Shown piece by piece: positions 1-56,133 of a DNA stretch of 56,133 nt (position 1 is the first letter of the stretch; each line of letters begins with the position of its first letter). This stretch comes from a virus. Lineage: Duplodnaviria > Caudoviricetes. Location: positions 1 through 56,133 of IMG/VR virus record IMGVR_UViG_3300024232_000014; one strand, 5' to 3'. A program made the position numbers and the translations under genes. A model generated the notes under the pieces. It saw nothing but the letters and a program-made list of their open reading frames with translations. It was not told the DNA's origin and did no database searches.

Positions 1-233
1 GAGGTGCCCGCGATGCCGCCCAGGAGCGCCACCCAGCCAGCCTGGACCAGCATGTTGCAGTCTTCGTCCAGCGTGACGCTGTACGGGTCCAGGCGCATCT
101 TCCTGAACTCGCCTGGCAGCACCTGGTGATTGCGCGCAGCCGGGTCGAGCCCGAGCCTGCGGATGGCGTACCGGGTCTGGTCCTCGTCCCAGCGCCGGAC
201 CAGGAGCGATGTCTTGACGCCGCCCATGCTCAT
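1..233 (-). CDS. minor tail protein, N-terminal part (runs off left edge)
   Basis: ATG at 233 with GGAGG RBS at 243-247; open to window edge (MSMGGVKTSLLVRRW...NMLVQAGWVALLGGIAG); follows tail genes. Confidence 0.6.
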   Translation of the reverse strand, partial: MSMGGVKTSLLVRRWDEDQTRYAIRRLGLDPAARNHQVLPGEFRKMRLDPYSVTLDEDCNMLVQAGWVALLGGIAGT

Positions 234-246
234 TTCTGCCTGCCTC

Positions 247-1233
247 CTAGCTGGTCACCGCGCGCTGGAGGAACTCGACGTCCATGATGACCAGCGCTCC
301 CTCGGTGACTTCGATTATGCCTGTGTTGGTGCCGTCCGTCGTCTGCGCGAGCTGGAGCGTTTGCGTTGTGTTGCGGACCGCAGCGGGGATGGTGACGTCG
401 GCTGCGCCGCTGATCGACATCACCTCGTACTCGGCCGCACCGCCGCCGAAGTTGATGGACACCAGACGTGACGGGAAAGTCACGTTAGGCGATCCGACCG
501 ATGCGCCGAATACCGGGTAGATGTTGCCGCGTGCGAAGCCGTTGCCGCCGCCGAGGAACACCGCGCTCGTGATGTCCCAGCGCATCTTGACGCCGGTCGC
601 CCACGCTGGCACGGCGATCTGCCAGCTCGCCACGGCTGGCCAGGCAGTCGGTGAGGTGCCGACTGTCCAGTTGGACGGCGAGCCCGGCCCGGCGGCCGTC
701 AGGATGGTCCGCTGCCGCTTGGGGTTAGCCACAGTCCGCAGGTCGGTGATGTAGCTCTGGAGCACAGTGCTGGCCGTGGCAGGCATGTCGATGCGCGCCA
801 GCGCGATGGCGCTCTGCCCGGCCGGTGGCGTGGTCGCGGAGCTGGATACGTTGCTGATGACGCGCGGGAATATCGTCTGCGCGCCGACCGAGCCGCCCCA
901 CGGCGAGCCCGCGAACGTGGGGTCTTCGACGCGGGCGATGATCATGTCCGAGCGCGGCGTGCCGGTGGTCGCCGCGATGGTCAGCGTGGAGTCGTTGCCG
1001 ACGTTGTAGCCGTAGTAGGTGCCCTGGTCGGCGACCTCGATGCCCTCGATCAGGAACTTGCCGTCGCTGATGAGGATGCCGAGGCTGGGGACTACCGTCT
1101 GGTTGACGATGCAGTCGAGCGGCCCGATGACGCCGCCGGGCGTCTCCATCGAGGCGGCTTCGAGCGCCAGCCGCCATAGCTGGCTGGTCTGGTTCCCGCC
1201 GTCGATGACGTAGGTAAGAGCGTTGAAGGTCAC
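247..1233 (-). CDS. minor tail protein
   Basis: Likely GTG start at 1233 overlapping upstream TGA (GTGA); TPRSDMIIARVEDP and IALARIDMPA..TV.QSYITDLR motifs typical of actinophage minor tail proteins. Confidence 0.75.
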   Translation of the reverse strand: MTFNALTYVIDGGNQTSQLWRLALEAASMETPGGVIGPLDCIVNQTVVPSLGILISDGKFLIEGIEVADQGTYYGYNVGNDSTLTIAATTGTPRSDMIIARVEDPTFAGSPWGGSVGAQTIFPRVISNVSSSATTPPAGQSAIALARIDMPATASTVLQSYITDLRTVANPKRQRTILTAAGPGSPSNWTVGTSPTAWPAVASWQIAVPAWATGVKMRWDITSAVFLGGGNGFARGNIYPVFGASVGSPNVTFPSRLVSINFGGGAAEYEVMSISGAADVTIPAAVRNTTQTLQLAQTTDGTNTGIIEVTEGALVIMDVEFLQRAVTS

Positions 1234-2156
1234 GAGCTGCCTCCGATGGACTGCCAGGCGCGACGGTACACGACAGAGCAGGTCGAGGTGGATACGCCCA
1301 GGTAATCGAGGCCTTCGTACTTGACGATGGTCTGCCCGACCGGGAGCTGCATGCCGATCAGCGCAGACGAGCCGAACATGCCCCCGGCCGCTGAGGCGGT
1401 GCCGATCACCATCGAGCGCACCCACGGACGCGTGTCGATGACCAGCGTCTGCCCTGGCCCCACCTTGCCGGTGTAGCCGATGTTGAGCGGGTAGTTCTCG
1501 TACGTCACCGACGGATTCTGGATCGGCCCGGTGATCTGGAAGACGGGCCAGGTAGGCAGGGTGCCGCTGTTGAGCACCGCTACCAGGTTCTGTAGGTTGC
1601 GCGGGATCGTGGTCGTCGGGAGCTTCACCGGCGCGATGATCGAGCTGAAGCCGCGCGCCTGGATCGGGATGACGACCGTGGTGGCCGCGTCGTCGTACCA
1701 GTTGTTGTCGGCGCACTGGAACTGGGCCACGAACGGCACCTGGCCGGTGTAGACCAGGCCCATGGTAGGCGTGATCTTCCGGCCGCGCCCGTAGGCCCTG
1801 CGGATGACGGACGAACCACGGTAGAAGGCGCGCAGCACCTGGTAGGAGTTGTTGACCAGGCGCGTGTACGGGTCGTTCCAGGCGCTTGCCAGGACGCTGT
1901 AGGCATCCAGTGCGAGCGAGCCCTGCGAGGGGCTGGTGTACGCCTTGCCGGTCTGCGTGACCACCATGCCGGGCAGCGTGTCGACGCCGAACAGCAGGCC
2001 GTCATGCCCGACCACCGGCTGGTCCTGGACGTTGACGCTGCCGGAGTCGGGCGTGGTCGAGTCGATCTGGATGAAACCGGCTCCCATACCGTAGGTGACC
2101 GCGCCGGTGCCGTCTGACCGCACGATCTGGTACTGGCCGGAGGTGATGTCCGTCAT
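1230..2156 (-). CDS. distal tail (Dit-like) minor tail protein
   Basis: Directly downstream of tape measure; NSGTLPTWPVFQITGPIQNP and GQTLVIDTRPW motifs. Confidence 0.75.
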   Translation of the reverse strand: MTDITSGQYQIVRSDGTGAVTYGMGAGFIQIDSTTPDSGSVNVQDQPVVGHDGLLFGVDTLPGMVVTQTGKAYTSPSQGSLALDAYSVLASAWNDPYTRLVNNSYQVLRAFYRGSSVIRRAYGRGRKITPTMGLVYTGQVPFVAQFQCADNNWYDDAATTVVIPIQARGFSSIIAPVKLPTTTIPRNLQNLVAVLNSGTLPTWPVFQITGPIQNPSVTYENYPLNIGYTGKVGPGQTLVIDTRPWVRSMVIGTASAAGGMFGSSALIGMQLPVGQTIVKYEGLDYLGVSTSTCSVVYRRAWQSIGGSS

Positions 2157-5047
2157 GCCGGCGCTCCCACGTAGCCCTGCATCTTGGCGACCTGGAGCTG
2201 GTAGTGAAGCTCGGAGAACGCCTGCGCGAGCGTCAGTCCCTCGGGCTGCATGATGTAGATGTTATTGGCGAGCTGGGACACGCCGCCCTGGCCGCTGCTG
2301 CTGCCGAACGGCGTGTTGCCTCCGCCGCTGGTCGGCACCACCCACTCCGGCTCCTTCTCCGCCAGGGTGTACATCTGGCCGGTCCTGGTGCCGTAGCCGA
2401 TAACCGGCTCGGACAGCAGGCCGCCCTTCGCCAGCCCGATGGCGTGCAGCGCCCCGCCGAGGAAGTGGCCGACGGCCGACCCGCCGGGAATGCTGTTCTC
2501 CAGGCCGCTGATCAGGGAGCCGATGGCGTTCTTGGCCAGGTTGTACAGGGCATCCGCCAGCCCGGACAGGGCATTGATGATCTTGCCCGGCAGCGACTCG
2601 AACCAGTCGACGACATCGAACAGGGCGTTGTGCAGCGGCTCGAAGAAATGCGACTCCAGCCAGTTCCACGCGGCGGAACCGGCCTTTGCCACGTCGGTGA
2701 TGATGGTCCGCCAGTGCTGGGCGAACTCGATTGCGCCGAGTGCCAGCAAGCCCGCCGGTCCGAGGAATACCAGGGCGAACTTGAAGTATTTAGTGACGAA
2801 TCCGACGACATCCCCGGTGATTCGCTTGATGGCTCCCCAGGTGACGTCCCAGGCTTTCTTGACCGCATTCAGCGAGTCAACGAAAGCGACCTTCAGATAG
2901 TGACCGATAGGGTCGAACACGTCATTCTTGAGGAAATTCCAGGTCGCTCCTGCTACTTCCTTGATGAACTTCCAGACGGTTCCCCAGTGCTTGACCAGCT
3001 CGACGATGGCGACAACGAGCAGCGCCACCGCAGCGATTACCAGGCCTATCGGGTTGGCTAGCAGCTCAGCGTCGAGAATTGCCTGGACGACTGCCCAGGC
3101 CTTGATTCCGAGGACGATTGCCCCGATTGCCAGGGCTATTGCCGTCAGCACAGGTGCAGGGATGGCGTCGATTATTGCCGTCAGTGCCGTGGCGATGTCA
3201 GTGATCAGGTGCACGACAACAGGGGTGAACAGCCCGAGGAGGGTCGAAAGAATCGGCACCACTGCTGGCAAGACGGCACTCAGGGCAGGAAGGATGGCCA
3301 TTGCCAGCTTGGTCAGCGGCGGGATGAGCTGGGTAATTGCCTGGATTACCGCGCCGGTGAAGGCGTTGAGGAACTGCTCGACGAATGGGATGAGCTGGGG
3401 CAGGATCTTGGCCAGCTCGCGCAGCACGCTCTCCACGAGCTTCGCCAGGGGCGGCAGTAGCTGGCTGACCAGGGCGATGCCGACCTTGGAGAAGATGAAC
3501 ACGATCTGGGAGAACAGGTCGATGACCGGCGGCAGCACGGGCAGCAGGATGCCGACCACGGTGTTGATGAAGGATGCCAGCGGCTTGGCGACCGCCTCGA
3601 TGATGTCGGCGATCTGGGCGAATACGCCCTTGTTCTCCAGCACGGTGAAGACCTGGCCGAACGCGTCGGCGAGCTTGACCAGGGACGGCGAGATGGCGTT
3701 CAGGAGCTGCGCCACGGGTGCCAGCGCGGAGATCAGGTCACCGAGGACGGCACCCGCGAACTCGGCGAAGATCTTGCCTACGACGGCGAGCACCGGCTCC
3801 AGGGACTTGATGATGGAAGCCAGGAGCTTGAAGGCAGGCGCGAGCGCGACCGCCAGTCCCGAGGCAAGGTCGCCGATGATCGGCAGTAGTCCTGTGACTA
3901 CTTTAAGTAGTGCCCCGAGGACAGTCGACGCCGGGCCTATGACCTTGGAGAACGCAGAAAACATCTCTGACAGGCCGGTGCCGATATCGCCCAGGAAGCT
4001 CTTGAATACGGCGAACGCCGGGGCAGCCGCCTTCAGGATCATCGTCAGGCCGGGCAGCAGGTTCTTGACCAGCATCTCCAGTCCGTCGACCAGCGGCTTG
4101 AGCAGCGGCGCGGCAGCGGAGAACACGGACTTGAGCTGGGGCCCTATGCCCGAGAAGAACTTGGGTATCTGGGCGAATACCTGCTGTAGCGGCTTGAGCA
4201 GCGGCTGGGCGGCTGCGGTGAATGTGCTCTCCAGGCTGGACAACATGGACTTGGCTTGTGCCTGGAGCTGGGCGTTGCTCTTGATGAGCAGGGCCGCGCC
4301 GCCGCCGAGCACGCCAGCGCCCGCGCCGATAGCGCCGAGCGCGGGAATGCCGCCGAGTGCCGCGCCGCCGAGGCCGAGGAGCGAGGCCCACTTGGCGTTC
4401 AGCCCGAGGATGCCCGGCGCGGCTGCGTTAAAGAGCTTGCCGCCGACTCCGCCGCCCCCTGGGCCGCCCCCGCCGGGCGGCAGGACGTCTCCGCCGCCGC
4501 CGCCTCCCTTGGTGCGGCGGAAGGAGAAGAACTTGCTCCAGAAGCCGCCTCCGCTGCGCGCAGCCTGGTCGTCGGCTCCCTGCTCGGCTGCCTGCGCTGC
4601 CTGCGCGCCCTTCTCCTTGGCGGTGGTCTTGTCGACGCCGAGCACAGAGTCGACAATCGTGTCCTGCTGCCTGGTCCTGACCGTCCGGGTGACCGGCGCG
4701 TTGATCATGCGCCCGAGCTGGCCCTGGGTGCCGGACTGGAGCGCGGTCGGCGAGCCGGTGACCGGGTGCGGGCTGAACAGCGCGTTCAGGGTGCCGAGGA
4801 CCGAGCCCTGCGGCGAGGACCGCAGCCGGTTCGCCGCGTCGCGCGAGAGCTGGTTGTCGAGCTGGGCGAACAGCGTGCGCGCCCGCCCGATCACCGACCC
4901 CTCGAACGCGGCGGTGATCTTGACCTTGTGCGGCTTGCGCTCGAAGTCCTCTACGCGCGCCTCGATGCGGTCCAGGTCCCTCTCGGCCTGGTCGAGCTTG
5001 ATGACGAGCCGCGCCTCGATCGCCCCTGCATCGAACACGGCCCGCAC
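2153..5047 (-). CDS. tape measure protein
   Basis: 964 aa, Ala/Leu/Gly-rich amphipathic repeats, ANPIGLVIAAVALLV..LVKHW motif, C-terminal LAKGG...AEKEPEWVVP; follows chaperone genes. Confidence 0.93.
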   Translation of the reverse strand: MRAVFDAGAIEARLVIKLDQAERDLDRIEARVEDFERKPHKVKITAAFEGSVIGRARTLFAQLDNQLSRDAANRLRSSPQGSVLGTLNALFSPHPVTGSPTALQSGTQGQLGRMINAPVTRTVRTRQQDTIVDSVLGVDKTTAKEKGAQAAQAAEQGADDQAARSGGGFWSKFFSFRRTKGGGGGGDVLPPGGGGPGGGGVGGKLFNAAAPGILGLNAKWASLLGLGGAALGGIPALGAIGAGAGVLGGGAALLIKSNAQLQAQAKSMLSSLESTFTAAAQPLLKPLQQVFAQIPKFFSGIGPQLKSVFSAAAPLLKPLVDGLEMLVKNLLPGLTMILKAAAPAFAVFKSFLGDIGTGLSEMFSAFSKVIGPASTVLGALLKVVTGLLPIIGDLASGLAVALAPAFKLLASIIKSLEPVLAVVGKIFAEFAGAVLGDLISALAPVAQLLNAISPSLVKLADAFGQVFTVLENKGVFAQIADIIEAVAKPLASFINTVVGILLPVLPPVIDLFSQIVFIFSKVGIALVSQLLPPLAKLVESVLRELAKILPQLIPFVEQFLNAFTGAVIQAITQLIPPLTKLAMAILPALSAVLPAVVPILSTLLGLFTPVVVHLITDIATALTAIIDAIPAPVLTAIALAIGAIVLGIKAWAVVQAILDAELLANPIGLVIAAVALLVVAIVELVKHWGTVWKFIKEVAGATWNFLKNDVFDPIGHYLKVAFVDSLNAVKKAWDVTWGAIKRITGDVVGFVTKYFKFALVFLGPAGLLALGAIEFAQHWRTIITDVAKAGSAAWNWLESHFFEPLHNALFDVVDWFESLPGKIINALSGLADALYNLAKNAIGSLISGLENSIPGGSAVGHFLGGALHAIGLAKGGLLSEPVIGYGTRTGQMYTLAEKEPEWVVPTSGGGNTPFGSSSGQGGVSQLANNIYIMQPEGLTLAQAFSELHYQLQVAKMQGYVGAPA

Positions 5048-5051
5048 CTCC

Positions 5052-5405
5052 CTAGCTAGCTGGCCTTCTTAGCTTCTCCAGGTCTTTCCTGCGCAGCTCT
5101 TCCAGCTCTTCCTTCATCTTCGCAAGGTCGATGACCTTTACGCCAGCGTCCACGTTCTCCCTGATAGTCGGGCCCTGCATGCCCGGCGTCAGGCCCTCCG
5201 CGCCGCTCCCCTCGACCATCCGGAACGGGATGTCCTCGTCCTCGGTCATGCCCTCCAGGTGGACCTGCTGGAGCCACCACGGCATGGCGATCCACTCGTC
5301 ATATGAAATTTTCAGGTACTTCTGTACTGCGTAGATGATGGTCCGGAGGCTTAGCGCTTCTGGCCGTTCGCCTGCGGCGCTCCACCTCCGGACACGACTT
5401 CCGGG
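5052..5405 (-). CDS. tail assembly chaperone, frameshifted C-terminal (GT-like) portion
   Basis: Frame of the 5052..5285 ORF stays open upstream through the chaperone 3' end in the -1 frame (LRTIIYAVQKYLKISYDEWIAMPWW); candidate slip site C CCG GAA at 5405-5399. Confidence 0.7.
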   Translation of the reverse strand, partial: PGSRVRRWSAAGERPEALSLRTIIYAVQKYLKISYDEWIAMPWWLQQVHLEGMTEDEDIPFRMVEGSGAEGLTPGMQGPTIRENVDAGVKVIDLAKMKEELEELRRKDLEKLRRPAS

Positions 5406-5770
5406 TCCATCACCTGCTCTTGCAGCCAGGCGTAGAAGATGTTCCTGATGCGCGGCGGCAGGGCGAGGAGCTGCTCCTCACTCGGCTTGCCCGAGCACAG
5501 GGCCGCGTACAGGACGGCCATCTTCTTGCCCATCGACAGCATGATCTCCGGGTCGAGCGAGTCGATGGCGTCCAGGAGCTGCGCCTGCGTGGCGTTCTCC
5601 GGCAGCGTCGGCACGTCCTTGCGGAGGTCGCTGGCCAGGGTCTTGACCGAGGCCAGGAACGTCGAGATCTGCGCGTCGGTCGGTTCCTTGATCGTCCCCT
5701 CGCACTGCACGAAGGGCATGAGCGTGAAGTCGAGCGGGTCAACGACGTTGCCCGCGTTGAATCCAGACAA
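5351..5770 (-). CDS. tail assembly chaperone (G-like)
   Basis: 139 aa between major tail and tape measure genes; overlapping -1 frame ORF. Confidence 0.8.
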   Translation of the reverse strand: MSGFNAGNVVDPLDFTLMPFVQCEGTIKEPTDAQISTFLASVKTLASDLRKDVPTLPENATQAQLLDAIDSLDPEIMLSMGKKMAVLYAALCSGKPSEEQLLALPPRIRNIFYAWLQEQVMDPEVVSGGGAPQANGQKR

Positions 5771-5791
5771 GGGCGGTGCGCTCCCTTTGGG

Positions 5792-6409
5792 CTAGCTGGT
5801 GGCGACGGCCGTGAGGTCCGTCCAGGTGATCGAGCTGAACTGGCAGATGGCCGACAGCGTGAGGGGGTAGAGCCTCTGCTGCGCGGCGCGACGGTACGCG
5901 GTCTGAACCTGCCCGGCGCTGACCACGACGGGAACGTACAGCACCCGCGCGAAGCCGAGCTGGTTCTTGCCGACCACGGCCATCGTGAGGGTGGCGAAGT
6001 TGGTGGAGAGGGTCAGCACCGACTTGCCGGGCTGGCCTGCGCCAGCCGCCGTGGTGGCGATCGAGCCGCCGTTGCCCCAGGTCAGGTTGATGTTGTTGAG
6101 GGTGTCCTCAGACAGGTTGGTGGTCACCTGAAGCTCGGCGGTCGACACCGAGACGCCGACGGGAGTCGGCTGCTCCTCGATGTTGATGTTCTGGGTCGTC
6201 GGGTTGAAGGTCAAAGTCAGACCGGCTTCGGTCGCTCCGACGTAGCTCCAGCCCAGGCCGAGCCAGGAGGTGCCGACGCCGAGGTTGGCGTCTGACGGGA
6301 CCGTCGCGCCAACGCCCGGCGAGGGGTTGGGCGCGGTGAAGAGGATGCCCGTGCCGTACAGCACGTTGAGCGTGTTGTAGGCCGGTGGGGTGTATGGCAG
6401 CGACGGCAT
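5792..6409 (-). CDS. major tail protein
   Basis: NVLYGTGILF..P, W.YVGATE.GLTLTF.P....I..EE, NLSEDTL.N motifs; position before chaperone. Confidence 0.85.
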   Translation of the reverse strand: MPSLPYTPPAYNTLNVLYGTGILFTAPNPSPGVGATVPSDANLGVGTSWLGLGWSYVGATEAGLTLTFNPTTQNINIEEQPTPVGVSVSTAELQVTTNLSEDTLNNINLTWGNGGSIATTAAGAGQPGKSVLTLSTNFATLTMAVVGKNQLGFARVLYVPVVVSAGQVQTAYRRAAQQRLYPLTLSAICQFSSITWTDLTAVATS

Positions 6410-6412
6410 GGC

Positions 6413-6766
6413 TTAGCCCTGTCCTTCCTCGATGAGCGTCACGCCAGCATCGTGCGCTGCCTGCGTGAGACCGGGAACCAGCAGCGCGTTCACCTGCGTG
6501 AACTCGCTTCCGATGTAGTGGCCGCCGTAGCTGAACGTCTCGTGCGGCGGTCCGACCTTCAGCCGGACCATCCCAGGGGCGAGCGGTGCCGCCGCCAGGA
6601 TGGCCTGCGCCTTGGCGCGCAGCTCGGCTGCCTGCTCGGCGGGAGACTTCTCCACAGGCTTTTCCGCAGCCTGTGGAGACTCCTCGGCCGCCGTGTCTGC
6701 CTGGTCGGGAGCTGGCGGAGCAGCGGGTACTGCCTGCTCGTCGGGTGTTTCCGGCATGGTGGTCAT
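6413..6766 (-). CDS. hypothetical virion-region protein
   Basis: ATG at 6766 (MTTMPETPDEQ) with GAGG RBS; fills gap between neighbours. Confidence 0.6.
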   Translation of the reverse strand: MTTMPETPDEQAVPAAPPAPDQADTAAEESPQAAEKPVEKSPAEQAAELRAKAQAILAAAPLAPGMVRLKVGPPHETFSYGGHYIGSEFTQVNALLVPGLTQAAHDAGVTLIEEGQG

Positions 6767-6770
6767 CCTC

Positions 6771-7256
6771 TCACGGAACCGCAGGAATGAGCTGGCACAG
6801 GCGGACCGTGAGCGTGGTGGTGTTCGTGAAGTCGATGCAGGTGTACCCGACTCCGCCAGCCCCGATGACTCCGCCGGGAGCGGAGCCGTACTGCGTGGAG
6901 TCGGTCTGCGTGAAGTCCTGCACCGAGAACGGCCCGATGATGAGGGGCACCGTGACGCTCGCGCCGATGGTGATGGTGGTGGCTGCCTGGTTGAAGGCGG
7001 GCAGCCCGCCGGGACCGCCGCCCTTGCGGCCGACCAGAACGTTCGCGGCGGTAGGCGTCGCGCCGTTGGTGACCAGCAGGAACTGGGTGCCGTTGTTGAC
7101 GTACTGGACGCCGAGCGGGCTGCCGACGCTGGCCCAGGAGACGAACGCGTTGCCGGTGCCCGTGGCATCGACACCTGGCCCGGACCCCTGCATGACGCTC
7201 AGGCCGCCGAGAGCCTGGGCGTTGATGGTGTACGCCGCGATGGAGAGTCTGGCCAT
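6771..7256 (-). CDS. hypothetical structural protein
   Basis: 161 aa Gly/Thr-rich, beta-rich; tightly packed in tail operon. Confidence 0.65.
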   Translation of the reverse strand: MARLSIAAYTINAQALGGLSVMQGSGPGVDATGTGNAFVSWASVGSPLGVQYVNNGTQFLLVTNGATPTAANVLVGRKGGGPGGLPAFNQAATTITIGASVTVPLIIGPFSVQDFTQTDSTQYGSAPGGVIGAGGVGYTCIDFTNTTTLTVRLCQLIPAVP

Positions 7257-7257
7257 C

Positions 7258-7686
7258 TCAGGCTCCTGTCTGGGAAATGATCATGTACGTGCAGGTGAAA
7301 TCGGTACGGCGGTCGGACGGGTCGAGCGGCATCGCGATCGGCGGGGAGCCGGGGCGGTAGACAAGCTGGATGTTAACGCCATCCACGTTCAGCGGGTAGC
7401 TCGCGTTCAGGATCATCACGTCGAGCTGCTGTGCCGCCAGCTCCGGGGAGAGCGAGTCGTCCGAGGGACCGCGCAGCCGCGACTGGAAGCCCCAGGCATC
7501 GAGCCCGGCCTCCTCGGTGATGAAGCCGGGTCCGGTGGTGGGCGTGAGGGTGATGAGCTTGTCAGGCGACTCGATGATCTCCGGTCCGGGAGACAGGACG
7601 TAGCCGGTCTCCTCGGTGTCGTCCCAGCCGATAACCCGCAGGAAGTCGATCAGCAGCTTGGTCTTGGGTACCGTGGGCAGGCTCAC
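7258..7686 (-). CDS. tail terminator-like protein
   Basis: 142 aa; PDKLITLT...GPG, FQSRLRG, D..DRR..F.C.Y pattern; synteny. Confidence 0.65.
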   Translation of the reverse strand: MSLPTVPKTKLLIDFLRVIGWDDTEETGYVLSPGPEIIESPDKLITLTPTTGPGFITEEAGLDAWGFQSRLRGPSDDSLSPELAAQQLDVMILNASYPLNVDGVNIQLVYRPGSPPIAMPLDPSDRRTDFTCTYMIISQTGA

Positions 7687-8213
7687 CGGCCCCTCCTCGG
7701 CGGAGGCTCAGTGTGGTGCTGCACGTGCCACCAGATCCAGCCCTTGAGCCGGTCCGGGAGGTCCAGGTACCTGATCCGCGACTTGATGCGCAGCTCTTCC
7801 TCGGTCAGCCGGTGCTGTTTCGGCTCGCGGTCGCGCAGGACCTCGCCGCCGGTGCCGTCGCCCAGGTAGCCGCCTGCGTGCACGGACGGGTGCCCGCTGC
7901 GCCGCAGGTCGGAGAACTCGACTGGGGCCAGCACTTCTACCTGGTCGGACAGGTGCTCGGCGTCGTCCATCAGCGCGCCCACGCCGCCATCGTGCAGGAC
8001 CGCCCTGGCGTACCTCTCGATGTAGTCGCGGTAGTGCCGGTTGAGCCCGTCCTCCAGGAACTTGGCCTGGCCGCCGCGCGGGTGCCTGAAGTGCAGGCCC
8101 TCGTGCTGGTAGTGGGCGTACACCTGGTCGACGACCACCGACGCCGTGAGCTTGCCGTCGCGCATGTGCGTCATGCGCCGCAGCTCGGCGAGGCGCTCGG
8201 AGAAGCTGCCCAC
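7683..8213 (-). CDS. neck / tail-completion protein (HK97 gp10-like)
   Basis: GTG at 8213; YAHYQHE..HF.HP.GGQAKFLE and APVE..DLRRSG motifs. Confidence 0.65.
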   Translation of the reverse strand: MGSFSERLAELRRMTHMRDGKLTASVVVDQVYAHYQHEGLHFRHPRGGQAKFLEDGLNRHYRDYIERYARAVLHDGGVGALMDDAEHLSDQVEVLAPVEFSDLRRSGHPSVHAGGYLGDGTGGEVLRDREPKQHRLTEEELRIKSRIRYLDLPDRLKGWIWWHVQHHTEPPPRRGR

Positions 8214-8215
8214 GG

Positions 8216-8755
8216 CTACCCCTGGTAGACGGGACCGCTGACAGGCGGCCAGTCGTTGTGGGGCACCCACATGTCGTACGGGGTGCTCGATTCCAGGGTG
8301 CCGGTCATCCGGTTGATCTGCGTGTTCGAGTCGTACCCGGTGAATACTGGCGGTATCCGGTTGATCACCAGGCCGATCTCCTGGTTGATCCCTCCGGCCG
8401 GTGCCGGGTCGAGCCGCAGCTTGCCGTCGCGCACGTCGTTGAGCATCTGCGTGGCGTTCTGGTACGCGATGAACACGGGATGCGTGTTCGGCATCGCCTT
8501 GTTCTTGAGGTACGTGCGGTAAGCCCAGAACGCAGCGAGGTCGAGCGCGAGATCGTGGAAGACAGGCGGAGGCTGGGCGTTGTCGTTCGACCCGTCCATG
8601 ATCGAGCCGAAGTACACCGAGATACGGCTGGACGCTGCCTGGAGCGCAAGCGTGAGCTGCGCGTCGGTCAGCTTGGCTGCCGTCCCGGTACCGTCGTCAG
8701 TGCCCTGGAGGGCCAGACGCAGGTCGGACACCGGGGCGTACAGCACAGGAGACAT
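8216..8755 (-). CDS. head-to-tail adaptor (Mu gp36/DUF1320-like)
   Basis: YA.VSDLR, AL..ASSRI..Y, LALDLAAFWAY, Y..A..ML.DV.DGK..L motifs. Confidence 0.8.
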   Translation of the reverse strand: MSPVLYAPVSDLRLALQGTDDGTGTAAKLTDAQLTLALQAASSRISVYFGSIMDGSNDNAQPPPVFHDLALDLAAFWAYRTYLKNKAMPNTHPVFIAYQNATQMLNDVRDGKLRLDPAPAGGINQEIGLVINRIPPVFTGYDSNTQINRMTGTLESSTPYDMWVPHNDWPPVSGPVYQG

Positions 8756-8759
8756 GGCG

Positions 8760-9002
8760 TCAGTTCTGCCCTGAGTTGTAGGGCTGCTGGCCGCCGCCCA
8801 TGAGGTTGGAAACGTTGCCGTTGCCGAAGGCGTAGGCCTCGTTGCACTGGGTGGCCGACATCGAGACGATGTTGCCGGACAGCGCGGTCGCCAGCGCCGA
8901 GCCGTTGGGCACGTCGATCACGGTGCCGCGCGGGATCACCTGGGAAACGCCGTCGTAGGTGATCGTGGTCTTGGCGGTGACGAGCTGCGGGTTGGCTGCC
9001 AT
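8760..9002 (-). CDS. small hypothetical virion-region protein (paralog of 9004..9201)
   Basis: RGTVIDVPNGSAL motif shared with neighbour. Confidence 0.6.
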   Translation of the reverse strand: MAANPQLVTAKTTITYDGVSQVIPRGTVIDVPNGSALATALSGNIVSMSATQCNEAYAFGNGNVSNLMGGGQQPYNSGQN

Positions 9003-9003
9003 C

Positions 9004-9201
9004 TCAGTCTCCTAGCGTCGAATGGTCTGCTACGTCGCTGTGCTGGTTGGGCGGCAGCGGCTGGAGGTTGCCTGCTCCCCCGTACGCGGTCCAGAGCGCA
9101 GATCCAGGCTCAACGTCGATGACCGAGCAGGCACGGACGTACCGCGTCTCCCTGTCCCAGGTGAGATTGAATCCGGTCTGGACAACGTACGGGCCTACCA
9201 T
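9004..9201 (-). CDS. small hypothetical virion-region protein
   Basis: SVIDVEPGSAL motif; tight spacing. Confidence 0.55.
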   Translation of the reverse strand: MVGPYVVQTGFNLTWDRETRYVRACSVIDVEPGSALWTAYGGAGNLQPLPPNQHSDVADHSTLGD

Positions 9202-9204
9202 GCG

Positions 9205-9804
9205 CTAGTTCGATACCGCTGCGGCCAGCGTGGACTGGCCTGCCTGGCTGTGCGCCGGGTACGGGAGCTGGGTGTTGTAGTTGACGTTCGCCTGCGTGTT
9301 CGACCCGTAGTAGCCGGGCGAGTATCCCTCGGTGATCGGGTTGCCCCAGGTCCAGGAGGTGGGAACCACCGTGTAGACCAGGGTGACCGTGCAGCCGGGC
9401 GGCAGGATGGTGACCTGCGGAGAGGACAGCGGGTTGCCGCTGATTCCGGCCACCAGGCCGCTCCAGACCCAGGTCGGGGTCGCCACGGTGTACGAGATCG
9501 AGATCGTGCCGCCAGCCGGGACCACGTACGTGCCGGCCGCCGCGCCGACGGCGGAGCCGTTGACCGTGACGGCGGAGATGGTCGCGCCGTTGGCCCCGAT
9601 CACCACCTGGACGGGGAAGCTGTTGTTGTTCGGCGCGGTGACCGTGGTGGCGGGCACTGCCGGGGTCGCGACGACCGGGGCAACCTGCGGGGCCACCAGG
9701 ACGCTCTGCACGGTGCCGCCGGTGATGGTCAGCGAGATCTGCTGGCCGGTGTTGTTCAGGACCGGCGTGCCGCTCGCCGGTAGGGTCGGCGCGGTGATGG
9801 TCAC
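9205..9804 (-). CDS. hypothetical structural protein with internal repeat
   Basis: 199 aa Thr/Val/Pro-rich; internal repeats (VVPAGGTISISYTVATPTWVW / ILPPGCTVTLVYTVVPTSWTW). Confidence 0.65.
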   Translation of the reverse strand: MTITAPTLPASGTPVLNNTGQQISLTITGGTVQSVLVAPQVAPVVATPAVPATTVTAPNNNSFPVQVVIGANGATISAVTVNGSAVGAAAGTYVVPAGGTISISYTVATPTWVWSGLVAGISGNPLSSPQVTILPPGCTVTLVYTVVPTSWTWGNPITEGYSPGYYGSNTQANVNYNTQLPYPAHSQAGQSTLAAAVSN

Positions 9805-9816
9805 GGGTAAGCCTCC

Positions 9817-10149
9817 TCAGTTTCCCAGGGCCGCGTGGCCCGTCTCATCGTTCGCAGTGAAAGCGCGGAGCGTTGCCCCGGCCGCGACGAGTGCCTGGTA
9901 GAGCCTGGCGGGCCCGGTGGACCCGCCGCCGCTGTCCAGGTACATCACGTCGCCGTTACGGAAGGTGACCGGCTGGCCCTCGGCCCAGGCCGAGGACGCG
10001 CCGAGCGTCGAGCCGGTGCCGAAGTTGGCAGGAGCACCGACGCCAGTGGTCGTCGATGGAGTACCGGCGATCACGTCGGGCGTGAACGTGCCCGCCGCAA
10101 TGGTGATGCCTGCCGGTGGTGCTCCGATGACCATCCTGGTCGCTGCCAC
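9817..10149 (-). CDS. hypothetical structural protein
   Basis: GGAGG RBS; tight operon packing. Confidence 0.6.
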   Translation of the reverse strand: MAATRMVIGAPPAGITIAAGTFTPDVIAGTPSTTTGVGAPANFGTGSTLGASSAWAEGQPVTFRNGDVMYLDSGGGSTGPARLYQALVAAGATLRAFTANDETGHAALGN

Positions 10150-10158
10150 GCCTGCCTC

Positions 10159-10578
10159 CTAGAACGCGGTCTGCGGGATCTTCTGGATGTTGGTGAAGGT
10201 AGGTGCCAGTGCTGCCACTGTCACGCCCACCCCGCTGTTGTGGTTGAAGTCGAGATCCGCGATGGGGACGCTCGTCCCGGTGACCGTGCCGTTCACCACG
10301 ACGACTTCGCTGCTCGCGCCGTCGTTGATGAACAGCACCTGGCCGACCGAGAAGATAGTCGCGCCGCTCGCGAACGGCAGGGCCGTGCTGACTCCTGCCG
10401 TCACCGCGCCGTTGGTGCTCAACCCGCCGGTGCCAGCCGCGAACGTGTACTGCCATTCGCAGCCCGAGCACCTGTAGATGGTTTCCGGGCCCGTCGACTG
10501 GAACAGGCGCAGGCACTTGCACTTGGGGCAGGTGACCGTGACGCTGAGCGGCACGCCCGTGCCCGGAATCCATGTCAT
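10159..10578 (-). CDS. hypothetical protein with N-terminal Zn ribbon
   Basis: CPKC...CSGC followed by a beta-rich domain. Confidence 0.6.
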   Translation of the reverse strand: MTWIPGTGVPLSVTVTCPKCKCLRLFQSTGPETIYRCSGCEWQYTFAAGTGGLSTNGAVTAGVSTALPFASGATIFSVGQVLFINDGASSEVVVVNGTVTGTSVPIADLDFNHNSGVGVTVAALAPTFTNIQKIPQTAF

Positions 10579-10581
10579 GAG

Positions 10582-11235
10582 CTATCGGCCTCTCTGCTCC
10601 TGCTCGTCCACGCCAGCCCGTAGCTGGCTGAGGATAGCGGGATCAACCTGGTCGCGGATGTCGGCAGCGGCACGCGACGGCGGGAGGTCGAGCGCGTCTA
10701 CCGTGCGCTGTCCCTGCACCGTCTCCTGCCCGGCCGAGGCCTCGCTGCCGGGAACCGGCGGAGTGGCCTCCGGGATGTTGCGGACCTCGATCGTCGAGCT
10801 TCCCCGAGGGTCCGGCCGCGCGTGCAGCGGCGGGCCGTGCAGCGCCCCGGACATGGCGATCGGAGGCAGCGGAGCTTCCCCGCTGCGGCTCTCCGGACCG
10901 TGCAGCCTGCGCACGGCGGGAGCGCGGCGGCCGTCGCGCCGGGGGTCGCAGCGCGTGTACGTCGCCGCTTCCTCCGGGGTCAGGTAAACCGTCTCGCCCC
11001 TCATCACCAGGTCGGTCTTGTGGTCAGGGTCGTTGCGCCGTGGCACTGCCAGGTTGGCCAGTGCCTCGTACGGCTCGCCGATGCGGATGGCTGGCTGGTG
11101 AACGGTCTGCGTGGCCTGGTAGCGGGCCATCAGCTCGTTCATCACCGCCAGTTCCTGCTCGGACAGGCCGCGCGGCCCGCCAGCCTCCTTGGCTTGAGGC
11201 TGGCGCGGCGCGGTCTTGGTGGCTGGTGCTGCCAT
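10582..11235 (-). CDS. hypothetical protein downstream of capsid
   Basis: 217 aa, ATG with GGAG RBS immediately after capsid stop. Confidence 0.6.
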   Translation of the reverse strand: MAAPATKTAPRQPQAKEAGGPRGLSEQELAVMNELMARYQATQTVHQPAIRIGEPYEALANLAVPRRNDPDHKTDLVMRGETVYLTPEEAATYTRCDPRRDGRRAPAVRRLHGPESRSGEAPLPPIAMSGALHGPPLHARPDPRGSSTIEVRNIPEATPPVPGSEASAGQETVQGQRTVDALDLPPSRAAADIRDQVDPAILSQLRAGVDEQEQRGR

Positions 11236-11241
11236 TCGGGA

Positions 11242-12153
11242 TCAGACTCCGGAGAGAAGGCAGAGCGACAGCGGCTGGTCAAGGCCGATTGCCGATGCGC
11301 GCTGCGTGTCGGAACGCCAGGTCTTGCGCGGCTCGTCGCGGTACAGGGGACCCGCGAGGAACGGCAGCTCGTCTGCGTAGAAGCCCGAGCGGTGGCGCTG
11401 CATGACGATGGCGTTACCCGCAGGGACCTGGCGCGAGACGAGCACGTCCAGGTTGAAGATCTTCTGCGGGAGCACGCCGGTGTACTGGAGGTTCTCCGAC
11501 GCGATGTCGCCGATGTACGGGGCGGCGAACGTGCTGCTCTGGAGCAGGGTGTTCTTCGTCCCGTGGTTGATGATCAAGGTATCGGCTTCAAAGCCGAGCC
11601 ACTGAGTGACGCCAGAAGGCGAAACGATGTTCGCGTTCTCTACCAGGTAGCACGCCTGTGCGAGGTCCGAGCGGATCGTCGCGGCGGCGGTCGACCAGGG
11701 GTTGGAGACCGCCAGCGTCTGGATGTTGGCGTTGGCGACGACGGCCGAGTAGAACGCGGTGTTCCAGGAGTACACCATGGTGTTCTTCACCTGGAGTAGC
11801 TGCCTGGTCACCGGGTCGATCGACTGGCGGCGGCGCATCTCGTCGGAGACCATGATCGCCATGGCCCGCTCGTGCGAGAACACGACGCGGGGCGTGCCGA
11901 TGGAGGTCGGCATGACCGGGACCTCGCCGAACTCGGGCCGCACCTCGGGGAAGTCGTCGGCGTACAGCGGCGTCGACTCCGAGTAGCGGACCGCGCCGGA
12001 GGGAGCAGCGCCGCCCATGCGGAGAACGGAGTCCATGATGAACTCGTTCTCGGTGATGTCCAGAATGAGCGCTGGGATGACCAAGGGGTCCTTCAGCAGC
12101 TCGTTGACGGTTACTCTCGGAGCATCCGAGTAACCCCGTGCGCCCGTGGGCAT
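11242..12153 (-). CDS. major capsid protein
   Basis: 303 aa; VRPEFGEVP, MVSDEMRRR..IDPV.RQL, DTLIIN, AIGLDQP motifs of HK97-fold actinophage capsids; follows protease and decoration genes. Confidence 0.88.
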   Translation of the reverse strand: MPTGARGYSDAPRVTVNELLKDPLVIPALILDITENEFIMDSVLRMGGAAPSGAVRYSESTPLYADDFPEVRPEFGEVPVMPTSIGTPRVVFSHERAMAIMVSDEMRRRQSIDPVTRQLLQVKNTMVYSWNTAFYSAVVANANIQTLAVSNPWSTAAATIRSDLAQACYLVENANIVSPSGVTQWLGFEADTLIINHGTKNTLLQSSTFAAPYIGDIASENLQYTGVLPQKIFNLDVLVSRQVPAGNAIVMQRHRSGFYADELPFLAGPLYRDEPRKTWRSDTQRASAIGLDQPLSLCLLSGV

Positions 12154-12187
12154 TGGTCACTCCCTCATCTCTCTTGTTGACACGCGG

Positions 12188-12688
12188 CTAGACGAGCCGG
12201 GCCCGGCCCAGGAAGTAAGCTGCGCTTCCCTGGCCGCCGATCTGCTGGGTGAGCATTCCGGCGGAAACCCCGCCGGGGTGGGTGCAGATGGCCACCACCT
12301 GGTCCGATGCCGGGCCAGCGCCCGCTGAGACCACCGTGCCGTTGTTAGCGCCGCCGATGATCAGCTTCTTGCCGGGCACCACAGCGCCCGCGTACCAGAC
12401 CCAGATGTCCGCCGGTCCGTACCACACAGGCACGTAGTCCTGGAGGACGGAGATGTCGATCTGCGGCTGGCCGTAGGAGTTAGCGGCAGCGGTCTGCGGC
12501 GTCACCGTGTTGCCGTCCGCGCCGGCCACGCCGAGAACGGTGACTGAGGCGGACAGCGCGAGCGTCACGGTGTAGTCCGTGCTGCCCGCCACCGACGCGT
12601 TCGGCTGGACGAACTGCCCGCCGTAGATCAGGGTCGCCGCCTGGTAGTTGGCAGGACCGGACTTGTAGTGCGGCAGAACTGCCGACAT
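12188..12688 (-). CDS. head decoration / capsid cement protein
   Basis: 166 aa between scaffold and capsid; I.GGQFV, VLGVA..D motifs. Confidence 0.65.
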   Translation of the reverse strand: MSAVLPHYKSGPANYQAATLIYGGQFVQPNASVAGSTDYTVTLALSASVTVLGVAGADGNTVTPQTAAANSYGQPQIDISVLQDYVPVWYGPADIWVWYAGAVVPGKKLIIGGANNGTVVSAGAGPASDQVVAICTHPGGVSAGMLTQQIGGQGSAAYFLGRARLV

Positions 12689-12723
12689 TAGGCTCCCTTT
12701 CCTTTCCTGGGGTCAGATGCCGG

Positions 12724-13899
12724 TCAGAGGCCGGTCTGGTTCCTGTACCGGGCTACCAGCTCGGTGCGCGCCTGGTCGCCTCGCGCGGTGATGTCCGGCT
12801 CGTCGAAAGTCGAGCCCTGCTCGGAGCTGAGATCGAGCATGCTGGTGAGGCGGCCCATCTCGGCCAGCACGCGCCGCATGACGAGCCCGGCGTCCACGCC
12901 CTCCCCGTTGGCCAGCTCGACGACGTGGCCGCTGCCCTCCAGGAGAGGACGAGCCATGTCGACGATGTAGGGCGGCAGGCCGCCGTTGCGCGTGAGCTTC
13001 TGCTTCTCCAGCTCGTAGGAGTCAGCGTCCATCTTGCGCCGCATGACGCCGAGCTGGCGGTTGGTCTCCGCGAGCTGGATGTTAGCCAGCTCCACCGCGT
13101 CCCCGCCGAAGTTCGACAGGCTCGGGCCCGCGCCCGCTCCCGCGAGCTGCTCGGCCTCGAACTCGTCCTGGAGAGCGTCCAGGTCCTCAGCGTCAAGCTC
13201 GTCGACCAGGGCCGCCAGCTCCTCGTCGGTCAGCTCGTCCTCGTCGTACTCGCCGTCGGTGTCCGTGTCCACGACGCCGAGCAGCGCGTCGAGCTGCTCG
13301 TCGGACAGCGACAGCAGACGGTCGAGCCTCGCCTGCTGTGCTTGGGTCAGGCCAGCCATGCCGGTGTCCTCTCCTGCGATTTCCACGTCCGACAGGTCGT
13401 ACACCTGACCGGCGTCGTTTGACATTTCGACGTACTTCCACGGCCCGAGGTCCGGGATGCGCGGGTCGAGCGTGCCGAGGACGTGCTGCACGGCGGCCGG
13501 GAAGAACTTCCCGTCGGCCCGCTCGTACTCCTCGACGATCCTGGCAGACACGCCCAGCTTCGGGTTCTCGGTGAGCACCTGAGTGCCCCTGGCCGTCGGC
13601 TTCATCTTGATGTACAGCCCGTCATCGCCGAGCCGCATCGAGTGGATCTCGCCCCGGAACCGCTCGGGGTCGTTGGTGTGCGTGTTCTGCGCGTCCGCGA
13701 GCTGGAACGGCACCTGGTTGTAGGCCTGCGAGTTGAACGAGGTAACCAGGCTGCTGAGGTAGCTCGGGGTGAAGCTGAGCTTGCGGCCCTTGTAGTTGAT
13801 CTCCCCGATAGGGAGGATGCGCTTCTCCCAGAAGCCGTTGCCCACCGGCCTGGCGGCCGAGAGGTCAATCGGCGTGAGGATGGTCAGCCGCGCGCCCAC
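12724..13899 (-). CDS. capsid maturation protease fused to scaffold (Mu gpI-like)
   Basis: N-terminal ILP.G.I.Y.GR.L.F, H..DPE...G.I, LY......G, VSA.I, HV.GTLDP.I..L..W; acidic coiled-coil C-terminal half. Confidence 0.8.
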   Translation of the reverse strand: MGARLTILTPIDLSAARPVGNGFWEKRILPIGEINYKGRKLSFTPSYLSSLVTSFNSQAYNQVPFQLADAQNTHTNDPERFRGEIHSMRLGDDGLYIKMKPTARGTQVLTENPKLGVSARIVEEYERADGKFFPAAVQHVLGTLDPRIPDLGPWKYVEMSNDAGQVYDLSDVEIAGEDTGMAGLTQAQQARLDRLLSLSDEQLDALLGVVDTDTDGEYDEDELTDEELAALVDELDAEDLDALQDEFEAEQLAGAGAGPSLSNFGGDAVELANIQLAETNRQLGVMRRKMDADSYELEKQKLTRNGGLPPYIVDMARPLLEGSGHVVELANGEGVDAGLVMRRVLAEMGRLTSMLDLSSEQGSTFDEPDITARGDQARTELVARYRNQTGL

Positions 13900-14843
13900 T
13901 AGCTGGCCTTTCGTCCGAAGTTCTGAGCCCGCATGGCCATCTTCCGCGCGACGTCCATCTTCATGCCGCGCTTCATGAGCTTCTTGTAGATGGCCACGCC
14001 CCTGGGCGACAGGCCTCCGGCTCCGTCGTTGTCCGTGTCGCCGGTGGACGAGTCGTCATCATCGCCGTCGTTGTCCGGGTCGGAGGCGAACGCCCGCACG
14101 TTCCCGATCCCGAGCTGTGCCAGCAGCTCGGGCTGGCGCGGCGGTGCCTGGAGGGGCATCGTCGGCCTGGCGGGGTCGAGCGCGGTGCGGTTCCAGGTGC
14201 CGATCAGCTCCTGGAGCGCGGCGCGCTGGTGCGTGTGCGGGGACAGCTCCTTGCCGTCGATCAGCGAGCGCCAGGCGTTGTCCTCGCCTACGCCGATCTC
14301 GCCGATCAGCTCGCCGCCCATGCGGTGGCGGATGACCGCCGTGCCCGAGCCGCTGCGGCTGACGATGATGTCGGCGGCGTTGCGAACCGGGACGCGCGGC
14401 CTGCCGTTCGCCATCAGCAGTGCGCGCGTCCCGGTGTTGGCCAGGCCGACACTCGCTGTCCTGACGCCAATGGACTGCTCCGTGAAACCGGCCCGGCTCG
14501 CCCAGTCACCGCGAGCCTGGGTCTGAAGCTCCGGTGGCTGGCGGGGCGAGGATGTGCCGGACGCTCCGCCGCTGATCGCAAAGTCGGCGTCGTCCGATTC
14601 GTACCCGCAATTGGGGCACCTCGCCGTGCTTCCCGCGAGATCTACTGTTGCCCACGGGGTATTCGAGTGACCGTGGGACCGTCCGTGACTGCTCAACTTG
14701 GCAAATCCCTTCCGGCCGTACTTCTTGCGCCCGATGTAGGCCGCCAGGGCACCGGGGTTGGTCGCTCCGCGAGCTGCGAGCTTGGCAGACAGTGCCTTGA
14801 AATTGGCACCGCTGCCGGGCGGAGCGCCTGCCGTCGTAGGCAT
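13899..14843 (-). CDS. multi-module head-associated protein
   Basis: GGAGG RBS; NPGALAAYIGRKKYG module, CPNCG knuckle, acidic stretch; carries HSN..VDLA and LAN..LLMA motifs. Confidence 0.7.
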   Translation of the reverse strand: MPTTAGAPPGSGANFKALSAKLAARGATNPGALAAYIGRKKYGRKGFAKLSSHGRSHGHSNTPWATVDLAGSTARCPNCGYESDDADFAISGGASGTSSPRQPPELQTQARGDWASRAGFTEQSIGVRTASVGLANTGTRALLMANGRPRVPVRNAADIIVSRSGSGTAVIRHRMGGELIGEIGVGEDNAWRSLIDGKELSPHTHQRAALQELIGTWNRTALDPARPTMPLQAPPRQPELLAQLGIGNVRAFASDPDNDGDDDDSSTGDTDNDGAGGLSPRGVAIYKKLMKRGMKMDVARKMAMRAQNFGRKAS

Positions 14844-14876
14844 AACGCGGTTCCCTCCTGGTCACCTATCGCGACC

Positions 14877-14907
14877 ATAGTAGCTCTAACTGCCTGCCTG
14901 CCTGCAA
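14877..14907 (-). promoter_or_regulatory. possible housekeeping-sigma promoter for head genes
   Basis: TTGCAG-N19-TACTAT in the 80-bp gap; spacer is long; shares TTGCAGGCAGGC with the 45835..45862 site. Confidence 0.35.
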
Positions 14908-14923
14908 TAACATGCCGACAGTT

Positions 14924-17734
14924 TTAAGCCGCGCTCATCGCCAGTCTCGCGAATTGCGCCGCCTCTATTTCATTCAGTCCCAGCACTTCCATCGCAGCTT
15001 GTGCAACGCCTCTCGTGACTTCTCTCAGTGCACGTGAGTAATCCTCGTCCGCTGCGTGGTCCTTGATGCTCTGCGCCTTGGTGGCAATGGCCCTGCGGGT
15101 CTTGGCGATCATGTCGATGAACGCGGGACCGGCTGCTCCGACGGTCGCGGCGATCATCGGCACGACGACCTCCCACAGGTCCTTGCCGGAGATCGCCTCA
15201 CCGCCCGTGTGCACGCCGTAGCGGAAGGCCAGGAATCCGGCGAGGCCGCCCAGGGACGTGCCAAGGGCGATGCGGAAGTTGCTGTTGCGCTCGGAGATAA
15301 GCTCGGAGATCTTCTCGCTGGCCGCCAGCCTCTTCTCGGCTTCCTTGGCGCGCTCGGTCTCGGCCTGCTCCGCCTTCTGGGCGCGCAGCGACTCCATCTT
15401 CGCCAGCCGCTCATTGCGGCGCGTCGCCTGCTGGCTGAGGCTGCTGGCCGTCTGGACAGCCAGGACCGCCTCGGCGAGAGACTTGTTCAGCTCGTCCTGC
15501 CGGGACAGCAGGTCACTGAGCTGCCTGTTCTGCGCGTCGGAGAGGTTCATGCTCGCCGCGAACGCCTTGACGCCCTGGGAGAAGTCCCTGGTGGCGTCCT
15601 CCAGGCCGGTGCTGGAGGCCTTGAAGCTGCCCGGCGAGACGCCAGAGGTGCGGGCGATGTCCTCGGCAGACCTGCCCGGCGTCTTGGTCTTGCCTTCCAT
15701 CGAGGCCCGCATGGCGGCCCTGATGTGCGGGGTCGCGGCCTTGGGCCCGCCCCTGTCCGGCGTTGCCTGGCTGCGCACGGAGTTGAGCGGGTGGTACTCG
15801 CGCCTGGACTGGCGCACCTCGTCCAGGGTCTTGAACGTGCTCTTCCTGGTGCGCGCCGGCAACGGCCCCTCCATCGACGGCATGCTGCCACCAGCCCGCT
15901 CGAACTCGCCGTGCTTGCCGCGCTTGAGGTGAAAGTGACCGAGGAATGCCAGGTCAGACCCGAACCTGGACAGCTCGATCTGCTCGCCTAGCGATCCGGG
16001 CTGCTCCCCAGGGCTTCCTGGAGCTGCGCGGCCATCTTGTCGGCTGCCGCCAGCCGCTCCTCCTCCGGCAAGTCCCAGTACCCCTCCGGCACCAAGACGT
16101 GAGCCTTCTGAGGAGCGCCAGGCGAGGTTGTGGTCGATGATCCGTCCGCCACCGCTGCCTCCGGTGTTAATGGTGCTGAATGTGTTCAAGTCAAAGATAC
16201 CTACCTGGTCGCGCTCCTTGCCCAGGCGCTCCGCTTCTGCACGGTCCTGCACGTTCTGAGACGGGTCCAGCCAGAGATGGCCGTCTTCGACCCAGCCGCC
16301 GATGTACATGTCCTTGCCCTCGAACGAGCTGCGCTCGGACATGAGCATGTCGTCGATGGCCCGCCGTAGCTTGGCGCGGTCGTCGAGGATGGATGCCGGG
16401 TAACGGTGCGTGTGCCCGTCGAGCGCGACCATGTACCCGTGCACCGGCTGGCCGCCGGTCAGCGGGGAGACGGAGAAGCCCTCGCGGTCCTTCTCCATGA
16501 CCTTCACCGCGTCACTGGCCCCGCCGAACTTCGTCCACCGGCCGCGCGAGTCACGCGCCTGCATCGGGTTGAACGCCAGCTCGATCTGCTCGCCGAGGCT
16601 GCCGGAGAACGAGATCGGGTTCTCGTGCACGACGGCCGTGGTGCCCTTGTGCGTGGCGATGGTATGCCCGATGGCGTGCTGCTCCCAGGTGTCCCAGGCG
16701 CGCGAGGCGCGGCTGAACCTGCCCTTGGCCTCCTTCGCGCCTGCTACCTCCGAGAGCTTGCGGCCCTGCTTCACCAGCTCCTCGGCCTGCGCGACCAGGG
16801 CGGCGTCCAGCTCGTTGTTCTTGCGCTGCTGGCGCAGCCAGGTAATCGCCTGGACCTGGTGCGGGGCGATGTCGATACCGTCGCGGCGCGAGATGTCGAG
16901 CGCGGCCTTGCGGTACATGTCGGCCATGTACTGGTAGGTGTACGTCGAGCCGACCGGCGCGGCGGGCAGCTCCGATCGGTAGGCCTTCACCTGGTCTTCG
17001 TTCCAGTCCGGGTGCTCGGCGCGCACGTCGGCGTAGCTCGGGGTGTCCGTCTGGTCCTTGGTGAGCCGCCGCCCGGCCGCAACCGACAGCGCGTGCCGGT
17101 CCATGACGACCAGGCCCTCGGTGTCGTCCGGCGTGTCCCCGCCGTTGCGGATGAGCTGGTAGAACGCGTGCGTCTTGGGTGCCCCGGTCGGGAACAGGTC
17201 GTCGTAGGGCCCGTGGTCGCGCCCCAGGATGGCGTTGGCCTTGGTCTTCACCGCGCCGGTGATGCCCGTGCCGTGCTCGGGCGAGTGCCCCAGCTCCAGC
17301 GCGTGCGCCGCGTTCAGCGCGTTGGTCTGCCAGTCGGTCTGCGGGCTGTAGCAGGCCAGCAGCGCCGCGCCCTTGTCCGCGTCGCCGCCGCCGATCATCC
17401 GGGCCACGGTGTGCGCGTCGGAGTACCAGCGCATACCCTGGTCGCGCTCGTCGGTGTTGGCATCGTCGAACGCCGCGACGATGTTCTTGCTGCTCAGCCC
17501 GTACTTCTTGATGAACGCGTTGTCGCTGGCCTTGGCCTTGTTCGCGGCCACGCGGTCAACGGGAGGCTCCTTGTAGCGCTCGCCCGAGCCCCACTTCATC
17601 CCGGACAGCGTGCCCATGACGGTGCTGCCGTCCCGCGACCACTCGCCGTGGGCGTTGCGGTGCTCCAGCGGGTTGTACCGCCAGCCCAGGTCGATGAGCT
17701 GGCTGCCGAGCGAGTCGTCTGTCATCAGGCTCAT
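14924..17734 (-). CDS. large multi-domain head-associated (polyvalent-type) protein
   Basis: 936 aa; HhH-glycosylase-like region (WY..A, YSPQ..W..N, PKT.AF, V.MDRHA, P.QVQAITW), second domain (GFSV.P..G..P..GYMV, YIGGW, LD.S, A..LG....Q..IFDL), coiled coil plus two hydrophobic helices; three xQ(L)I[ED]L + RxxxGxW/F motifs. Confidence 0.75.
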   Translation of the reverse strand: MSLMTDDSLGSQLIDLGWRYNPLEHRNAHGEWSRDGSTVMGTLSGMKWGSGERYKEPPVDRVAANKAKASDNAFIKKYGLSSKNIVAAFDDANTDERDQGMRWYSDAHTVARMIGGGDADKGAALLACYSPQTDWQTNALNAAHALELGHSPEHGTGITGAVKTKANAILGRDHGPYDDLFPTGAPKTHAFYQLIRNGGDTPDDTEGLVVMDRHALSVAAGRRLTKDQTDTPSYADVRAEHPDWNEDQVKAYRSELPAAPVGSTYTYQYMADMYRKAALDISRRDGIDIAPHQVQAITWLRQQRKNNELDAALVAQAEELVKQGRKLSEVAGAKEAKGRFSRASRAWDTWEQHAIGHTIATHKGTTAVVHENPISFSGSLGEQIELAFNPMQARDSRGRWTKFGGASDAVKVMEKDREGFSVSPLTGGQPVHGYMVALDGHTHRYPASILDDRAKLRRAIDDMLMSERSSFEGKDMYIGGWVEDGHLWLDPSQNVQDRAEAERLGKERDQVGIFDLNTFSTINTGGSGGGRIIDHNLAWRSSEGSRLGAGGVLGLAGGGAAGGSRQDGRAAPGSPGEQPGSLGEQIELSRFGSDLAFLGHFHLKRGKHGEFERAGGSMPSMEGPLPARTRKSTFKTLDEVRQSRREYHPLNSVRSQATPDRGGPKAATPHIRAAMRASMEGKTKTPGRSAEDIARTSGVSPGSFKASSTGLEDATRDFSQGVKAFAASMNLSDAQNRQLSDLLSRQDELNKSLAEAVLAVQTASSLSQQATRRNERLAKMESLRAQKAEQAETERAKEAEKRLAASEKISELISERNSNFRIALGTSLGGLAGFLAFRYGVHTGGEAISGKDLWEVVVPMIAATVGAAGPAFIDMIAKTRRAIATKAQSIKDHAADEDYSRALREVTRGVAQAAMEVLGLNEIEAAQFARLAMSAA

Positions 17735-17943
17735 TGCGTCCTCGTCTCATCGGGAGCCATCCGGCCGAGCACCCGCACCACGTCGCCGACCTCGGCGAGC
17801 GCGGGCTTGTTGCCGGTGCCGAGCAGCCCGATGCCGATCTGGCGCACCTGCTCCATGGCGTCGGCAGACCGGGCAGCCGGATCGTGCCCAGCCCATTCAA
17901 GCAGGCCGTAGGCGCGCTGTCCTTCCGGAGTACGGCCGGTCAC
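17731..17943 (-). CDS. small hypothetical protein
   Basis: GTG at 17943 overlapping upstream TGA; its stop overlaps the next ATG (ATGA). Confidence 0.55.
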   Translation of the reverse strand: MTGRTPEGQRAYGLLEWAGHDPAARSADAMEQVRQIGIGLLGTGNKPALAEVGDVVRVLGRMAPDETRTQ

Positions 17944-19466
17944 GGCTTGGCCCCCTCGCCGTTCTTCTTGATCACCTGGCGGATCTTCTTCCTGGCCAGG
18001 TCGATGGTCACCTGCGGGTGGCCCTCTTTCCACTGGTGCTTCACGATGTCCTCGGCTTCCCCGATCGCTTCCACGACGGTGCTGTCCGTGATCGTCCCAG
18101 GACGGTAGCCCATGGTGCTGAAGATGAGCGCGGCCATGTGGCGCACCTTGCCCGCCGTGCCCTGGCTGTTGATCTGGTCGGCGATCCAGCCGATCTTCTC
18201 CGGGTCTTCCTTGCCGCCGTCGAGCACTGCGATGTACGCGCTGAAGTTGTAGGCGTCGGCTGTCCACTGGTTGTAGTGCTGCCAGGACGTTCCGTTGCGG
18301 ATGCGCTGCGGGCTGGCCATGTCCCTGGCCCACTCGCCGACGTTCTTGTTCGGCACCTCGTACATGTCATCGAGCTTGCGCTTGATGTCCCTGGCGCGCT
18401 CGGTGTAGTGCGGGTCGCCGAGGTGCCTCACGCGGGTCACCGCGTCGCCGATAGTCTCGATGTCCTCGTCCGAGCGCAGGTCGCGGAGAATGGCGCGGAT
18501 TTTCCCGGCCTCCTGCGTCTCAGGCGGGCGGCCGTCTTTCTCCAGCTCACCGGCCAGGTCGCCGAGTGAGGCCATCACCTGGTCCTGCTTGTCCTGGAAT
18601 ACCTGGTCAGCATTGTCGACCGGGAACCGCGTCTTGCGGTCCGCTACTCCGGTAGCCCTGAAGAACTCCTCGGCGTGCTGCGCGGTGCCGAGCTGGGTGA
18701 ATCCCTCTTCGATCGCCCTGACGCTGCTGTCCTTCTCGTTGTAGGCCATGCTGTCGTCAGCGCGGAACTCGTTCGGCTTCTCGTGCTCGCCTTTCGGCTC
18801 GACGGCATGGATCATCTCGTGCAGCGGCACGATCAGCGGGTCAGGGTCGTCTACCGTCTCGCCGGGCTTGTCGAGAATTGCCGTCAGCTCTTTGGCGGTG
18901 TTCTCCTCGATGAACATCTGCCCGTCCCAGCCCATCTGGGCAAGGGCACCTGGATGCTCGTTCTCGCTGAACTCTTCCGGAGGCTTCCCGTTCCAGTAGA
19001 GAGCGGTATTGTCGCCGAAAAGCGCCGGGACGATACGCACGTTCTTCTGCATCCATTCGTGGATGCGCTCTATTTCCGGGCTGTCTCCCGGTATTTCCCC
19101 GCCTGGATTCAATGCCGCGATAGCGTCCTTGTACGCCGCTACCCTGACTCTGGCATCATCGACAACTGACTTATTGGTCGATTCGTGCGTGATCCGGTAG
19201 GCGTACTCGAATGCGCTGGAAAGCGAGTCGGCAGCCTTCTGGTCGTCTCCGTCCCTCAGCGCTTTTATCGCATTGCCGAGGTGCCTGTCCTCGGTGTACC
19301 GGGCACCGGGCAGCTTGCTCAGCCGGTTGACGATCCCCTGGTGCGCCGGTGCATCCAGTGCTGCGCCTGCGCCGTGCACCCAGCGCCCGTCCGGTGCCCG
19401 TACCTCGTGCCGCCATGCGTTCCGCCAGCCGCCCGACAGCTCGATCTGCTGTCCGGGCGTCGTCAC
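17940..19466 (-). CDS. zincin-like metallopeptidase domain protein
   Basis: HEMIH (HExxH) with downstream IEEG third-ligand motif; N-terminal QQIELS...RAPDGRW. Confidence 0.7.
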   Translation of the reverse strand: MTTPGQQIELSGGWRNAWRHEVRAPDGRWVHGAGAALDAPAHQGIVNRLSKLPGARYTEDRHLGNAIKALRDGDDQKAADSLSSAFEYAYRITHESTNKSVVDDARVRVAAYKDAIAALNPGGEIPGDSPEIERIHEWMQKNVRIVPALFGDNTALYWNGKPPEEFSENEHPGALAQMGWDGQMFIEENTAKELTAILDKPGETVDDPDPLIVPLHEMIHAVEPKGEHEKPNEFRADDSMAYNEKDSSVRAIEEGFTQLGTAQHAEEFFRATGVADRKTRFPVDNADQVFQDKQDQVMASLGDLAGELEKDGRPPETQEAGKIRAILRDLRSDEDIETIGDAVTRVRHLGDPHYTERARDIKRKLDDMYEVPNKNVGEWARDMASPQRIRNGTSWQHYNQWTADAYNFSAYIAVLDGGKEDPEKIGWIADQINSQGTAGKVRHMAALIFSTMGYRPGTITDSTVVEAIGEAEDIVKHQWKEGHPQVTIDLARKKIRQVIKKNGEGAKP

Positions 19467-20092
19467 TTCAGTGCCTTGGCCTGGGCAATCGCCGTGGCCG
19501 CTGCCGTCAGGTACTGCTGGATCTGCTTGTTAAGCGCCTGGATCTGCGTCCTGAGCTGGTTCTGCGAGGCGGTGGTGTTGAGGCTGGAGGTAGAGCCCGG
19601 TGCCTGCGTGAGGCTGGACGAGGTGCCTGCCGGGTTAGTTGCCCCGGTCGCTGCGGTCGCCGGTGCAGGCGCGCTCGATGCCGTCGTGGAGCCCGCCTGG
19701 CTGCCGGTGGTCGAGCCCGACTGGCCCATGTTCACCTGGCCGCTCGCGCTGGCCAGCTCCTTCTGGAGCAGGTCGCGCTTGGCGATCAGCTCGTGCGCCT
19801 TCTGCCGGTCGCTGGCTGCCGAGGTGAGCAGTACGTGCTTCTGGTGCTGCACGTGCGCCGCGTGCGCCGAGGCAGGCACCGACTTGGGCAGCGGGACGCC
19901 CTTGACGCCCTTGCCCTTCGGCGCGGGCTTGCTGCCCTTGCCCGCCGTTGCCTGGCCCTGGCCGCCCTTGGTGAACTCGCCCGCGACGTTGCGCGCTTCC
20001 TTCTTGGCGTTAGCCGAGCGCGCGTTGCCGCTGCCCGCCGAGGTCGAGCGCGGTCCGCTTGCGCTGCTGGTGGCCGGAGCCGCGAGCAGCAC
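19463..20092 (-). CDS. low-complexity coiled-coil protein; probable -1 frameshift extension of 20092..22866
   Basis: No well-spaced RBS before GTG; lies in the -1 frame just after C CCA AAA; contains RNVAGEF motif. Confidence 0.6.
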   Translation of the reverse strand: MLLAAPATSSASGPRSTSAGSGNARSANAKKEARNVAGEFTKGGQGQATAGKGSKPAPKGKGVKGVPLPKSVPASAHAAHVQHQKHVLLTSAASDRQKAHELIAKRDLLQKELASASGQVNMGQSGSTTGSQAGSTTASSAPAPATAATGATNPAGTSSSLTQAPGSTSSLNTTASQNQLRTQIQALNKQIQQYLTAAATAIAQAKALK

Positions 20093-22866
20093 TACCCTTT
20101 TGGGAGCAGTACCGCCAGCTCGACAGCTCGGGATGCGTCGTCCCAGTTAGACAGGCCTGCATTGCGCCGCCTGGTAGCCGCCGTGCGCCGCGCTGCCTGG
20201 GCGCTCGTCTCGCCGAACGCGGAGCGCTGCTCCCTGGTCAGGAGCGGCCCGGCCAGGTTCTCCATGTTCCGCCCGCCTGGGTTCTTCATCCTTGGCGGTG
20301 CGGTGTACGGAGCTACCTTGGGCGGCCCGAACGGGTCGCGGGGAGCCTTCGGCACCGAGCGCCGGGCGGGAGCGGTGCGCGCCGCGTACGCCTTGGCGGC
20401 TGCCTCGCGCGCCGCGTTGGCCTTCGGCGAGGTGTCGATGCGCCCTGTGCGGTTGCCGGACGGCAGGCTGCCCAGGGTGCCCGCGTGGCGCTGGATCTGC
20501 TCGCCGAGGCCGCTGTCCGAGCCGTGCGCGAACTCCGACCTGGCCGACTTCCCGGCCGCCGCGACGTGCGCCCTGGCCCGGTCGTAGTCACCGGCCCCGA
20601 TCGCCCTGGCCGCGCTGCGCAGCGAGTTGGCCGAGGAGGACCCGCCGCGCCGCTGGAAGCTGCCGTAGCCCTCGGAGTCGTCCGTGGCGTTGTACAGCGG
20701 GGCACCGACTCCTGCCCGGTCCGGGTCGTTGTTGCGCAGCATGGCCGCCCGCTCCGCCTTGTCGGCGAGGTCGTGGAGCCGCTGCACGTGCTCGGCCGGG
20801 GAGAGCTTGCCGCCCTGGCCCCGGTTGAAGTCGCCCTTGGGCGCGTGCTCGACCTGCGAGTGCCCCTTGACGGTCTGCTTGTAGACCTTGCCGGTGCGCT
20901 CGTGCATCACCCGCAGGGTGACCTTGCTGTTCTTGCCGCTGCCGTGGTGCTCCGCCGACAGCACGCGGTGCGGGCCGAAGCCCGCCCGGCCGCCCTCGAA
21001 GCTCGCCATCAGCCGGTCGCCCGCCTTGACCGCCGAGGCGTGCGTGCTGCGGTGACCGCCCTTGTGCGGCGTCGGGTCGAAGCCTGGGTCGCCTGCGCGC
21101 TTGAAGCCGTGGGACCAGCCTCCGGCACCGACCAGGTTGATCTCGCGGGCGGCGGTGCCGCCGGACAGGTTCCTCAACTTCTTCCCCTTAGCAGTGCGCG
21201 CGGTGTCGTCCGCTGCCTGGTCGATGACAGCCCCGGCGTGCGAGATGTGCTTGCCGAGCGTGTAGGAGTTGCCGATGGCGTTGCGGTAGGTCGCATCGCC
21301 ACGGCCTCCGGCGTAGAACTCGTGACTGCGCAGCGTGTTCTGCGCCGCGCGCAGATGCTGGCCGGCAGTGTCGAAGTCGCCGCGCCGCACAGCGTCGGCT
21401 GCCGTGCGGACGTGATCGCCGAGGCCCTTGCCGGGGTGGTCGCTGTCGAGCTTGCCTGCCAGCTCGCCGAGCGACTTAGCCCATTCGCCGTGGGCACCGC
21501 GCAGCTCGTCCTGCCAGCCCAGCTCAACGGCGCGCTGTCCGGTATTCGAGTACCCGCCCTGGCGGGACGGCGGCAGCGGGCCCGGCTGGTCGTTGCCCAG
21601 CGGGTTCCAGGCCCTGGCGATGGGGTTGCGCTGCCCTGGCTCTTTCACCTTCCCGCGCGAGCGGGCCACCTGCGCGCCGATGGTGTCGATCCGGCGCGCG
21701 TGGATGTCGTCGGCGCTGCCATGGTGCTCGCTGCCGTACGCGCCCCGGCCGATAGCCCCGGACGCGTTGATCAGGTGCCCCCTGGCCTGGGCGAGGTCGC
21801 CCTTGGCCAGCGCCTCGTGCGCCATGCCCAGGTACTGCTGGGTGCTTCTGTGGCTGCCTGCGTGGTCGGATGCGGCGATGCTGGAGCTGACTGCCTTGAC
21901 GGCCGCCGCGAGCTGCCCGCTGGTCCACTTCCCGCCCTTGCCACGGCGCTCGCTCATCCAGGCCGGTGCAAGCTCGATAGCGTCTGCACGCCCGTTTGCG
22001 TGTGCGTGTGCACGTGCCTGGGCGGCGATCTCCATGGCCTCTGCTCCTGTCGCGGCAGCTCTCACCTCGGGGTGCTTGCTCTTGGCACCCCACTTGCGGA
22101 TGGAAGCCCGCGCGATGCCGTAGGCCCTGCCCGGCGGCATGCCGCGCTTCTCGATGAGCGCCTTGACCACCTGCTGGAGGTACGGAGAGTGCTCGTTGCC
22201 CTTGACGCGGTACAGGCCGGGACCGCCTGGCCGCCCTCGCGGTGCGGGGGTGACGGCGAGGCGCGCGGTCTCCGCCGACAGCTCGACCGCCGTGGTGAGG
22301 TCGCCGCTGTTGCTCGCCGCGATCTGCTTGGTGACGTGCCAGCTCGTGACGCTCTTGGGCTTGGCCACGTTCTCGTCGACTCCGCCGGTCGGCAGCTCCG
22401 CAGGCGTCTGCATCGGGTTAGCGCCCTTGCGCGCCGAGGGGATGTCGCTGTTGGGCATCCCTGTCTCGTCGCCCGGCATCTGCCCCATGGCCGTCAGGTT
22501 CTCGTTGTGCGCCTCGTGGTCCTGGATGTCCTTGACCAGCAGCAGGTGCCGGTGCACCGCGTCCATGTGCGCCTTGGCCTGGTGGTACTCGGCGTCCGTG
22601 ACCATTCCGTGACGGTACAGGCTCTGCGGCTGGAAATTGCCGATAGCGGCGTTCAGGTGCCGCACCGCGCCCTCGCTGTTCTGGCGCTCCAGCGCGTTGG
22701 CCGCGTCCTTCAGGTGCTGGTGGGAGCCCATGCGAGGGTGGTGGTCCTCCAGCTCCTTCGCCAGCGCCCGGATCTGCACGACGGTCTCCCGGCGCATCTG
22801 GCCGGTCGGCTTCCAGGCGTTCTGCCTGGCCTGGGGCGGGCGGTACACGCCCTTCCTACCGCTCAC
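20092..22866 (-). CDS. large basic multi-module head-associated protein
   Basis: 924 aa Ala/Gly/His/Arg-rich; repeated helical modules (A..A...GD...A..HL..A) separated by xSN..[VI]EL[ASG] motifs. Confidence 0.75.
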   Translation of the reverse strand: MSGRKGVYRPPQARQNAWKPTGQMRRETVVQIRALAKELEDHHPRMGSHQHLKDAANALERQNSEGAVRHLNAAIGNFQPQSLYRHGMVTDAEYHQAKAHMDAVHRHLLLVKDIQDHEAHNENLTAMGQMPGDETGMPNSDIPSARKGANPMQTPAELPTGGVDENVAKPKSVTSWHVTKQIAASNSGDLTTAVELSAETARLAVTPAPRGRPGGPGLYRVKGNEHSPYLQQVVKALIEKRGMPPGRAYGIARASIRKWGAKSKHPEVRAAATGAEAMEIAAQARAHAHANGRADAIELAPAWMSERRGKGGKWTSGQLAAAVKAVSSSIAASDHAGSHRSTQQYLGMAHEALAKGDLAQARGHLINASGAIGRGAYGSEHHGSADDIHARRIDTIGAQVARSRGKVKEPGQRNPIARAWNPLGNDQPGPLPPSRQGGYSNTGQRAVELGWQDELRGAHGEWAKSLGELAGKLDSDHPGKGLGDHVRTAADAVRRGDFDTAGQHLRAAQNTLRSHEFYAGGRGDATYRNAIGNSYTLGKHISHAGAVIDQAADDTARTAKGKKLRNLSGGTAAREINLVGAGGWSHGFKRAGDPGFDPTPHKGGHRSTHASAVKAGDRLMASFEGGRAGFGPHRVLSAEHHGSGKNSKVTLRVMHERTGKVYKQTVKGHSQVEHAPKGDFNRGQGGKLSPAEHVQRLHDLADKAERAAMLRNNDPDRAGVGAPLYNATDDSEGYGSFQRRGGSSSANSLRSAARAIGAGDYDRARAHVAAAGKSARSEFAHGSDSGLGEQIQRHAGTLGSLPSGNRTGRIDTSPKANAAREAAAKAYAARTAPARRSVPKAPRDPFGPPKVAPYTAPPRMKNPGGRNMENLAGPLLTREQRSAFGETSAQAARRTAATRRRNAGLSNWDDASRAVELAVLLPKG

Positions 22867-23509
22867 TCAGCAGCATCCTTCCCCCAGGCCACGGTCGGCC
22901 CGGATAACAGCGGCAGTGCGGGTGAACTCCGCCGGGGTAACCGATCAGGGGCATGTGGTCTACCAGGAAGTTCTTCCCGTTCGCATGCCTGCATTCTGCC
23001 GAGGTTCGCTTGTCAAGTACAGTGTGCCATCCGAGCAGCCTGCCGTAAGTCATGGCGGCTGAGTCTGCCTGTGCTCCTGCCTGCGACCGTTTCCAGATGG
23101 CCTGGAGGTGCGAGCCGAAGTAGCGCCGCTCGCGGTCGTAGGCCTCGCGCAGCGCCTGCGGCAGGGACACGCCGCGCGAGCGCGCCGTCTTCAGGTCGGT
23201 CATCACGCGCCGCGAGGATGCGATGGCGAACTGGACGCGCCGCATCAGGTTGAGCCGGGCGGTCCGCGCGGTCGCCGCGCCGAAGAATCCCTGCTGCTCG
23301 GGCGGCATGCTCATGATCACGTCGACCGACACGCGCATGGCGCGCGGGGAGATCCCGGCGGTCTTCAGCGCCGCCAGCACCGTGACGGAGCCCAGGATCT
23401 CCGCCGTGGAGACGTACGTGGCCAGGGCAGCCGCCAGCGCCGCTACGAGCTGCGCGTCCTGCTGCGGGCTAGGTGCCTGCTGCGGTGGTGCCGCCGTCGT
23501 TGCTGGCAC
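22856..23509 (-). CDS. MuF-like (SPP1 gp7 family) minor head protein
   Basis: W.TVLD.RTS.EC....G...PG.VHPHCRC C-terminal signature; downstream of portal. Confidence 0.8.
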   Translation of the reverse strand: MPATTAAPPQQAPSPQQDAQLVAALAAALATYVSTAEILGSVTVLAALKTAGISPRAMRVSVDVIMSMPPEQQGFFGAATARTARLNLMRRVQFAIASSRRVMTDLKTARSRGVSLPQALREAYDRERRYFGSHLQAIWKRSQAGAQADSAAMTYGRLLGWHTVLDKRTSAECRHANGKNFLVDHMPLIGYPGGVHPHCRCYPGRPWPGGRMLLSER

Positions 23510-23813
23510 GGGTCCTTCTCTTTCGCTGCGTGCGGAAGATCATCACTGAGCGCCAGGCGAGAACGGCCGGGATAGTGGCCAGGGCTATCACGTCAACCCA
23601 GGCCAGGGACGTGAACGTGACGCCGAAGTCATAGCGCAGGACCAGCGAGAACGTCGCCGCCGCCAGGCAGTAGTCCATGGCGACCATGGTCTGGCCCATC
23701 CAGTCGCGCCACCAGGGCCATACCCAGATGATGAGGAACGGGAAGGCAATGGCAGACCAGAACGCCAGGTTGACAGCCCACTCGACAGCATCAATAAGTG
23801 GCTGGTCGATCAC
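23469..23813 (-). CDS. putative holin-like membrane protein
   Basis: Three hydrophobic segments, WPWWR..GQ motif, basic C-terminus. Confidence 0.55.
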   Translation of the reverse strand: MIDQPLIDAVEWAVNLAFWSAIAFPFLIIWVWPWWRDWMGQTMVAMDYCLAAATFSLVLRYDFGVTFTSLAWVDVIALATIPAVLAWRSVMIFRTQRKRRTRASNDGGTTAAGT

Positions 23814-24028
23814 GTTCTGCCGTACCTCTCCGCCCTGCGCCGGATGATGTCGTTGACTAGCGGCTGTATGTGGTTCTCCTTGTGCATATCACGCAATGGT
23901 ACGGTTACTTCCCCGTGCGTGACAGCAAGGTGCCGCGCGGCTTCAGCTCGCGCTTTCCTGGCTTCTTCGAGCCCGTTCTTGTGGTTCATTGCCCGGCGCA
24001 TCTCCCTGCTCCTACGGAACCACCACAT
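23810..24028 (-). CDS. small hypothetical protein of actinophage membrane-gene trio
   Basis: MWWFRR...ENH motif; between two membrane genes. Confidence 0.55.
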   Translation of the reverse strand: MWWFRRSREMRRAMNHKNGLEEARKARAEAARHLAVTHGEVTVPLRDMHKENHIQPLVNDIIRRRAERYGRT

Positions 24029-24307
24029 TCATTCCAGCTCCTTGCTTGCCTGGCGGAGTCCGGTCATCACATCCCGGACTATCCTGCCGGTGGCCTCACT
24101 GGCATCGCCGCGAGCGCGTTCGAGCTTCCACGCCTCTTTCCACTCGTCGCACTCGGCACTCTTCTGTGCATACCTGATGTTGGCGTCGTCGAGCTGCTTC
24201 TTGGTAGATATCTGCCCGGTAATGAACAAGGCAACGATGACGACGCAAACGCTGACGACGCCAGCCCCCGCGCCGCCGAATAGGTTCGCCAGCTCGACGG
24301 GCGACAA
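24029..24307 (-). CDS. single-pass membrane protein with coiled coil
   Basis: N-terminal TM (VVSVCVVIVALFITG), then W..AW..ER coiled coil. Confidence 0.6.
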   Translation of the reverse strand: MSPVELANLFGGAGAGVVSVCVVIVALFITGQISTKKQLDDANIRYAQKSAECDEWKEAWKLERARGDASEATGRIVRDVMTGLRQASKELE

Positions 24308-24328
24308 CTTTCGCCTCCCTTGCGTTTG

Positions 24329-25978
24329 TCATGCCATCTGTCCAGGTGGGGGTGTCATCGGCGGCTTCGCCGGTGGAGTAGGCGGTCCTGACTGCGGCGC
24401 GAGGCCGGGTGCGCGCTGGCCAGGTGGCGGAGGCTGGCGCAGCGCGCCGGGGTTCTGCGCCCCGGCTCGCTGGGCGATGCTGAACGCCGCGTTCGTCATC
24501 CCCTGCACAGCGCCGAGACCGGCTGCTGCCTCGGGAGGCATGCCGGGCGGCGGGTTGCCCGCGAGCTGCTCGGCTCTCTGGTTGGCGGTGGAGACCAGGG
24601 CATCGTGCACGGCATCCTGGTCGAGCTGGAGGATCGAGGCCATGCGCTCGGTGATCAGGTCGAAGACCGGCAGCGGGATGTGCAGCACCTGGGCGGCCGA
24701 GAGCTGGCCGAACAGGGTGAGCAGCGCCTGCGCCTGCTCGTCCTCCAGCGGGCCGAACTTCCAGGTGGGGAAGGACGCCTTGGTGCCGAAGTTGAGCAGG
24801 ATCAGCGGGCGGATGATGTCGTAGCTGATCGACTCGCTGACTTCCTCGGCGATGGCCTGGCGGGACTTCAGGAAGAAGCTGCTCTGGTCCTGGGACAGGG
24901 CATAGCTGCCCTTGCCGCCGGTCGCGCCGCCGGTCAGCGCGAGGAAGCCCGCCAGGATCGAGTGCGTCTGCCAGCTCTCCAGGAAGTTCATCGCGGCCGA
25001 GAAGAACGCCCCGCCGTCGCCGCTGCTCTCCAGCACCTCGAAGGTCTTCTGGCCGTCGGCCGGCCGGATGAGGCCGACCACGCCGGAGGACTTGAGCGCG
25101 GCTATGTCCGAGGCCTTCGTGTTCGCCTCGGGCTGGTCGTTGCCGTAGACCACGGTCCTGGGCAGCGCCTGGTTCTCCAGGAAGTGATACCAGAGGTACA
25201 GGAGCTTCATCTTGGTCTGGTAGCACCAGTAGCAGACTTCCATCTCCGACGCGCCGGTCAGCGGCTCGCGGTACTTCCCGTGCGTGTAGATGTACGAGCG
25301 CATTTTCGGGATGTCGACGTAGCCCGGTACCTTCTGCTTGCGGTTGAGCATCAGGTTGCCGCCGAAGAGCCAGACCTGCTGACGGAATCCGTTGGCCTGG
25401 CCTGTGCGGTCGTTGTACCTGGCCTGGCAGGTGGACGGCGGCCGGTAGGAGATCCGCTCGTAGATGACCTTCTCGTCGTCGTCCCTGATGGTGAAGGTCT
25501 TCTCGAAGAAGGAACGCCGGTAGAGCTGCGCGGTAGTGATCTGGCCAACCAGGTCGGTGACCGGCGTCTTCATGCCGCCCTCGGTGTCGGGGGTCATCAG
25601 CACGCCGTGGATGAACTCCGCCTCGCCGCTGTCGCCCTTGCCGCCCTGGATCATCCTGCCCGCCTGCCTGATCGGCAGGGTGAGCGCGCTGGACAGCGCA
25701 GCGGAGATGCCGTCGCGGGCGAGCATGACCTTCATGTCGCGAGCGCCCCACGAGCCGTAGTCGAAGACGTCGCCCTCGCCGTAGTACGCGAACAGCCGCT
25801 GCCCCCAGTCGAACTGGGTGCCGATCTCAGCCCCCATCAGGGCGCTCTTGCCGCCGTAGGCGTGACTCCCCTTCGGCGCGAGGTCCGGGAAATCGTAGAC
25901 CTGGGCGGTCTTCCCGTCCTGCTTGACCGTAGAAGTGCCGTTACTGCGTGGTGGCATCTCGTGAACCTCCAGCGTCAA
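24329..25978 (-). CDS. portal protein (Mu gp29/DUF935-like)
   Basis: Follows TerL; M...DG..A.L....LPI, GSYALS..Q..FF, IIRPLI.LNFG....P...F motifs. Confidence 0.88.
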   Translation of the reverse strand: MTLEVHEMPPRSNGTSTVKQDGKTAQVYDFPDLAPKGSHAYGGKSALMGAEIGTQFDWGQRLFAYYGEGDVFDYGSWGARDMKVMLARDGISAALSSALTLPIRQAGRMIQGGKGDSGEAEFIHGVLMTPDTEGGMKTPVTDLVGQITTAQLYRRSFFEKTFTIRDDDEKVIYERISYRPPSTCQARYNDRTGQANGFRQQVWLFGGNLMLNRKQKVPGYVDIPKMRSYIYTHGKYREPLTGASEMEVCYWCYQTKMKLLYLWYHFLENQALPRTVVYGNDQPEANTKASDIAALKSSGVVGLIRPADGQKTFEVLESSGDGGAFFSAAMNFLESWQTHSILAGFLALTGGATGGKGSYALSQDQSSFFLKSRQAIAEEVSESISYDIIRPLILLNFGTKASFPTWKFGPLEDEQAQALLTLFGQLSAAQVLHIPLPVFDLITERMASILQLDQDAVHDALVSTANQRAEQLAGNPPPGMPPEAAAGLGAVQGMTNAAFSIAQRAGAQNPGALRQPPPPGQRAPGLAPQSGPPTPPAKPPMTPPPGQMA

Positions 25979-25988
25979 TCATGCCTGG

Positions 25989-27749
25989 CTAGCGCCAGGA
26001 ATGCACTGCCGCCCGGCTAGGACGAACGTCTTCTCTTTCATCAGCAACAGACTGCGGCGCAAACCCGTCCGTGCTCCAGTCGCCTCCAGCCTGGTTGAGC
26101 GGCCCGCCGGAGGCTTCCTCCAGCCGCCGCGCCATGCGCGAGTCGTGGCTGTCCTCGGGCATCTCGAAGCCGATCCTGCCTCCGGCCGCGTCCAGGATGT
26201 CCCCGCTGTCCAGAGCGTAGTCGTACGACCTGGCTGCCTCTGGCTCGCGGCCGGACAGGTACAGGAACTTGGTCATGCCCCAGACCAGGGAGTCGAGCCG
26301 GTCCGGCGAGCGCTCCTTGGCCGCGCCGGTGAACGTGCACATCTGGTCTTCCAGCTCGACCATCGACTCGACCGCCAGCTCGCCGAACGCGTCCTTGGCC
26401 AGCATCTTGCAGTGCTTGACCTTGTTGCGCTGGTAGAGCGCGGCTACCGGCTCGGCGCGCGTCCGCTTGTTCTGGCTGGACCAGACCTCTTCGACGTACG
26501 GCACCCGGCCGGGCGGCATGACCGGCTCGAACTTGCGGCACTCACACTCCTCGTCGCGGCAGCGCCCTGCCTTGGCGTGCTCGTGCGCGCAGTTCGCGCA
26601 CTCAGCTTGCAACTCCTTGATCACCTGGTGGAACATGGCGACCATCCACTTGCCGCCGTGGTTGCGCTCGACGACGATCCGCGCCTCCCACTCGATCGCC
26701 TTCAGCACGACGCGGCGCGCGAACAGCGGCGGGGACTCCTGGCCGCCCCAGTTCTCGGCGACATACACGGTGTCATCGCCGCCGAAGCCGAGGCCCATGA
26801 TGGTGTAGGCCTGCTCGTCGCTGTTCTCCGAGCCGTCGGACGGGTCGACGCCGATGACCGCGTTCCGCAGGTAGGCCTCGCCCTCGGGCCCGCTGATCAC
26901 CGGCACCTGGATGCGCTCGATCAGCTCGCGCGTCCACAGCGAGTTGGGCACGTCGTCGAGCAGCACGCCTTCCAGCTCCTGCTGCTCCAGTCTCGTGCCC
27001 TTGTTCGCGCCGATGACAGCCCTGTAGAAGGCCTCAGACAGGTGCTTGCGGTTGTCGACGGTCCGCAGCCGCCGCACGATCACGCCGCCGTGCTGCGGCT
27101 CGTCGCGGACCAGGGAGCGGACCAGCTTGGCGGCCGGGCGGGCAGCCTTGGGCGTCCCGGTTGCGATGATCACCGACGCGCCCATACGGACCGCGTACCG
27201 CAGCGACTCGTTCCAGGTAGTGTCCCACTTGTCCCAGAGCCCTACCTCGTCGCACCAGGCAGCCTTCAGGTTGCGGCCCTGGATGCGCAGGCCGCCTTCT
27301 GCGGCCGAGTCGGCGTAGATGATGATGCCGTTGTGCAGGACCACCTGGCCGTACGTCCGCCAGGCACTGCGCACCGTCTTGGAGCGGTGGTCCTTGATCT
27401 CGGCCATCGAGGTGCCGAGCGCCCGCAGGATGCCGCTCTCGCCCTCCACGCACTTGGTCCAGGCGTCGGCGTAGGTGGGCGCGATGATGCCGTACTCGCC
27501 CTCGCCGTCGGTGTCAGCCAGCACGAGGTCCGCTAGCCCCTGCGCGCCTGCCCTGGTCTTCCCGCTGCCACGGCCGCCGGACAGGTAGAGCACCCGCCAG
27601 GTGTTGTCTCTCTCGGGCAGGAGCTGCTCGGGCCTGGCAGTCTGACGCCAGCGCAGCCGGGGGTCCTCCGGAGCGCTGGCGTACCTCGTGCCTACCAGGC
27701 CGAGCGCCGCCACGTCGGAGTGGTGCGCCCCGATGGCGGTAATGCTCAT
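25989..27749 (-). CDS. terL: terminase large subunit
   Basis: Walker A GGRGSGKT, Walker B AWCDE, TGTP, QELEG, nuclease VIGVDP, K..RAEPVAALY, SPDRLDSLVW. Confidence 0.95.
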   Translation of the reverse strand: MSITAIGAHHSDVAALGLVGTRYASAPEDPRLRWRQTARPEQLLPERDNTWRVLYLSGGRGSGKTRAGAQGLADLVLADTDGEGEYGIIAPTYADAWTKCVEGESGILRALGTSMAEIKDHRSKTVRSAWRTYGQVVLHNGIIIYADSAAEGGLRIQGRNLKAAWCDEVGLWDKWDTTWNESLRYAVRMGASVIIATGTPKAARPAAKLVRSLVRDEPQHGGVIVRRLRTVDNRKHLSEAFYRAVIGANKGTRLEQQELEGVLLDDVPNSLWTRELIERIQVPVISGPEGEAYLRNAVIGVDPSDGSENSDEQAYTIMGLGFGGDDTVYVAENWGGQESPPLFARRVVLKAIEWEARIVVERNHGGKWMVAMFHQVIKELQAECANCAHEHAKAGRCRDEECECRKFEPVMPPGRVPYVEEVWSSQNKRTRAEPVAALYQRNKVKHCKMLAKDAFGELAVESMVELEDQMCTFTGAAKERSPDRLDSLVWGMTKFLYLSGREPEAARSYDYALDSGDILDAAGGRIGFEMPEDSHDSRMARRLEEASGGPLNQAGGDWSTDGFAPQSVADEREDVRPSRAAVHSWR

Positions 27750-27753
27750 CGCG

Positions 27754-28014
27754 CTACAGGACCGTCCAGTCGTCCGACAGGAGGTCGATCTGCGCCGCGA
27801 GCCACGGCATGCAGGTGCCGTCGGCGAGCTTCATGTCGATGTGCGGCCGGTAATTGATCTCGGTGCCCGGCTCGTAGATGCCGAGCAGTGGCGGCCGGTT
27901 GACCTTGAACGTGCTGCCGGGCACCAGGTAGAGGAACATCCCCTTGCCGTTCCACCCGCTGCGGCAGACGCGCCCGCCGTTCTTGAGCGCTTCGAGCGCC
28001 TGTCCGAAGTCCAT
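27754..28014 (-). CDS. tad2: DUF2829 family protein, Tad2-like anti-defence sponge
   Basis: MDFGQALEALK.G.RV.R.GWNGKGMFL...PW..Q.DLL.DDW is the DUF2829 signature. Confidence 0.8.
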   Translation of the reverse strand: MDFGQALEALKNGGRVCRSGWNGKGMFLYLVPGSTFKVNRPPLLGIYEPGTEINYRPHIDMKLADGTCMPWLAAQIDLLSDDWTVL

Positions 28015-28023
28015 GACCTGCTC

Positions 28024-28758
28024 CTATGCGACGATCCGTAGGTGGCGGGACAGCGCCTCGCGCGCCGCCTGCTTGCGTTCGAGCGGGATGCCGGATTCCT
28101 CCAGCGCCGCGTCGAGAGCGCGTTCCAGCATGTCGGCGGTCTGCTGGCGAATGCCTGCCAGCCGCTCGTCGATCTTGAGCTTGCTGATGTCGATGAGGAT
28201 CTTCGCGAACCGCTCCATGGCGCGCTCGTAGAGCAGCATCTCGGCGCGGATCTGCTCGCCCGCCTTGCCGCTGTAGCGCATGCGCCCGAGGCCGACCAGC
28301 TCGGCGACCATGCCGCGCATGACCTCCTTGAACGCCTTGACCTCGCCCGCCAGCTCCATCAGCTCGTCCAGCGGGTTGCCGATGTCGTCGGGATTCAGGA
28401 GCTTTTCGCCGTTGGCCCGCATGATCTCGGCCAGGCGCTCGGCCATCCCGTTCTCGATGGCGTTCGTCGCGGCAGCCTGCCGGGCCCAGGGAGCCGACCC
28501 GCCGTGCGTGGTGCACCTTGGCGGGTCGCTGCCGTCCAGGGCCAGGTTGCGGCACTTGCCTGTCTGCTTGCCCTTGCAGAGCCTGATCCCGGTCAGCTCC
28601 TCGGCTTCCTCCAGGTCCTCGTCGCTCACGTGCCGCAGGCACGCGGCCAGGCCGTGGATCTCGCGCTCCTGGCACGGGTCGCCGGTGCGCGTCGGCTGGC
28701 CGCAGGGGTTGGGGCCCTCCCAGGGACGCGGCGCTCGGCTGAAGTGGTCGTACGTCAC
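28024..28758 (-). CDS. terS: terminase small subunit
   Basis: GTG at 28758 (GTGA overlap); CG..TR.G.PC and C..HGG Zn motifs, then helical C-terminus; upstream of terL. Confidence 0.7.
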   Translation of the reverse strand: MTYDHFSRAPRPWEGPNPCGQPTRTGDPCQEREIHGLAACLRHVSDEDLEEAEELTGIRLCKGKQTGKCRNLALDGSDPPRCTTHGGSAPWARQAAATNAIENGMAERLAEIMRANGEKLLNPDDIGNPLDELMELAGEVKAFKEVMRGMVAELVGLGRMRYSGKAGEQIRAEMLLYERAMERFAKILIDISKLKIDERLAGIRQQTADMLERALDAALEESGIPLERKQAAREALSRHLRIVA

Positions 28759-29054
28759 TGGCTTCCCCCGCTCTTGTCGATGTGGTCGGCTGTCAGCCCG
28801 GTGGTGAAGAACGCGAAGACCGAGGCGAACAGCGGGACGATCGTTACCATCATCATCGTCGACAGCAGGTACGCAAGCCAGCCGTGCGGCGCGATATCGC
28901 AGCCTACGGTAGTCGCCGTCCCGGTGGCGCAGTAGATGCCGTGCCCTATTCCGATGCCGTTGACGGAGCCGTACCCGACGCCGAGCGCCAGGTCGAGCAC
29001 GATGGTCGTCCCGAGCACGAACGCAGCGCGGCGGTGGTGCACGTTGACCCTCAT
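28755..29054 (-). CDS. miniature two-TM potassium-channel-family protein with variant filter
   Basis: ATG at 29054 (ATGA overlap), 99 aa; TM1 - GIYCATGTATTVGCDIAP - TM2 aligns to KcsA ALWWSVETATTVGYGDLYP. Confidence 0.75.
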   Translation of the reverse strand: MRVNVHHRRAAFVLGTTIVLDLALGVGYGSVNGIGIGHGIYCATGTATTVGCDIAPHGWLAYLLSTMMMVTIVPLFASVFAFFTTGLTADHIDKSGGSQ

Positions 29055-29404
29055 GACCGCTGCTCCAGCAGCTCGATGACACGTTCCAGCAGCTCGGTGA
29101 CGGACTTCTCCGGCCGCGCCTGCGCCTCGTGCCTGCTGCACCATGGCGTGCCGTTGATGACGTGCTTGCCGATCCGCCAGCAGCGGCTCTTGTGGCAGTT
29201 CTTCAGGTGGTAGAGGGACCAGACCGACCCGAGGAGGGTCAGCACGGTCAGTGCCGGGATGAACCCGGATTCGAGCTGGTAGGTCCAGGGCGTGCCTGAC
29301 GGCACCGGCCAGGTGCCCATGGCGAAGCGCCAGGCCAGCGGGTGGTGCGCAACCGACCACCCGACTGCGCCTAGCAGCAGTAGCGGGAGGAACAGGCGTC
29401 TCAT
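29051..29404 (-). CDS. membrane protein with C-terminal Cys/His cluster
   Basis: ATG at 29404; two hydrophobic segments; NCH..RCWR.G......WC..H. Confidence 0.65.
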   Translation of the reverse strand: MRRLFLPLLLLGAVGWSVAHHPLAWRFAMGTWPVPSGTPWTYQLESGFIPALTVLTLLGSVWSLYHLKNCHKSRCWRIGKHVINGTPWCSRHEAQARPEKSVTELLERVIELLEQRS

Positions 29405-29428
29405 GGGCCTATTGTGCCACGCAAAGCA

Positions 29429-29459
29429 AGAGGCAGGCACCGGGGCGATGCCTGCCTCT
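29429..29459 (-). terminator. hairpin, probable terminator
   Basis: AGAGGCAGGCA / TGCCTGCCTCT 11-bp inverted repeat followed by TGCTTT on minus strand. Confidence 0.55.
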
Positions 29460-29572
29460 GCCCGACCGGGCCTACTCTGCGTTGTGTGCCCGGTCTCATC
29501 CGTACAGGCCGGTCCTGGAGACCACGGCTGCCTACGGGGGCGGGCAGCCTGGTCGCGGCCTGACGGGCTAAA

Positions 29573-30421
29573 TTAGCTGGTTTTCGTGAACGTCCAGGTT
29601 ACGTCAACGTCGTAGTAGTCGCTAGCCGGGACGGTGATCTCGGTTGCGGTGCCGCCAGCCGGGTAAGCCTGCGAGCTGCCGCAGTCCAGCGTGCCGCCGA
29701 TGCCGAGCGTGACCGCCGTCGCGGAGGTCCCGAGCGGTGCTGAGGAGCCGTTGTTGTCCGCGCCGTCCCCGTACTCGCAGTAGGCCATCGAGCCGTCGGC
29801 GAGCTGCTTGTGGATGAGCACGCGGGGGTAGGCCTGGTAGCCGGTGACGGTCGCGTACGCCTGGACGCTGACCTGGCAGTCGGTGGTCTTGCAAGTGAAG
29901 CGGAACGACCCGCCGGTGGTGTCTCCGACGGGGGAGCCGAGCGTGGTGCTCAGCGTCTGCCAGACGGCTGCCCCGCTGCCACGGTCGACGAGCACCTGGC
30001 CGATGCCGTACGGAAGAGCCTGGGCGTTAGTGCCCGCAGGCCCGGTGTCCCCCTTCGGTCCCTGCGGCCCGGTCGCTCCCGTGTCGCCCTTCGGCCCGGC
30101 TGCCCCGGTGTCGCCCTTGGGACCCTGCGCACCGTCAGCTCCGGTCGCGCCGGTCAGCCCTGTAGCGCCGGTCAGTCCCGTGGCTCCAGTCGGGCCCGGA
30201 ACACCGCCCACGATCACGTCGTGCATGCCTGCCGGGCAGGTCTGCGCGTGCTCGGTGAGCGCGGTCTTGAGGGTGCGCGTGCTGTTCTCGCACGAGTGCA
30301 CCGCGATGCTCCGGGGAGCAGCAGTGCTGCTTGCCGCGTACGCGGCACCGGCCGTCATCACGCCCGCCGCAACGACCGAAGTCGCAACGATGGCCGCTGC
30401 CCGGCTCTTTATCTTGATCAT
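29573..30421 (-). CDS. secreted collagen-like protein
   Basis: N-terminal signal peptide ([23 protein letters not shown]), long G-X-Y run, Cys-containing C-terminal domain. Confidence 0.8.
30035..30200 (-). repeat. collagen G-X-Y repeat
   Basis: [55 protein letters not shown]. Confidence 0.9.
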
Positions 30422-30446
30422 CTTCCTGTTGCCTCTCGTTGTGCCC

Positions 30447-30707
30447 CTATGAGCAGTGTAGTGCGATGAACGCGTCTGTTCTCGACTTGATTCCCGCCAG
30501 CCACTCGTTGTCGTCGTCCGCAGCGTACACCGCCGTCTCCGGTGGCAGGTCCCCGGACGGAGCGCTGCCCGCGTCCCAGGAGTCGTCCAGGTGGCGCTCC
30601 CAGCGGCCCTTGCGCACTCCCTGCCGGTGTCCCAGCAGGTAGAAGACGATAGCGGTAGGTCCTGCCGTCATCAGGGCGACCCCGATGGCGAAAGTTGCCG
30701 TGATCAT
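30447..30707 (-). CDS. small membrane protein
   Basis: N-terminal hydrophobic helix; GGAGG RBS. Confidence 0.6.
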
Positions 30708-30719
30708 TTCGTAATCCTC

Positions 30720-31301
30720 CTAGCAGCCGTCGTACGGGGTCCAGTCGCTGTAGCCGTCGTCATGGACGGTCTGCCAGAAGACAGCCGTCTGCTCGGCCGG
30801 GCCCGCCTTGCCGAAGTCGGCCGGCGCACCGCCGTGCGCGCTCCAGGTGGACGCGCTGAACTGGTAGAGGCCCCAGTGCCCGGTCGCATTCCAGATGTAC
30901 GGGTTGCCGCCGCTCTCGCGGCTGATGATGCACTGCTGCATCACGGTCGAGCCCTGGTAGGAGATGACGTGCTGGCTAGCGAGCTGCGTGCCCGCTGCGG
31001 CTGTCGCGGGCATGGCCGCGAGCTTCTGCCGCTCCTCGGCCGCAGCCGCCAGCGCGGCAAGCCGCTTGAGGTGCGCCAGGTGGGCCAGGTGCTTGAGGTG
31101 CAGTACGTGGTTCTGCTGCCAGGTCAGCGCGGGTATCGTCTGGTAGTCAGGCTGCGTGTACGACACGTAGCGGATGACCTGCGGGTTTGCCGAGCCCGCG
31201 AAGATGAAGCCGAAGGCCAGGAGAGGCGTGCACACTGCGGTGCAAATTGCGGCGAAAGTTGCCCGGAATTTACGGGTCGCCCCATGTCGCCAGGTGAGCA
31301 T
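30720..31301 (-). CDS. Rpf-like lytic transglycosylase, membrane-anchored or secreted
   Basis: ATG at 31301 with AAGGA RBS; N-terminal TM; CI..RESGGN...GLYQF..STW...GG...A...EQ catalytic signature. Confidence 0.8.
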   Translation of the reverse strand: MLTWRHGATRKFRATFAAICTAVCTPLLAFGFIFAGSANPQVIRYVSYTQPDYQTIPALTWQQNHVLHLKHLAHLAHLKRLAALAAAAEERQKLAAMPATAAAGTQLASQHVISYQGSTVMQQCIISRESGGNPYIWNATGHWGLYQFSASTWSAHGGAPADFGKAGPAEQTAVFWQTVHDDGYSDWTPYDGC

Positions 31302-31430
31302 GTGTGTATCCTTGCTCTCGTTGATAGTTCGCCGCCTGGCGAGGGGACTGCCAGGTACCAGCCTCGCCTGCGGCACGCTTCGCCGACGATAACAGCCCGG
31401 TCTCGTCCTTGGCCACAAAATCGCCGAATG

Positions 31431-31462
31431 AGAAACCCCCGGATGGGTCTCCGGGGGTTTCT
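31431..31462. terminator. intrinsic terminator
   Basis: Perfect 13-bp inverted repeat AGAAACCCCCGGA / TCCGGGGGTTTCT with 6-nt loop, just after the 31474 stop. Confidence 0.8.
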
Positions 31463-31473
31463 TGCTGTTTCTG

Positions 31474-31749
31474 TTACTCCTGTGGCTGCACCTTGATCCG
31501 GCTGACGCGCATCGGAGCGTCCGACCAGACGGTCACCGAGTATTTCCCCCCGGTCTCCTTGACGCTCACGAGCTGCTGCCTTAGCGCTTCTGCCTCGGCT
31601 TTTGCCTCGCGCACCGCCTCGATCAGGTCCGGCACGTCGATGTTGACCAGCCGGGCGACGTCCTCGTGGTGCATCGCACGAGCGTTCTGGAGAGTCACCT
31701 TGGCCCGCTCCAGCCGCGCCGCGACCTTAGTCAGGTGAACCGCCTTCAC
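31474..31749 (-). CDS. hypothetical protein
   Basis: Overlapping start/stop chain; coiled coil. Confidence 0.6.
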   Translation of the reverse strand: MKAVHLTKVAARLERAKVTLQNARAMHHEDVARLVNIDVPDLIEAVREAKAEAEALRQQLVSVKETGGKYSVTVWSDAPMRVSRIKVQPQE

Positions 31750-32018
31750 TGCCTGCCTCCCTCCGAGAACGGCGTCCAGTTAGTGCCCCGGTCAGGGAAC
31801 ATGCCCTGGTTGTCCTGCATGAACTCGCTGATCTGCTCGTGCAGGTCCGCTAGCTCCTCCGGACTGAGCCGGATCACCACCCGGTTGCCGAGGGGCATTC
31901 CGGGGTGCCCGTGCGAGATGAAGTTCAGGCCCACCGCCTCGCCCTCGGGCGAGGGGACGGTGCCTAGCGCGTGCTCAGAGATCCGCAGCACCTCGCTGTG
32001 CTCAAACGTCCTTTCCAT
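31746..32018 (-). CDS. hypothetical protein
   Basis: Overlapping chain with RBS. Confidence 0.6.
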   Translation of the reverse strand: MERTFEHSEVLRISEHALGTVPSPEGEAVGLNFISHGHPGMPLGNRVVIRLSPEELADLHEQISEFMQDNQGMFPDRGTNWTPFSEGGRQ

Positions 32019-32310
32019 CGCTCTTGCCCTCCTCCCACTCGGTCAGCTCGCGCATGAGATCCGTCGCGTCGTACTTCCAGGCATCCTCATCGATGACCAG
32101 GGACCTGGACTTGAGGCCGGGCGGCAGCTCCTTGCCATCGACGGTGTAGTACCTGGTGAACTCGTTCCAGGTGACCTCGAACTTGCACCAGGCCGCCGAA
32201 GCGTAGGCCGCCGCGTCGATGAAGAACTCGACCGACTCCTCGATGACCTCGCCATGGTCCTTGACGTGCTTCTCGACCCAGGCCTTAGCCGCCTTGTCGA
32301 ATCTGCTCAT
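32002..32310 (-). CDS. hypothetical protein
   Basis: Overlapping chain with GGAGG RBS. Confidence 0.6.
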   Translation of the reverse strand: MSRFDKAAKAWVEKHVKDHGEVIEESVEFFIDAAAYASAAWCKFEVTWNEFTRYYTVDGKELPPGLKSRSLVIDEDAWKYDATDLMRELTEWEEGKSDGKDV

Positions 32311-32530
32311 CGAGCGCCGCCTCCCTCGCCAGCTTCTCCAGCGCCTGCTTGGCCTGCCGCAGTCCGCTCTCCCTGCCGCCGACCGGCTTGTTGTCCTTGA
32401 CGGGCTGGTAGTACGGGAACTTGCCGCTGCGGTCGTGCAGCACGCGCCGCAGGCTCCAGCCCTCCAGCTCCGGGTCGTTCGGCGTGTACACGAGGGTGCT
32501 GCCCTCCCAGTGCTGCCGGTAGGTGCTCAT
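32285..32530 (-). CDS. hypothetical protein
   Basis: ATGA overlap; ends L.QAK..LE like 32813..33043. Confidence 0.55.
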   Translation of the reverse strand: MSTYRQHWEGSTLVYTPNDPELEGWSLRRVLHDRSGKFPYYQPVKDNKPVGGRESGLRQAKQALEKLAREAALDEQIRQGG

Positions 32531-32823
32531 CCGTGGTCTCCGTTCCAGGGGCAGTTCTTGCAGCAGCAGCCCTTGCCGTGATCGGTCACGGACTGCACGT
32601 ACGGCCGGTTGACCAGGAGCAGCGACAGCTCGGCGGTCTTGTCCGCGTCGACCTCGACCAGCAGGACGTCGGTCGGCTTCTTCTCCGGCGGCTTTCTCTC
32701 GCCGGTGAACCTGTAGGTGACGACCGGCATGCCGTCGTCACCGATCGTGACCTTCTCCAGCTCCATCGTGTATGGCTTGCCGGGGTCCAGGCCCGGCGGG
32801 ATGCCGAGGATCTCAGTCCTCAT
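32527..32823 (-). CDS. hypothetical protein
   Basis: Overlapping chain; C-terminal GCCCKNCPW. Confidence 0.55.
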   Translation of the reverse strand: MRTEILGIPPGLDPGKPYTMELEKVTIGDDGMPVVTYRFTGERKPPEKKPTDVLLVEVDADKTAELSLLLVNRPYVQSVTDHGKGCCCKNCPWNGDHG

Positions 32824-33043
32824 CTCTGCCCTCTCTCAGAACGTGCGCCTTGGCCTGGCCGAGCGTGGGGTACGGCTTGCCGCTCGGGCTGTCGTGGTAC
32901 ATCGCCTGGTATTTCCACTGGCGCGGCCTGCCGGTAGGCAGCCTGTCGATGTACCAGGCCGCCCACTCGCGGCCGACGGGCATCCGGACCGTGATCGGCT
33001 CCTCGTACCCGTCGACCCTGATGTACATCCGACGCCACCTCAC
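32813..33043 (-). CDS. hypothetical protein
   Basis: GTGA overlap; YPTLGQAKAHV. Confidence 0.55.
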   Translation of the reverse strand: MRWRRMYIRVDGYEEPITVRMPVGREWAAWYIDRLPTGRPRQWKYQAMYHDSPSGKPYPTLGQAKAHVLREGRDED

Positions 33044-33582
33044 GGCCGCGCCCTCAGCAGCTCCATGAGCCTGAGCGCGTCGCTCTCCAGGATCTCGACC
33101 GTGTTGCCGTGGACGTAGGCGCGGACGCCGTGCTTCGCCAGCTCCTCCTTGACCTCTCCGAGGCGCGCTGCCAGGTCGTTCCTGGCCTTCTCGTCGCGCT
33201 CGCGCTTGTCCTGGAGTACCTGCCGCTCCGCTTCGACCGCCGCGACGGTCTCCTCGTACGGGCCGAGCACATTCGCCATGTTAGTGAGGATGCGGTAGTT
33301 GAAGTCGGGGATGTTGCCCCAGTTCACGCCCGTCTTCAGGGCGTCCTCCAGGCTCGCGCCGCTCACGTCCCGGCCGATCGCCACGAGGTACCCGTCGGCC
33401 GGGTAGAAGCTCCTGGAATTCGGCTTGGCTGCGGTCGAGCGCCTGATGGCGTGCGACTTCTCGCCGTAGGTATACAGGTCGGAGACCGGGGCGACGAACA
33501 CGACCTGGTAAACGTGATCGTAGAGGTGCCTGCCCTCGCGGTACGCGTAGACCTTGCCGGTCTCTACTTCCTTAGACTTCAT
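33040..33582 (-). CDS. hypothetical protein
   Basis: MK.KEV..G.VYAY N-terminus typical of SH3-like actinophage early proteins. Confidence 0.6.
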   Translation of the reverse strand: MKSKEVETGKVYAYREGRHLYDHVYQVVFVAPVSDLYTYGEKSHAIRRSTAAKPNSRSFYPADGYLVAIGRDVSGASLEDALKTGVNWGNIPDFNYRILTNMANVLGPYEETVAAVEAERQVLQDKRERDEKARNDLAARLGEVKEELAKHGVRAYVHGNTVEILESDALRLMELLRARP

Positions 33583-33928
33583 CGCTGGTTCCCTCCGTCG
33601 CAGTGATCTTGCCGTGGCTGTCGGCCGCCAGCCTGAACCAGCGCCTGCCGACGCCGGTGCCGTAGCTGCCCAGCCTGTCGACCTGCGCGAGCTTCATCTC
33701 CGCCGTGTCCGGGTGCACGCCCTCGCTGACCATCCAGGCCCAGGCCTCGCTGCGCGTCATCGGCCGGTGAGGCGTGCTGACCTTGGAGGTGCTTACCCTG
33801 GCGTTCATGCCGAGCAGGCCCGTCTCGGGGCGGCCCAGCGCCAGCTCGACGGCTTTCTGGACGTCGGCGGCGGGCACCACGTCGAACGGGTCTTCCAGCT
33901 CCACGGTGACCGTGAACTTCGTGCTCAT
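33572..33928 (-). CDS. hypothetical protein
   Basis: ATG at 33928 with AGGGAGA RBS, downstream of promoter motif. Confidence 0.6.
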   Translation of the reverse strand: MSTKFTVTVELEDPFDVVPAADVQKAVELALGRPETGLLGMNARVSTSKVSTPHRPMTRSEAWAWMVSEGVHPDTAEMKLAQVDRLGSYGTGVGRRWFRLAADSHGKITATEGTSDEV

Positions 33929-33973
33929 GATCTTCTCCCTCGTCCGGGACGCCCTGTCCCGTACGTCATTGTA

Positions 33974-33999
33974 AACGCAAAGGGACCGGGAAATGTTCC
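33974..33999 (-). promoter_or_regulatory. ECF-sigma (SigR/SigH-type) promoter
   Basis: GGAAC-N17-CGTT in intergenic gap; overlaps AGGGACCGGG/CCCGGTCCCT hairpin. Confidence 0.65.
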
Positions 34000-34013
34000 C
34001 CGGTCCCTCGCGC

Positions 34014-34211
34014 CTAGCGCCTGCTGGCGAACTTCTCGGCCGTCTCCCAGTCATCCGGGCGGCCGAGCACGATGGTCAGCGCGAGCAGCAAGCCGTGGAT
34101 GACCAGCTCCAGCTCGCGCTTCTCGTGCTGGTTCGCCTTGTCGGTCAGGTTGCGCCGCATGACGATCTCGTCGGCGATCTGCCTGGCAGCCTTCTCGGCT
34201 TCGGGCGTCAT
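34014..34211 (-). CDS. hypothetical protein
   Basis: ATG at 34211 overlapping upstream stop. Confidence 0.55.
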   Translation of the reverse strand: MTPEAEKAARQIADEIVMRRNLTDKANQHEKRELELVIHGLLLALTIVLGRPDDWETAEKFASRR

Positions 34212-34384
34212 CAGTAGGCCTCGTCGTGAGCTGCGAAGACGCGTTCTGCGCCTTCCTGGCCGAGCGCGATGACCACGGCCCGCTTGAGACCGCTGATGTA
34301 GGCCTCCTCCTCGCGGGTCTCGCCGTTGACCTCGCGCCGGTGCTTGATCAGCGCCATGACCCGCTCCGCGAACTCTTCCATCAT
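34211..34384 (-). CDS. hypothetical protein
   Basis: ATG at 34384 with GGAGG RBS. Confidence 0.55.
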   Translation of the reverse strand: MMEEFAERVMALIKHRREVNGETREEEAYISGLKRAVVIALGQEGAERVFAAHDEAY

Positions 34385-34896
34385 GCCTCCTTGCAGTTGC
34401 AGTGCTGCGGTCCGTTGCCGGTGATCCGCGACTGGCACAGGGCCGCATGATCCCTCAGCAGCTCCTTGGCCTGCGGGTGGTCGAACACCTTGGTCACGGC
34501 CGTGTGCGCCAGGTCACTCCACTGGACGGCCGTCTGGATGCCTGCCGCCAGCCTCATCGTGCGGTCAGCGAACTTGTCCAGGTCGGCCTTGCGCAGCCCG
34601 CGCGAACCCTTGGCGGCGTCTGCCGCGTCGCGGCCGTCACGGGCCAGGTCGGATATCTCACTGAGCTGGCGGGCCAGCGAGGCGAACCTGTCGTACACCT
34701 GCTCCAGGCTGATCTCCAGGTCGAGCGCGTTGCCGTTGGCCCTGGCGGTGACGTTCAGGGACTTCGCCGGGACCACGAAGGTCCGGGTGTCGTCCTCCCA
34801 GCGCACCGCTACCTGGCCGTCGTCGAGCACCTCGTCGACCACGACCGTCTCGTCTACTCCGTGCGAGGCGTAGACCGCCCTGTCGCCCTGCTTCAT
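34381..34896 (-). CDS. hypothetical protein with SH3-like N-terminus
   Basis: ATG at 34896 (MKQGDRAVY..V.V.W.D...VPA..L). Confidence 0.55.
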   Translation of the reverse strand: MKQGDRAVYASHGVDETVVVDEVLDDGQVAVRWEDDTRTFVVPAKSLNVTARANGNALDLEISLEQVYDRFASLARQLSEISDLARDGRDAADAAKGSRGLRKADLDKFADRTMRLAAGIQTAVQWSDLAHTAVTKVFDHPQAKELLRDHAALCQSRITGNGPQHCNCKEA

Positions 34897-35057
34897 CGCT
34901 GGTCCTCTCCGGCCTTGTCCTGGTAGTCCTTGCGCCACGCCTGCGCCGCAGCGCGGCCCTGGCGGGTGTTGCTGAACGGCCCTGCGACGATGCCCTGGCG
35001 GTCGCTGTACACGACCGGGCCCTGCGAGGTGGGCTTTACCTCGAAGATCTCCGTCAT
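34893..35057 (-). CDS. small hypothetical protein
   Basis: AGGGAGACGGTGATG start context; GPF.....A..AA motif. Confidence 0.55.
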   Translation of the reverse strand: MTEIFEVKPTSQGPVVYSDRQGIVAGPFSNTRQGRAAAQAWRKDYQDKAGEDQR

Positions 35058-35100
35058 CACCGTCTCCCTCGGACCGGCTCCCTGCCGGTCTACCACTGTA

Positions 35101-35126
35101 AACGCACTCCCCCTGGCGGGTATTCC
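35101..35126 (-). promoter_or_regulatory. ECF-sigma (SigR/SigH-type) promoter
   Basis: GGAAT-N17-CGTT in divergent intergenic region; overlaps palindrome GGCGGG-TATT-CCCGCC. Confidence 0.65.
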
Positions 35127-35181
35127 CGCCCGGCGTAGACTGGCTGCCTGATCATCTCCCGCACCAGGCAGAGGACTGAAA

Positions 35182-35268
35182 ATGACCACTCCGGAACCCG
35201 TAGACCCGCCGCCGAACCCCGAGCCGCCCGTCGAGCGCCAGACCGAGAACTGGGCGAAGGACGAATGA
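35182..35268 (+). CDS. 28-aa Pro-rich leader ORF coupled to amidase
   Basis: GAGGA RBS, MTTPEPVDPPPNPEPPVERQTENWAKDE, ATGA overlap with amidase start. Confidence 0.45.
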   Translation: MTTPEPVDPPPNPEPPVERQTENWAKDE

Positions 35269-36032
35269 CGCTGCACCGCGACTGGATCGGGTCGCCGAAC
35301 TACTCAAGCCGCGCCGGCGCATCCGTCCGGCTCATCGTGCTGCACACCTCCGAGGGTGCGCAGACCTACCAGAGCCTCGGCGAGTACTTCCAGGGCAACG
35401 TCGAGGTCAGCTCGCACACGGGCATCGACAACCACGTGCGCGGCACCATCGGCGAGTACGTGAAGAGGTCGAACAAGGCCTGGACGGTGGCGAACGCCAA
35501 CCCGGTGGCGGTGTCCGCCGAGCTGTGCACGCCGCTGGGAGCCGCAGCCAACTGGACGCGCGACTTCTGGCTGAACACCCAGAAGACCATGCTCGACAAC
35601 GCGGCTGACTGGGTAGCCGAGGAGGCTGCCGCGCTCGGCATTCCTGTCGTCGGCCTGACTCCATCGCAGGCCCAGGGCAGCGGGCGGGGTGTCTGCCAGC
35701 ACTCCGACCTCGGTGCCTGGGGCGGCGGTCACTACGACTGCGGTCCTGGCTTCCCGCTCGACTACGTGCTGGAGAAGGCCTCGGGCAGCGCGCTTGTCAT
35801 CCCGCCGCTGCACGTCGACTACTTCAGCATCTCGCACAACAGCCAGGTCGCCGACGTGCGGACCTGGCAGCAGCAGATGGGCAAGCGCGGCTGGACGATC
35901 ACCGTGGACGGCGACTTCGGGAAGCAGTCGGACACCGTGTGCCGACAGTTCCAGGACGAGAAGGGTCTGGGCGTGGACGGCAAGGTCGGCCCGGACACCT
36001 GGAAGGCCTCCTGGTCCGCGCCGGTCACCTGA
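35265..36032 (+). CDS. N-acetylmuramoyl-L-alanine amidase with peptidoglycan-binding domain (endolysin-like)
   Basis: SPNYS.R, IVLHTSEG, SSH, AW, ELC, H.D...H.DCG..FP; C-terminal VDGDFG..S...V/C..FQ...GL.VDG.VGP.TW. Confidence 0.9.
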   Translation: MTLHRDWIGSPNYSSRAGASVRLIVLHTSEGAQTYQSLGEYFQGNVEVSSHTGIDNHVRGTIGEYVKRSNKAWTVANANPVAVSAELCTPLGAAANWTRDFWLNTQKTMLDNAADWVAEEAAALGIPVVGLTPSQAQGSGRGVCQHSDLGAWGGGHYDCGPGFPLDYVLEKASGSALVIPPLHVDYFSISHNSQVADVRTWQQQMGKRGWTITVDGDFGKQSDTVCRQFQDEKGLGVDGKVGPDTWKASWSAPVT

Positions 36033-36047
36033 CCAGCCCAGGACACG

Positions 36048-36085
36048 GCAAGAGCCGCCCAGGAGAGATCCTGAGCGGCTCTTGC
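36048..36085. terminator. bidirectional terminator between convergent genes
   Basis: GCAAGAGCCGC / GCGGCTCTTGC inverted repeat extended by CAGGA/TCCTG. Confidence 0.7.
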
Positions 36086-36087
36086 GC

Positions 36088-36222
36088 CTACTTGCCGTTC
36101 TTGCTGCCCGAGCCGTTGCTGCCGCTGCCCGAGCCGCCTGGCTTCTCGTGCTTGCCGCCGCCGTTGCCGTTGCCGCCCTGCTTGGTGTCAGGAGCCTTGC
36201 CGTCTCCGTGCTTTCCCGCCAT
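36088..36222 (-). CDS. 44-aa Gly/Lys-rich peptide
   Basis: GGAGGTGA RBS; MAGKHGDGKAPDTKQGGNGNGGGKHEKPGG... Confidence 0.5.
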   Translation of the reverse strand: MAGKHGDGKAPDTKQGGNGNGGGKHEKPGGSGSGSNGSGSKNGK

Positions 36223-36409
36223 CGCTGGTCACCTCCCTTCCCGGTAGCAGTGGCCATCCCAGGCCGCGAGCGCACTTGCCCCTGTCGCGGCGCTCGGCCT
36301 GCTTCCTGGAGTGCGCGTTCAGGCACCCGTTGCAGGGCACGGTGCGCGACCGTATGTGCTGGTGGTAGCCGCGCTCCGTGCCGTGCTCCCGAGGGATCAG
36401 GCTAGGCAC
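36188..36409 (-). CDS. small Zn-binding protein
   Basis: HGT..GY..H.R....C..C..A motif common in actinophages. Confidence 0.6.
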   Translation of the reverse strand: MPSLIPREHGTERGYHQHIRSRTVPCNGCLNAHSRKQAERRDRGKCARGLGWPLLPGREVTSDGGKARRRQGS

Positions 36410-36923
36410 CCGCCGCCCGCTTCACCTCATCGTCGAGCTTCCAGCCCCGGTTCATGCCCCCGTCGCCGAGGATCTCCCGCTGTATGGCCTTGTACGCGTC
36501 GGCCGCGTCCCGGCTGCCCTTGTGCGCCCTGGTCAGGATGTCCGCCTGGCCGGTGGTCAGTCGCGGGAAGAAGACCAGGTTGTAGAAGCTGCCCGAGAGC
36601 TGCTCCTTGCGCCCGTCTTCCCAGGTGACCAGCTTGTTGCCGTTGGCCGCGTGCAGCCCGGTGACGGTGCCGTTGCGGACGGTGGACCTGTTAGTGTCCA
36701 GGGCGGAGAACCTGACGTCGAGCTTCGCGCGCCTGGCCAGGATGATCTTGCCGAGCTTCTCCTTGACCTCTTCGAGCGTGAAGCCCTCGACCACGGTCTC
36801 CTTCTCGCCGTCCTCGCCGCCTTCCTCGCGCCGGGCGCGGAAGGTGCCTGCGCCGGTGAGCCAGCTCACGCACTTGACGCCGTACAGCGTGAACGGCGGT
36901 CCTGGGTATGTCGTGTCTGCCAT
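36402..36923 (-). CDS. hypothetical protein
   Basis: AGGAGA RBS; 173 aa. Confidence 0.6.
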   Translation of the reverse strand: MADTTYPGPPFTLYGVKCVSWLTGAGTFRARREEGGEDGEKETVVEGFTLEEVKEKLGKIILARRAKLDVRFSALDTNRSTVRNGTVTGLHAANGNKLVTWEDGRKEQLSGSFYNLVFFPRLTTGQADILTRAHKGSRDAADAYKAIQREILGDGGMNRGWKLDDEVKRAAGA

Positions 36924-36932
36924 CTGCTTCTC

Positions 36933-37313
36933 CTAGTTGTACAGAGCGTGGTGAAGGGTGACTGTGAGTGCTGCGTCGCCGTTGGCGTCGGCCCGGCAGT
37001 CGCGGTAGTCGCTCACCGCGCCGATCCAGCGCACCGCGTCACTGCGCGAGGCGCGGTTGCCGTCCTCGCGGACAGCTACCCAGGCACCGAACTGCGCGTC
37101 CCAGAGCACGACCCCTGAATGCCGGTAGTCCCTGGCGCGGCCGTCCCACTCCTCGATCCGGTAGCGGTCGTCGTCGCTGCTGCGGAACACGCGACCGGCC
37201 TCGCTGACGCGGGTGTGCACGTGCGAGACGCGGACCCCTCGCGCCTGGCTGACCGCCAGCCGCTCGTCGATGATCATCTTGATGCGCTGGTAGCCGCCGT
37301 CGGTCTCTTCCAT
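36933..37313 (-). CDS. hypothetical protein
   Basis: ATG at 37313 with GGGGAGA RBS, downstream of promoter motif. Confidence 0.6.
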   Translation of the reverse strand: MEETDGGYQRIKMIIDERLAVSQARGVRVSHVHTRVSEAGRVFRSSDDDRYRIEEWDGRARDYRHSGVVLWDAQFGAWVAVREDGNRASRSDAVRWIGAVSDYRDCRADANGDAALTVTLHHALYN

Positions 37314-37358
37314 ATCGTCTCCCTGGCTGGCCGCTCCCTGCGGCCTCCGTGCGTTTAC

Positions 37359-37384
37359 AACAGCTAGCGGACCGGCGGCATTCC
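37359..37384 (-). promoter_or_regulatory. ECF-sigma (SigR/SigH-type) promoter
   Basis: GGAAT-N18-GTT spanning the end of 37364..37741. Confidence 0.6.
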
Positions 37385-37741
37385 CGTCGGCTGCCAGGCG
37401 TCCCCGTCCCAGGTGAAACCGGCGTCCGGCCGGTCGGTGAACCTGATGCGGGTGCCCGGCGCGACCGGCTCCAGCGACAGGTGCGCCTTGATCGTGTCCG
37501 CGTTCCGCTCCATGCACAGGAACTCGGGCCCGTCGCCCGCAGCGCCGTCCAGGTCAATGGCGATCTTCATGATGTCCCGCCAGGTGACCAGGCCGGGAGA
37601 CTGCTCTCGTGAGATGCCGAGCGCCTCGCGCAGCGCGCCGTAGGGCGCGGTCGCGATGCCGAGCACCCCGGCTCTCCAGCGCTCGTCCAGCGTGTACATG
37701 AGATTGCCGAGCCGGTCGGCCAGTTCTCCGTCGCGCATCAC
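37364..37741 (-). CDS. hypothetical protein
   Basis: AGGGAGA RBS; overlap with upstream stop. Confidence 0.6.
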   Translation of the reverse strand: MMRDGELADRLGNLMYTLDERWRAGVLGIATAPYGALREALGISREQSPGLVTWRDIMKIAIDLDGAAGDGPEFLCMERNADTIKAHLSLEPVAPGTRIRFTDRPDAGFTWDGDAWQPTGMPPVR

Positions 37742-37950
37742 TGTTCTCCCTTCTGATCAGGTCTCACCCAAATGTACTTCAGTTTCCCTGACAGCGTGCA
37801 CACCAGCGGCTCGGACGGCCGGTAGGTGCCGATGCAGGACAGCCTGCCGGTGGCCGTGGGCACCCCGCCGACGTCGATCTCGGGGAAGTCTTCGGTAATC
37901 TCCTGCACGCGCCCGTCGTGCGGGCCGCCTACCAGCTCTATCGTGAGCAT
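37738..37950 (-). CDS. small hypothetical protein
   Basis: IELVGGPHDG motif common in phage small proteins. Confidence 0.6.
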   Translation of the reverse strand: MLTIELVGGPHDGRVQEITEDFPEIDVGGVPTATGRLSCIGTYRPSEPLVCTLSGKLKYIWVRPDQKGEQ

Positions 37951-38289
37951 ATGACTACTCCTGTACCCGGTATGGGGACCGCCTCTCCGCCAGGCAGCAC
38001 CCCCGTCCTGTGCATCGCGCTCCAGGTGCTGCGGCGGGAGACCTGGGCCATGAGGATCGCTGACGTCCAGGTCGGGCAGCCGTTCTGGGCCCGGCTCGAC
38101 CAGGTGCCGTGGCTGGTGGCCGACGGCTTCGCCGAGCTGGCCCCGGTAGATACCGTACCGCCGCTGCCCGAGCCCGACCTGACCGCCAACCAGCTCCCCG
38201 GCGTGGCAGCGGCGACCCGCAACGCGTCTCCGGGCTGGACGCCCGCAAGGTACGCTACTGAGTCGCCGCCGCCGCGCAGCCAGTGCTGA
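37951..38289 (+). CDS. hypothetical protein
   Basis: ATG at 37951, GC-rich third positions; stop abuts convergent stop at 38290. Confidence 0.5.
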   Translation: MTTPVPGMGTASPPGSTPVLCIALQVLRRETWAMRIADVQVGQPFWARLDQVPWLVADGFAELAPVDTVPPLPEPDLTANQLPGVAAATRNASPGWTPARYATESPPPRSQC

Positions 38290-39438
38290 CTAGTCGGTCT
38301 GGAGCGTCTTCCAGTCCATGCCGGTCACGATCTCGGTCCAGCCCTTGGGCGGGCCGAGGTCAGCCTCGCGCCACTTCATCGGGTACGAGGTGGCCGAGGC
38401 CTTCAGGTGCTCGGGCATGATCAGGAAATACGGCTTCTTGTTCACCTGGTCGGTGACGCTGATGCGCCAGTGCCCGTGCTTGTCCTGGAGGAAGGCGATC
38501 AGCGCATTGTCGCCGTGGCGGTAGTCACGGGAGACAAAGCAGACCGGCTCCTTGCGGTTATGCCGGCCGAGCACGTAGTTCGTGTTGGCATGCAGGAACA
38601 TCTGCCCGACCGCGCTGAGCCGCGCCCCGTGCCAGTACTCTCCGGCCTCGGGATGGCCCTTGACCGACTTGCACTTCTCCAGGACGACCGGCTCTCCCAG
38701 GATGATCGCGGTGCGCTCCGTGGGGTTGCCGTAGAAGCACCAGTGCGGGTTGCCGTACGGGTGCACCGCGCCGTCGAAGTACCAGGCACGAGGCGGCGGG
38801 TTAGCCGCCGCCGTGGTGCTCGCCGCCAGCTCCTTCTCGACCACGTTGGGCACGTGCTTGACGTGTATCCACTTGATGTTCCACTCCTGGTTGGCCTTGG
38901 CCGAGGAGATCCCCGGTGACCAGGTAGGCACGTACGGCTTGGTGCTCTTGACGCTCATGTGCACCGGGACCGTGAGGAACAGCGCCTTCTTCTTCGGAGT
39001 CAGGTAGTAGATCTGGTAACCCTTCTCGTAGTGAAGAAAGTGGAACGTGATGTAGAAGGTCTTCGATGGCGCGTCGGTCTCCTTGAACAGCCGCGCCTGG
39101 TTCGACATCCCCTTCTTCCCGATGTTGTAGTTCGGGTTGTAGCCGATCGTCTGCACCTGGCCGACGCCGTGGACCATCCACATGATCCAGCTCGTCTGGA
39201 GCGTGTTGCCGCCCTTGACGCACGGCAGCATGAAGACCCGCGCGCCCTCCTGGTGCTGGAACGGCATGGTGACGCACCAGTGCGGGTTGTCCGTCGGCGT
39301 CAGGATGCCCTCGTAGTAGTAGCCTTCCACGGCAGGCGCGGCTGGCTGTACCGAGGCACTGGCTGACGCGGCTCCCGGTACGAGCAGGGCGGCTGCCGCC
39401 AGCGCTGATGCCAGCGCGTTTCTCCACCTCATCTGCAT
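38290..39438 (-). CDS. secreted protein with two tandem ricin-B-like domains
   Basis: ATG at 39438 with AGGGAGA RBS; signal peptide ending ASA; duplicated Y.[ED]G...P..NPHWC...G..V....C...W units. Confidence 0.7.
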   Translation of the reverse strand: MQMRWRNALASALAAAALLVPGAASASASVQPAAPAVEGYYYEGILTPTDNPHWCVTMPFQHQEGARVFMLPCVKGGNTLQTSWIMWMVHGVGQVQTIGYNPNYNIGKKGMSNQARLFKETDAPSKTFYITFHFLHYEKGYQIYYLTPKKKALFLTVPVHMSVKSTKPYVPTWSPGISSAKANQEWNIKWIHVKHVPNVVEKELAASTTAAANPPPRAWYFDGAVHPYGNPHWCFYGNPTERTAIILGEPVVLEKCKSVKGHPEAGEYWHGARLSAVGQMFLHANTNYVLGRHNRKEPVCFVSRDYRHGDNALIAFLQDKHGHWRISVTDQVNKKPYFLIMPEHLKASATSYPMKWREADLGPPKGWTEIVTGMDWKTLQTD

Positions 39439-39493
39439 CTTCTCCCTTGCGCGACCCGTGAGTTTGTGACCGGCCCTGCGGTGGGTCGAGGGG

Positions 39494-39650
39494 CCGCAGG
39501 GCCGGAGCACAGGGGGAGGGATTCGAACACCTCAAGCACGCATCTGCTGTCACGTGCGTGCGTCGCCGTCAGCATGCCCGTCTCTCGGCGGTCAGCGACA
39601 CCGGATGGCCTGGCTACGTCTACCGGCTCTTCCCCTGTACCTGCCTGCGG
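39494..39650 (-). ncRNA. enlarged tRNA-like structured RNA (candidate)
   Basis: Acceptor-like stem GTACAGGGG/CCCCTGTGC, T-arm GAGGtGTTCGAATCCCTC, three internal hairpins; intergenic. Confidence 0.55.
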
Positions 39651-39809
39651 CAGCAGACCTCGGGAGCGGCCCGGAGGGTTGTGGCCCTGGCCGCTTCCGC
39701 AGGCAAGCTCTTCAGTTAGCGTGCTTGCGCACGTAGTGCCGCCGCCACCTGGCCGGGGTCAGGCACTTCGCCCCGCAGGTACGGCAGAACACGCGGCTGC
39801 CGCCGCGCT

Positions 39810-40325
39810 TCATGCCTTCTCGACAGCGCTCAGCGCGTCGATCAGGCCCTGGACGAACACGCGGTCCAGCTCGGGGTGGTTGTGCGCGAACCGCGCCACG
39901 CCCATGATGACGTGCTCGAACTTGACCAGCGCGCCGGTGCCTGCCGCCTGGATGGCGCGAGTGGCCATGCCGTGGACCTGCGGGTCGTGCGCGGGCGGCG
40001 TCTCCGGCGGGGCGAAGAAGTCCGGCACGACGTTGCCGTCCGCGTCCAGCGTGCGCGGGTCCGGCTCGCCGGTCGTCTCCACCGGCTTGCTCTCGCCGTC
40101 GTCCGCCGGGTCTGGCTCCGGCTCACCAGGTCCAGACGGGGGGACGGTAGGGTCCTGTTCGACGTGCACCTCGCCGGTGACGGTCGTGCCCTCGCCCTTG
40201 TCCACGGTGATCGTGTCCGAGGCGGCGTTGGCGTCGTCCGGAGGAGCCGGTACCGGCGCGTTCGGGTCGGCGTAGGTGTTGGAGGGCGCGGGGGCCGCGC
40301 CCGTCTCTGCTGGCTGCTCGCTCAT
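39810..40325 (-). CDS. acidic Pro-rich hypothetical protein
   Basis: AGGGAGA RBS; disordered N-terminus, helical C-terminus. Confidence 0.6.
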   Translation of the reverse strand: MSEQPAETGAAPAPSNTYADPNAPVPAPPDDANAASDTITVDKGEGTTVTGEVHVEQDPTVPPSGPGEPEPDPADDGESKPVETTGEPDPRTLDADGNVVPDFFAPPETPPAHDPQVHGMATRAIQAAGTGALVKFEHVIMGVARFAHNHPELDRVFVQGLIDALSAVEKA

Positions 40326-40388
40326 CGCGTTCTCCCTCTGTGGTCTGCCTGCTAACGGTACTGCTTCTGCTTCCCAGGCGCTGCCGTC

Positions 40389-40700
40389 CTACCCCTTGCC
40401 GCTGGCCAGGTTCTCCAGCAGGCCGGGCGGTGCGTCCATCGGTCCCGCCAGCCCCGTGGACTTGGCGAACTTCGCGCCCATCAGGTGCGTCCAGCAGACG
40501 GGCACCGGCATGTTGAGCAGCCCGTTGCCGCCCATGAACTGCGGTCCTATCCCGGCTGCGAAGCCGATCACCACGGCGTCCTGGATGTCCTGGCTCTTGA
40601 TGATGCCGCTCTCTGCGGCGTTGCCCAGCTCGCCCTTGGCGAGCAGGCAGCAGATGAAGCAGAAGCCGAGGTCAGCCTCGGGCTGGGGTCCTGAGATCAT
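40389..40700 (-). CDS. hypothetical protein
   Basis: ATG at 40700 (ATGA overlap); C..C...PVC..H. Confidence 0.55.
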   Translation of the reverse strand: MISGPQPEADLGFCFICCLLAKGELGNAAESGIIKSQDIQDAVVIGFAAGIGPQFMGGNGLLNMPVPVCWTHLMGAKFAKSTGLAGPMDAPPGLLENLASGKG

Positions 40701-41056
40701 GGTGCCTTCCCGTCGAATATCCGTTCCATCATTGCGTCGACCACGGCGTCCTGGCCGTTCAGGAACCGCCTGGCCTTGATCATCATCGGCTTCATGAACT
40801 GGCTGGGCTGCGGCTTGTCCCGCTGGCAGCGCCCGCACCAGAACGGCCCGTGCAGGTGCTTCGCGCAGTAGCCGAACTCGCCGATGTGCTCGCCCGCCGT
40901 GCATCCGAGGGTGAGCACCACGACAGAGGCGTTACCGCAGCCCGTGCAGCACACCGAGAAGTCCCCGGCTGGCTCCTCGGGATGGCCGCTGGAACGCCGC
41001 TGCCCCGCCGCGCCGTAACCGGCGGGCGGGGCGAGCGGGTCGTCGCGGTCGCTCAA
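40697..41056 (-). CDS. Cys-rich hypothetical protein
   Basis: Several CxxC/CxxH motifs; TTGA overlap. Confidence 0.55.
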   Translation of the reverse strand: MSDRDDPLAPPAGYGAAGQRRSSGHPEEPAGDFSVCCTGCGNASVVVLTLGCTAGEHIGEFGYCAKHLHGPFWCGRCQRDKPQPSQFMKPMMIKARRFLNGQDAVVDAMMERIFDGKAP

Positions 41057-41175
41057 CGCTTGACCGGCCGGTATCCGGGGCAGTACCAGGGACTGCCGTC
41101 AGCCGGGTCCTCGTACGGGTGCCCGTCGTGCGGCTTAGTCGAGCCGCACCAGCCGGTCTGCGTCTCAGCGCGCAT
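41053..41175 (-). CDS. 40-aa Cys/His peptide
   Basis: MRAETQTGWCGSTKPHDGHPY...WYCPG; not in ORF track; fills gap. Confidence 0.5.
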   Translation of the reverse strand: MRAETQTGWCGSTKPHDGHPYEDPADGSPWYCPGYRPVKR

Positions 41176-41302
41176 GAACGGGGCAGTCCTCCCGGTAGTT
41201 GGCGCACATCGGGATCAGGCAGTGACCGCCGCTGACGTGCGAGCACGCCACGGACGTGCACTTGGCCTTGGACCTGACTACAGGATCGCTCTTCTTGCTC
41301 AC
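41165..41302 (-). CDS. 45-aa Cys-rich peptide
   Basis: GTGA overlap; C...AC.H....HC....C......CP.H. Confidence 0.5.
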   Translation of the reverse strand: MSKKSDPVVRSKAKCTSVACSHVSGGHCLIPMCANYREDCPVHAR

Positions 41303-41841
41303 TGTTCATCATCTCCCTCGTGCACCACGGTACCAGAAACGATCCCCATATCGTTCTTGCCCCGCTCGATCTGCTCGGGCGTCATCTTCGACGGCACGAG
41401 CGACATGGCGACGGCCCTGGCTGCCTCAAGTTCCCGCAGGTCAGCGAGGTCGCGCCGCAGGTCGTCGGTCAGCGAGGTGCCGCCGAGGTCTGCCTTGGGC
41501 ATGGCGATGACCGCGCGCATCTGCTGGTGATGGCGCTCCAGTGCCTTGGCAGCCGCTATCTCGTTCGCTGCCTTGTCGTGGTTCGCCCAGATCTCGAACG
41601 CGCGTGCGAACGCCTCGCCCCAGGTGTCCTTGTCGATGATCAGCACGTTTTCCAGGTCGGTGTCCAGGTGCCAGTACACGGGCCCGTAGCCGCCCTTCGG
41701 CTCGCGCTGCCCCCAGCCGATGTCCCTGGGCAGGTCGCGGGAGGCGTACAGCCGCACCCCGCCGCCCGGCCGGCGTATCCCGGTCATGACGAACTCCGGC
41801 TTGCCGTTGCTCGGCACGCGGACGCTCTCGTCTACCTTCAT
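41299..41841 (-). CDS. hypothetical protein
   Basis: 180 aa, ATGA overlap. Confidence 0.6.
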   Translation of the reverse strand: MKVDESVRVPSNGKPEFVMTGIRRPGGGVRLYASRDLPRDIGWGQREPKGGYGPVYWHLDTDLENVLIIDKDTWGEAFARAFEIWANHDKAANEIAAAKALERHHQQMRAVIAMPKADLGGTSLTDDLRRDLADLRELEAARAVAMSLVPSKMTPEQIERGKNDMGIVSGTVVHEGDDEQ

Positions 41842-41936
41842 CGCAGGTGCCCTTCCCGCTGATGGGCGCGCAGCTCCTCAGCGCTGTCGAACTCGGCCTG
41901 GCAGATATGGCACTTGTAGCCGCGCTCAGTTGTCAT
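41838..41936 (-). CDS. 32-aa classical C2H2 zinc-finger protein
   Basis: MTTERGYKCHICQAEFDSAEELRAHQREGHLR; overlaps both neighbours. Confidence 0.65.
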   Translation of the reverse strand: MTTERGYKCHICQAEFDSAEELRAHQREGHLR

Positions 41937-42336
41937 CCGGGACCTGCACCTCCCGCGCCGGGTGGCGGAGCTTGGCGAGGGCGTGCTGAAGCTCGCCCAT
42001 GCCGCGCACGGCCGTCATGGGCAGCGCCTCGGCCTCGGCCTTGGTCAGCGAGCGGAACAATGACTCAGCGTGAGCGACGTCCGCTATGAACGTCATCACG
42101 TCGCGGAGCTGGTCTTCCAGGGTGACGGCCTGGGCGCGCTCGCGCTCGATCTTCGCCACGGTGGCCAGGATCGTCGACTTGCCGCTGCCCCGCCCGAATC
42201 CGGGCAGCATGACTGCGCCGTCGGTGTTGTGGCTCTCCGCCCAGTCCAGGAGGTCCTTCACCACGATCTCCTGGTGAGCCGACAGCTCGACCTCACGGCC
42301 GTCCATCGTCCAGCCCTTCATCAGACGGTCACGCAA
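41926..42336 (-). CDS. hypothetical protein with isolated P-loop
   Basis: L..HQ...GRGSGKST; start uncertain (42336, 42321 or 42309). Confidence 0.55.
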   Translation of the reverse strand: MRDRLMKGWTMDGREVELSAHQEIVVKDLLDWAESHNTDGAVMLPGFGRGSGKSTILATVAKIERERAQAVTLEDQLRDVMTFIADVAHAESLFRSLTKAEAEALPMTAVRGMGELQHALAKLRHPAREVQVPDDN

Positions 42337-42905
42337 GTTCCGTTAGGCCAGGCAGGAGGAGTGACCAGCGCCCAGTGGGACGGGTGCAGGGTGGTGGCCA
42401 CCGGATCGGCCCACAGGTAGGTGCTGGCTACCTGGTCGGGCGAGTCCATGAAGTACGACCCGCTGTTGTCCGTGTAGGACCAGTTGAAGCCGGACAGGTC
42501 GTGCAGGCTGAGGTACCAGCCGGTAACCCCGGATTCGAGCTTGAACTTGCCTGGGCTGTTGCCGCTGAAGCCGAGGGCGTGGAAGTTGCCGTCGTTGCCG
42601 TCGATCACGAACTGGATGCCCGTTCCACTGCCGACGTAGCGGTACCACCAGTAGAAATCGTCGCGGATCGGGCAGTCCGACTGCTCGGCTACCGGGTCGA
42701 GCACGGTACCGCTGGACTGGACTGCGTAGTCGAAGCCGCTGGTGTGATGGACGATCCACACCTCGATCCAGCCTGGCCCTGGGTTGCAGTTCGGGTCGAG
42801 CCCGTTTGCGCAGGTCGACGAGGCGTGCGCCGTCCCGGCAGAACCGGCGGCGAACGACGCGGCCAGCGCCAGCGCGGCTGCCGCTAGCCTGATCTTCTTC
42901 TTCAT
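42321..42905 (-). CDS. secreted protein
   Basis: ATG at 42905 with AGGAGA RBS; MKKKIRLAAAALALAASFAAG..AHA signal peptide; aromatic-rich mature part. Confidence 0.7.
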   Translation of the reverse strand: MKKKIRLAAAALALAASFAAGSAGTAHASSTCANGLDPNCNPGPGWIEVWIVHHTSGFDYAVQSSGTVLDPVAEQSDCPIRDDFYWWYRYVGSGTGIQFVIDGNDGNFHALGFSGNSPGKFKLESGVTGWYLSLHDLSGFNWSYTDNSGSYFMDSPDQVASTYLWADPVATTLHPSHWALVTPPAWPNGTCVTV

Positions 42906-42916
42906 GTTTCTCCTGG

Positions 42917-43051
42917 TCAGGAGCCTGTGTTGGTGAGGAATGTCCACGCTGAGGTGATCACCTCGTGGACGGTGTGCCCGGCACCTGCCGGGTCACGGAA
43001 CACGGCGACCGCGCCGAGGATGCCGAGGACCCACCACGCCCACTTCGGCAT
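42917..43051 (-). CDS. small membrane peptide
   Basis: MPKWAWWVLGILGAVAVFRDPAGAG... Confidence 0.55.
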   Translation of the reverse strand: MPKWAWWVLGILGAVAVFRDPAGAGHTVHEVITSAWTFLTNTGS

Positions 43052-43182
43052 CAGAGGTACTTCGCGACGATGTAGACGAAGCCAAGCGCGCCGAGCGCGC
43101 AGATCGCCACGACTACGACGTCCTGCCAGGTCATGGGCGGGTCAGCGGCTGCCTTGTGCGCCGCTGCCAGCAGGTGCTCCAT
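43051..43182 (-). CDS. small membrane peptide
   Basis: TAATG overlap; ...VVVVAICALGALGFVYIVAKYL. Confidence 0.5.
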   Translation of the reverse strand: MEHLLAAAHKAAADPPMTWQDVVVVAICALGALGFVYIVAKYL

Positions 43183-43286
43183 TACTTGCCTCCGCTGGCA
43201 ATGTGGTACACGGTGTCCGCGATGATGCACGCGGCGATGATGAACGCGATGATGACCAGCGCGTTATCCCGGAGGAATTTTCCCAT
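43182..43286 (-). CDS. small membrane peptide
   Basis: AGGGAGA RBS; MGKFLRDNALVIIAFIIAACIIADTVYH. Confidence 0.5.
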   Translation of the reverse strand: MGKFLRDNALVIIAFIIAACIIADTVYHIASGGK

Positions 43287-43623
43287 CTGAATCTTCTCCC
43301 TGTGGTTCGTCTGGTACTGGTGCGACTACAGTGTAACCGCGCTCGCGCAGCATCTGCTCCACGGCCGCCAGCCGCTGCGCCCTGATCCGCTCTGCCTCGG
43401 CCTCGGTGATCGTCAGGTCGCGCAGCTCGGGGTCGGGCAGCACCAGGCCCTCTCGCCAGTCCCTGACGTGCAGCTTCATCTCCAGCACAGGCGGCCCGAA
43501 CACTGCCGGGTCGACTTCCAGGTTGAGCTTGACCGGGATCTCGCCACGGTCGAGCCGGGGCGGGTTCTTGACAGCGCGCACGAATCCCTGCCGCGTGCAC
43601 ACCAGCCAGATGATCTCCTTCAC
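43264..43623 (-). CDS. hypothetical protein
   Basis: GTG at 43623 with GGAG RBS; P.L..GE..VKL.L.V...VF motif. Confidence 0.6.
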   Translation of the reverse strand: MKEIIWLVCTRQGFVRAVKNPPRLDRGEIPVKLNLEVDPAVFGPPVLEMKLHVRDWREGLVLPDPELRDLTITEAEAERIRAQRLAAVEQMLRERGYTVVAPVPDEPQGEDSDGKIPPG

Positions 43624-43841
43624 GACGGCCACTCCTCCTTGATGATGTTCACGCTGTGCGCGGCTGTCATCGATCCGTCTACGTCTCCGTACCAGACCCG
43701 GTGGTCGGAGTTGGCCGGGTTCTTCAGGTGGTCCCTCACCTGGCGGAGAAGATCGTCTTCCGGGCTGACCTGCGACCCCATCTGCTGTGCCGTCCCGCTG
43801 GACTTGCAGGAGCAGGCCCATACGATCAGCCGCACGTTCAC
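43620..43841 (-). CDS. hypothetical protein
   Basis: GTGA overlap; W.CSC...H. Confidence 0.5.
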   Translation of the reverse strand: MNVRLIVWACSCKSSGTAQQMGSQVSPEDDLLRQVRDHLKNPANSDHRVWYGDVDGSMTAAHSVNIIKEEWPS

Positions 43842-44101
43842 GGCAGCGTCTCCCCGTCCGGTCCCATCAGGAGCTGGCCGTGCACCGGGCAGCGTCCGGT
43901 GCCTGCGTCTGCGGTGCCGTCCAGCCAGCCCCTGGCGAACCTGGTGCACGTGCAGAACACGCTCGCGAACTTCACCAGCGCGGCGCGCTCGCGGCGCACC
44001 ATCTCGTTCACCGCATCGTGGTACTGCGCCGCAGCCAGCAGGTACTCGGCGCTCGGCGGTGCCTGCGGTCCCTGCTGGCCGAACAGGCTAGCGAGGTCCA
44101 T
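43838..44101 (-). CDS. hypothetical protein
   Basis: CTC...CPVHG motif. Confidence 0.55.
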   Translation of the reverse strand: MDLASLFGQQGPQAPPSAEYLLAAAQYHDAVNEMVRRERAALVKFASVFCTCTRFARGWLDGTADAGTGRCPVHGQLLMGPDGETLP

Positions 44102-44204
44102 CGGGCCCGCTCCTGCGGTACACGATCAGCGCGGCGGTCATGATGATCAGCGCCGTGCCGCACAGCATGCCGGTGCAGATGACCAGCGCATCCGACCAGC
44201 TCAT
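44088..44204 (-). CDS. small membrane peptide
   Basis: MSWSDALVICTGMLCGTALIIMTAALIVYRR; ATGA overlap. Confidence 0.5.
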   Translation of the reverse strand: MSWSDALVICTGMLCGTALIIMTAALIVYRRSGPDGPR

Positions 44205-44650
44205 AGCCCCTCCCCGAGCACCCGGACGGCCTCGCGCATGTCGGCCGCCGCAACCTCGGGATCGTCCCAGCGCCGCGCAATCTCGTCGCGGACGACGACC
44301 TTCGGGTTCCTGCCCGGCATGCGCAGCGCCGCGCCCTTCATCTGCTCCCAGGTCTCGGTCATGCCGTCCCAGTACAGGACCCCGCCGTGCTGGGACATCT
44401 GGAGCTTCACGCCCGGCCTGATCGGCAGGTTGCGCAGGATCGTGCGGTTCTGCTCGATGTCCTTCTCGGACGCTGCTGCCACGGCGATCTCGGACAGCGG
44501 GTTACGGCTGCGGTAGTGCTTCGCTATCCGCGCCCTGGACTTCTTCTCTGACCTGCGCCTCTGCGGCCCGGTCAGGGTGCGGCTCTGCCCGTTCTGGTGC
44601 GCGTACCGGATCTCCCGGTCGAACGTCCCGAGCCCTGTCGCTGTGCTCAC
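44201..44650 (-). CDS. hypothetical protein
   Basis: GTG at 44650 with GGGAGA RBS. Confidence 0.55.
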   Translation of the reverse strand: MSTATGLGTFDREIRYAHQNGQSRTLTGPQRRRSEKKSRARIAKHYRSRNPLSEIAVAAASEKDIEQNRTILRNLPIRPGVKLQMSQHGGVLYWDGMTETWEQMKGAALRMPGRNPKVVVRDEIARRWDDPEVAAADMREAVRVLGEGL

Positions 44651-44778
44651 CTGATCATCTCCCGTAACATCCTGGTTTCCCGTGAAACGATGTCGCCGCA
44701 CGAGCACGCCCACAGGGTGCTGAACTCGTCGTCCGGGTCCGGCTCGCCGCTGTCGGTGTACTCGTGCTCGTGCGCCAT
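44647..44778 (-). CDS. small hypothetical protein
   Basis: MAHEHEY...WACSCG; GGAGG-like RBS. Confidence 0.5.
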   Translation of the reverse strand: MAHEHEYTDSGEPDPDDEFSTLWACSCGDIVSRETRMLREMIR

Positions 44779-44779
44779 G

Positions 44780-45811
44780 CTACGCGTCCGCCTCGCTGAA
44801 GTCAGCCAGCGTGTACAGCCGCTCCCAGTCGACCGGCCAGGCCCACTGCTGGAACTCCTCCTTGCCGGGCTCGGACAGGTAGGCAAGTTGCCCGGATGTC
44901 ACGTTGGCCACCTGCACGAACGTCCGCAGCAGCTCCGACAGCTCGTCGATCTTGCGCTCGATGCGGTCGAGCACCGTCTCCGGCGGCATCTTCTGGAACA
45001 GCTCCGCTACCGGCATCAGGGGAGCCGTGGACGGCTGGACAGGCGGCGCGGTCTCCCCGGCCCGGCCGATGTACGGCAGGCCGCGCTCGTCGGTGTTCAG
45101 CACGTACTGCTGATTGCCCGGCAGTTGCGGGGTGCCGAACAGCTCGTACTGCGTCTGGCCGCCGGGCGGCGGGCTGGCTGGCCCCTGGATCGATCCAGGA
45201 GCGGTCAGGGCGGCCTCGGGCGGTGCGGGCGAGGGGAACGGGAGGACCTGGGCAGCCTCGGCGGCCCTGGAGCGCTCTGTGCTGCCCGTGGGCTGCGGCC
45301 GGTCCGGGCGGTTGTCATAGGCCGCGACGACGCGCGGGTGGATCTCCAGCGCGAGCACGGCGCTCTTGAACGCCTGGTGCTTCTCGTGGGCGGGGTCCTC
45401 GGCTCCGGCTTCCTTCAGCTCGGTCCTGTGCCTCGCCAGCGCGGCCTCGATGCCCTGCGGCGAGCTGATCCGGCCGGGGGTGATGGCCCGCCAGTGCCTG
45501 GCGTACCAGCCGGTCTCGTTGTCCTGCTCGGTGAACTTCTCCAGCCACTGCCGGAACGTCTCTGCCACTTGTATGTCCTTCTTCCATTGGCCCCACAAGA
45601 ACACAAGGTTCTCGTGGAGAACATCGTAGCGGTCCGGGAACTTCCGCTTGATGAATTTGTCCAGGTTGGCGAGGCCAGCGGCCTGCGGCGGCGGCGTGCC
45701 GTAGCTGTGCGGCCACCGCAGGCTTCCCTCGTTCGAGGCCCGCCCGAGCGGGCTGTCCGGCCAGTAGTCGCGCACGTACGGAATGAACCACTGCTTCCTG
45801 AAGTCTCCCAC
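44780..45811 (-). CDS. hypothetical protein
   Basis: 343 aa; AGGGAGACGGTG start context; Pro-rich linker, C-terminal coiled coil. Confidence 0.65.
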   Translation of the reverse strand: MGDFRKQWFIPYVRDYWPDSPLGRASNEGSLRWPHSYGTPPPQAAGLANLDKFIKRKFPDRYDVLHENLVFLWGQWKKDIQVAETFRQWLEKFTEQDNETGWYARHWRAITPGRISSPQGIEAALARHRTELKEAGAEDPAHEKHQAFKSAVLALEIHPRVVAAYDNRPDRPQPTGSTERSRAAEAAQVLPFPSPAPPEAALTAPGSIQGPASPPPGGQTQYELFGTPQLPGNQQYVLNTDERGLPYIGRAGETAPPVQPSTAPLMPVAELFQKMPPETVLDRIERKIDELSELLRTFVQVANVTSGQLAYLSEPGKEEFQQWAWPVDWERLYTLADFSEADA

Positions 45812-45834
45812 CGTCTCCCTCCGATCTCAGGGCC

Positions 45835-45862
45835 AGTCTACCCGCATCTGGCCTGCCTGCAA
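45835..45862 (-). promoter_or_regulatory. housekeeping-sigma promoter
   Basis: TTGCAG-N16-TAGACT upstream of 45811. Confidence 0.55.
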
Positions 45863-45879
45863 ATACTTGCACGTGCATA

Positions 45880-46158
45880 CAGTTCTTCCGCTTTTCACCT
45901 CGACATATATTTATTTATTACCCCTCTCTCTTCTCCTCTACTTTCTCTACTCTTGGGTTACAAACCGAAAAAAGGAGACAGAAGGTATATAAGACCATGT
46001 TACTGACCAGTAGAGTTGTGTGTAAACCGCAAAAACTGTAGACAGACGAGCAGATGAGCAGGCAGACGAGCAGATCTGCTCACAGTTTTTTCGGTTACAG
46101 GCAGAATGAAAAAGGCCGCACCCAGATGAGCACGGCCTTCTGAAACGGGCAAAACGGA
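45880..46158. other. AT-rich non-coding region, candidate replication origin
   Basis: Most AT-rich stretch in the window; CAGACGAGCAGAT direct repeats, GGTTACA/TGTAAACC motifs; just downstream of helicase. Confidence 0.5.
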
Positions 46159-46401
46159 CTAATCGGGCGGCCTGAACGCTCCGCTGCGCAGCAGCACGGT
46201 CTCCGCGAGCTTGGCCATGCCATACGCCTCGACCGTGGTCAGCCCGTCGGTAGCCCGCACCAGGTAGTTGCAGCCCGCCTCGTTGTCCGGGTCGAACACC
46301 TTCACAATGACGAGCGCGGCCACCGGCTGGATGTCCTCGTCCCCGCTGGCGGTGCGCAGCTCCATGCCGAACACCTCCGCCGCGCTCACCGGACCGACCA
46401 T
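46159..46401 (-). CDS. hypothetical protein
   Basis: P.AALVIVK.......R.TDGL...EA.GM motif. Confidence 0.6.
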   Translation of the reverse strand: MVGPVSAAEVFGMELRTASGDEDIQPVAALVIVKVFDPDNEAGCNYLVRATDGLTTVEAYGMAKLAETVLLRSGAFRPPD

Positions 46402-47903
46402 TCAAGGTTGAGGCGGATGCCGGTGAAGCGCCTCCGGCTCGGCTCGTAGCGGACCCCGTGGTCGGCGAGCTTGGCGTAGAACTCGTTGCGGCCGAGGTAC
46501 GCCAGCCCCTTGGCCCAGTCGCGGTAGGAGTCCCACATCTTGCTGGCTGTGACCTCCCAGAGCTGGTCGCCCTTCTCGCAGCACTCGGCCAGGAAAGCGG
46601 CCACGGTGTCCTGCCCGGCGATGTACTTCTCGGTCTCCATCTCGACGCTCAGCGGCTTCGGTATCCCCGCGTCCCGGAAGTAGCGGATGCACGAGTTGAC
46701 CAGCAGCGCCAGGATGGCCTCGCTCTCCGCCGCGATGACCTGCCGGTCGATGTCCTTGATCATCTCCCATGGCTCAAGCCCCGGACCTCCGGGTATGACC
46801 GCGAACCGCCTGCGCAGCCCGCCGTCGAAGTTGGCAACCGATGGCAAGTCGTTGGTGCACAGGAACAGCAGCCAGCTAACCGGAGTGTCTATCTCCATTT
46901 TTGCGTAGTGCTGATTCACACTGATCACAGGCTCACCAGTAAGACGTTTAACCTGCGCCTCGTCCAATTTCAAACGCGAGGACAGTTCCGATAGCGTAAC
47001 AAGACGTTTACCTCGAACAGAGTTTTCAACACGGGCGTTACGAGCGTGCTGCGTGTGCACGATGAGATCAGACTGAGAGTTATGAGCCAAAGGACCCAGT
47101 ATCTCCGAAACTATCGCCAGCACTTTCGATTTACCGCTACCGGCAGGACCTGCGAGAACAGGAATCAGGTGCTCGCGGTTATCCCCGAGCAGCGAGTACC
47201 CGAGTACCCGCAGCAGGTACTCCGCACTGTCACTGTCTGCGCACACCCGCAGCACCATGCCCCAGAATCGCCGCGCCTCGCAAGCTTTCGAACGCACGTA
47301 CGGGATGTCCAGGCAGTAGCTGATCATGTCGGCCGGATTGTGCCGGCGCACCTCGCCGGTGGCCAGGTTGACGGTGCCGTTGGAGCAGTTGAGGAACCCG
47401 CGCCCGGCGAACTCGAACACCTTGCCGTCCATGCCGCAGATGTCGCGCAGGTAGCTTTTCAGGGCGTTCAGCCCGGCGCTGTTCATGCACCTGTCGGCGA
47501 CCTTCTGCGCAGCCGCCCAGCCGCCTGCCGCCCACCGCTGGCCGAACTCGCGCTCTACCGCGCTCTCCGCAGGCGGGCGGTCCCCGCCTTCCAGGTCCCG
47601 GCGGACCAGCGTCGTGATCTGCGCCTTCGCCCAGCGGAGCATCTCGCGGTACCGCGACGCCCACTCGACCACGATCTTGCCGATCTCGCCGGACATGTCC
47701 GGCCGGTGGCACTTTCCGTCCCAGACGTACCACTTGTCGTCGCCGGGCACGTAGTTCAGCTCCCCGGTACGCTCCCCGATGATCAGGTAGGCGGCGTCCC
47801 GGTCCGATCCGGCCAGCGAGGCGCTCGTGCGTTCCAAGGCCATCTCCCCGTTCTCCCAGAACGCCAGGTACTGCCAGGTGAATCTGGGACCGCGCTCGCT
47901 CAC
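46386..47903 (-). CDS. D5/P4-family primase-associated SF3 helicase
   Basis: WYVWDG, LNC.NG.VNL.TG....H.P, GYSL.G, Walker A GPAGSGKS, G.RLV..SE, K.LTG..I, TN.LP, RR. Confidence 0.9.
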   Translation of the reverse strand: MSERGPRFTWQYLAFWENGEMALERTSASLAGSDRDAAYLIIGERTGELNYVPGDDKWYVWDGKCHRPDMSGEIGKIVVEWASRYREMLRWAKAQITTLVRRDLEGGDRPPAESAVEREFGQRWAAGGWAAAQKVADRCMNSAGLNALKSYLRDICGMDGKVFEFAGRGFLNCSNGTVNLATGEVRRHNPADMISYCLDIPYVRSKACEARRFWGMVLRVCADSDSAEYLLRVLGYSLLGDNREHLIPVLAGPAGSGKSKVLAIVSEILGPLAHNSQSDLIVHTQHARNARVENSVRGKRLVTLSELSSRLKLDEAQVKRLTGEPVISVNQHYAKMEIDTPVSWLLFLCTNDLPSVANFDGGLRRRFAVIPGGPGLEPWEMIKDIDRQVIAAESEAILALLVNSCIRYFRDAGIPKPLSVEMETEKYIAGQDTVAAFLAECCEKGDQLWEVTASKMWDSYRDWAKGLAYLGRNEFYAKLADHGVRYEPSRRRFTGIRLNLEWSVR

Positions 47904-48114
47904 GCCTCAGCGCCAGCCCGCCCGGACACGGGCAATGGTATGTTTCGCATTGTCAAGTTGCCTTCCCGGTGCAGAGGGCGGCTGGCGGGAGAGCGCCGTT
48001 TCTCGATCGCGGCGCTCTCCTGCCGCCCTCGAAGACGGCCAGTGGAGCGATCTTACGCTTTGCCCGGCGTGCAGTCCTCGCAGGCGTAACCGGCCCCGCC
48101 GGGCATTCTCGCGA

Positions 48115-48354
48115 TCAGGTCTCCCGGCTCGATGACGTGCCTTCGGTCCGCCGCGCACAGCCCGTAGTACCGGGCCTCGATCGGCCTGCCTCCGTGAACG
48201 AGGCCCCGTACATGTCGAGCGCGACGCCGACCGCCTCGGTGACTTTCCCTTCCAGGGCAGGTGAGAATTGCGCCGCTCCTTGTCTGTCCAGCGCGTTCCA
48301 GAAGCCCTGCACCGCTGCGGCCTTTGCCGTCCCGCCGCTGCTCTCTTCTTCCAT
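48115..48354 (-). CDS. hypothetical protein (3' end uncertain)
   Basis: TAATG overlap with Prim-Pol; an alternative frame takes over near 48180. Confidence 0.45.
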   Translation of the reverse strand: MEEESSGGTAKAAAVQGFWNALDRQGAAQFSPALEGKVTEAVGVALDMYGASFTEAGRSRPGTTGCARRTEGTSSSRET

Positions 48355-49292
48355 TACCCGTTCTCCCTCTGCCGGAGGTAGCCGAGCACGGAGCGCTCGA
48401 CCGCCGTATCCTCTTCCTCGCGCCGCTTGATGTAGCGGTGCGCGTGCCGTATCACCGTGAGCACCTCTGACCAGGTGAAGCCGCCGCTCTTGTCAGTGGC
48501 CTCCCAGATCTCGCGCATCTCTTCAGTTACCTTACGGTATCCCTCCGCACTCGTGCCCCATTTGCGGAACAGTGAAGCCGCCAGCCGCGACGACACCTCA
48601 TTGCGCGACCCGACGGCCAGCCCGGTCTTCTTCAGCGCCTCCGCCTCGGGCACCTCGGACGTTACTCCCTGCATTCCGGTCGTGCCGGTGCCCGGCGCGT
48701 TCGCCGTCCACTTCTCCGTCCAGTCTGGTGCCGCAGGCAGGGTGCAGGGGCAGCCGGTTTCCCACAGGTACGGTACGATCCGCTCGGTCCCGGCCTGACC
48801 TTCCTCCAGGCGCGGCATCACCAGGCCGGACGGCGGCGCGACGACGTAGCCGCCGTCCGACTTCACGTCCAGGCCGGGCAGCAGGCCGGTCCTGCCCGTC
48901 GCGGAGCCCGCCAGCCACGCGTGCATCCCTCCGCTCGGCGTAGATGACAGCGGTGCCTCCTTCAGGGCCAGCAGCCCGGCTTCCGGAGCCGGGGGCGGCC
49001 CGAGCAGGAACTTCCCGAACTCCTCCATGCCGTTCGCGCCGCCCTTGACGTCGAAGTCGAGCACCACCAGGCCGTCGCCGGTAGCCAGCCCGATGTTGGC
49101 GTGCGGGGTGCGTCCCCACAGGGAGATGATGTCCCAGGGGTTCGAGGTCGCCTCAAGCACCCCCGACCCGCCGCCCATCGGCCTCTTCGAGCCCCTGGCC
49201 AGCGGGAATACCCGGTAGCCCATCTCGGCGTACAGCCGGGCGAAGTCCCCGAGGGTCCTCCGCCCGGCTGCATGCTCCTCGAACGTGTGCAC
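48354..49292 (-). CDS. bifunctional DNA primase/polymerase (Prim-Pol)
   Basis: G.RVFPL...SKRP, ANIGLATG..LVVLDFDVK, TPSGG.H.W, GLDVK..GGYVVAPPS; C-terminal G.RN PriCT-like. Confidence 0.9.
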   Translation of the reverse strand: MHTFEEHAAGRRTLGDFARLYAEMGYRVFPLARGSKRPMGGGSGVLEATSNPWDIISLWGRTPHANIGLATGDGLVVLDFDVKGGANGMEEFGKFLLGPPPAPEAGLLALKEAPLSSTPSGGMHAWLAGSATGRTGLLPGLDVKSDGGYVVAPPSGLVMPRLEEGQAGTERIVPYLWETGCPCTLPAAPDWTEKWTANAPGTGTTGMQGVTSEVPEAEALKKTGLAVGSRNEVSSRLAASLFRKWGTSAEGYRKVTEEMREIWEATDKSGGFTWSEVLTVIRHAHRYIKRREEEDTAVERSVLGYLRQRENG

Positions 49293-49304
49293 GGTTACCC
49301 GAGC

Positions 49305-49526
49305 CTAGACACTGAAGATCGCTTCCAGGTGCAGGTTCTTTCCGGCCCTGATGTGCTCCTCCAGCTTCGCGATGGCCTCCGGGCTGACGCCTTCGGCCGC
49401 CTTGACCAGGCCCGCGATGACCAGCGAGTACATGTCCGCGTCATCGTCGAGCGCCTTGACGGCGGCCTCCGCCGGTACGGTCATGTCCAGGCCGAACCCG
49501 TAAATCCGGTCTTTGGCCATCCTCAT
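49305..49526 (-). CDS. hypothetical protein
   Basis: Fills gap in minus-strand operon. Confidence 0.55.
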   Translation of the reverse strand: MRMAKDRIYGFGLDMTVPAEAAVKALDDDADMYSLVIAGLVKAAEGVSPEAIAKLEEHIRAGKNLHLEAIFSV

Positions 49527-49531
49527 CGCCG

Positions 49532-50464
49532 TTACTCCTCGTCGCCGTCGGTGTCCGGCACCCAGGCGACCAGGCGCTCGCGGATTTCCGCTGACTCCTC
49601 GTCGACCACCTGGAGCTGGAGCATGTCGGTGACGCCCTCGCAGGCCTCCCTGATGGCGTCGGCCAGGTCCTGCGGCTGCATGGCCTCCGCCTGGACCGTC
49701 TCGTCCATGTGCTCGCCACGGTTGTCGGTGGCCTTCTGCGGCGCGCTCGGCAGCCCGAACTCCTCGATCTGCTCCGGGGTGACGGCGATCCGCTTGAACT
49801 CCGGCTCATGGTAGGAGCCGAGACCGTCCATGAACGCGGTGATGTCGGCCGCCAGGGCGTCCAGGATGGACAGGCCGGACGGGTCGTAGTCGCCTACGTG
49901 CAGGATGGTGACCGGCTTGCGGGCCCGGTAGAGCCGCTGCGCGGTCATGAACTTGTCGGTGACCGAGTTGAATCCCCCGGCCGAGTAGACGTTGATGCCG
50001 AAGTCGCGCGCTACCCGCGCGGCCTGGCCGACCATGCCGGAGGCCTTCACCCACAGCTCGGCGTGCGTTGCCTGGCCGTTGCGCTTGTGCAGCTCGAAGC
50101 TCTCCGCCCAGGACCTGACCGAGGCGTAGAAGCTGCCCTCCGACGACCAGCCGCCTGCTGCCTCGCTAGCCGTCCCGTCGTCGCGGATGGCGAACCAGTC
50201 GATCATGCCCGCGCGCCGCGCCCGGTTCAGCTTCTCGCACAGCGCGGCGTAGCTCTGCTCGGTCTTCGGGTAGTGGTACTGGCCGACCAGGTAGTAGAAG
50301 ATCTGCCGGGCGGTCAGCGGCAGGAACTCGCGGTAGCTGCGCAGGATGGCGTTCACCTGCGCCACCAGCGCGAGCGTGTCCTCCTTCGGCGACCAGGGCG
50401 CGAACCCGCGCACCCGCGCCGAGGTGTAGGTCCGCCCTGAGACGGTCTCCTCGTAAGCTGGCAT
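49532..50464 (-). CDS. Topo VI-A/Spo11-like winged-helix plus TOPRIM protein
   Basis: LT.RQIFY.LV, AR..G.I.W..I.D, ELWV(K), GF.S, ILH.GDYDPSG, RIA.T.EQI....LP. Confidence 0.75.
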   Translation of the reverse strand: MPAYEETVSGRTYTSARVRGFAPWSPKEDTLALVAQVNAILRSYREFLPLTARQIFYYLVGQYHYPKTEQSYAALCEKLNRARRAGMIDWFAIRDDGTASEAAGGWSSEGSFYASVRSWAESFELHKRNGQATHAELWVKASGMVGQAARVARDFGINVYSAGGFNSVTDKFMTAQRLYRARKPVTILHVGDYDPSGLSILDALAADITAFMDGLGSYHEPEFKRIAVTPEQIEEFGLPSAPQKATDNRGEHMDETVQAEAMQPQDLADAIREACEGVTDMLQLQVVDEESAEIRERLVAWVPDTDGDEE

Positions 50465-50947
50465 CTAGCTCTCCTTCTCTGCGGTCAGCGGCCCGGACAC
50501 CAGGCGGCCCTCGCCAGCCCAGCCGGGATTTACCTGGTACCACTGCCCGGCGAACTCCTCATCGGAAGGACCGGGCACCTCTCTGATCATGATCTCGGCG
50601 TAGAACCTGCCGAGCTTCCTGTGGTCTTGCCGCAGGTTGGGCTGGGCGGTCCACTGCTCGGCGACCGCCAGCGCCCTGCCCGGCCCGAAGAACTGCCGGG
50701 CCTCCCAGAACGCGGTGTGCAGGATCTGCTCGCGGGTGTCGCCGCTCCCGCGCACGTGCACCCAGTCCTGCCCTGGCGCGTACGGGACGGACTCCAGCGA
50801 CTTGGCCTGGCTGATGTGCGCGGCCAGCAGGCCGTGCAAGAGCAGCTCTATGGTGATGTTGGGAGCGTCCGGGTGGCTTTTGGTGCCGTGTTCGTTGACA
50901 AGCTGCCAGACCTGCTCGGCCTCGTCTATGTATTTGAAGTTGGTCAT
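50465..50947 (-). CDS. hypothetical protein
   Basis: ATG at 50947 (ATGA overlap). Confidence 0.55.
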   Translation of the reverse strand: MTNFKYIDEAEQVWQLVNEHGTKSHPDAPNITIELLLHGLLAAHISQAKSLESVPYAPGQDWVHVRGSGDTREQILHTAFWEARQFFGPGRALAVAEQWTAQPNLRQDHRKLGRFYAEIMIREVPGPSDEEFAGQWYQVNPGWAGEGRLVSGPLTAEKES

Positions 50948-51351
50948 CTCTCTGTGCCGTCTCCGAGTGAGTAGTAGTGCTTGTATCCCTGGTAGCGGCG
51001 CTGGATCATGCCGCGCTTCAGCATGTGACTGAACAGCCACCGCCCGTAGCTGCGGGCAACGGGCGAATCAGGGAAGAAGAGCCTGTTCAGCTCCCTGACC
51101 TCTGTCTCGCCGTGCAGCCGCAGGTGCTCGGTGATGTGGCGCGGATCGCACCCGGCGTGCCGAAACTCGTGCTCGTCGGCCTTCCGCTCGGCTTCGCGCC
51201 TGGTAGCCAGGTCGCTCGCGATAATCGGTTCCTGCTCCTGGTCGAAGCACCAGCCGCAGTAGGCGAACCAGGTGCCGTTGCTCTCCTGCGCGACGTCGGC
51301 AGGCGGGCGGATGCCGTGGTATCCGTTACGGAATGTAGCGTCCCGTACCAA
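50944..51351 (-). CDS. hypothetical protein, possible C-terminal winged helix
   Basis: W.A.C..C...A...A..H module, then I..HL...GE...L..M.KRG.I......Y.L. Confidence 0.55.
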   Translation of the reverse strand: MVRDATFRNGYHGIRPPADVAQESNGTWFAYCGWCFDQEQEPIIASDLATRREAERKADEHEFRHAGCDPRHITEHLRLHGETEVRELNRLFFPDSPVARSYGRWLFSHMLKRGMIQRRYQGYKHYYSLGDGTER

Positions 51352-51453
51352 TTCATCATCTCCCTGTGCGGTGCTCGTGCGGCCTGCCGCACTACCAAGC
51401 TACAGGCCGCAGGGCGTATGATGCAAACAGGCAAGTAAGGGAGAGGATGAGGC

Positions 51454-52011
51454 TTGAGCGACCTGTTCGTTTACGAGAACCGGCGTCCTGGCAGCACTCG
51501 CGGCGAGCCGCTGGAGCGGTTCGAGATCGAGGGCACGCTGATCGGCCACGGCGACAACCGTGACGAGGAACGCACCCACTGGGTTGACGTCGATGTGTTC
51601 CGGCTGTCCGAGAGCGGCAAGCTGGCGACGCACCGCGCCGGCATGTCCCTGGTCTACCACCGCTACGGCAACGACACCTGCAAGCTGGCCAACGGCAGGC
51701 CCAAGGGCCTCCAGGCGCTGCCGGAGGACCTGCCCGAGGGCGCGGTGAGCTGCGATGTGTGCAAGCCGCCGTGGCCGGAGGACCTGACCGGGGGCGACGA
51801 GATCTGGTTCGAGTTCCCCAGGCACTCGGTCAAGGTCCTGGCCACGGCCGAGGAAACGGTGCGCGACCTGTTCGAGATCCGGGGCAAGAGCGCGGTTGCA
51901 GGGGCATCGCGCGCTATCCAGTTCGGCTCCCCGGCACTGCGGGCGCTGGCGCAGTGCAGGGAGAACGACCCGGAGTTCGCCACCATCGAAGATGTCATCA
52001 GGATCAGCTAG
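51454..52011 (+). CDS. hypothetical protein
   Basis: First gene of rightward operon; GGGAGAGG RBS. Confidence 0.6.
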   Translation: MSDLFVYENRRPGSTRGEPLERFEIEGTLIGHGDNRDEERTHWVDVDVFRLSESGKLATHRAGMSLVYHRYGNDTCKLANGRPKGLQALPEDLPEGAVSCDVCKPPWPEDLTGGDEIWFEFPRHSVKVLATAEETVRDLFEIRGKSAVAGASRAIQFGSPALRALAQCRENDPEFATIEDVIRIS

Positions 52012-52029
52012 CAAAGGGAGAAGATACCC

Positions 52030-52293
52030 ATGGGCAACCCCACCAACTGCAAGCACGAGGACTGCGAGAACCAGGCCACCGAGGTCCTGGTCACCATGCC
52101 GAGCATGGACATGGTGCTCGACGGCGCGGTCACCGCGAACTTCCTGTGCGGGAAGGACGGCCACACCGCCAAGAACCTGGCCGCCTCGATCCGCCACTAC
52201 GACAAGAACGCCCTGGTCTGGGTCTTCATGGTGGCCGAGCCGGTCACCGACGGGACGGTGTACGCGGCACTAGCGACAGGCGCGACGGCATGA
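52030..52293 (+). CDS. hypothetical protein
   Basis: AGGGAGA RBS; C....C...A.....LC..H. Confidence 0.55.
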   Translation: MGNPTNCKHEDCENQATEVLVTMPSMDMVLDGAVTANFLCGKDGHTAKNLAASIRHYDKNALVWVFMVAEPVTDGTVYAALATGATA

Positions 52294-52913
52294 GGCCCTC
52301 ACCTAACCCCGCGCGGGCCCAGAAGGGACTGTACGACTTCCCGCGTCCGGGCGATTTCGCGGTCATCAACACCGGGACGAGCACCACCGGGCTGATCACC
52401 GGGCTGGAGAAGCTCGATGACCTGGTGGAGCACCGGCCGCTCGACTACAGCGACTTCGACCATGCCGTGGTGTGCACCGCGCCGGGCGAGCGCAATGCGG
52501 ACGGCACCTGGCTGAAGGTCCCGGCGATCGTCGAGGCCGAGCCGCACGGCGCGGTGCTGCGCGGCTGGCACTACGAGAACCGGCCGCACATGTGGTCGGC
52601 CGGGCTGATCACGCTGACCGCCAGCCAGCGGATGGACATCGCCGTCTCGGCCGCGCACAAGGCTGACGCGCACGTCGGCTACGGCTGGCTTGACTACGGC
52701 GCGCTGGTGGCGCACGCGCTGCACCTGCCCGTCCCCGGCCTGCGCGGCTTCATCAAGCGGTCCGACCGGCTGATCTGCTCCCAGCTCGTGGACGTCTGCT
52801 ACCAGGAGGCGGGCGTCGAGCTGTTCGACGACAAGCGCTGGAACGGCTACGTCAAGCCGTCCGACCTGGGCATGCTGCTCAACAAGCTGCGCAGGCAGTA
52901 CTTCCTGTCATGA
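52290..52913 (+). CDS. permuted papain-like (NlpC/P60, YaeF/YiiX-type) hydrolase
   Basis: ATG at 52290; PGD, DHA, IVEA...G, Y...Y, ICSQLV..CY..AG, V.P.DL (His precedes Cys). Confidence 0.8.
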   Translation: MRPSPNPARAQKGLYDFPRPGDFAVINTGTSTTGLITGLEKLDDLVEHRPLDYSDFDHAVVCTAPGERNADGTWLKVPAIVEAEPHGAVLRGWHYENRPHMWSAGLITLTASQRMDIAVSAAHKADAHVGYGWLDYGALVAHALHLPVPGLRGFIKRSDRLICSQLVDVCYQEAGVELFDDKRWNGYVKPSDLGMLLNKLRRQYFLS

Positions 52914-53107
52914 TCACCTGCGCGGTCCACGAGACGCTGATGGAGCGCGACGAGCCGCGCTGCCGGTGGAAGTGCACCGCGCCTGGCTGCCCGGCATACC
53001 TGGACGACGAGGAGCTGCGCGAGCTGAAGGCGGAGAACCCAGGCGTGACCGCGTTCAACGTCGGCCCGCCTCCGGCGGGGACACTGCGCTCGCGCAGGAT
53101 GAAGTGA
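52910..53107 (+). CDS. small Zn-ribbon protein
   Basis: C..H...M.....W.C....C. Confidence 0.5.
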   Translation: MITCAVHETLMERDEPRCRWKCTAPGCPAYLDDEELRELKAENPGVTAFNVGPPPAGTLRSRRMK

Positions 53108-53176
53108 CTGCCTCCGCCAGCCTTAGCAGCACCGTGCGGGGCTGGCGGAGGTCATTTCTAGTACAGGGAGACGGTA

Positions 53177-53599
53177 ATGATAGGTCCTTTCACCGGCGGT
53201 TACTCGTGGCTTTCGAATTTCTATGAACGACCGTTCGTTATGGGCAACCAGTTCTTCACTTACCTGACGGTTGAGCACTACTACCAGGCGATGAAGGCGG
53301 ACACCGCTGTCGCGGAGTGCTGGATAAGGACGGCTCCCACTCCCGGCGAGGCCAAGAAGCGCGGACGGGGCATTCAGATGCGGCCGGGCTTCGAGCGGGA
53401 CAAGCGGGCGGTCATGCTGCGCGGCCTGATGGGCAAGTTCATGCAGCACGAGGACCTGCGGAGCATGCTCACCGCCACCGGGGACCAGGAGCTGGTCGAG
53501 GTCAATACCTGGGGCGACCGATACTGGGGACGGGTCAGCGGCCAGGGCGAGAACTGGCTCGGCAAGACGCTGATGATGACGAGGGAGCTACTGTCGTGA
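53177..53599 (+). CDS. NADAR (YbiA-like) family protein
   Basis: F...Y.WLSNFY, TVEHYYQA.K, P.EAK..GR, M......KF.Q...L...L..TG...LVE....DRYWG...G.N.LG..LM..R. Confidence 0.9.
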   Translation: MIGPFTGGYSWLSNFYERPFVMGNQFFTYLTVEHYYQAMKADTAVAECWIRTAPTPGEAKKRGRGIQMRPGFERDKRAVMLRGLMGKFMQHEDLRSMLTATGDQELVEVNTWGDRYWGRVSGQGENWLGKTLMMTRELLS

Positions 53600-53718
53600 A
53601 GGGCTTTACCTACCTGGTCGGCCGCGCCTTCTGGCACGTGCGGAAGGTCGACGCCGGTACCTGGTTCCTGCTGCTGTTCTGCGCTTTCTGCATGGTGCTG
53701 GGTGCCGCGCTAGTCTGA
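53596..53718 (+). CDS. small membrane peptide
   Basis: GTGA overlap; C-terminal hydrophobic helix. Confidence 0.5.
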   Translation: MKGFTYLVGRAFWHVRKVDAGTWFLLLFCAFCMVLGAALV

Positions 53719-53740
53719 TGCACATGTTACTGTAGGGGAC

Positions 53741-54001
53741 ATGACACACTCACAAGCAAACCAGTGGCCCGAGTTCCTGGTCGTCTCCGAAGTAGCGGCG
53801 ATTCTCAGGGTCAGCAAGATGACTGTCTACCGCCTGCTGCACAACGGTGACCTGGAGTCCACCCGCGTCGGGCGGTCCTTCCGGGTGAAGAGCCCGAGCC
53901 TGCGCAGCTACATCGCGAACAACCCAGGCGGCACCGGCGGGCCCGATGACGGCGAAGACGACGTGATCGGCCGCGTAGCCAGGGAGATAGCCTCGCGATG
54001 A
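53741..54001 (+). CDS. excisionase-family (HTH_17) DNA-binding protein
   Basis: FL.V.EVA..LRVSKMTVYRL.H.G.L...RVGRSFRV. Confidence 0.85.
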   Translation: MTHSQANQWPEFLVVSEVAAILRVSKMTVYRLLHNGDLESTRVGRSFRVKSPSLRSYIANNPGGTGGPDDGEDDVIGRVAREIASR

Positions 54002-55761
54002 GCGGGCCGCTCGACAACGTGCGCCTCCACCTCGTGGACAGCCTCGCGGCTCTCGACGAGAGCAGGCGCTGGCTCGGGCAGCAGCGCAGCGTCCCGCTGT
54101 TCTTCGACACCGAGTCAGCGGGACTGTCTCCCTACCACGATAAGCTGCGGCTCGTCCAGCTAGGCGACCTGACCGACGGCTGGGCGTTCCCCGAGGGATG
54201 GCACGGGGCCGCTGTCGAGATGCTGCTCGCCTACAAGGGCGAGCTGGGCGCGCACAACCACGGCTACGACTGGCGGGTGCTCAACCGCTGGACGCCGGGC
54301 GGCGTCCGCATTCCCTGGCACAAGACCCACGACACGCTGACCATGGGGCACCTGGTCAACTCGCTGCTGCTCGCGGGCCTGAAGGAGCGCGCGGAGATCG
54401 AGGTCGACCCGAGGGCAGCGCGCGGCCAGGAGGTGATGCGCGAGGGCATGAAGGCCAACCGCTGGACCTGGGGGACCGTGCCTGACCGCTGGGCCCCGTA
54501 CTGGACCTACGGCGCGCTCGACCCGGTGCTTTCGGCGCACCTGTTCACCAAGTTCGCGCCGGCCATTTTCGGGAAGTACCGCGAGGCCTACGACCTGGAG
54601 CGGGCGGTCATCCGGATCTGCTCGGCGATGATGGACAAGGGCATGGCGGTCGATATTCCCTTCATCGAGGGAAAGATCGCCGAGATCAACCGCTTCCACC
54701 ATCAGGCGACCGGCTGGCTGTACGACACGTTCGGCCTGGACACCGTGAACAGCGGGCCCAAGGTGATGGCGATGCTCAACCAGGTAGGAATCCCTACCCA
54801 GGTGCTCACCGAGAGCGGCAACCCGTCCATCTCCAAGGAGGCGCTCAAGTTCTACGCGACCGCCTACCCCGAGCACGCGCACCTGATCAACACCGTGCGG
54901 CTGTGCCGCAAGGCAGGCGACTTGACCGGCAAGTACCTGGGCAAGTTCCTGGATCTCCAGGTCGACGGCATCATGCACTACTCGATCTGGACCTGCCGGG
55001 CCCGAACCTCGCGCATGAGCGTCACCGATCCGCCGATGCAGACCTACGACCGCGACGAGCCGGTAGTGCGCGGCGCGTACATCCCGCGCGAGGGCTTCAA
55101 GCTGGCCAGCATGGACGCTGACCAGGTGGAGATGCGGCTCACCGCGCACTCCAGCCAGGACCCGCAGCTAATCCAGGACTTCTACGACGCCGAGCGCCTC
55201 GGGCAGAGCTTCTTCATCCTGGCGGCCGGGCGAATATTCCGCGAGGAGATCAGCAAGAAGGACCTGCGGTACGCGCGCACCAAGAACGCCAGCTACGGGC
55301 AGGTGTACGGCTCAGGGCTGGAGAAGGCGGCGGCCACGGCAGGCGTCCCGGTGGAGGAGATGCGCGGGCCCTACTACGGCTTCCAGCAGCGCTACCCGCG
55401 CGTCAAGGCGTACATGAATGCCCTGATCAACAAGGGCAAGTACCAGGGCCAGCGGTACGCGAAGATCATCGACGGCCGCCAGCTCCAGGTGCGGCGCGGT
55501 CACGAGTACGCCATCCTCAACACCGAGATCCAGGGCAACGCCGCCGTCATCATGAAGCGGGACATCGTGGCCCTGGACGCGGCGGGCTTCACCCCCTACA
55601 TGTGCCTGCCGGTGCACGACGAGCTGCTGTTCGAGTTCCCTGAGTCCGACGCGCAGCGCATGCTCGACGAGGCCGTGGCCATCTGCACCGACCGTACGGG
55701 TTTCCGGGTGCCGATCACCTGGGCCGGGTCGGTGCTCGACCACCGCTGGGTGAAAACGTAA
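53998..55761 (+). CDS. polA: DNA polymerase, family A (3'-5' exonuclease plus polymerase)
   Basis: Exo DTES, HN..YD, HDT, Y.A.D; T.R.S..DP..Q; motif A DADQVEMR; motif B R...K...YG..YG; motif C PVHDELLF. Confidence 0.93.
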   Translation: MSGPLDNVRLHLVDSLAALDESRRWLGQQRSVPLFFDTESAGLSPYHDKLRLVQLGDLTDGWAFPEGWHGAAVEMLLAYKGELGAHNHGYDWRVLNRWTPGGVRIPWHKTHDTLTMGHLVNSLLLAGLKERAEIEVDPRAARGQEVMREGMKANRWTWGTVPDRWAPYWTYGALDPVLSAHLFTKFAPAIFGKYREAYDLERAVIRICSAMMDKGMAVDIPFIEGKIAEINRFHHQATGWLYDTFGLDTVNSGPKVMAMLNQVGIPTQVLTESGNPSISKEALKFYATAYPEHAHLINTVRLCRKAGDLTGKYLGKFLDLQVDGIMHYSIWTCRARTSRMSVTDPPMQTYDRDEPVVRGAYIPREGFKLASMDADQVEMRLTAHSSQDPQLIQDFYDAERLGQSFFILAAGRIFREEISKKDLRYARTKNASYGQVYGSGLEKAAATAGVPVEEMRGPYYGFQQRYPRVKAYMNALINKGKYQGQRYAKIIDGRQLQVRRGHEYAILNTEIQGNAAVIMKRDIVALDAAGFTPYMCLPVHDELLFEFPESDAQRMLDEAVAICTDRTGFRVPITWAGSVLDHRWVKT

Positions 55762-55801
55762 GAAAACACACAGATACACAAACACGCACAGGGAGACGGT
55801 A

Positions 55802-56133
55802 ATGATCGAACCGGAGAACCTTCCGCAGGCTGTCATGGAAGCGCAGCGGGCCAAGGACCAGGCGTACACCGAGCGCAACCGGCTGGTGGCGGCACTGTCC
55901 AAGCAGTACCCCTCGCACCTGATCTGGCATCAGGACGCGGCCGACTCGCCCGAGCCGTGGGACCCCGAGTGGCGCACCATCGTGTGCGTGCACGGCGGCG
56001 CGGACACCGGGCAGATGACCTGGCACGTGCACGACAGCGAGCGGAGCCTGTTCGCCCACCTGGAGAACGTCGACATCCCCTCTTGCCCCGGCTGGGACGG
56101 GCACACCACCGAGAAGGAGAAGTACGAGCGGCT
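55802..56133 (+). CDS. WDGH-motif phage protein (runs off right edge)
   Basis: AY.ERN.LVA.L, GQMTWH, GWDGHTT.EKYER. Confidence 0.7.
   Translation, partial: MIEPENLPQAVMEAQRAKDQAYTERNRLVAALSKQYPSHLIWHQDAADSPEPWDPEWRTIVCVHGGADTGQMTWHVHDSERSLFAHLENVDIPSCPGWDGHTTEKEKYER

What the first reader, a model, noticed from the sequence alone, without database searches (positions are those of the whole stretch)
39494..39650. Enlarged tRNA-like RNA
Seen on the minus strand: 5' GTACAGGGG pairs with 3' CCCCTGTGC, and the 3' strand is directly preceded by a T-arm with the GTTCGAATC loop consensus. Between them are three hairpins (GCCGG..CCGGT; GTCGCTG..CGGCGAC; GCACGCA..TGCGTGC) in D, anticodon and variable-arm order but much longer, about 135 nt in total. 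An outer CCGCAGG/CCTGCGG stem encloses it. There is no normal 7-nt anticodon loop and no CCA. Inference: a tRNA mimic (YrlA-like Y RNA, decoy for anticodon nucleases, or RNase P/Z processing signal), not a decoding tRNA.
Basis: partly seen in the sequence, partly recalled or inferred. Interest (0 to 1): 0.75.

Follow-up and report, generated by a model that had tools for sequence, protein, structure and literature searches.

The report
Oversized orphan tRNA-like phage RNA element
A 134-base stretch between two genes of a soil actinobacterial phage folds like the top half of a transfer RNA wrapped around extra hairpins; it is probably a non-decoding tRNA relic or mimic, but no relatives or expression data were found that would prove a function.

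Summary
On the minus strand (39640-39507) a 9-bp terminal helix abuts a T-arm carrying the window's only GTTCGAATC. Chance expectation for the combination is about 2e-4 per window. Some details fail: the T stem has a bulged U, and folding prefers alternatives to the 'D' and 'anticodon' hairpins and to the outer CCGCAGG/CCTGCGG stem. ARAGORN and the Rfam tRNA, tmRNA and YrlA models all miss it. The same YrlA scan does pick up Y-RNA-like genes in TerL-related phages, one beside a Ro60 gene. The window has no Ro60, integrase or tRNA. The acceptor/T-arm is closest to actinobacterial class II tRNA-Ser/Leu, with two compensatory acceptor changes. The interior shows no significant similarity to them. 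No homologue was found in phage, IMG/VR, metagenome or genome collections. The nearest relative lacks the element at the syntenic site, and co-occurring strains carry unlike sequence there. Best reading (0.4): an accessory, tRNA-derived, non-decoding acceptor/T-arm minihelix, co-transcribed with the leftward genes and probably cut by RNase P. A dead tRNA relic (0.25) and chance (0.15) remain. Interest is modest.

The parts
39507..39640 (-). The tRNA-like element, 134 nt: a terminal 9-bp helix enclosing three hairpin-forming segments and a T-arm
   Evidence: Sequence; fold z -2.28; helix probabilities
39632..39640 (-). 5' strand of the acceptor-like helix (GT + ACAGGGG)
   Evidence: Pairs with 39515-39507, p 0.995. 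Positions 1-2 differ from actinobacterial tRNA-Ser, with compensating changes at 71-72
39600..39627 (-). CCGGT, 18-nt loop)
   Evidence: Complementary on paper but p about 0.01 in the ensemble. Loop similarity to the tRNA-Ser/Leu D loops is not above shuffles
39562..39599 (-).
   Evidence: Sequence; p about 0.01
39536..39561 (-). Perfect 7-bp hairpin with a 12-nt loop, at the variable-arm (or anticodon-arm) position
   Evidence: p 0.996
39516..39533 (-). T-arm-like hairpin: GAGG, bulged T, G / TTCGAAT / C, CCTC
   Evidence: Only GTTCGAATC in the window; 4-bp stem p 0.95, closing pair p 0.45
39507..39515 (-). 3' strand of the acceptor-like helix; in a 7-bp reading G39508 is the discriminator; no CCA follows
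   Evidence: Sequence
39642..39705 (-). Upstream compound hairpin.
   Evidence: In-context MFE
39470..39505 (-). 12-bp G+C-rich hairpin without a T run, 3 nt after the element. It is a terminator-like or stabilising hairpin
   Evidence: Sequence; in-context MFE; not called by the T-run terminator scan
39712..39813 (-). Upstream 33-aa Cys-rich ORF; its ATG overlaps the stop of the 171-aa gene (ATGA)
   Evidence: Read; frame checked by hand
38290..39438 (-). Downstream gene for a 382-aa secreted protein (P0001) with an RBS about 30 nt after the hairpin
   Evidence: Translation; no Pfam or PHROG family

Best explanation
The element is a real, tRNA-derived but non-decoding tRNA-like RNA module. 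It has an acceptor stem stacked on a T-arm, of the kind seen in actinobacterial class II tRNA-Ser/Leu, closing about 97 nt of G+C-rich hairpins that no longer resemble a D arm or an anticodon arm.

It lies on the transcribed (minus) strand. Upstream is a 33-aa ORF and downstream a secreted-protein gene. It has no promoter of its own that I could see, so it is most likely made as part of the leftward polycistronic transcript.

Inferred mechanism. The acceptor/T-arm coaxial stack is the part of a pre-tRNA that RNase P recognises. The host enzyme would cut 5' of A39638, which has a U at -1. The 3' side would be trimmed back towards G39508, after which a CCA-adding enzyme could act.

This would release a stable RNA of about 130 nt. 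It would also cut the upstream message from the message of the secreted protein ('punctuation'). The downstream message would then start near the 12-bp hairpin.

The element is an accessory, mosaic module, not a core gene of the phage lineage.

Shown: the anatomy, its improbability by chance, the likeness of the acceptor/T-arm to class II tRNAs, and its absence from relatives. Inferred: transcription, cleavage, stability and any trans-acting role.
For: (1) The 9-bp helix, the perfect 7-bp hairpin and the T-arm are robust in the ensemble (p 0.995, 0.996, 0.95). The fold is better than 195 of 200 shuffles.

(2) The window's single GTTCGAATC (0.25 expected) sits in a stem, directly followed by a strand with a 9-bp partner. 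The joint background rate is 6.7e-4 per position.

(3) The 20-nt stretch from T-loop to acceptor, allowed <=3 mismatches, hits 275 of 401 genomes sampled from the phylum of an Acidimicrobiales MAG. I examined 17 loci: the 12 the tool returned plus all 5 listed two-mismatch hits. Of these, 15 carry a class II tRNA at the match (8 tRNA-Ser, 7 tRNA-Leu) and 2 carry none.

(4) Against those tRNA-Ser, the acceptor differs at positions 1-2 (GG to AC) and 71-72 (CC to GT). Both pairs are therefore kept through double changes, and the discriminator G is kept.

(5) The strand matches the gene array. The element is bracketed by hairpins, and the next gene's RBS follows within about 65 nt.

(6) TerL-related phages (40-70% identity, 26 loci) carry other odd tRNA mimics in comparable hairpin-flanked gaps. 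These include 119- and 120-nt enlarged tRNAs (38.9 and 25.3 bits) and YrlA-like RNAs. Such genes are therefore at home in this group.

(7) Bacterial RNase P is reported to process polycistronic mRNAs, phage-induced regulatory RNAs and tRNA-like 3' modules such as mascRNA (PMC4919922, passages read).
Against: - No homologue was found, so there is no covariation at all. Searches that gave nothing: phages by blastn, IMG/VR patterns, metagenome contigs, and the 26 TerL relatives by DNA (best E 0.008, in what read as coding sequence in the two matches I read).
- The interior has no significant similarity to tRNA-Ser or tRNA-Leu. The best local score was 15 against a shuffle mean of 16.7 (412 of 500 shuffles at least as high), and 16 against 16.0 (270 of 500).
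- A tRNA-Ser covariance model gives only 14.5 bits, E 0.28. It is the top hit of the window but is level with noise hits at 14.3 and 13.8 bits.
- Models of the relatives' enlarged tRNAs give 10.3 and 9.9 bits; the second ranks 17th in the window at E 3.7.
- The nearest relative (G402, TerL 70%) goes straight from its homologue of the upstream 171-aa gene (E 1.7e-5) into a secreted-protein gene with no such element.
- In co-occurring soil strains the element is either identical or replaced. An X2 contig leaves the window at 39481 with 255 unlike letters. X6 contigs stop fitting at 39481 and 39719 (tables 7 and 8).
- The identity seen in X4 (0 of its 17 differences fall in 39476-39761) is best read as a mosaic boundary, not as purifying selection, because X4 is also identical over 38915-39224.
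- No promoter or T-run terminator was called. There are no RNA data.
- Over a scan of about 250,000 windows, a 2e-4 chance event is expected some tens of times.
Confidence: 0.4

Rival explanations
1. It is a dead relic of a class II tRNA gene (tRNA-Ser or tRNA-Leu type) that the phage once carried. The acceptor and T-arm survive, the D and anticodon arms have been overwritten by insertions and small duplications, and the RNA has no role.
For: The acceptor/T-arm is nearest to tRNA-Ser/Leu. The layout of helices around a junction matches a class II tRNA. GTAGAC followed by GTAGCC looks like a 6-nt tandem duplication. The last 7 nt of the second hairpin's loop read like a Ser(GCU) anticodon loop with U33. 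The element is dispensable: it is absent at the syntenic site in G402 and replaced in other strains. No tRNA detector accepts it.
Against: Decay should leave mismatches, yet all helices are intact: 9/9, 7/7, 7/7 and 5/5 pairs counting G-U. The two acceptor differences from tRNA-Ser are compensated. Growth by more than 40 nt while stems stay perfect is not the usual picture of decay. The D-loop and anticodon-loop likenesses are not above chance.
Confidence: 0.25
2. It is a chance arrangement. The G+C-rich spacer holds ordinary terminator or stabiliser hairpins, and a TTCGAA palindrome happens to sit in one of them next to a complementary run.
For: The genome is 67% G+C and rich in stems (170 inverted-repeat pairs). 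Relaxed ARAGORN settings draw several mutually exclusive 'tRNAs' here. CM scores sit at noise level. With about 250,000 windows scanned, a 2e-4 event is expected tens of times.
Against: The joint expectation is about 2e-4 for this window. On top of that come the right strand, an intergenic site, the exact 0-nt junction and 18 of 20 identity to real tRNA-Ser 3' ends with compensated acceptor changes. The element alone has z -2.28.
Confidence: 0.15
3. It is a trans-acting tRNA mimic. It would act as a decoy or sponge for host factors that bind the tRNA elbow and acceptor, such as tRNA-targeting defence nucleases, modification enzymes or the CCA-adding enzyme. Alternatively it would be a chargeable non-decoding acceptor.
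For: The T-loop and acceptor are intact. Relatives invest in tRNA mimics, including YrlA-like RNAs, one beside a Ro60 gene. Presence or absence among strains fits a counter-defence accessory gene.
Against: There is no anticodon stem-loop to attract an anticodon nuclease. The G2-C71 pair seen in all 8 tRNA-Ser compared is replaced by C-G. From recall, that pair matters for seryl-tRNA synthetase. There is no partner gene, no homologue and no expression evidence.
Confidence: 0.08
4. It is a Y RNA (YrlA or Yrn1 type) that binds a Ro60 protein.
For: There is a T-arm with the conserved loop and a long terminal helix with an internal loop if the outer stem forms. A TerL relative (G426) has a Ro60 gene with a YrlA-like RNA next to it. 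One GNCGAA(N)G match lies at 39772.
Against: RF02553 gives no hit at E<=10, while relatives score 22.1 and 20.1 bits. There is no TROVE gene in the 56 kb. The arm order is not permuted. The motif match lies inside the 33-aa ORF, about 130 nt upstream of the element, and about 0.2 such matches are expected in that stretch (my own estimate). The site after TerL, where G426 keeps Ro60, holds the next structural gene here.
Confidence: 0.04
5. It is an attP site or an integration scar that copies part of a host tRNA gene.
For: Actinobacterial phages and plasmids often integrate into tRNA 3' ends (recalled). The 3' 20 nt are tRNA-Ser-like.
Against: No tyrosine integrase or serine recombinase is in the window. 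The 19-mer from T-loop to acceptor occurs in only 3 places among 185,579 species genomes: two archaeal tRNA-Leu and one place where ARAGORN finds no tRNA and the sequence looks like coding sequence. None is a bacterial tRNA. Both acceptor strands are present, which an attP core does not need. No matching direct repeat is in the window.
Confidence: 0.03

Closest known systems
Class II tRNAs (tRNA-Ser, tRNA-Leu) of Actinomycetota
   Same: The T-arm and the inner five acceptor pairs are identical or nearly so: 18 of 20 nt to tRNA-Ser 3' ends. The discriminator G is shared. The T-arm to acceptor junction is 0 nt. The helices are arranged around one junction.
   Different: The element is 134 nt against 87-94 nt. 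It has no recognisable D arm and no 7-nt anticodon loop on a 5-bp stem. It has a bulged U in the T stem and a 9-bp terminal helix. Acceptor pairs 1-72 and 2-71 are changed. It is rejected by ARAGORN, RF00005 and a tRNA-Ser model.
YrlA / bacterial Y RNAs (Chen et al. 2014, PMC4201824; Rfam RF02553)
   Same: Both are non-decoding RNAs with a tRNA-type T-arm. YrlA-type RNAs are known in phages, and YrlA-like genes occur in relatives of this phage.
   Different: YrlA is encoded beside Ro60. Its order is T-arm, acceptor-like hairpin, D-arm inside a Ro-binding stem with a GNCGAA(N)G motif (passages read). Here there is no Ro60, no RF02553 hit, a tRNA-like arm order and no D arm.
RNase P-processed tRNA-like modules inside longer transcripts (mascRNA of MALAT1, plant mitochondrial t-elements, phage-induced regulatory RNAs, polycistronic mRNAs; review PMC4919922)
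   Same: An acceptor/T-arm mimic is embedded in a longer transcript between or after genes, so cleavage would both free a small RNA and define mRNA ends.
   Different: Those cases are shown experimentally, whereas here cleavage is inferred. The element is about twice the size of mascRNA and carries extra hairpins.
tmRNA tRNA-like domain
   Same: An acceptor stem plus T-arm closes a large non-tRNA interior, and there is no anticodon arm.
   Different: RF00023 and ARAGORN tmRNA give no hit. There is no credible tag frame; a 'permuted tmRNA' appears only at a 70% score threshold. No CCA is encoded, and a hairpin lies between the long helix and the T-arm.
Enlarged tRNA-like genes of TerL-related IMG/VR phages (L054 1501-1619, L056 1501-1620)
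   Same: They are 119-120 nt with an acceptor, a T-arm and a roughly 65-nt interior in place of the anticodon arm. They sit in hairpin-flanked gaps among small genes upstream of the packaging genes.
   Different: They keep a canonical D arm and score as tRNA (38.9 and 25.3 bits). Models built from them give the window's element only 10.3 and 9.9 bits, so homology is not shown.
Phage T4 RNA C and RNA D
   Same: These are small stable phage RNAs from the tRNA region whose roles are unknown (PMC3014915, one passage read). Their size of 120-140 nt and tRNA-like ends are recalled, not seen in any call.
   Different: They lie in a tRNA cluster of a distant phage, and no sequence comparison was made.

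Membership tests
tRNA (Rfam RF00005 / ARAGORN) | Scores as a cloverleaf with the family model | tested here: not met
   0 genes; 0 at gathering score; no RF00005 hit at E<=10 on 351 nt or in the record. Controls: 14 of 14 genomes ring.
tRNA (Rfam RF00005 / ARAGORN) | 5-bp anticodon stem with a 7-nt loop | tested here: not met
   The loops are 24 and 12 nt. ARAGORN with introns allowed finds nothing at default or 90% thresholds, and only mismatched models at 80% or lower.
tRNA (Rfam RF00005 / ARAGORN) | D arm with the conserved loop | tested here: inconclusive
   TAGCC.GGCC and GGTAGACG resemble Ser and Leu D loops, but the scores are not above shuffles (412 and 270 of 500 shuffles at least as high). 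The stem has p 0.01.
tRNA (Rfam RF00005 / ARAGORN) | T-arm with a TTCGAAT-type loop stacked on a 7-bp acceptor stem | tested here: met
   One bulged U lies in the T stem.
tRNA-Ser of Actinomycetota (model R1 built from 8 genes) | Significant full-length match to a class II Ser model | tested here: not met
   14.5 bits, E 0.28. It is the top hit of the window, but it uses another 5' partner and is level with noise at 14.3 and 13.8 bits.
tmRNA | Match to RF00023 or ARAGORN tmRNA, with a tag reading frame | tested here: not met
   Only a 70%-threshold 'permuted' call with an unidentified tag.
YrlA Y RNA (RF02553) | Match to the family model | tested here: not met
   No hit at E<=10. As a positive control, relatives score 22.1 bits (L050) and 20.1 bits (L055), both below the gathering score of 69.
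YrlA Y RNA (RF02553) | Encoded next to a Ro60 (TROVE) gene | tested here: not met
   0 TROVE matches at E<=1 in the 56 kb. The record is estimated 63% complete, so a distant copy cannot be excluded.
YrlA Y RNA (RF02553) | Order T-arm, acceptor-like hairpin, D-arm within a terminal stem carrying GNCGAA(N)G | tested here: not met
   The T-arm is last and abuts the terminal helix. The only motif match is at 39772 inside the upstream ORF.
Enlarged tRNA-like genes of related phages (models R2, R3) | Significant match to models built from L054 and L056 | tested here: not met
   Not found with default filters. 10.3 bits on 361 nt. 9.9 bits, E 3.7, 17th in the window.
RNase P substrate (pre-tRNA-like minihelix) | Acceptor stem coaxial with a T stem-loop, and a single-stranded or weakly paired 5' leader | tested here: met
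   Structure only. The two leader bases can pair with the trailer.
RNase P substrate (pre-tRNA-like minihelix) | Actual cleavage at -1/+1 | not testable with these tools
   No RNA run holds the stretch. An enzyme assay is needed.
attP on a tRNA gene | Adjacent integrase, and identity with a host tRNA 3' segment | tested here: not met
   No PF00589 or PF00239. The 19-mer is found in 3 places, none a bacterial tRNA.

The most novel reading that the evidence does not exclude
The element is a working member of a so far undescribed kind of phage RNA. It would be an oversized, non-decoding descendant of a class II tRNA that keeps only the parts read by RNase P, the CCA-adding enzyme, elbow-binding enzymes and perhaps a synthetase. 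It would be cut out of a polycistronic message. It would then act in trans as a sponge or decoy for host tRNA-binding factors or tRNA-directed defences, or as a chargeable acceptor outside translation. It would be traded among strains as an accessory cassette, in a soil actinophage group that also carries Ro60/YrlA and other enlarged tRNA mimics.
Probability: 0.15. Interest if true: 0.7.

Novelty: new variant of a known kind. Interest (0 to 1): 0.38.

Why it matters
Phage tRNA mimics are few and mostly unexplained (YrlA, tmRNA-like genes, T4 RNA C and D). If this element is processed and stable, it would add a type in which only the acceptor/T-arm 'handle' of a class II tRNA is kept around a new interior. 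It would also show tRNA-style punctuation of a phage operon in actinobacteria. Its presence or absence among co-occurring strains would make it a natural test case for what such mimics buy a phage. If it is a relic or chance, it warns that a T-loop plus a G+C-rich stem is weak evidence in genomes of 67% G+C.

Tried and rejected
Searches that led nowhere.
- Megablast and blastn of the locus against 50,697 phage records gave no match, or four chance matches of 26-40 nt.
- tblastn of P0001 against phages gave none.
- P0001 and the D5-type primase as queries in IMG/VR gave no relative.
- P0001 in metagenome contigs: 27 pattern hits, none a relative.
- Exact patterns from the element and from the conserved leader of P0001 gave 0 hits in IMG/VR and in metagenome contigs.
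- P0001 has only 2 related clusters among 5.8 billion proteins.

Other items tried and set aside.
- A second 36-nt match inside the window (48723-48758) lies in a region of overlapping long ORFs with no tRNA-like context, and I took it for chance.
- I considered that the interior derives from tRNA-Ser(GCU) with insertions (D-loop duplication, a 17-nt insert before ATGCTGA). I keep it only as a lead, because the similarity is not above shuffles and the Ser model is not significant.
- Homology with the enlarged tRNAs of relatives through shared TGACC and CAGCAG motifs was rejected by models R2 and R3.
- Short blastn matches of the element's 5' part in G413 and G402 lie in what read as coding sequence.
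- GTTCGANTC is not enriched in the 26 relatives: 21 matches against 20 for the reversed control.
- P0002 against the ORF upstream of the L054 RNAs gave E 0.052, too weak to claim synteny.
- No RNA holder was listed for the stretch. This says nothing about expression.
- X6 and X8 have bins without cover over the element (table 2). A lack of cover alone proves nothing. I used only the contigs' unlaid remainders and the X2 loose end.
That list is filtered on GC3 and misses genes, so I draw no conclusion from it.
- Supplementary tables of the YrlA paper (lists of phages and models) are closed and may bear on the YrlA comparison.
Full report
**Where it lies.** The window is a whole IMG/VR virus record of 56,133 bases, linear and estimated 63% complete, with about 67% G+C. 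It carries a family A DNA polymerase, a Prim-Pol, a D5-type primase/helicase, a NADAR protein, an amidase with a peptidoglycan-binding domain and an Rpf-like transglycosylase. The best tblastn hits of the primase are at most 28% identical and are mostly actinobacterial phages. Public runs that hold the locus are soil metagenomes. Nearly all high-GC3 ORFs between 1.2 and 51.4 kb are on the minus strand, the same strand as the finding.

The element lies in a 273-nt gap. Upstream is a 33-aa Cys-rich ORF (39813-39712) whose ATG overlaps the stop of a 171-aa gene (P0002). Downstream is a 382-aa secreted protein (P0001). Neither has a Pfam or PHROG family.

**Checking the observation.** The terminal helix is there: GTACAGGGG with CCCCTGTGC, 39640-39632 with 39515-39507. 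So are the adjoining T-arm-like hairpin (39533-39516) and the perfect GCACGCA/TGCGTGC hairpin (39561-39536). All three dominate the thermodynamic ensemble, with p 0.995, 0.95 and 0.996, and 0.91, 0.95 and 0.995 when the whole gap is folded.

The T stem is not clean. It reads GAGG, a bulged T, then G, opposite C and CCTC. The closing pair has p 0.45.

RNAfold replaces them with one long irregular hairpin (-57.8 against -45.7 kcal/mol).

CCGCAGG closes an upstream compound hairpin (39705-39642). CCTGCGG is half of a 12-bp hairpin that starts 3 nt after the element (39505-39470).

The 134-nt element folds better than 195 of 200 shuffles (z -2.28).

**Is it more than chance?** GTTCGAATC occurs once in the window, against 0.25 expected. 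Across all positions of both strands, 1.8% have a T-type stem around a 7-nt loop. A fully paired 9-mer partner lies 60-200 nt upstream for 2.6%. Both hold for 15 of about 22,333 sampled positions. The product is about 2e-4 per window, before counting strand, intergenic site and the exact junction.

That makes chance unlikely here. Over the size of this scan it is not impossible, so I keep it as a rival at 0.15.

**What it is not.**
- ARAGORN finds no tRNA or tmRNA in the window.
- Rfam finds nothing at gathering scores. On 351 nt at E<=10 it lists six weak matches (best E 0.17; all 35 bits or more below their gathering scores), none to tRNA, tmRNA or YrlA.
- RF00005 finds nothing in the record at E<=10, while ringing in 14 of 14 control genomes.
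- With introns allowed, ARAGORN stays silent at default and 90% thresholds. At 80% or lower it draws mutually exclusive, mismatched models.
- There is no TROVE/Ro60 gene, no tyrosine integrase and no serine recombinase.

**What its tRNA-like half resembles.** The 19-mer from T-loop to acceptor occurs in only three places among one genome each of 185,579 species. Two are archaeal tRNA-Leu. In the third (L004) ARAGORN finds no tRNA and the sequence looks like coding sequence. The element is therefore not a copy of a host tRNA end.

With up to three mismatches, the 20-mer hits 275 of 401 genomes sampled from the phylum of an Acidimicrobiales MAG (seven of these genomes are unpublished and enter only this tally). 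I looked at 17 loci: the 12 the tool returned and all five listed two-mismatch hits. Fifteen carry a class II tRNA at the match (8 Ser, 7 Leu) and two carry none.

Aligned with six of these tRNA-Ser, the element shares the T-arm (apart from the extra T), acceptor pairs 3-7 and the discriminator G. It differs at 1-2 and 71-72 in a way that keeps both pairs.

This is the best evidence that the module descends from, or copies, a class II tRNA. The loci were picked by likeness to this very 20-mer, however, so only the 5' strand and the tRNA class are independent observations.

**The interior gives no such support.**
- Its best local alignment to the D and anticodon arms of the 8 Ser and 7 Leu genes is no better than for shuffles (412 and 270 of 500 at least as high).
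- That holds despite eye-catching runs: TAGCC.GGCC as in a Ser D loop, GGTAGACG as in a Leu D arm, and ATGCTGA as a would-be Ser(GCU) anticodon loop.
- A covariance model of the 8 tRNA-Ser puts its top hit of the window on the element's 3' part. The score is only 14.5 bits (E 0.28), beside noise at 14.3 and 13.8, and the model picks a different 5' partner.

**Relatives.** No close relative could be read. TerL did find 26 IMG/VR loci at 40-70% identity. None has DNA like the gap (I read two of the short matches, and both lie in what read as coding sequence). None has P0001.

The closest relative (G402, complete) has a homologue of P0002 (E 1.7e-5). That gene is followed directly by a signal-peptide gene with no RNA element.

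The group is nevertheless rich in tRNA mimics:
- Two records hold 119- and 120-nt tRNAs with normal acceptor, D and T arms and a roughly 65-nt interior (38.9 and 25.3 bits). They match each other at 46 bits with four compensated pairs.
- One of them is preceded by a 44-nt acceptor/T-arm minihelix that matches only the ends of the tmRNA model.
- Two records hold an RNA with the YrlA order of arms (20.1 bits).
- G426 has a Ro60 gene just after a YrlA-like RNA (22.1 bits).

Models built from the enlarged tRNAs give the window's element 10.3 bits on 361 nt and 9.9 bits (E 3.7, rank 17) on the window. Homology is therefore not shown. These relatives raise the prior that odd tRNA-like genes in this group are real, and nothing more.

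**Population data.** Contigs of four soil runs from four studies were laid on 38900-40300.
- Where the element is covered it is identical: X2 records 4 and 5, X8 record 27, X4 record 11.
- In X4 all 17 differences of a 576-nt contig lie at 39762 or beyond, and none lies in 39476-39761. X4 is also identical further left, so this is a mosaic junction inside the 33-aa ORF. It is not proof of selection on the RNA.
- An X2 contig departs from the window at 39481, in the loop of the downstream hairpin, and runs on for 255 unlike letters.
- By their record coordinates, an X6 contig has 137 unlaid letters beyond 39481 and another has 171 before 39719.

Some co-occurring strains therefore keep both flanking genes but carry something else in the gap. 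I could not read that sequence. It is the single most useful piece of missing data.

**Mechanism.** The part that survives intact is what RNase P measures on a pre-tRNA, namely the acceptor stem stacked on the T stem-loop. The base before the 7-bp stem is U. No promoter-like site was found in the 1.6 kb scanned around the element (38800-40400), so the gap has none. The next gene's RBS lies about 65 nt after the element.

I therefore propose that the element is transcribed within the leftward operon and cut at its 5' side by RNase P. Trimming at the 3' side would free a structured RNA of about 130 nt and uncouple the upstream message from that of the secreted protein. Precedents for RNase P acting on polycistronic mRNAs, phage regulatory RNAs and embedded tRNA-like modules are listed in PMC4919922 (passages read).

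That many actinobacterial tRNA genes lack an encoded CCA is recalled, not tested. Among the 8 tRNA-Ser used here, 5 encode CCA. Whether the freed RNA does anything in trans is open.

**Verdict.** 'Non-decoding tRNA-like' holds, YrlA does not, the decoy idea is untested, and a processing signal is plausible. The element is an orphan and a new variant of a known kind (tRNA-derived, tRNA-like modules). It has no covariation or expression evidence, and real rivals remain: relic 0.25, chance 0.15. Interest is modest (0.38). If the RNA proves to be processed and active in trans, it would deserve about 0.7.

Noticed in passing
L050 11600-11900 (IMG/VR record G426), with the Ro60 gene at G426:52011-52928: A TerL relative (60% identity) has, right after TerL, an RNA with T-arm, 7-bp acceptor-like hairpin and D-arm in the YrlA order, plus a GGCGAAAG motif upstream. 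A TROVE/Ro60 gene follows (563-aa frame, 70.6 bits). RF02553 scores it only 22.1 bits against a gathering score of 69, so standard annotation would miss it.
   Followed up: partly
L055 1591-1690 and 1501-1569 (minus); L057 same positions: Two small IMG/VR contigs carry a full-length but sub-threshold YrlA-like RNA (20.1 bits in L055). A 69-nt degenerate tRNA (24 bits) directly follows it. No Ro60 gene lies on these fragments, which are 6% and 15% complete.
   Followed up: partly
L054 1450-1493 and 1501-1619; L056 1501-1620 (minus): A 44-nt acceptor/T-arm minihelix matches only the two ends of the tmRNA model (21.3 bits). It is followed 7 nt later by a 119-nt tRNA with normal D and T arms and a roughly 65-nt interior. 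A 120-nt homologue in another record matches at 46 bits, with four compensated pairs. The family is not in Rfam.
   Followed up: partly
L006 718-836 (minus), an AT-rich IMG/VR contig: An unrelated phage has a 119-nt tRNA-like gene with the same bulged T-arm 18-mer, an 8-bp acceptor stem, a class II D arm, a long variable arm and a 12-bp 'anticodon' helix. It has its own TTGACT/TATACT promoter and an upstream terminator. RF00005 gives 24.2 bits, ARAGORN finds none, and no homologue is in 50,697 phage records.
   Followed up: partly
window 38290-39438 (minus): P0001 is a secreted protein with two copies of a domain marked by NPHWC. It has no Pfam or PHROG family and only two related clusters among 5.8 billion proteins. 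One is 99% identical; the other is a single-domain 217-aa protein at 37%.
   Followed up: partly
window 39712-39813 (minus): An unlisted 33-aa ORF with CxxC and a basic, His-containing tail, translationally coupled (ATGA) to the 171-aa gene. A mosaic junction between strains falls inside it at about 39762.
   Followed up: no
window 39470-39505 and L056 1630-1668: The stem CCGGCCCTGC/GCAGGGCCGG of the hairpin after the window's element recurs in the hairpin before the enlarged tRNA of a relative. This may be a shared terminator type or chance in G+C-rich DNA.
   Followed up: no
window 53177-53599 (plus): A 140-aa NADAR-domain protein (E 1.3e-28) lies among the rightward replication genes next to the family A polymerase.
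   Followed up: no
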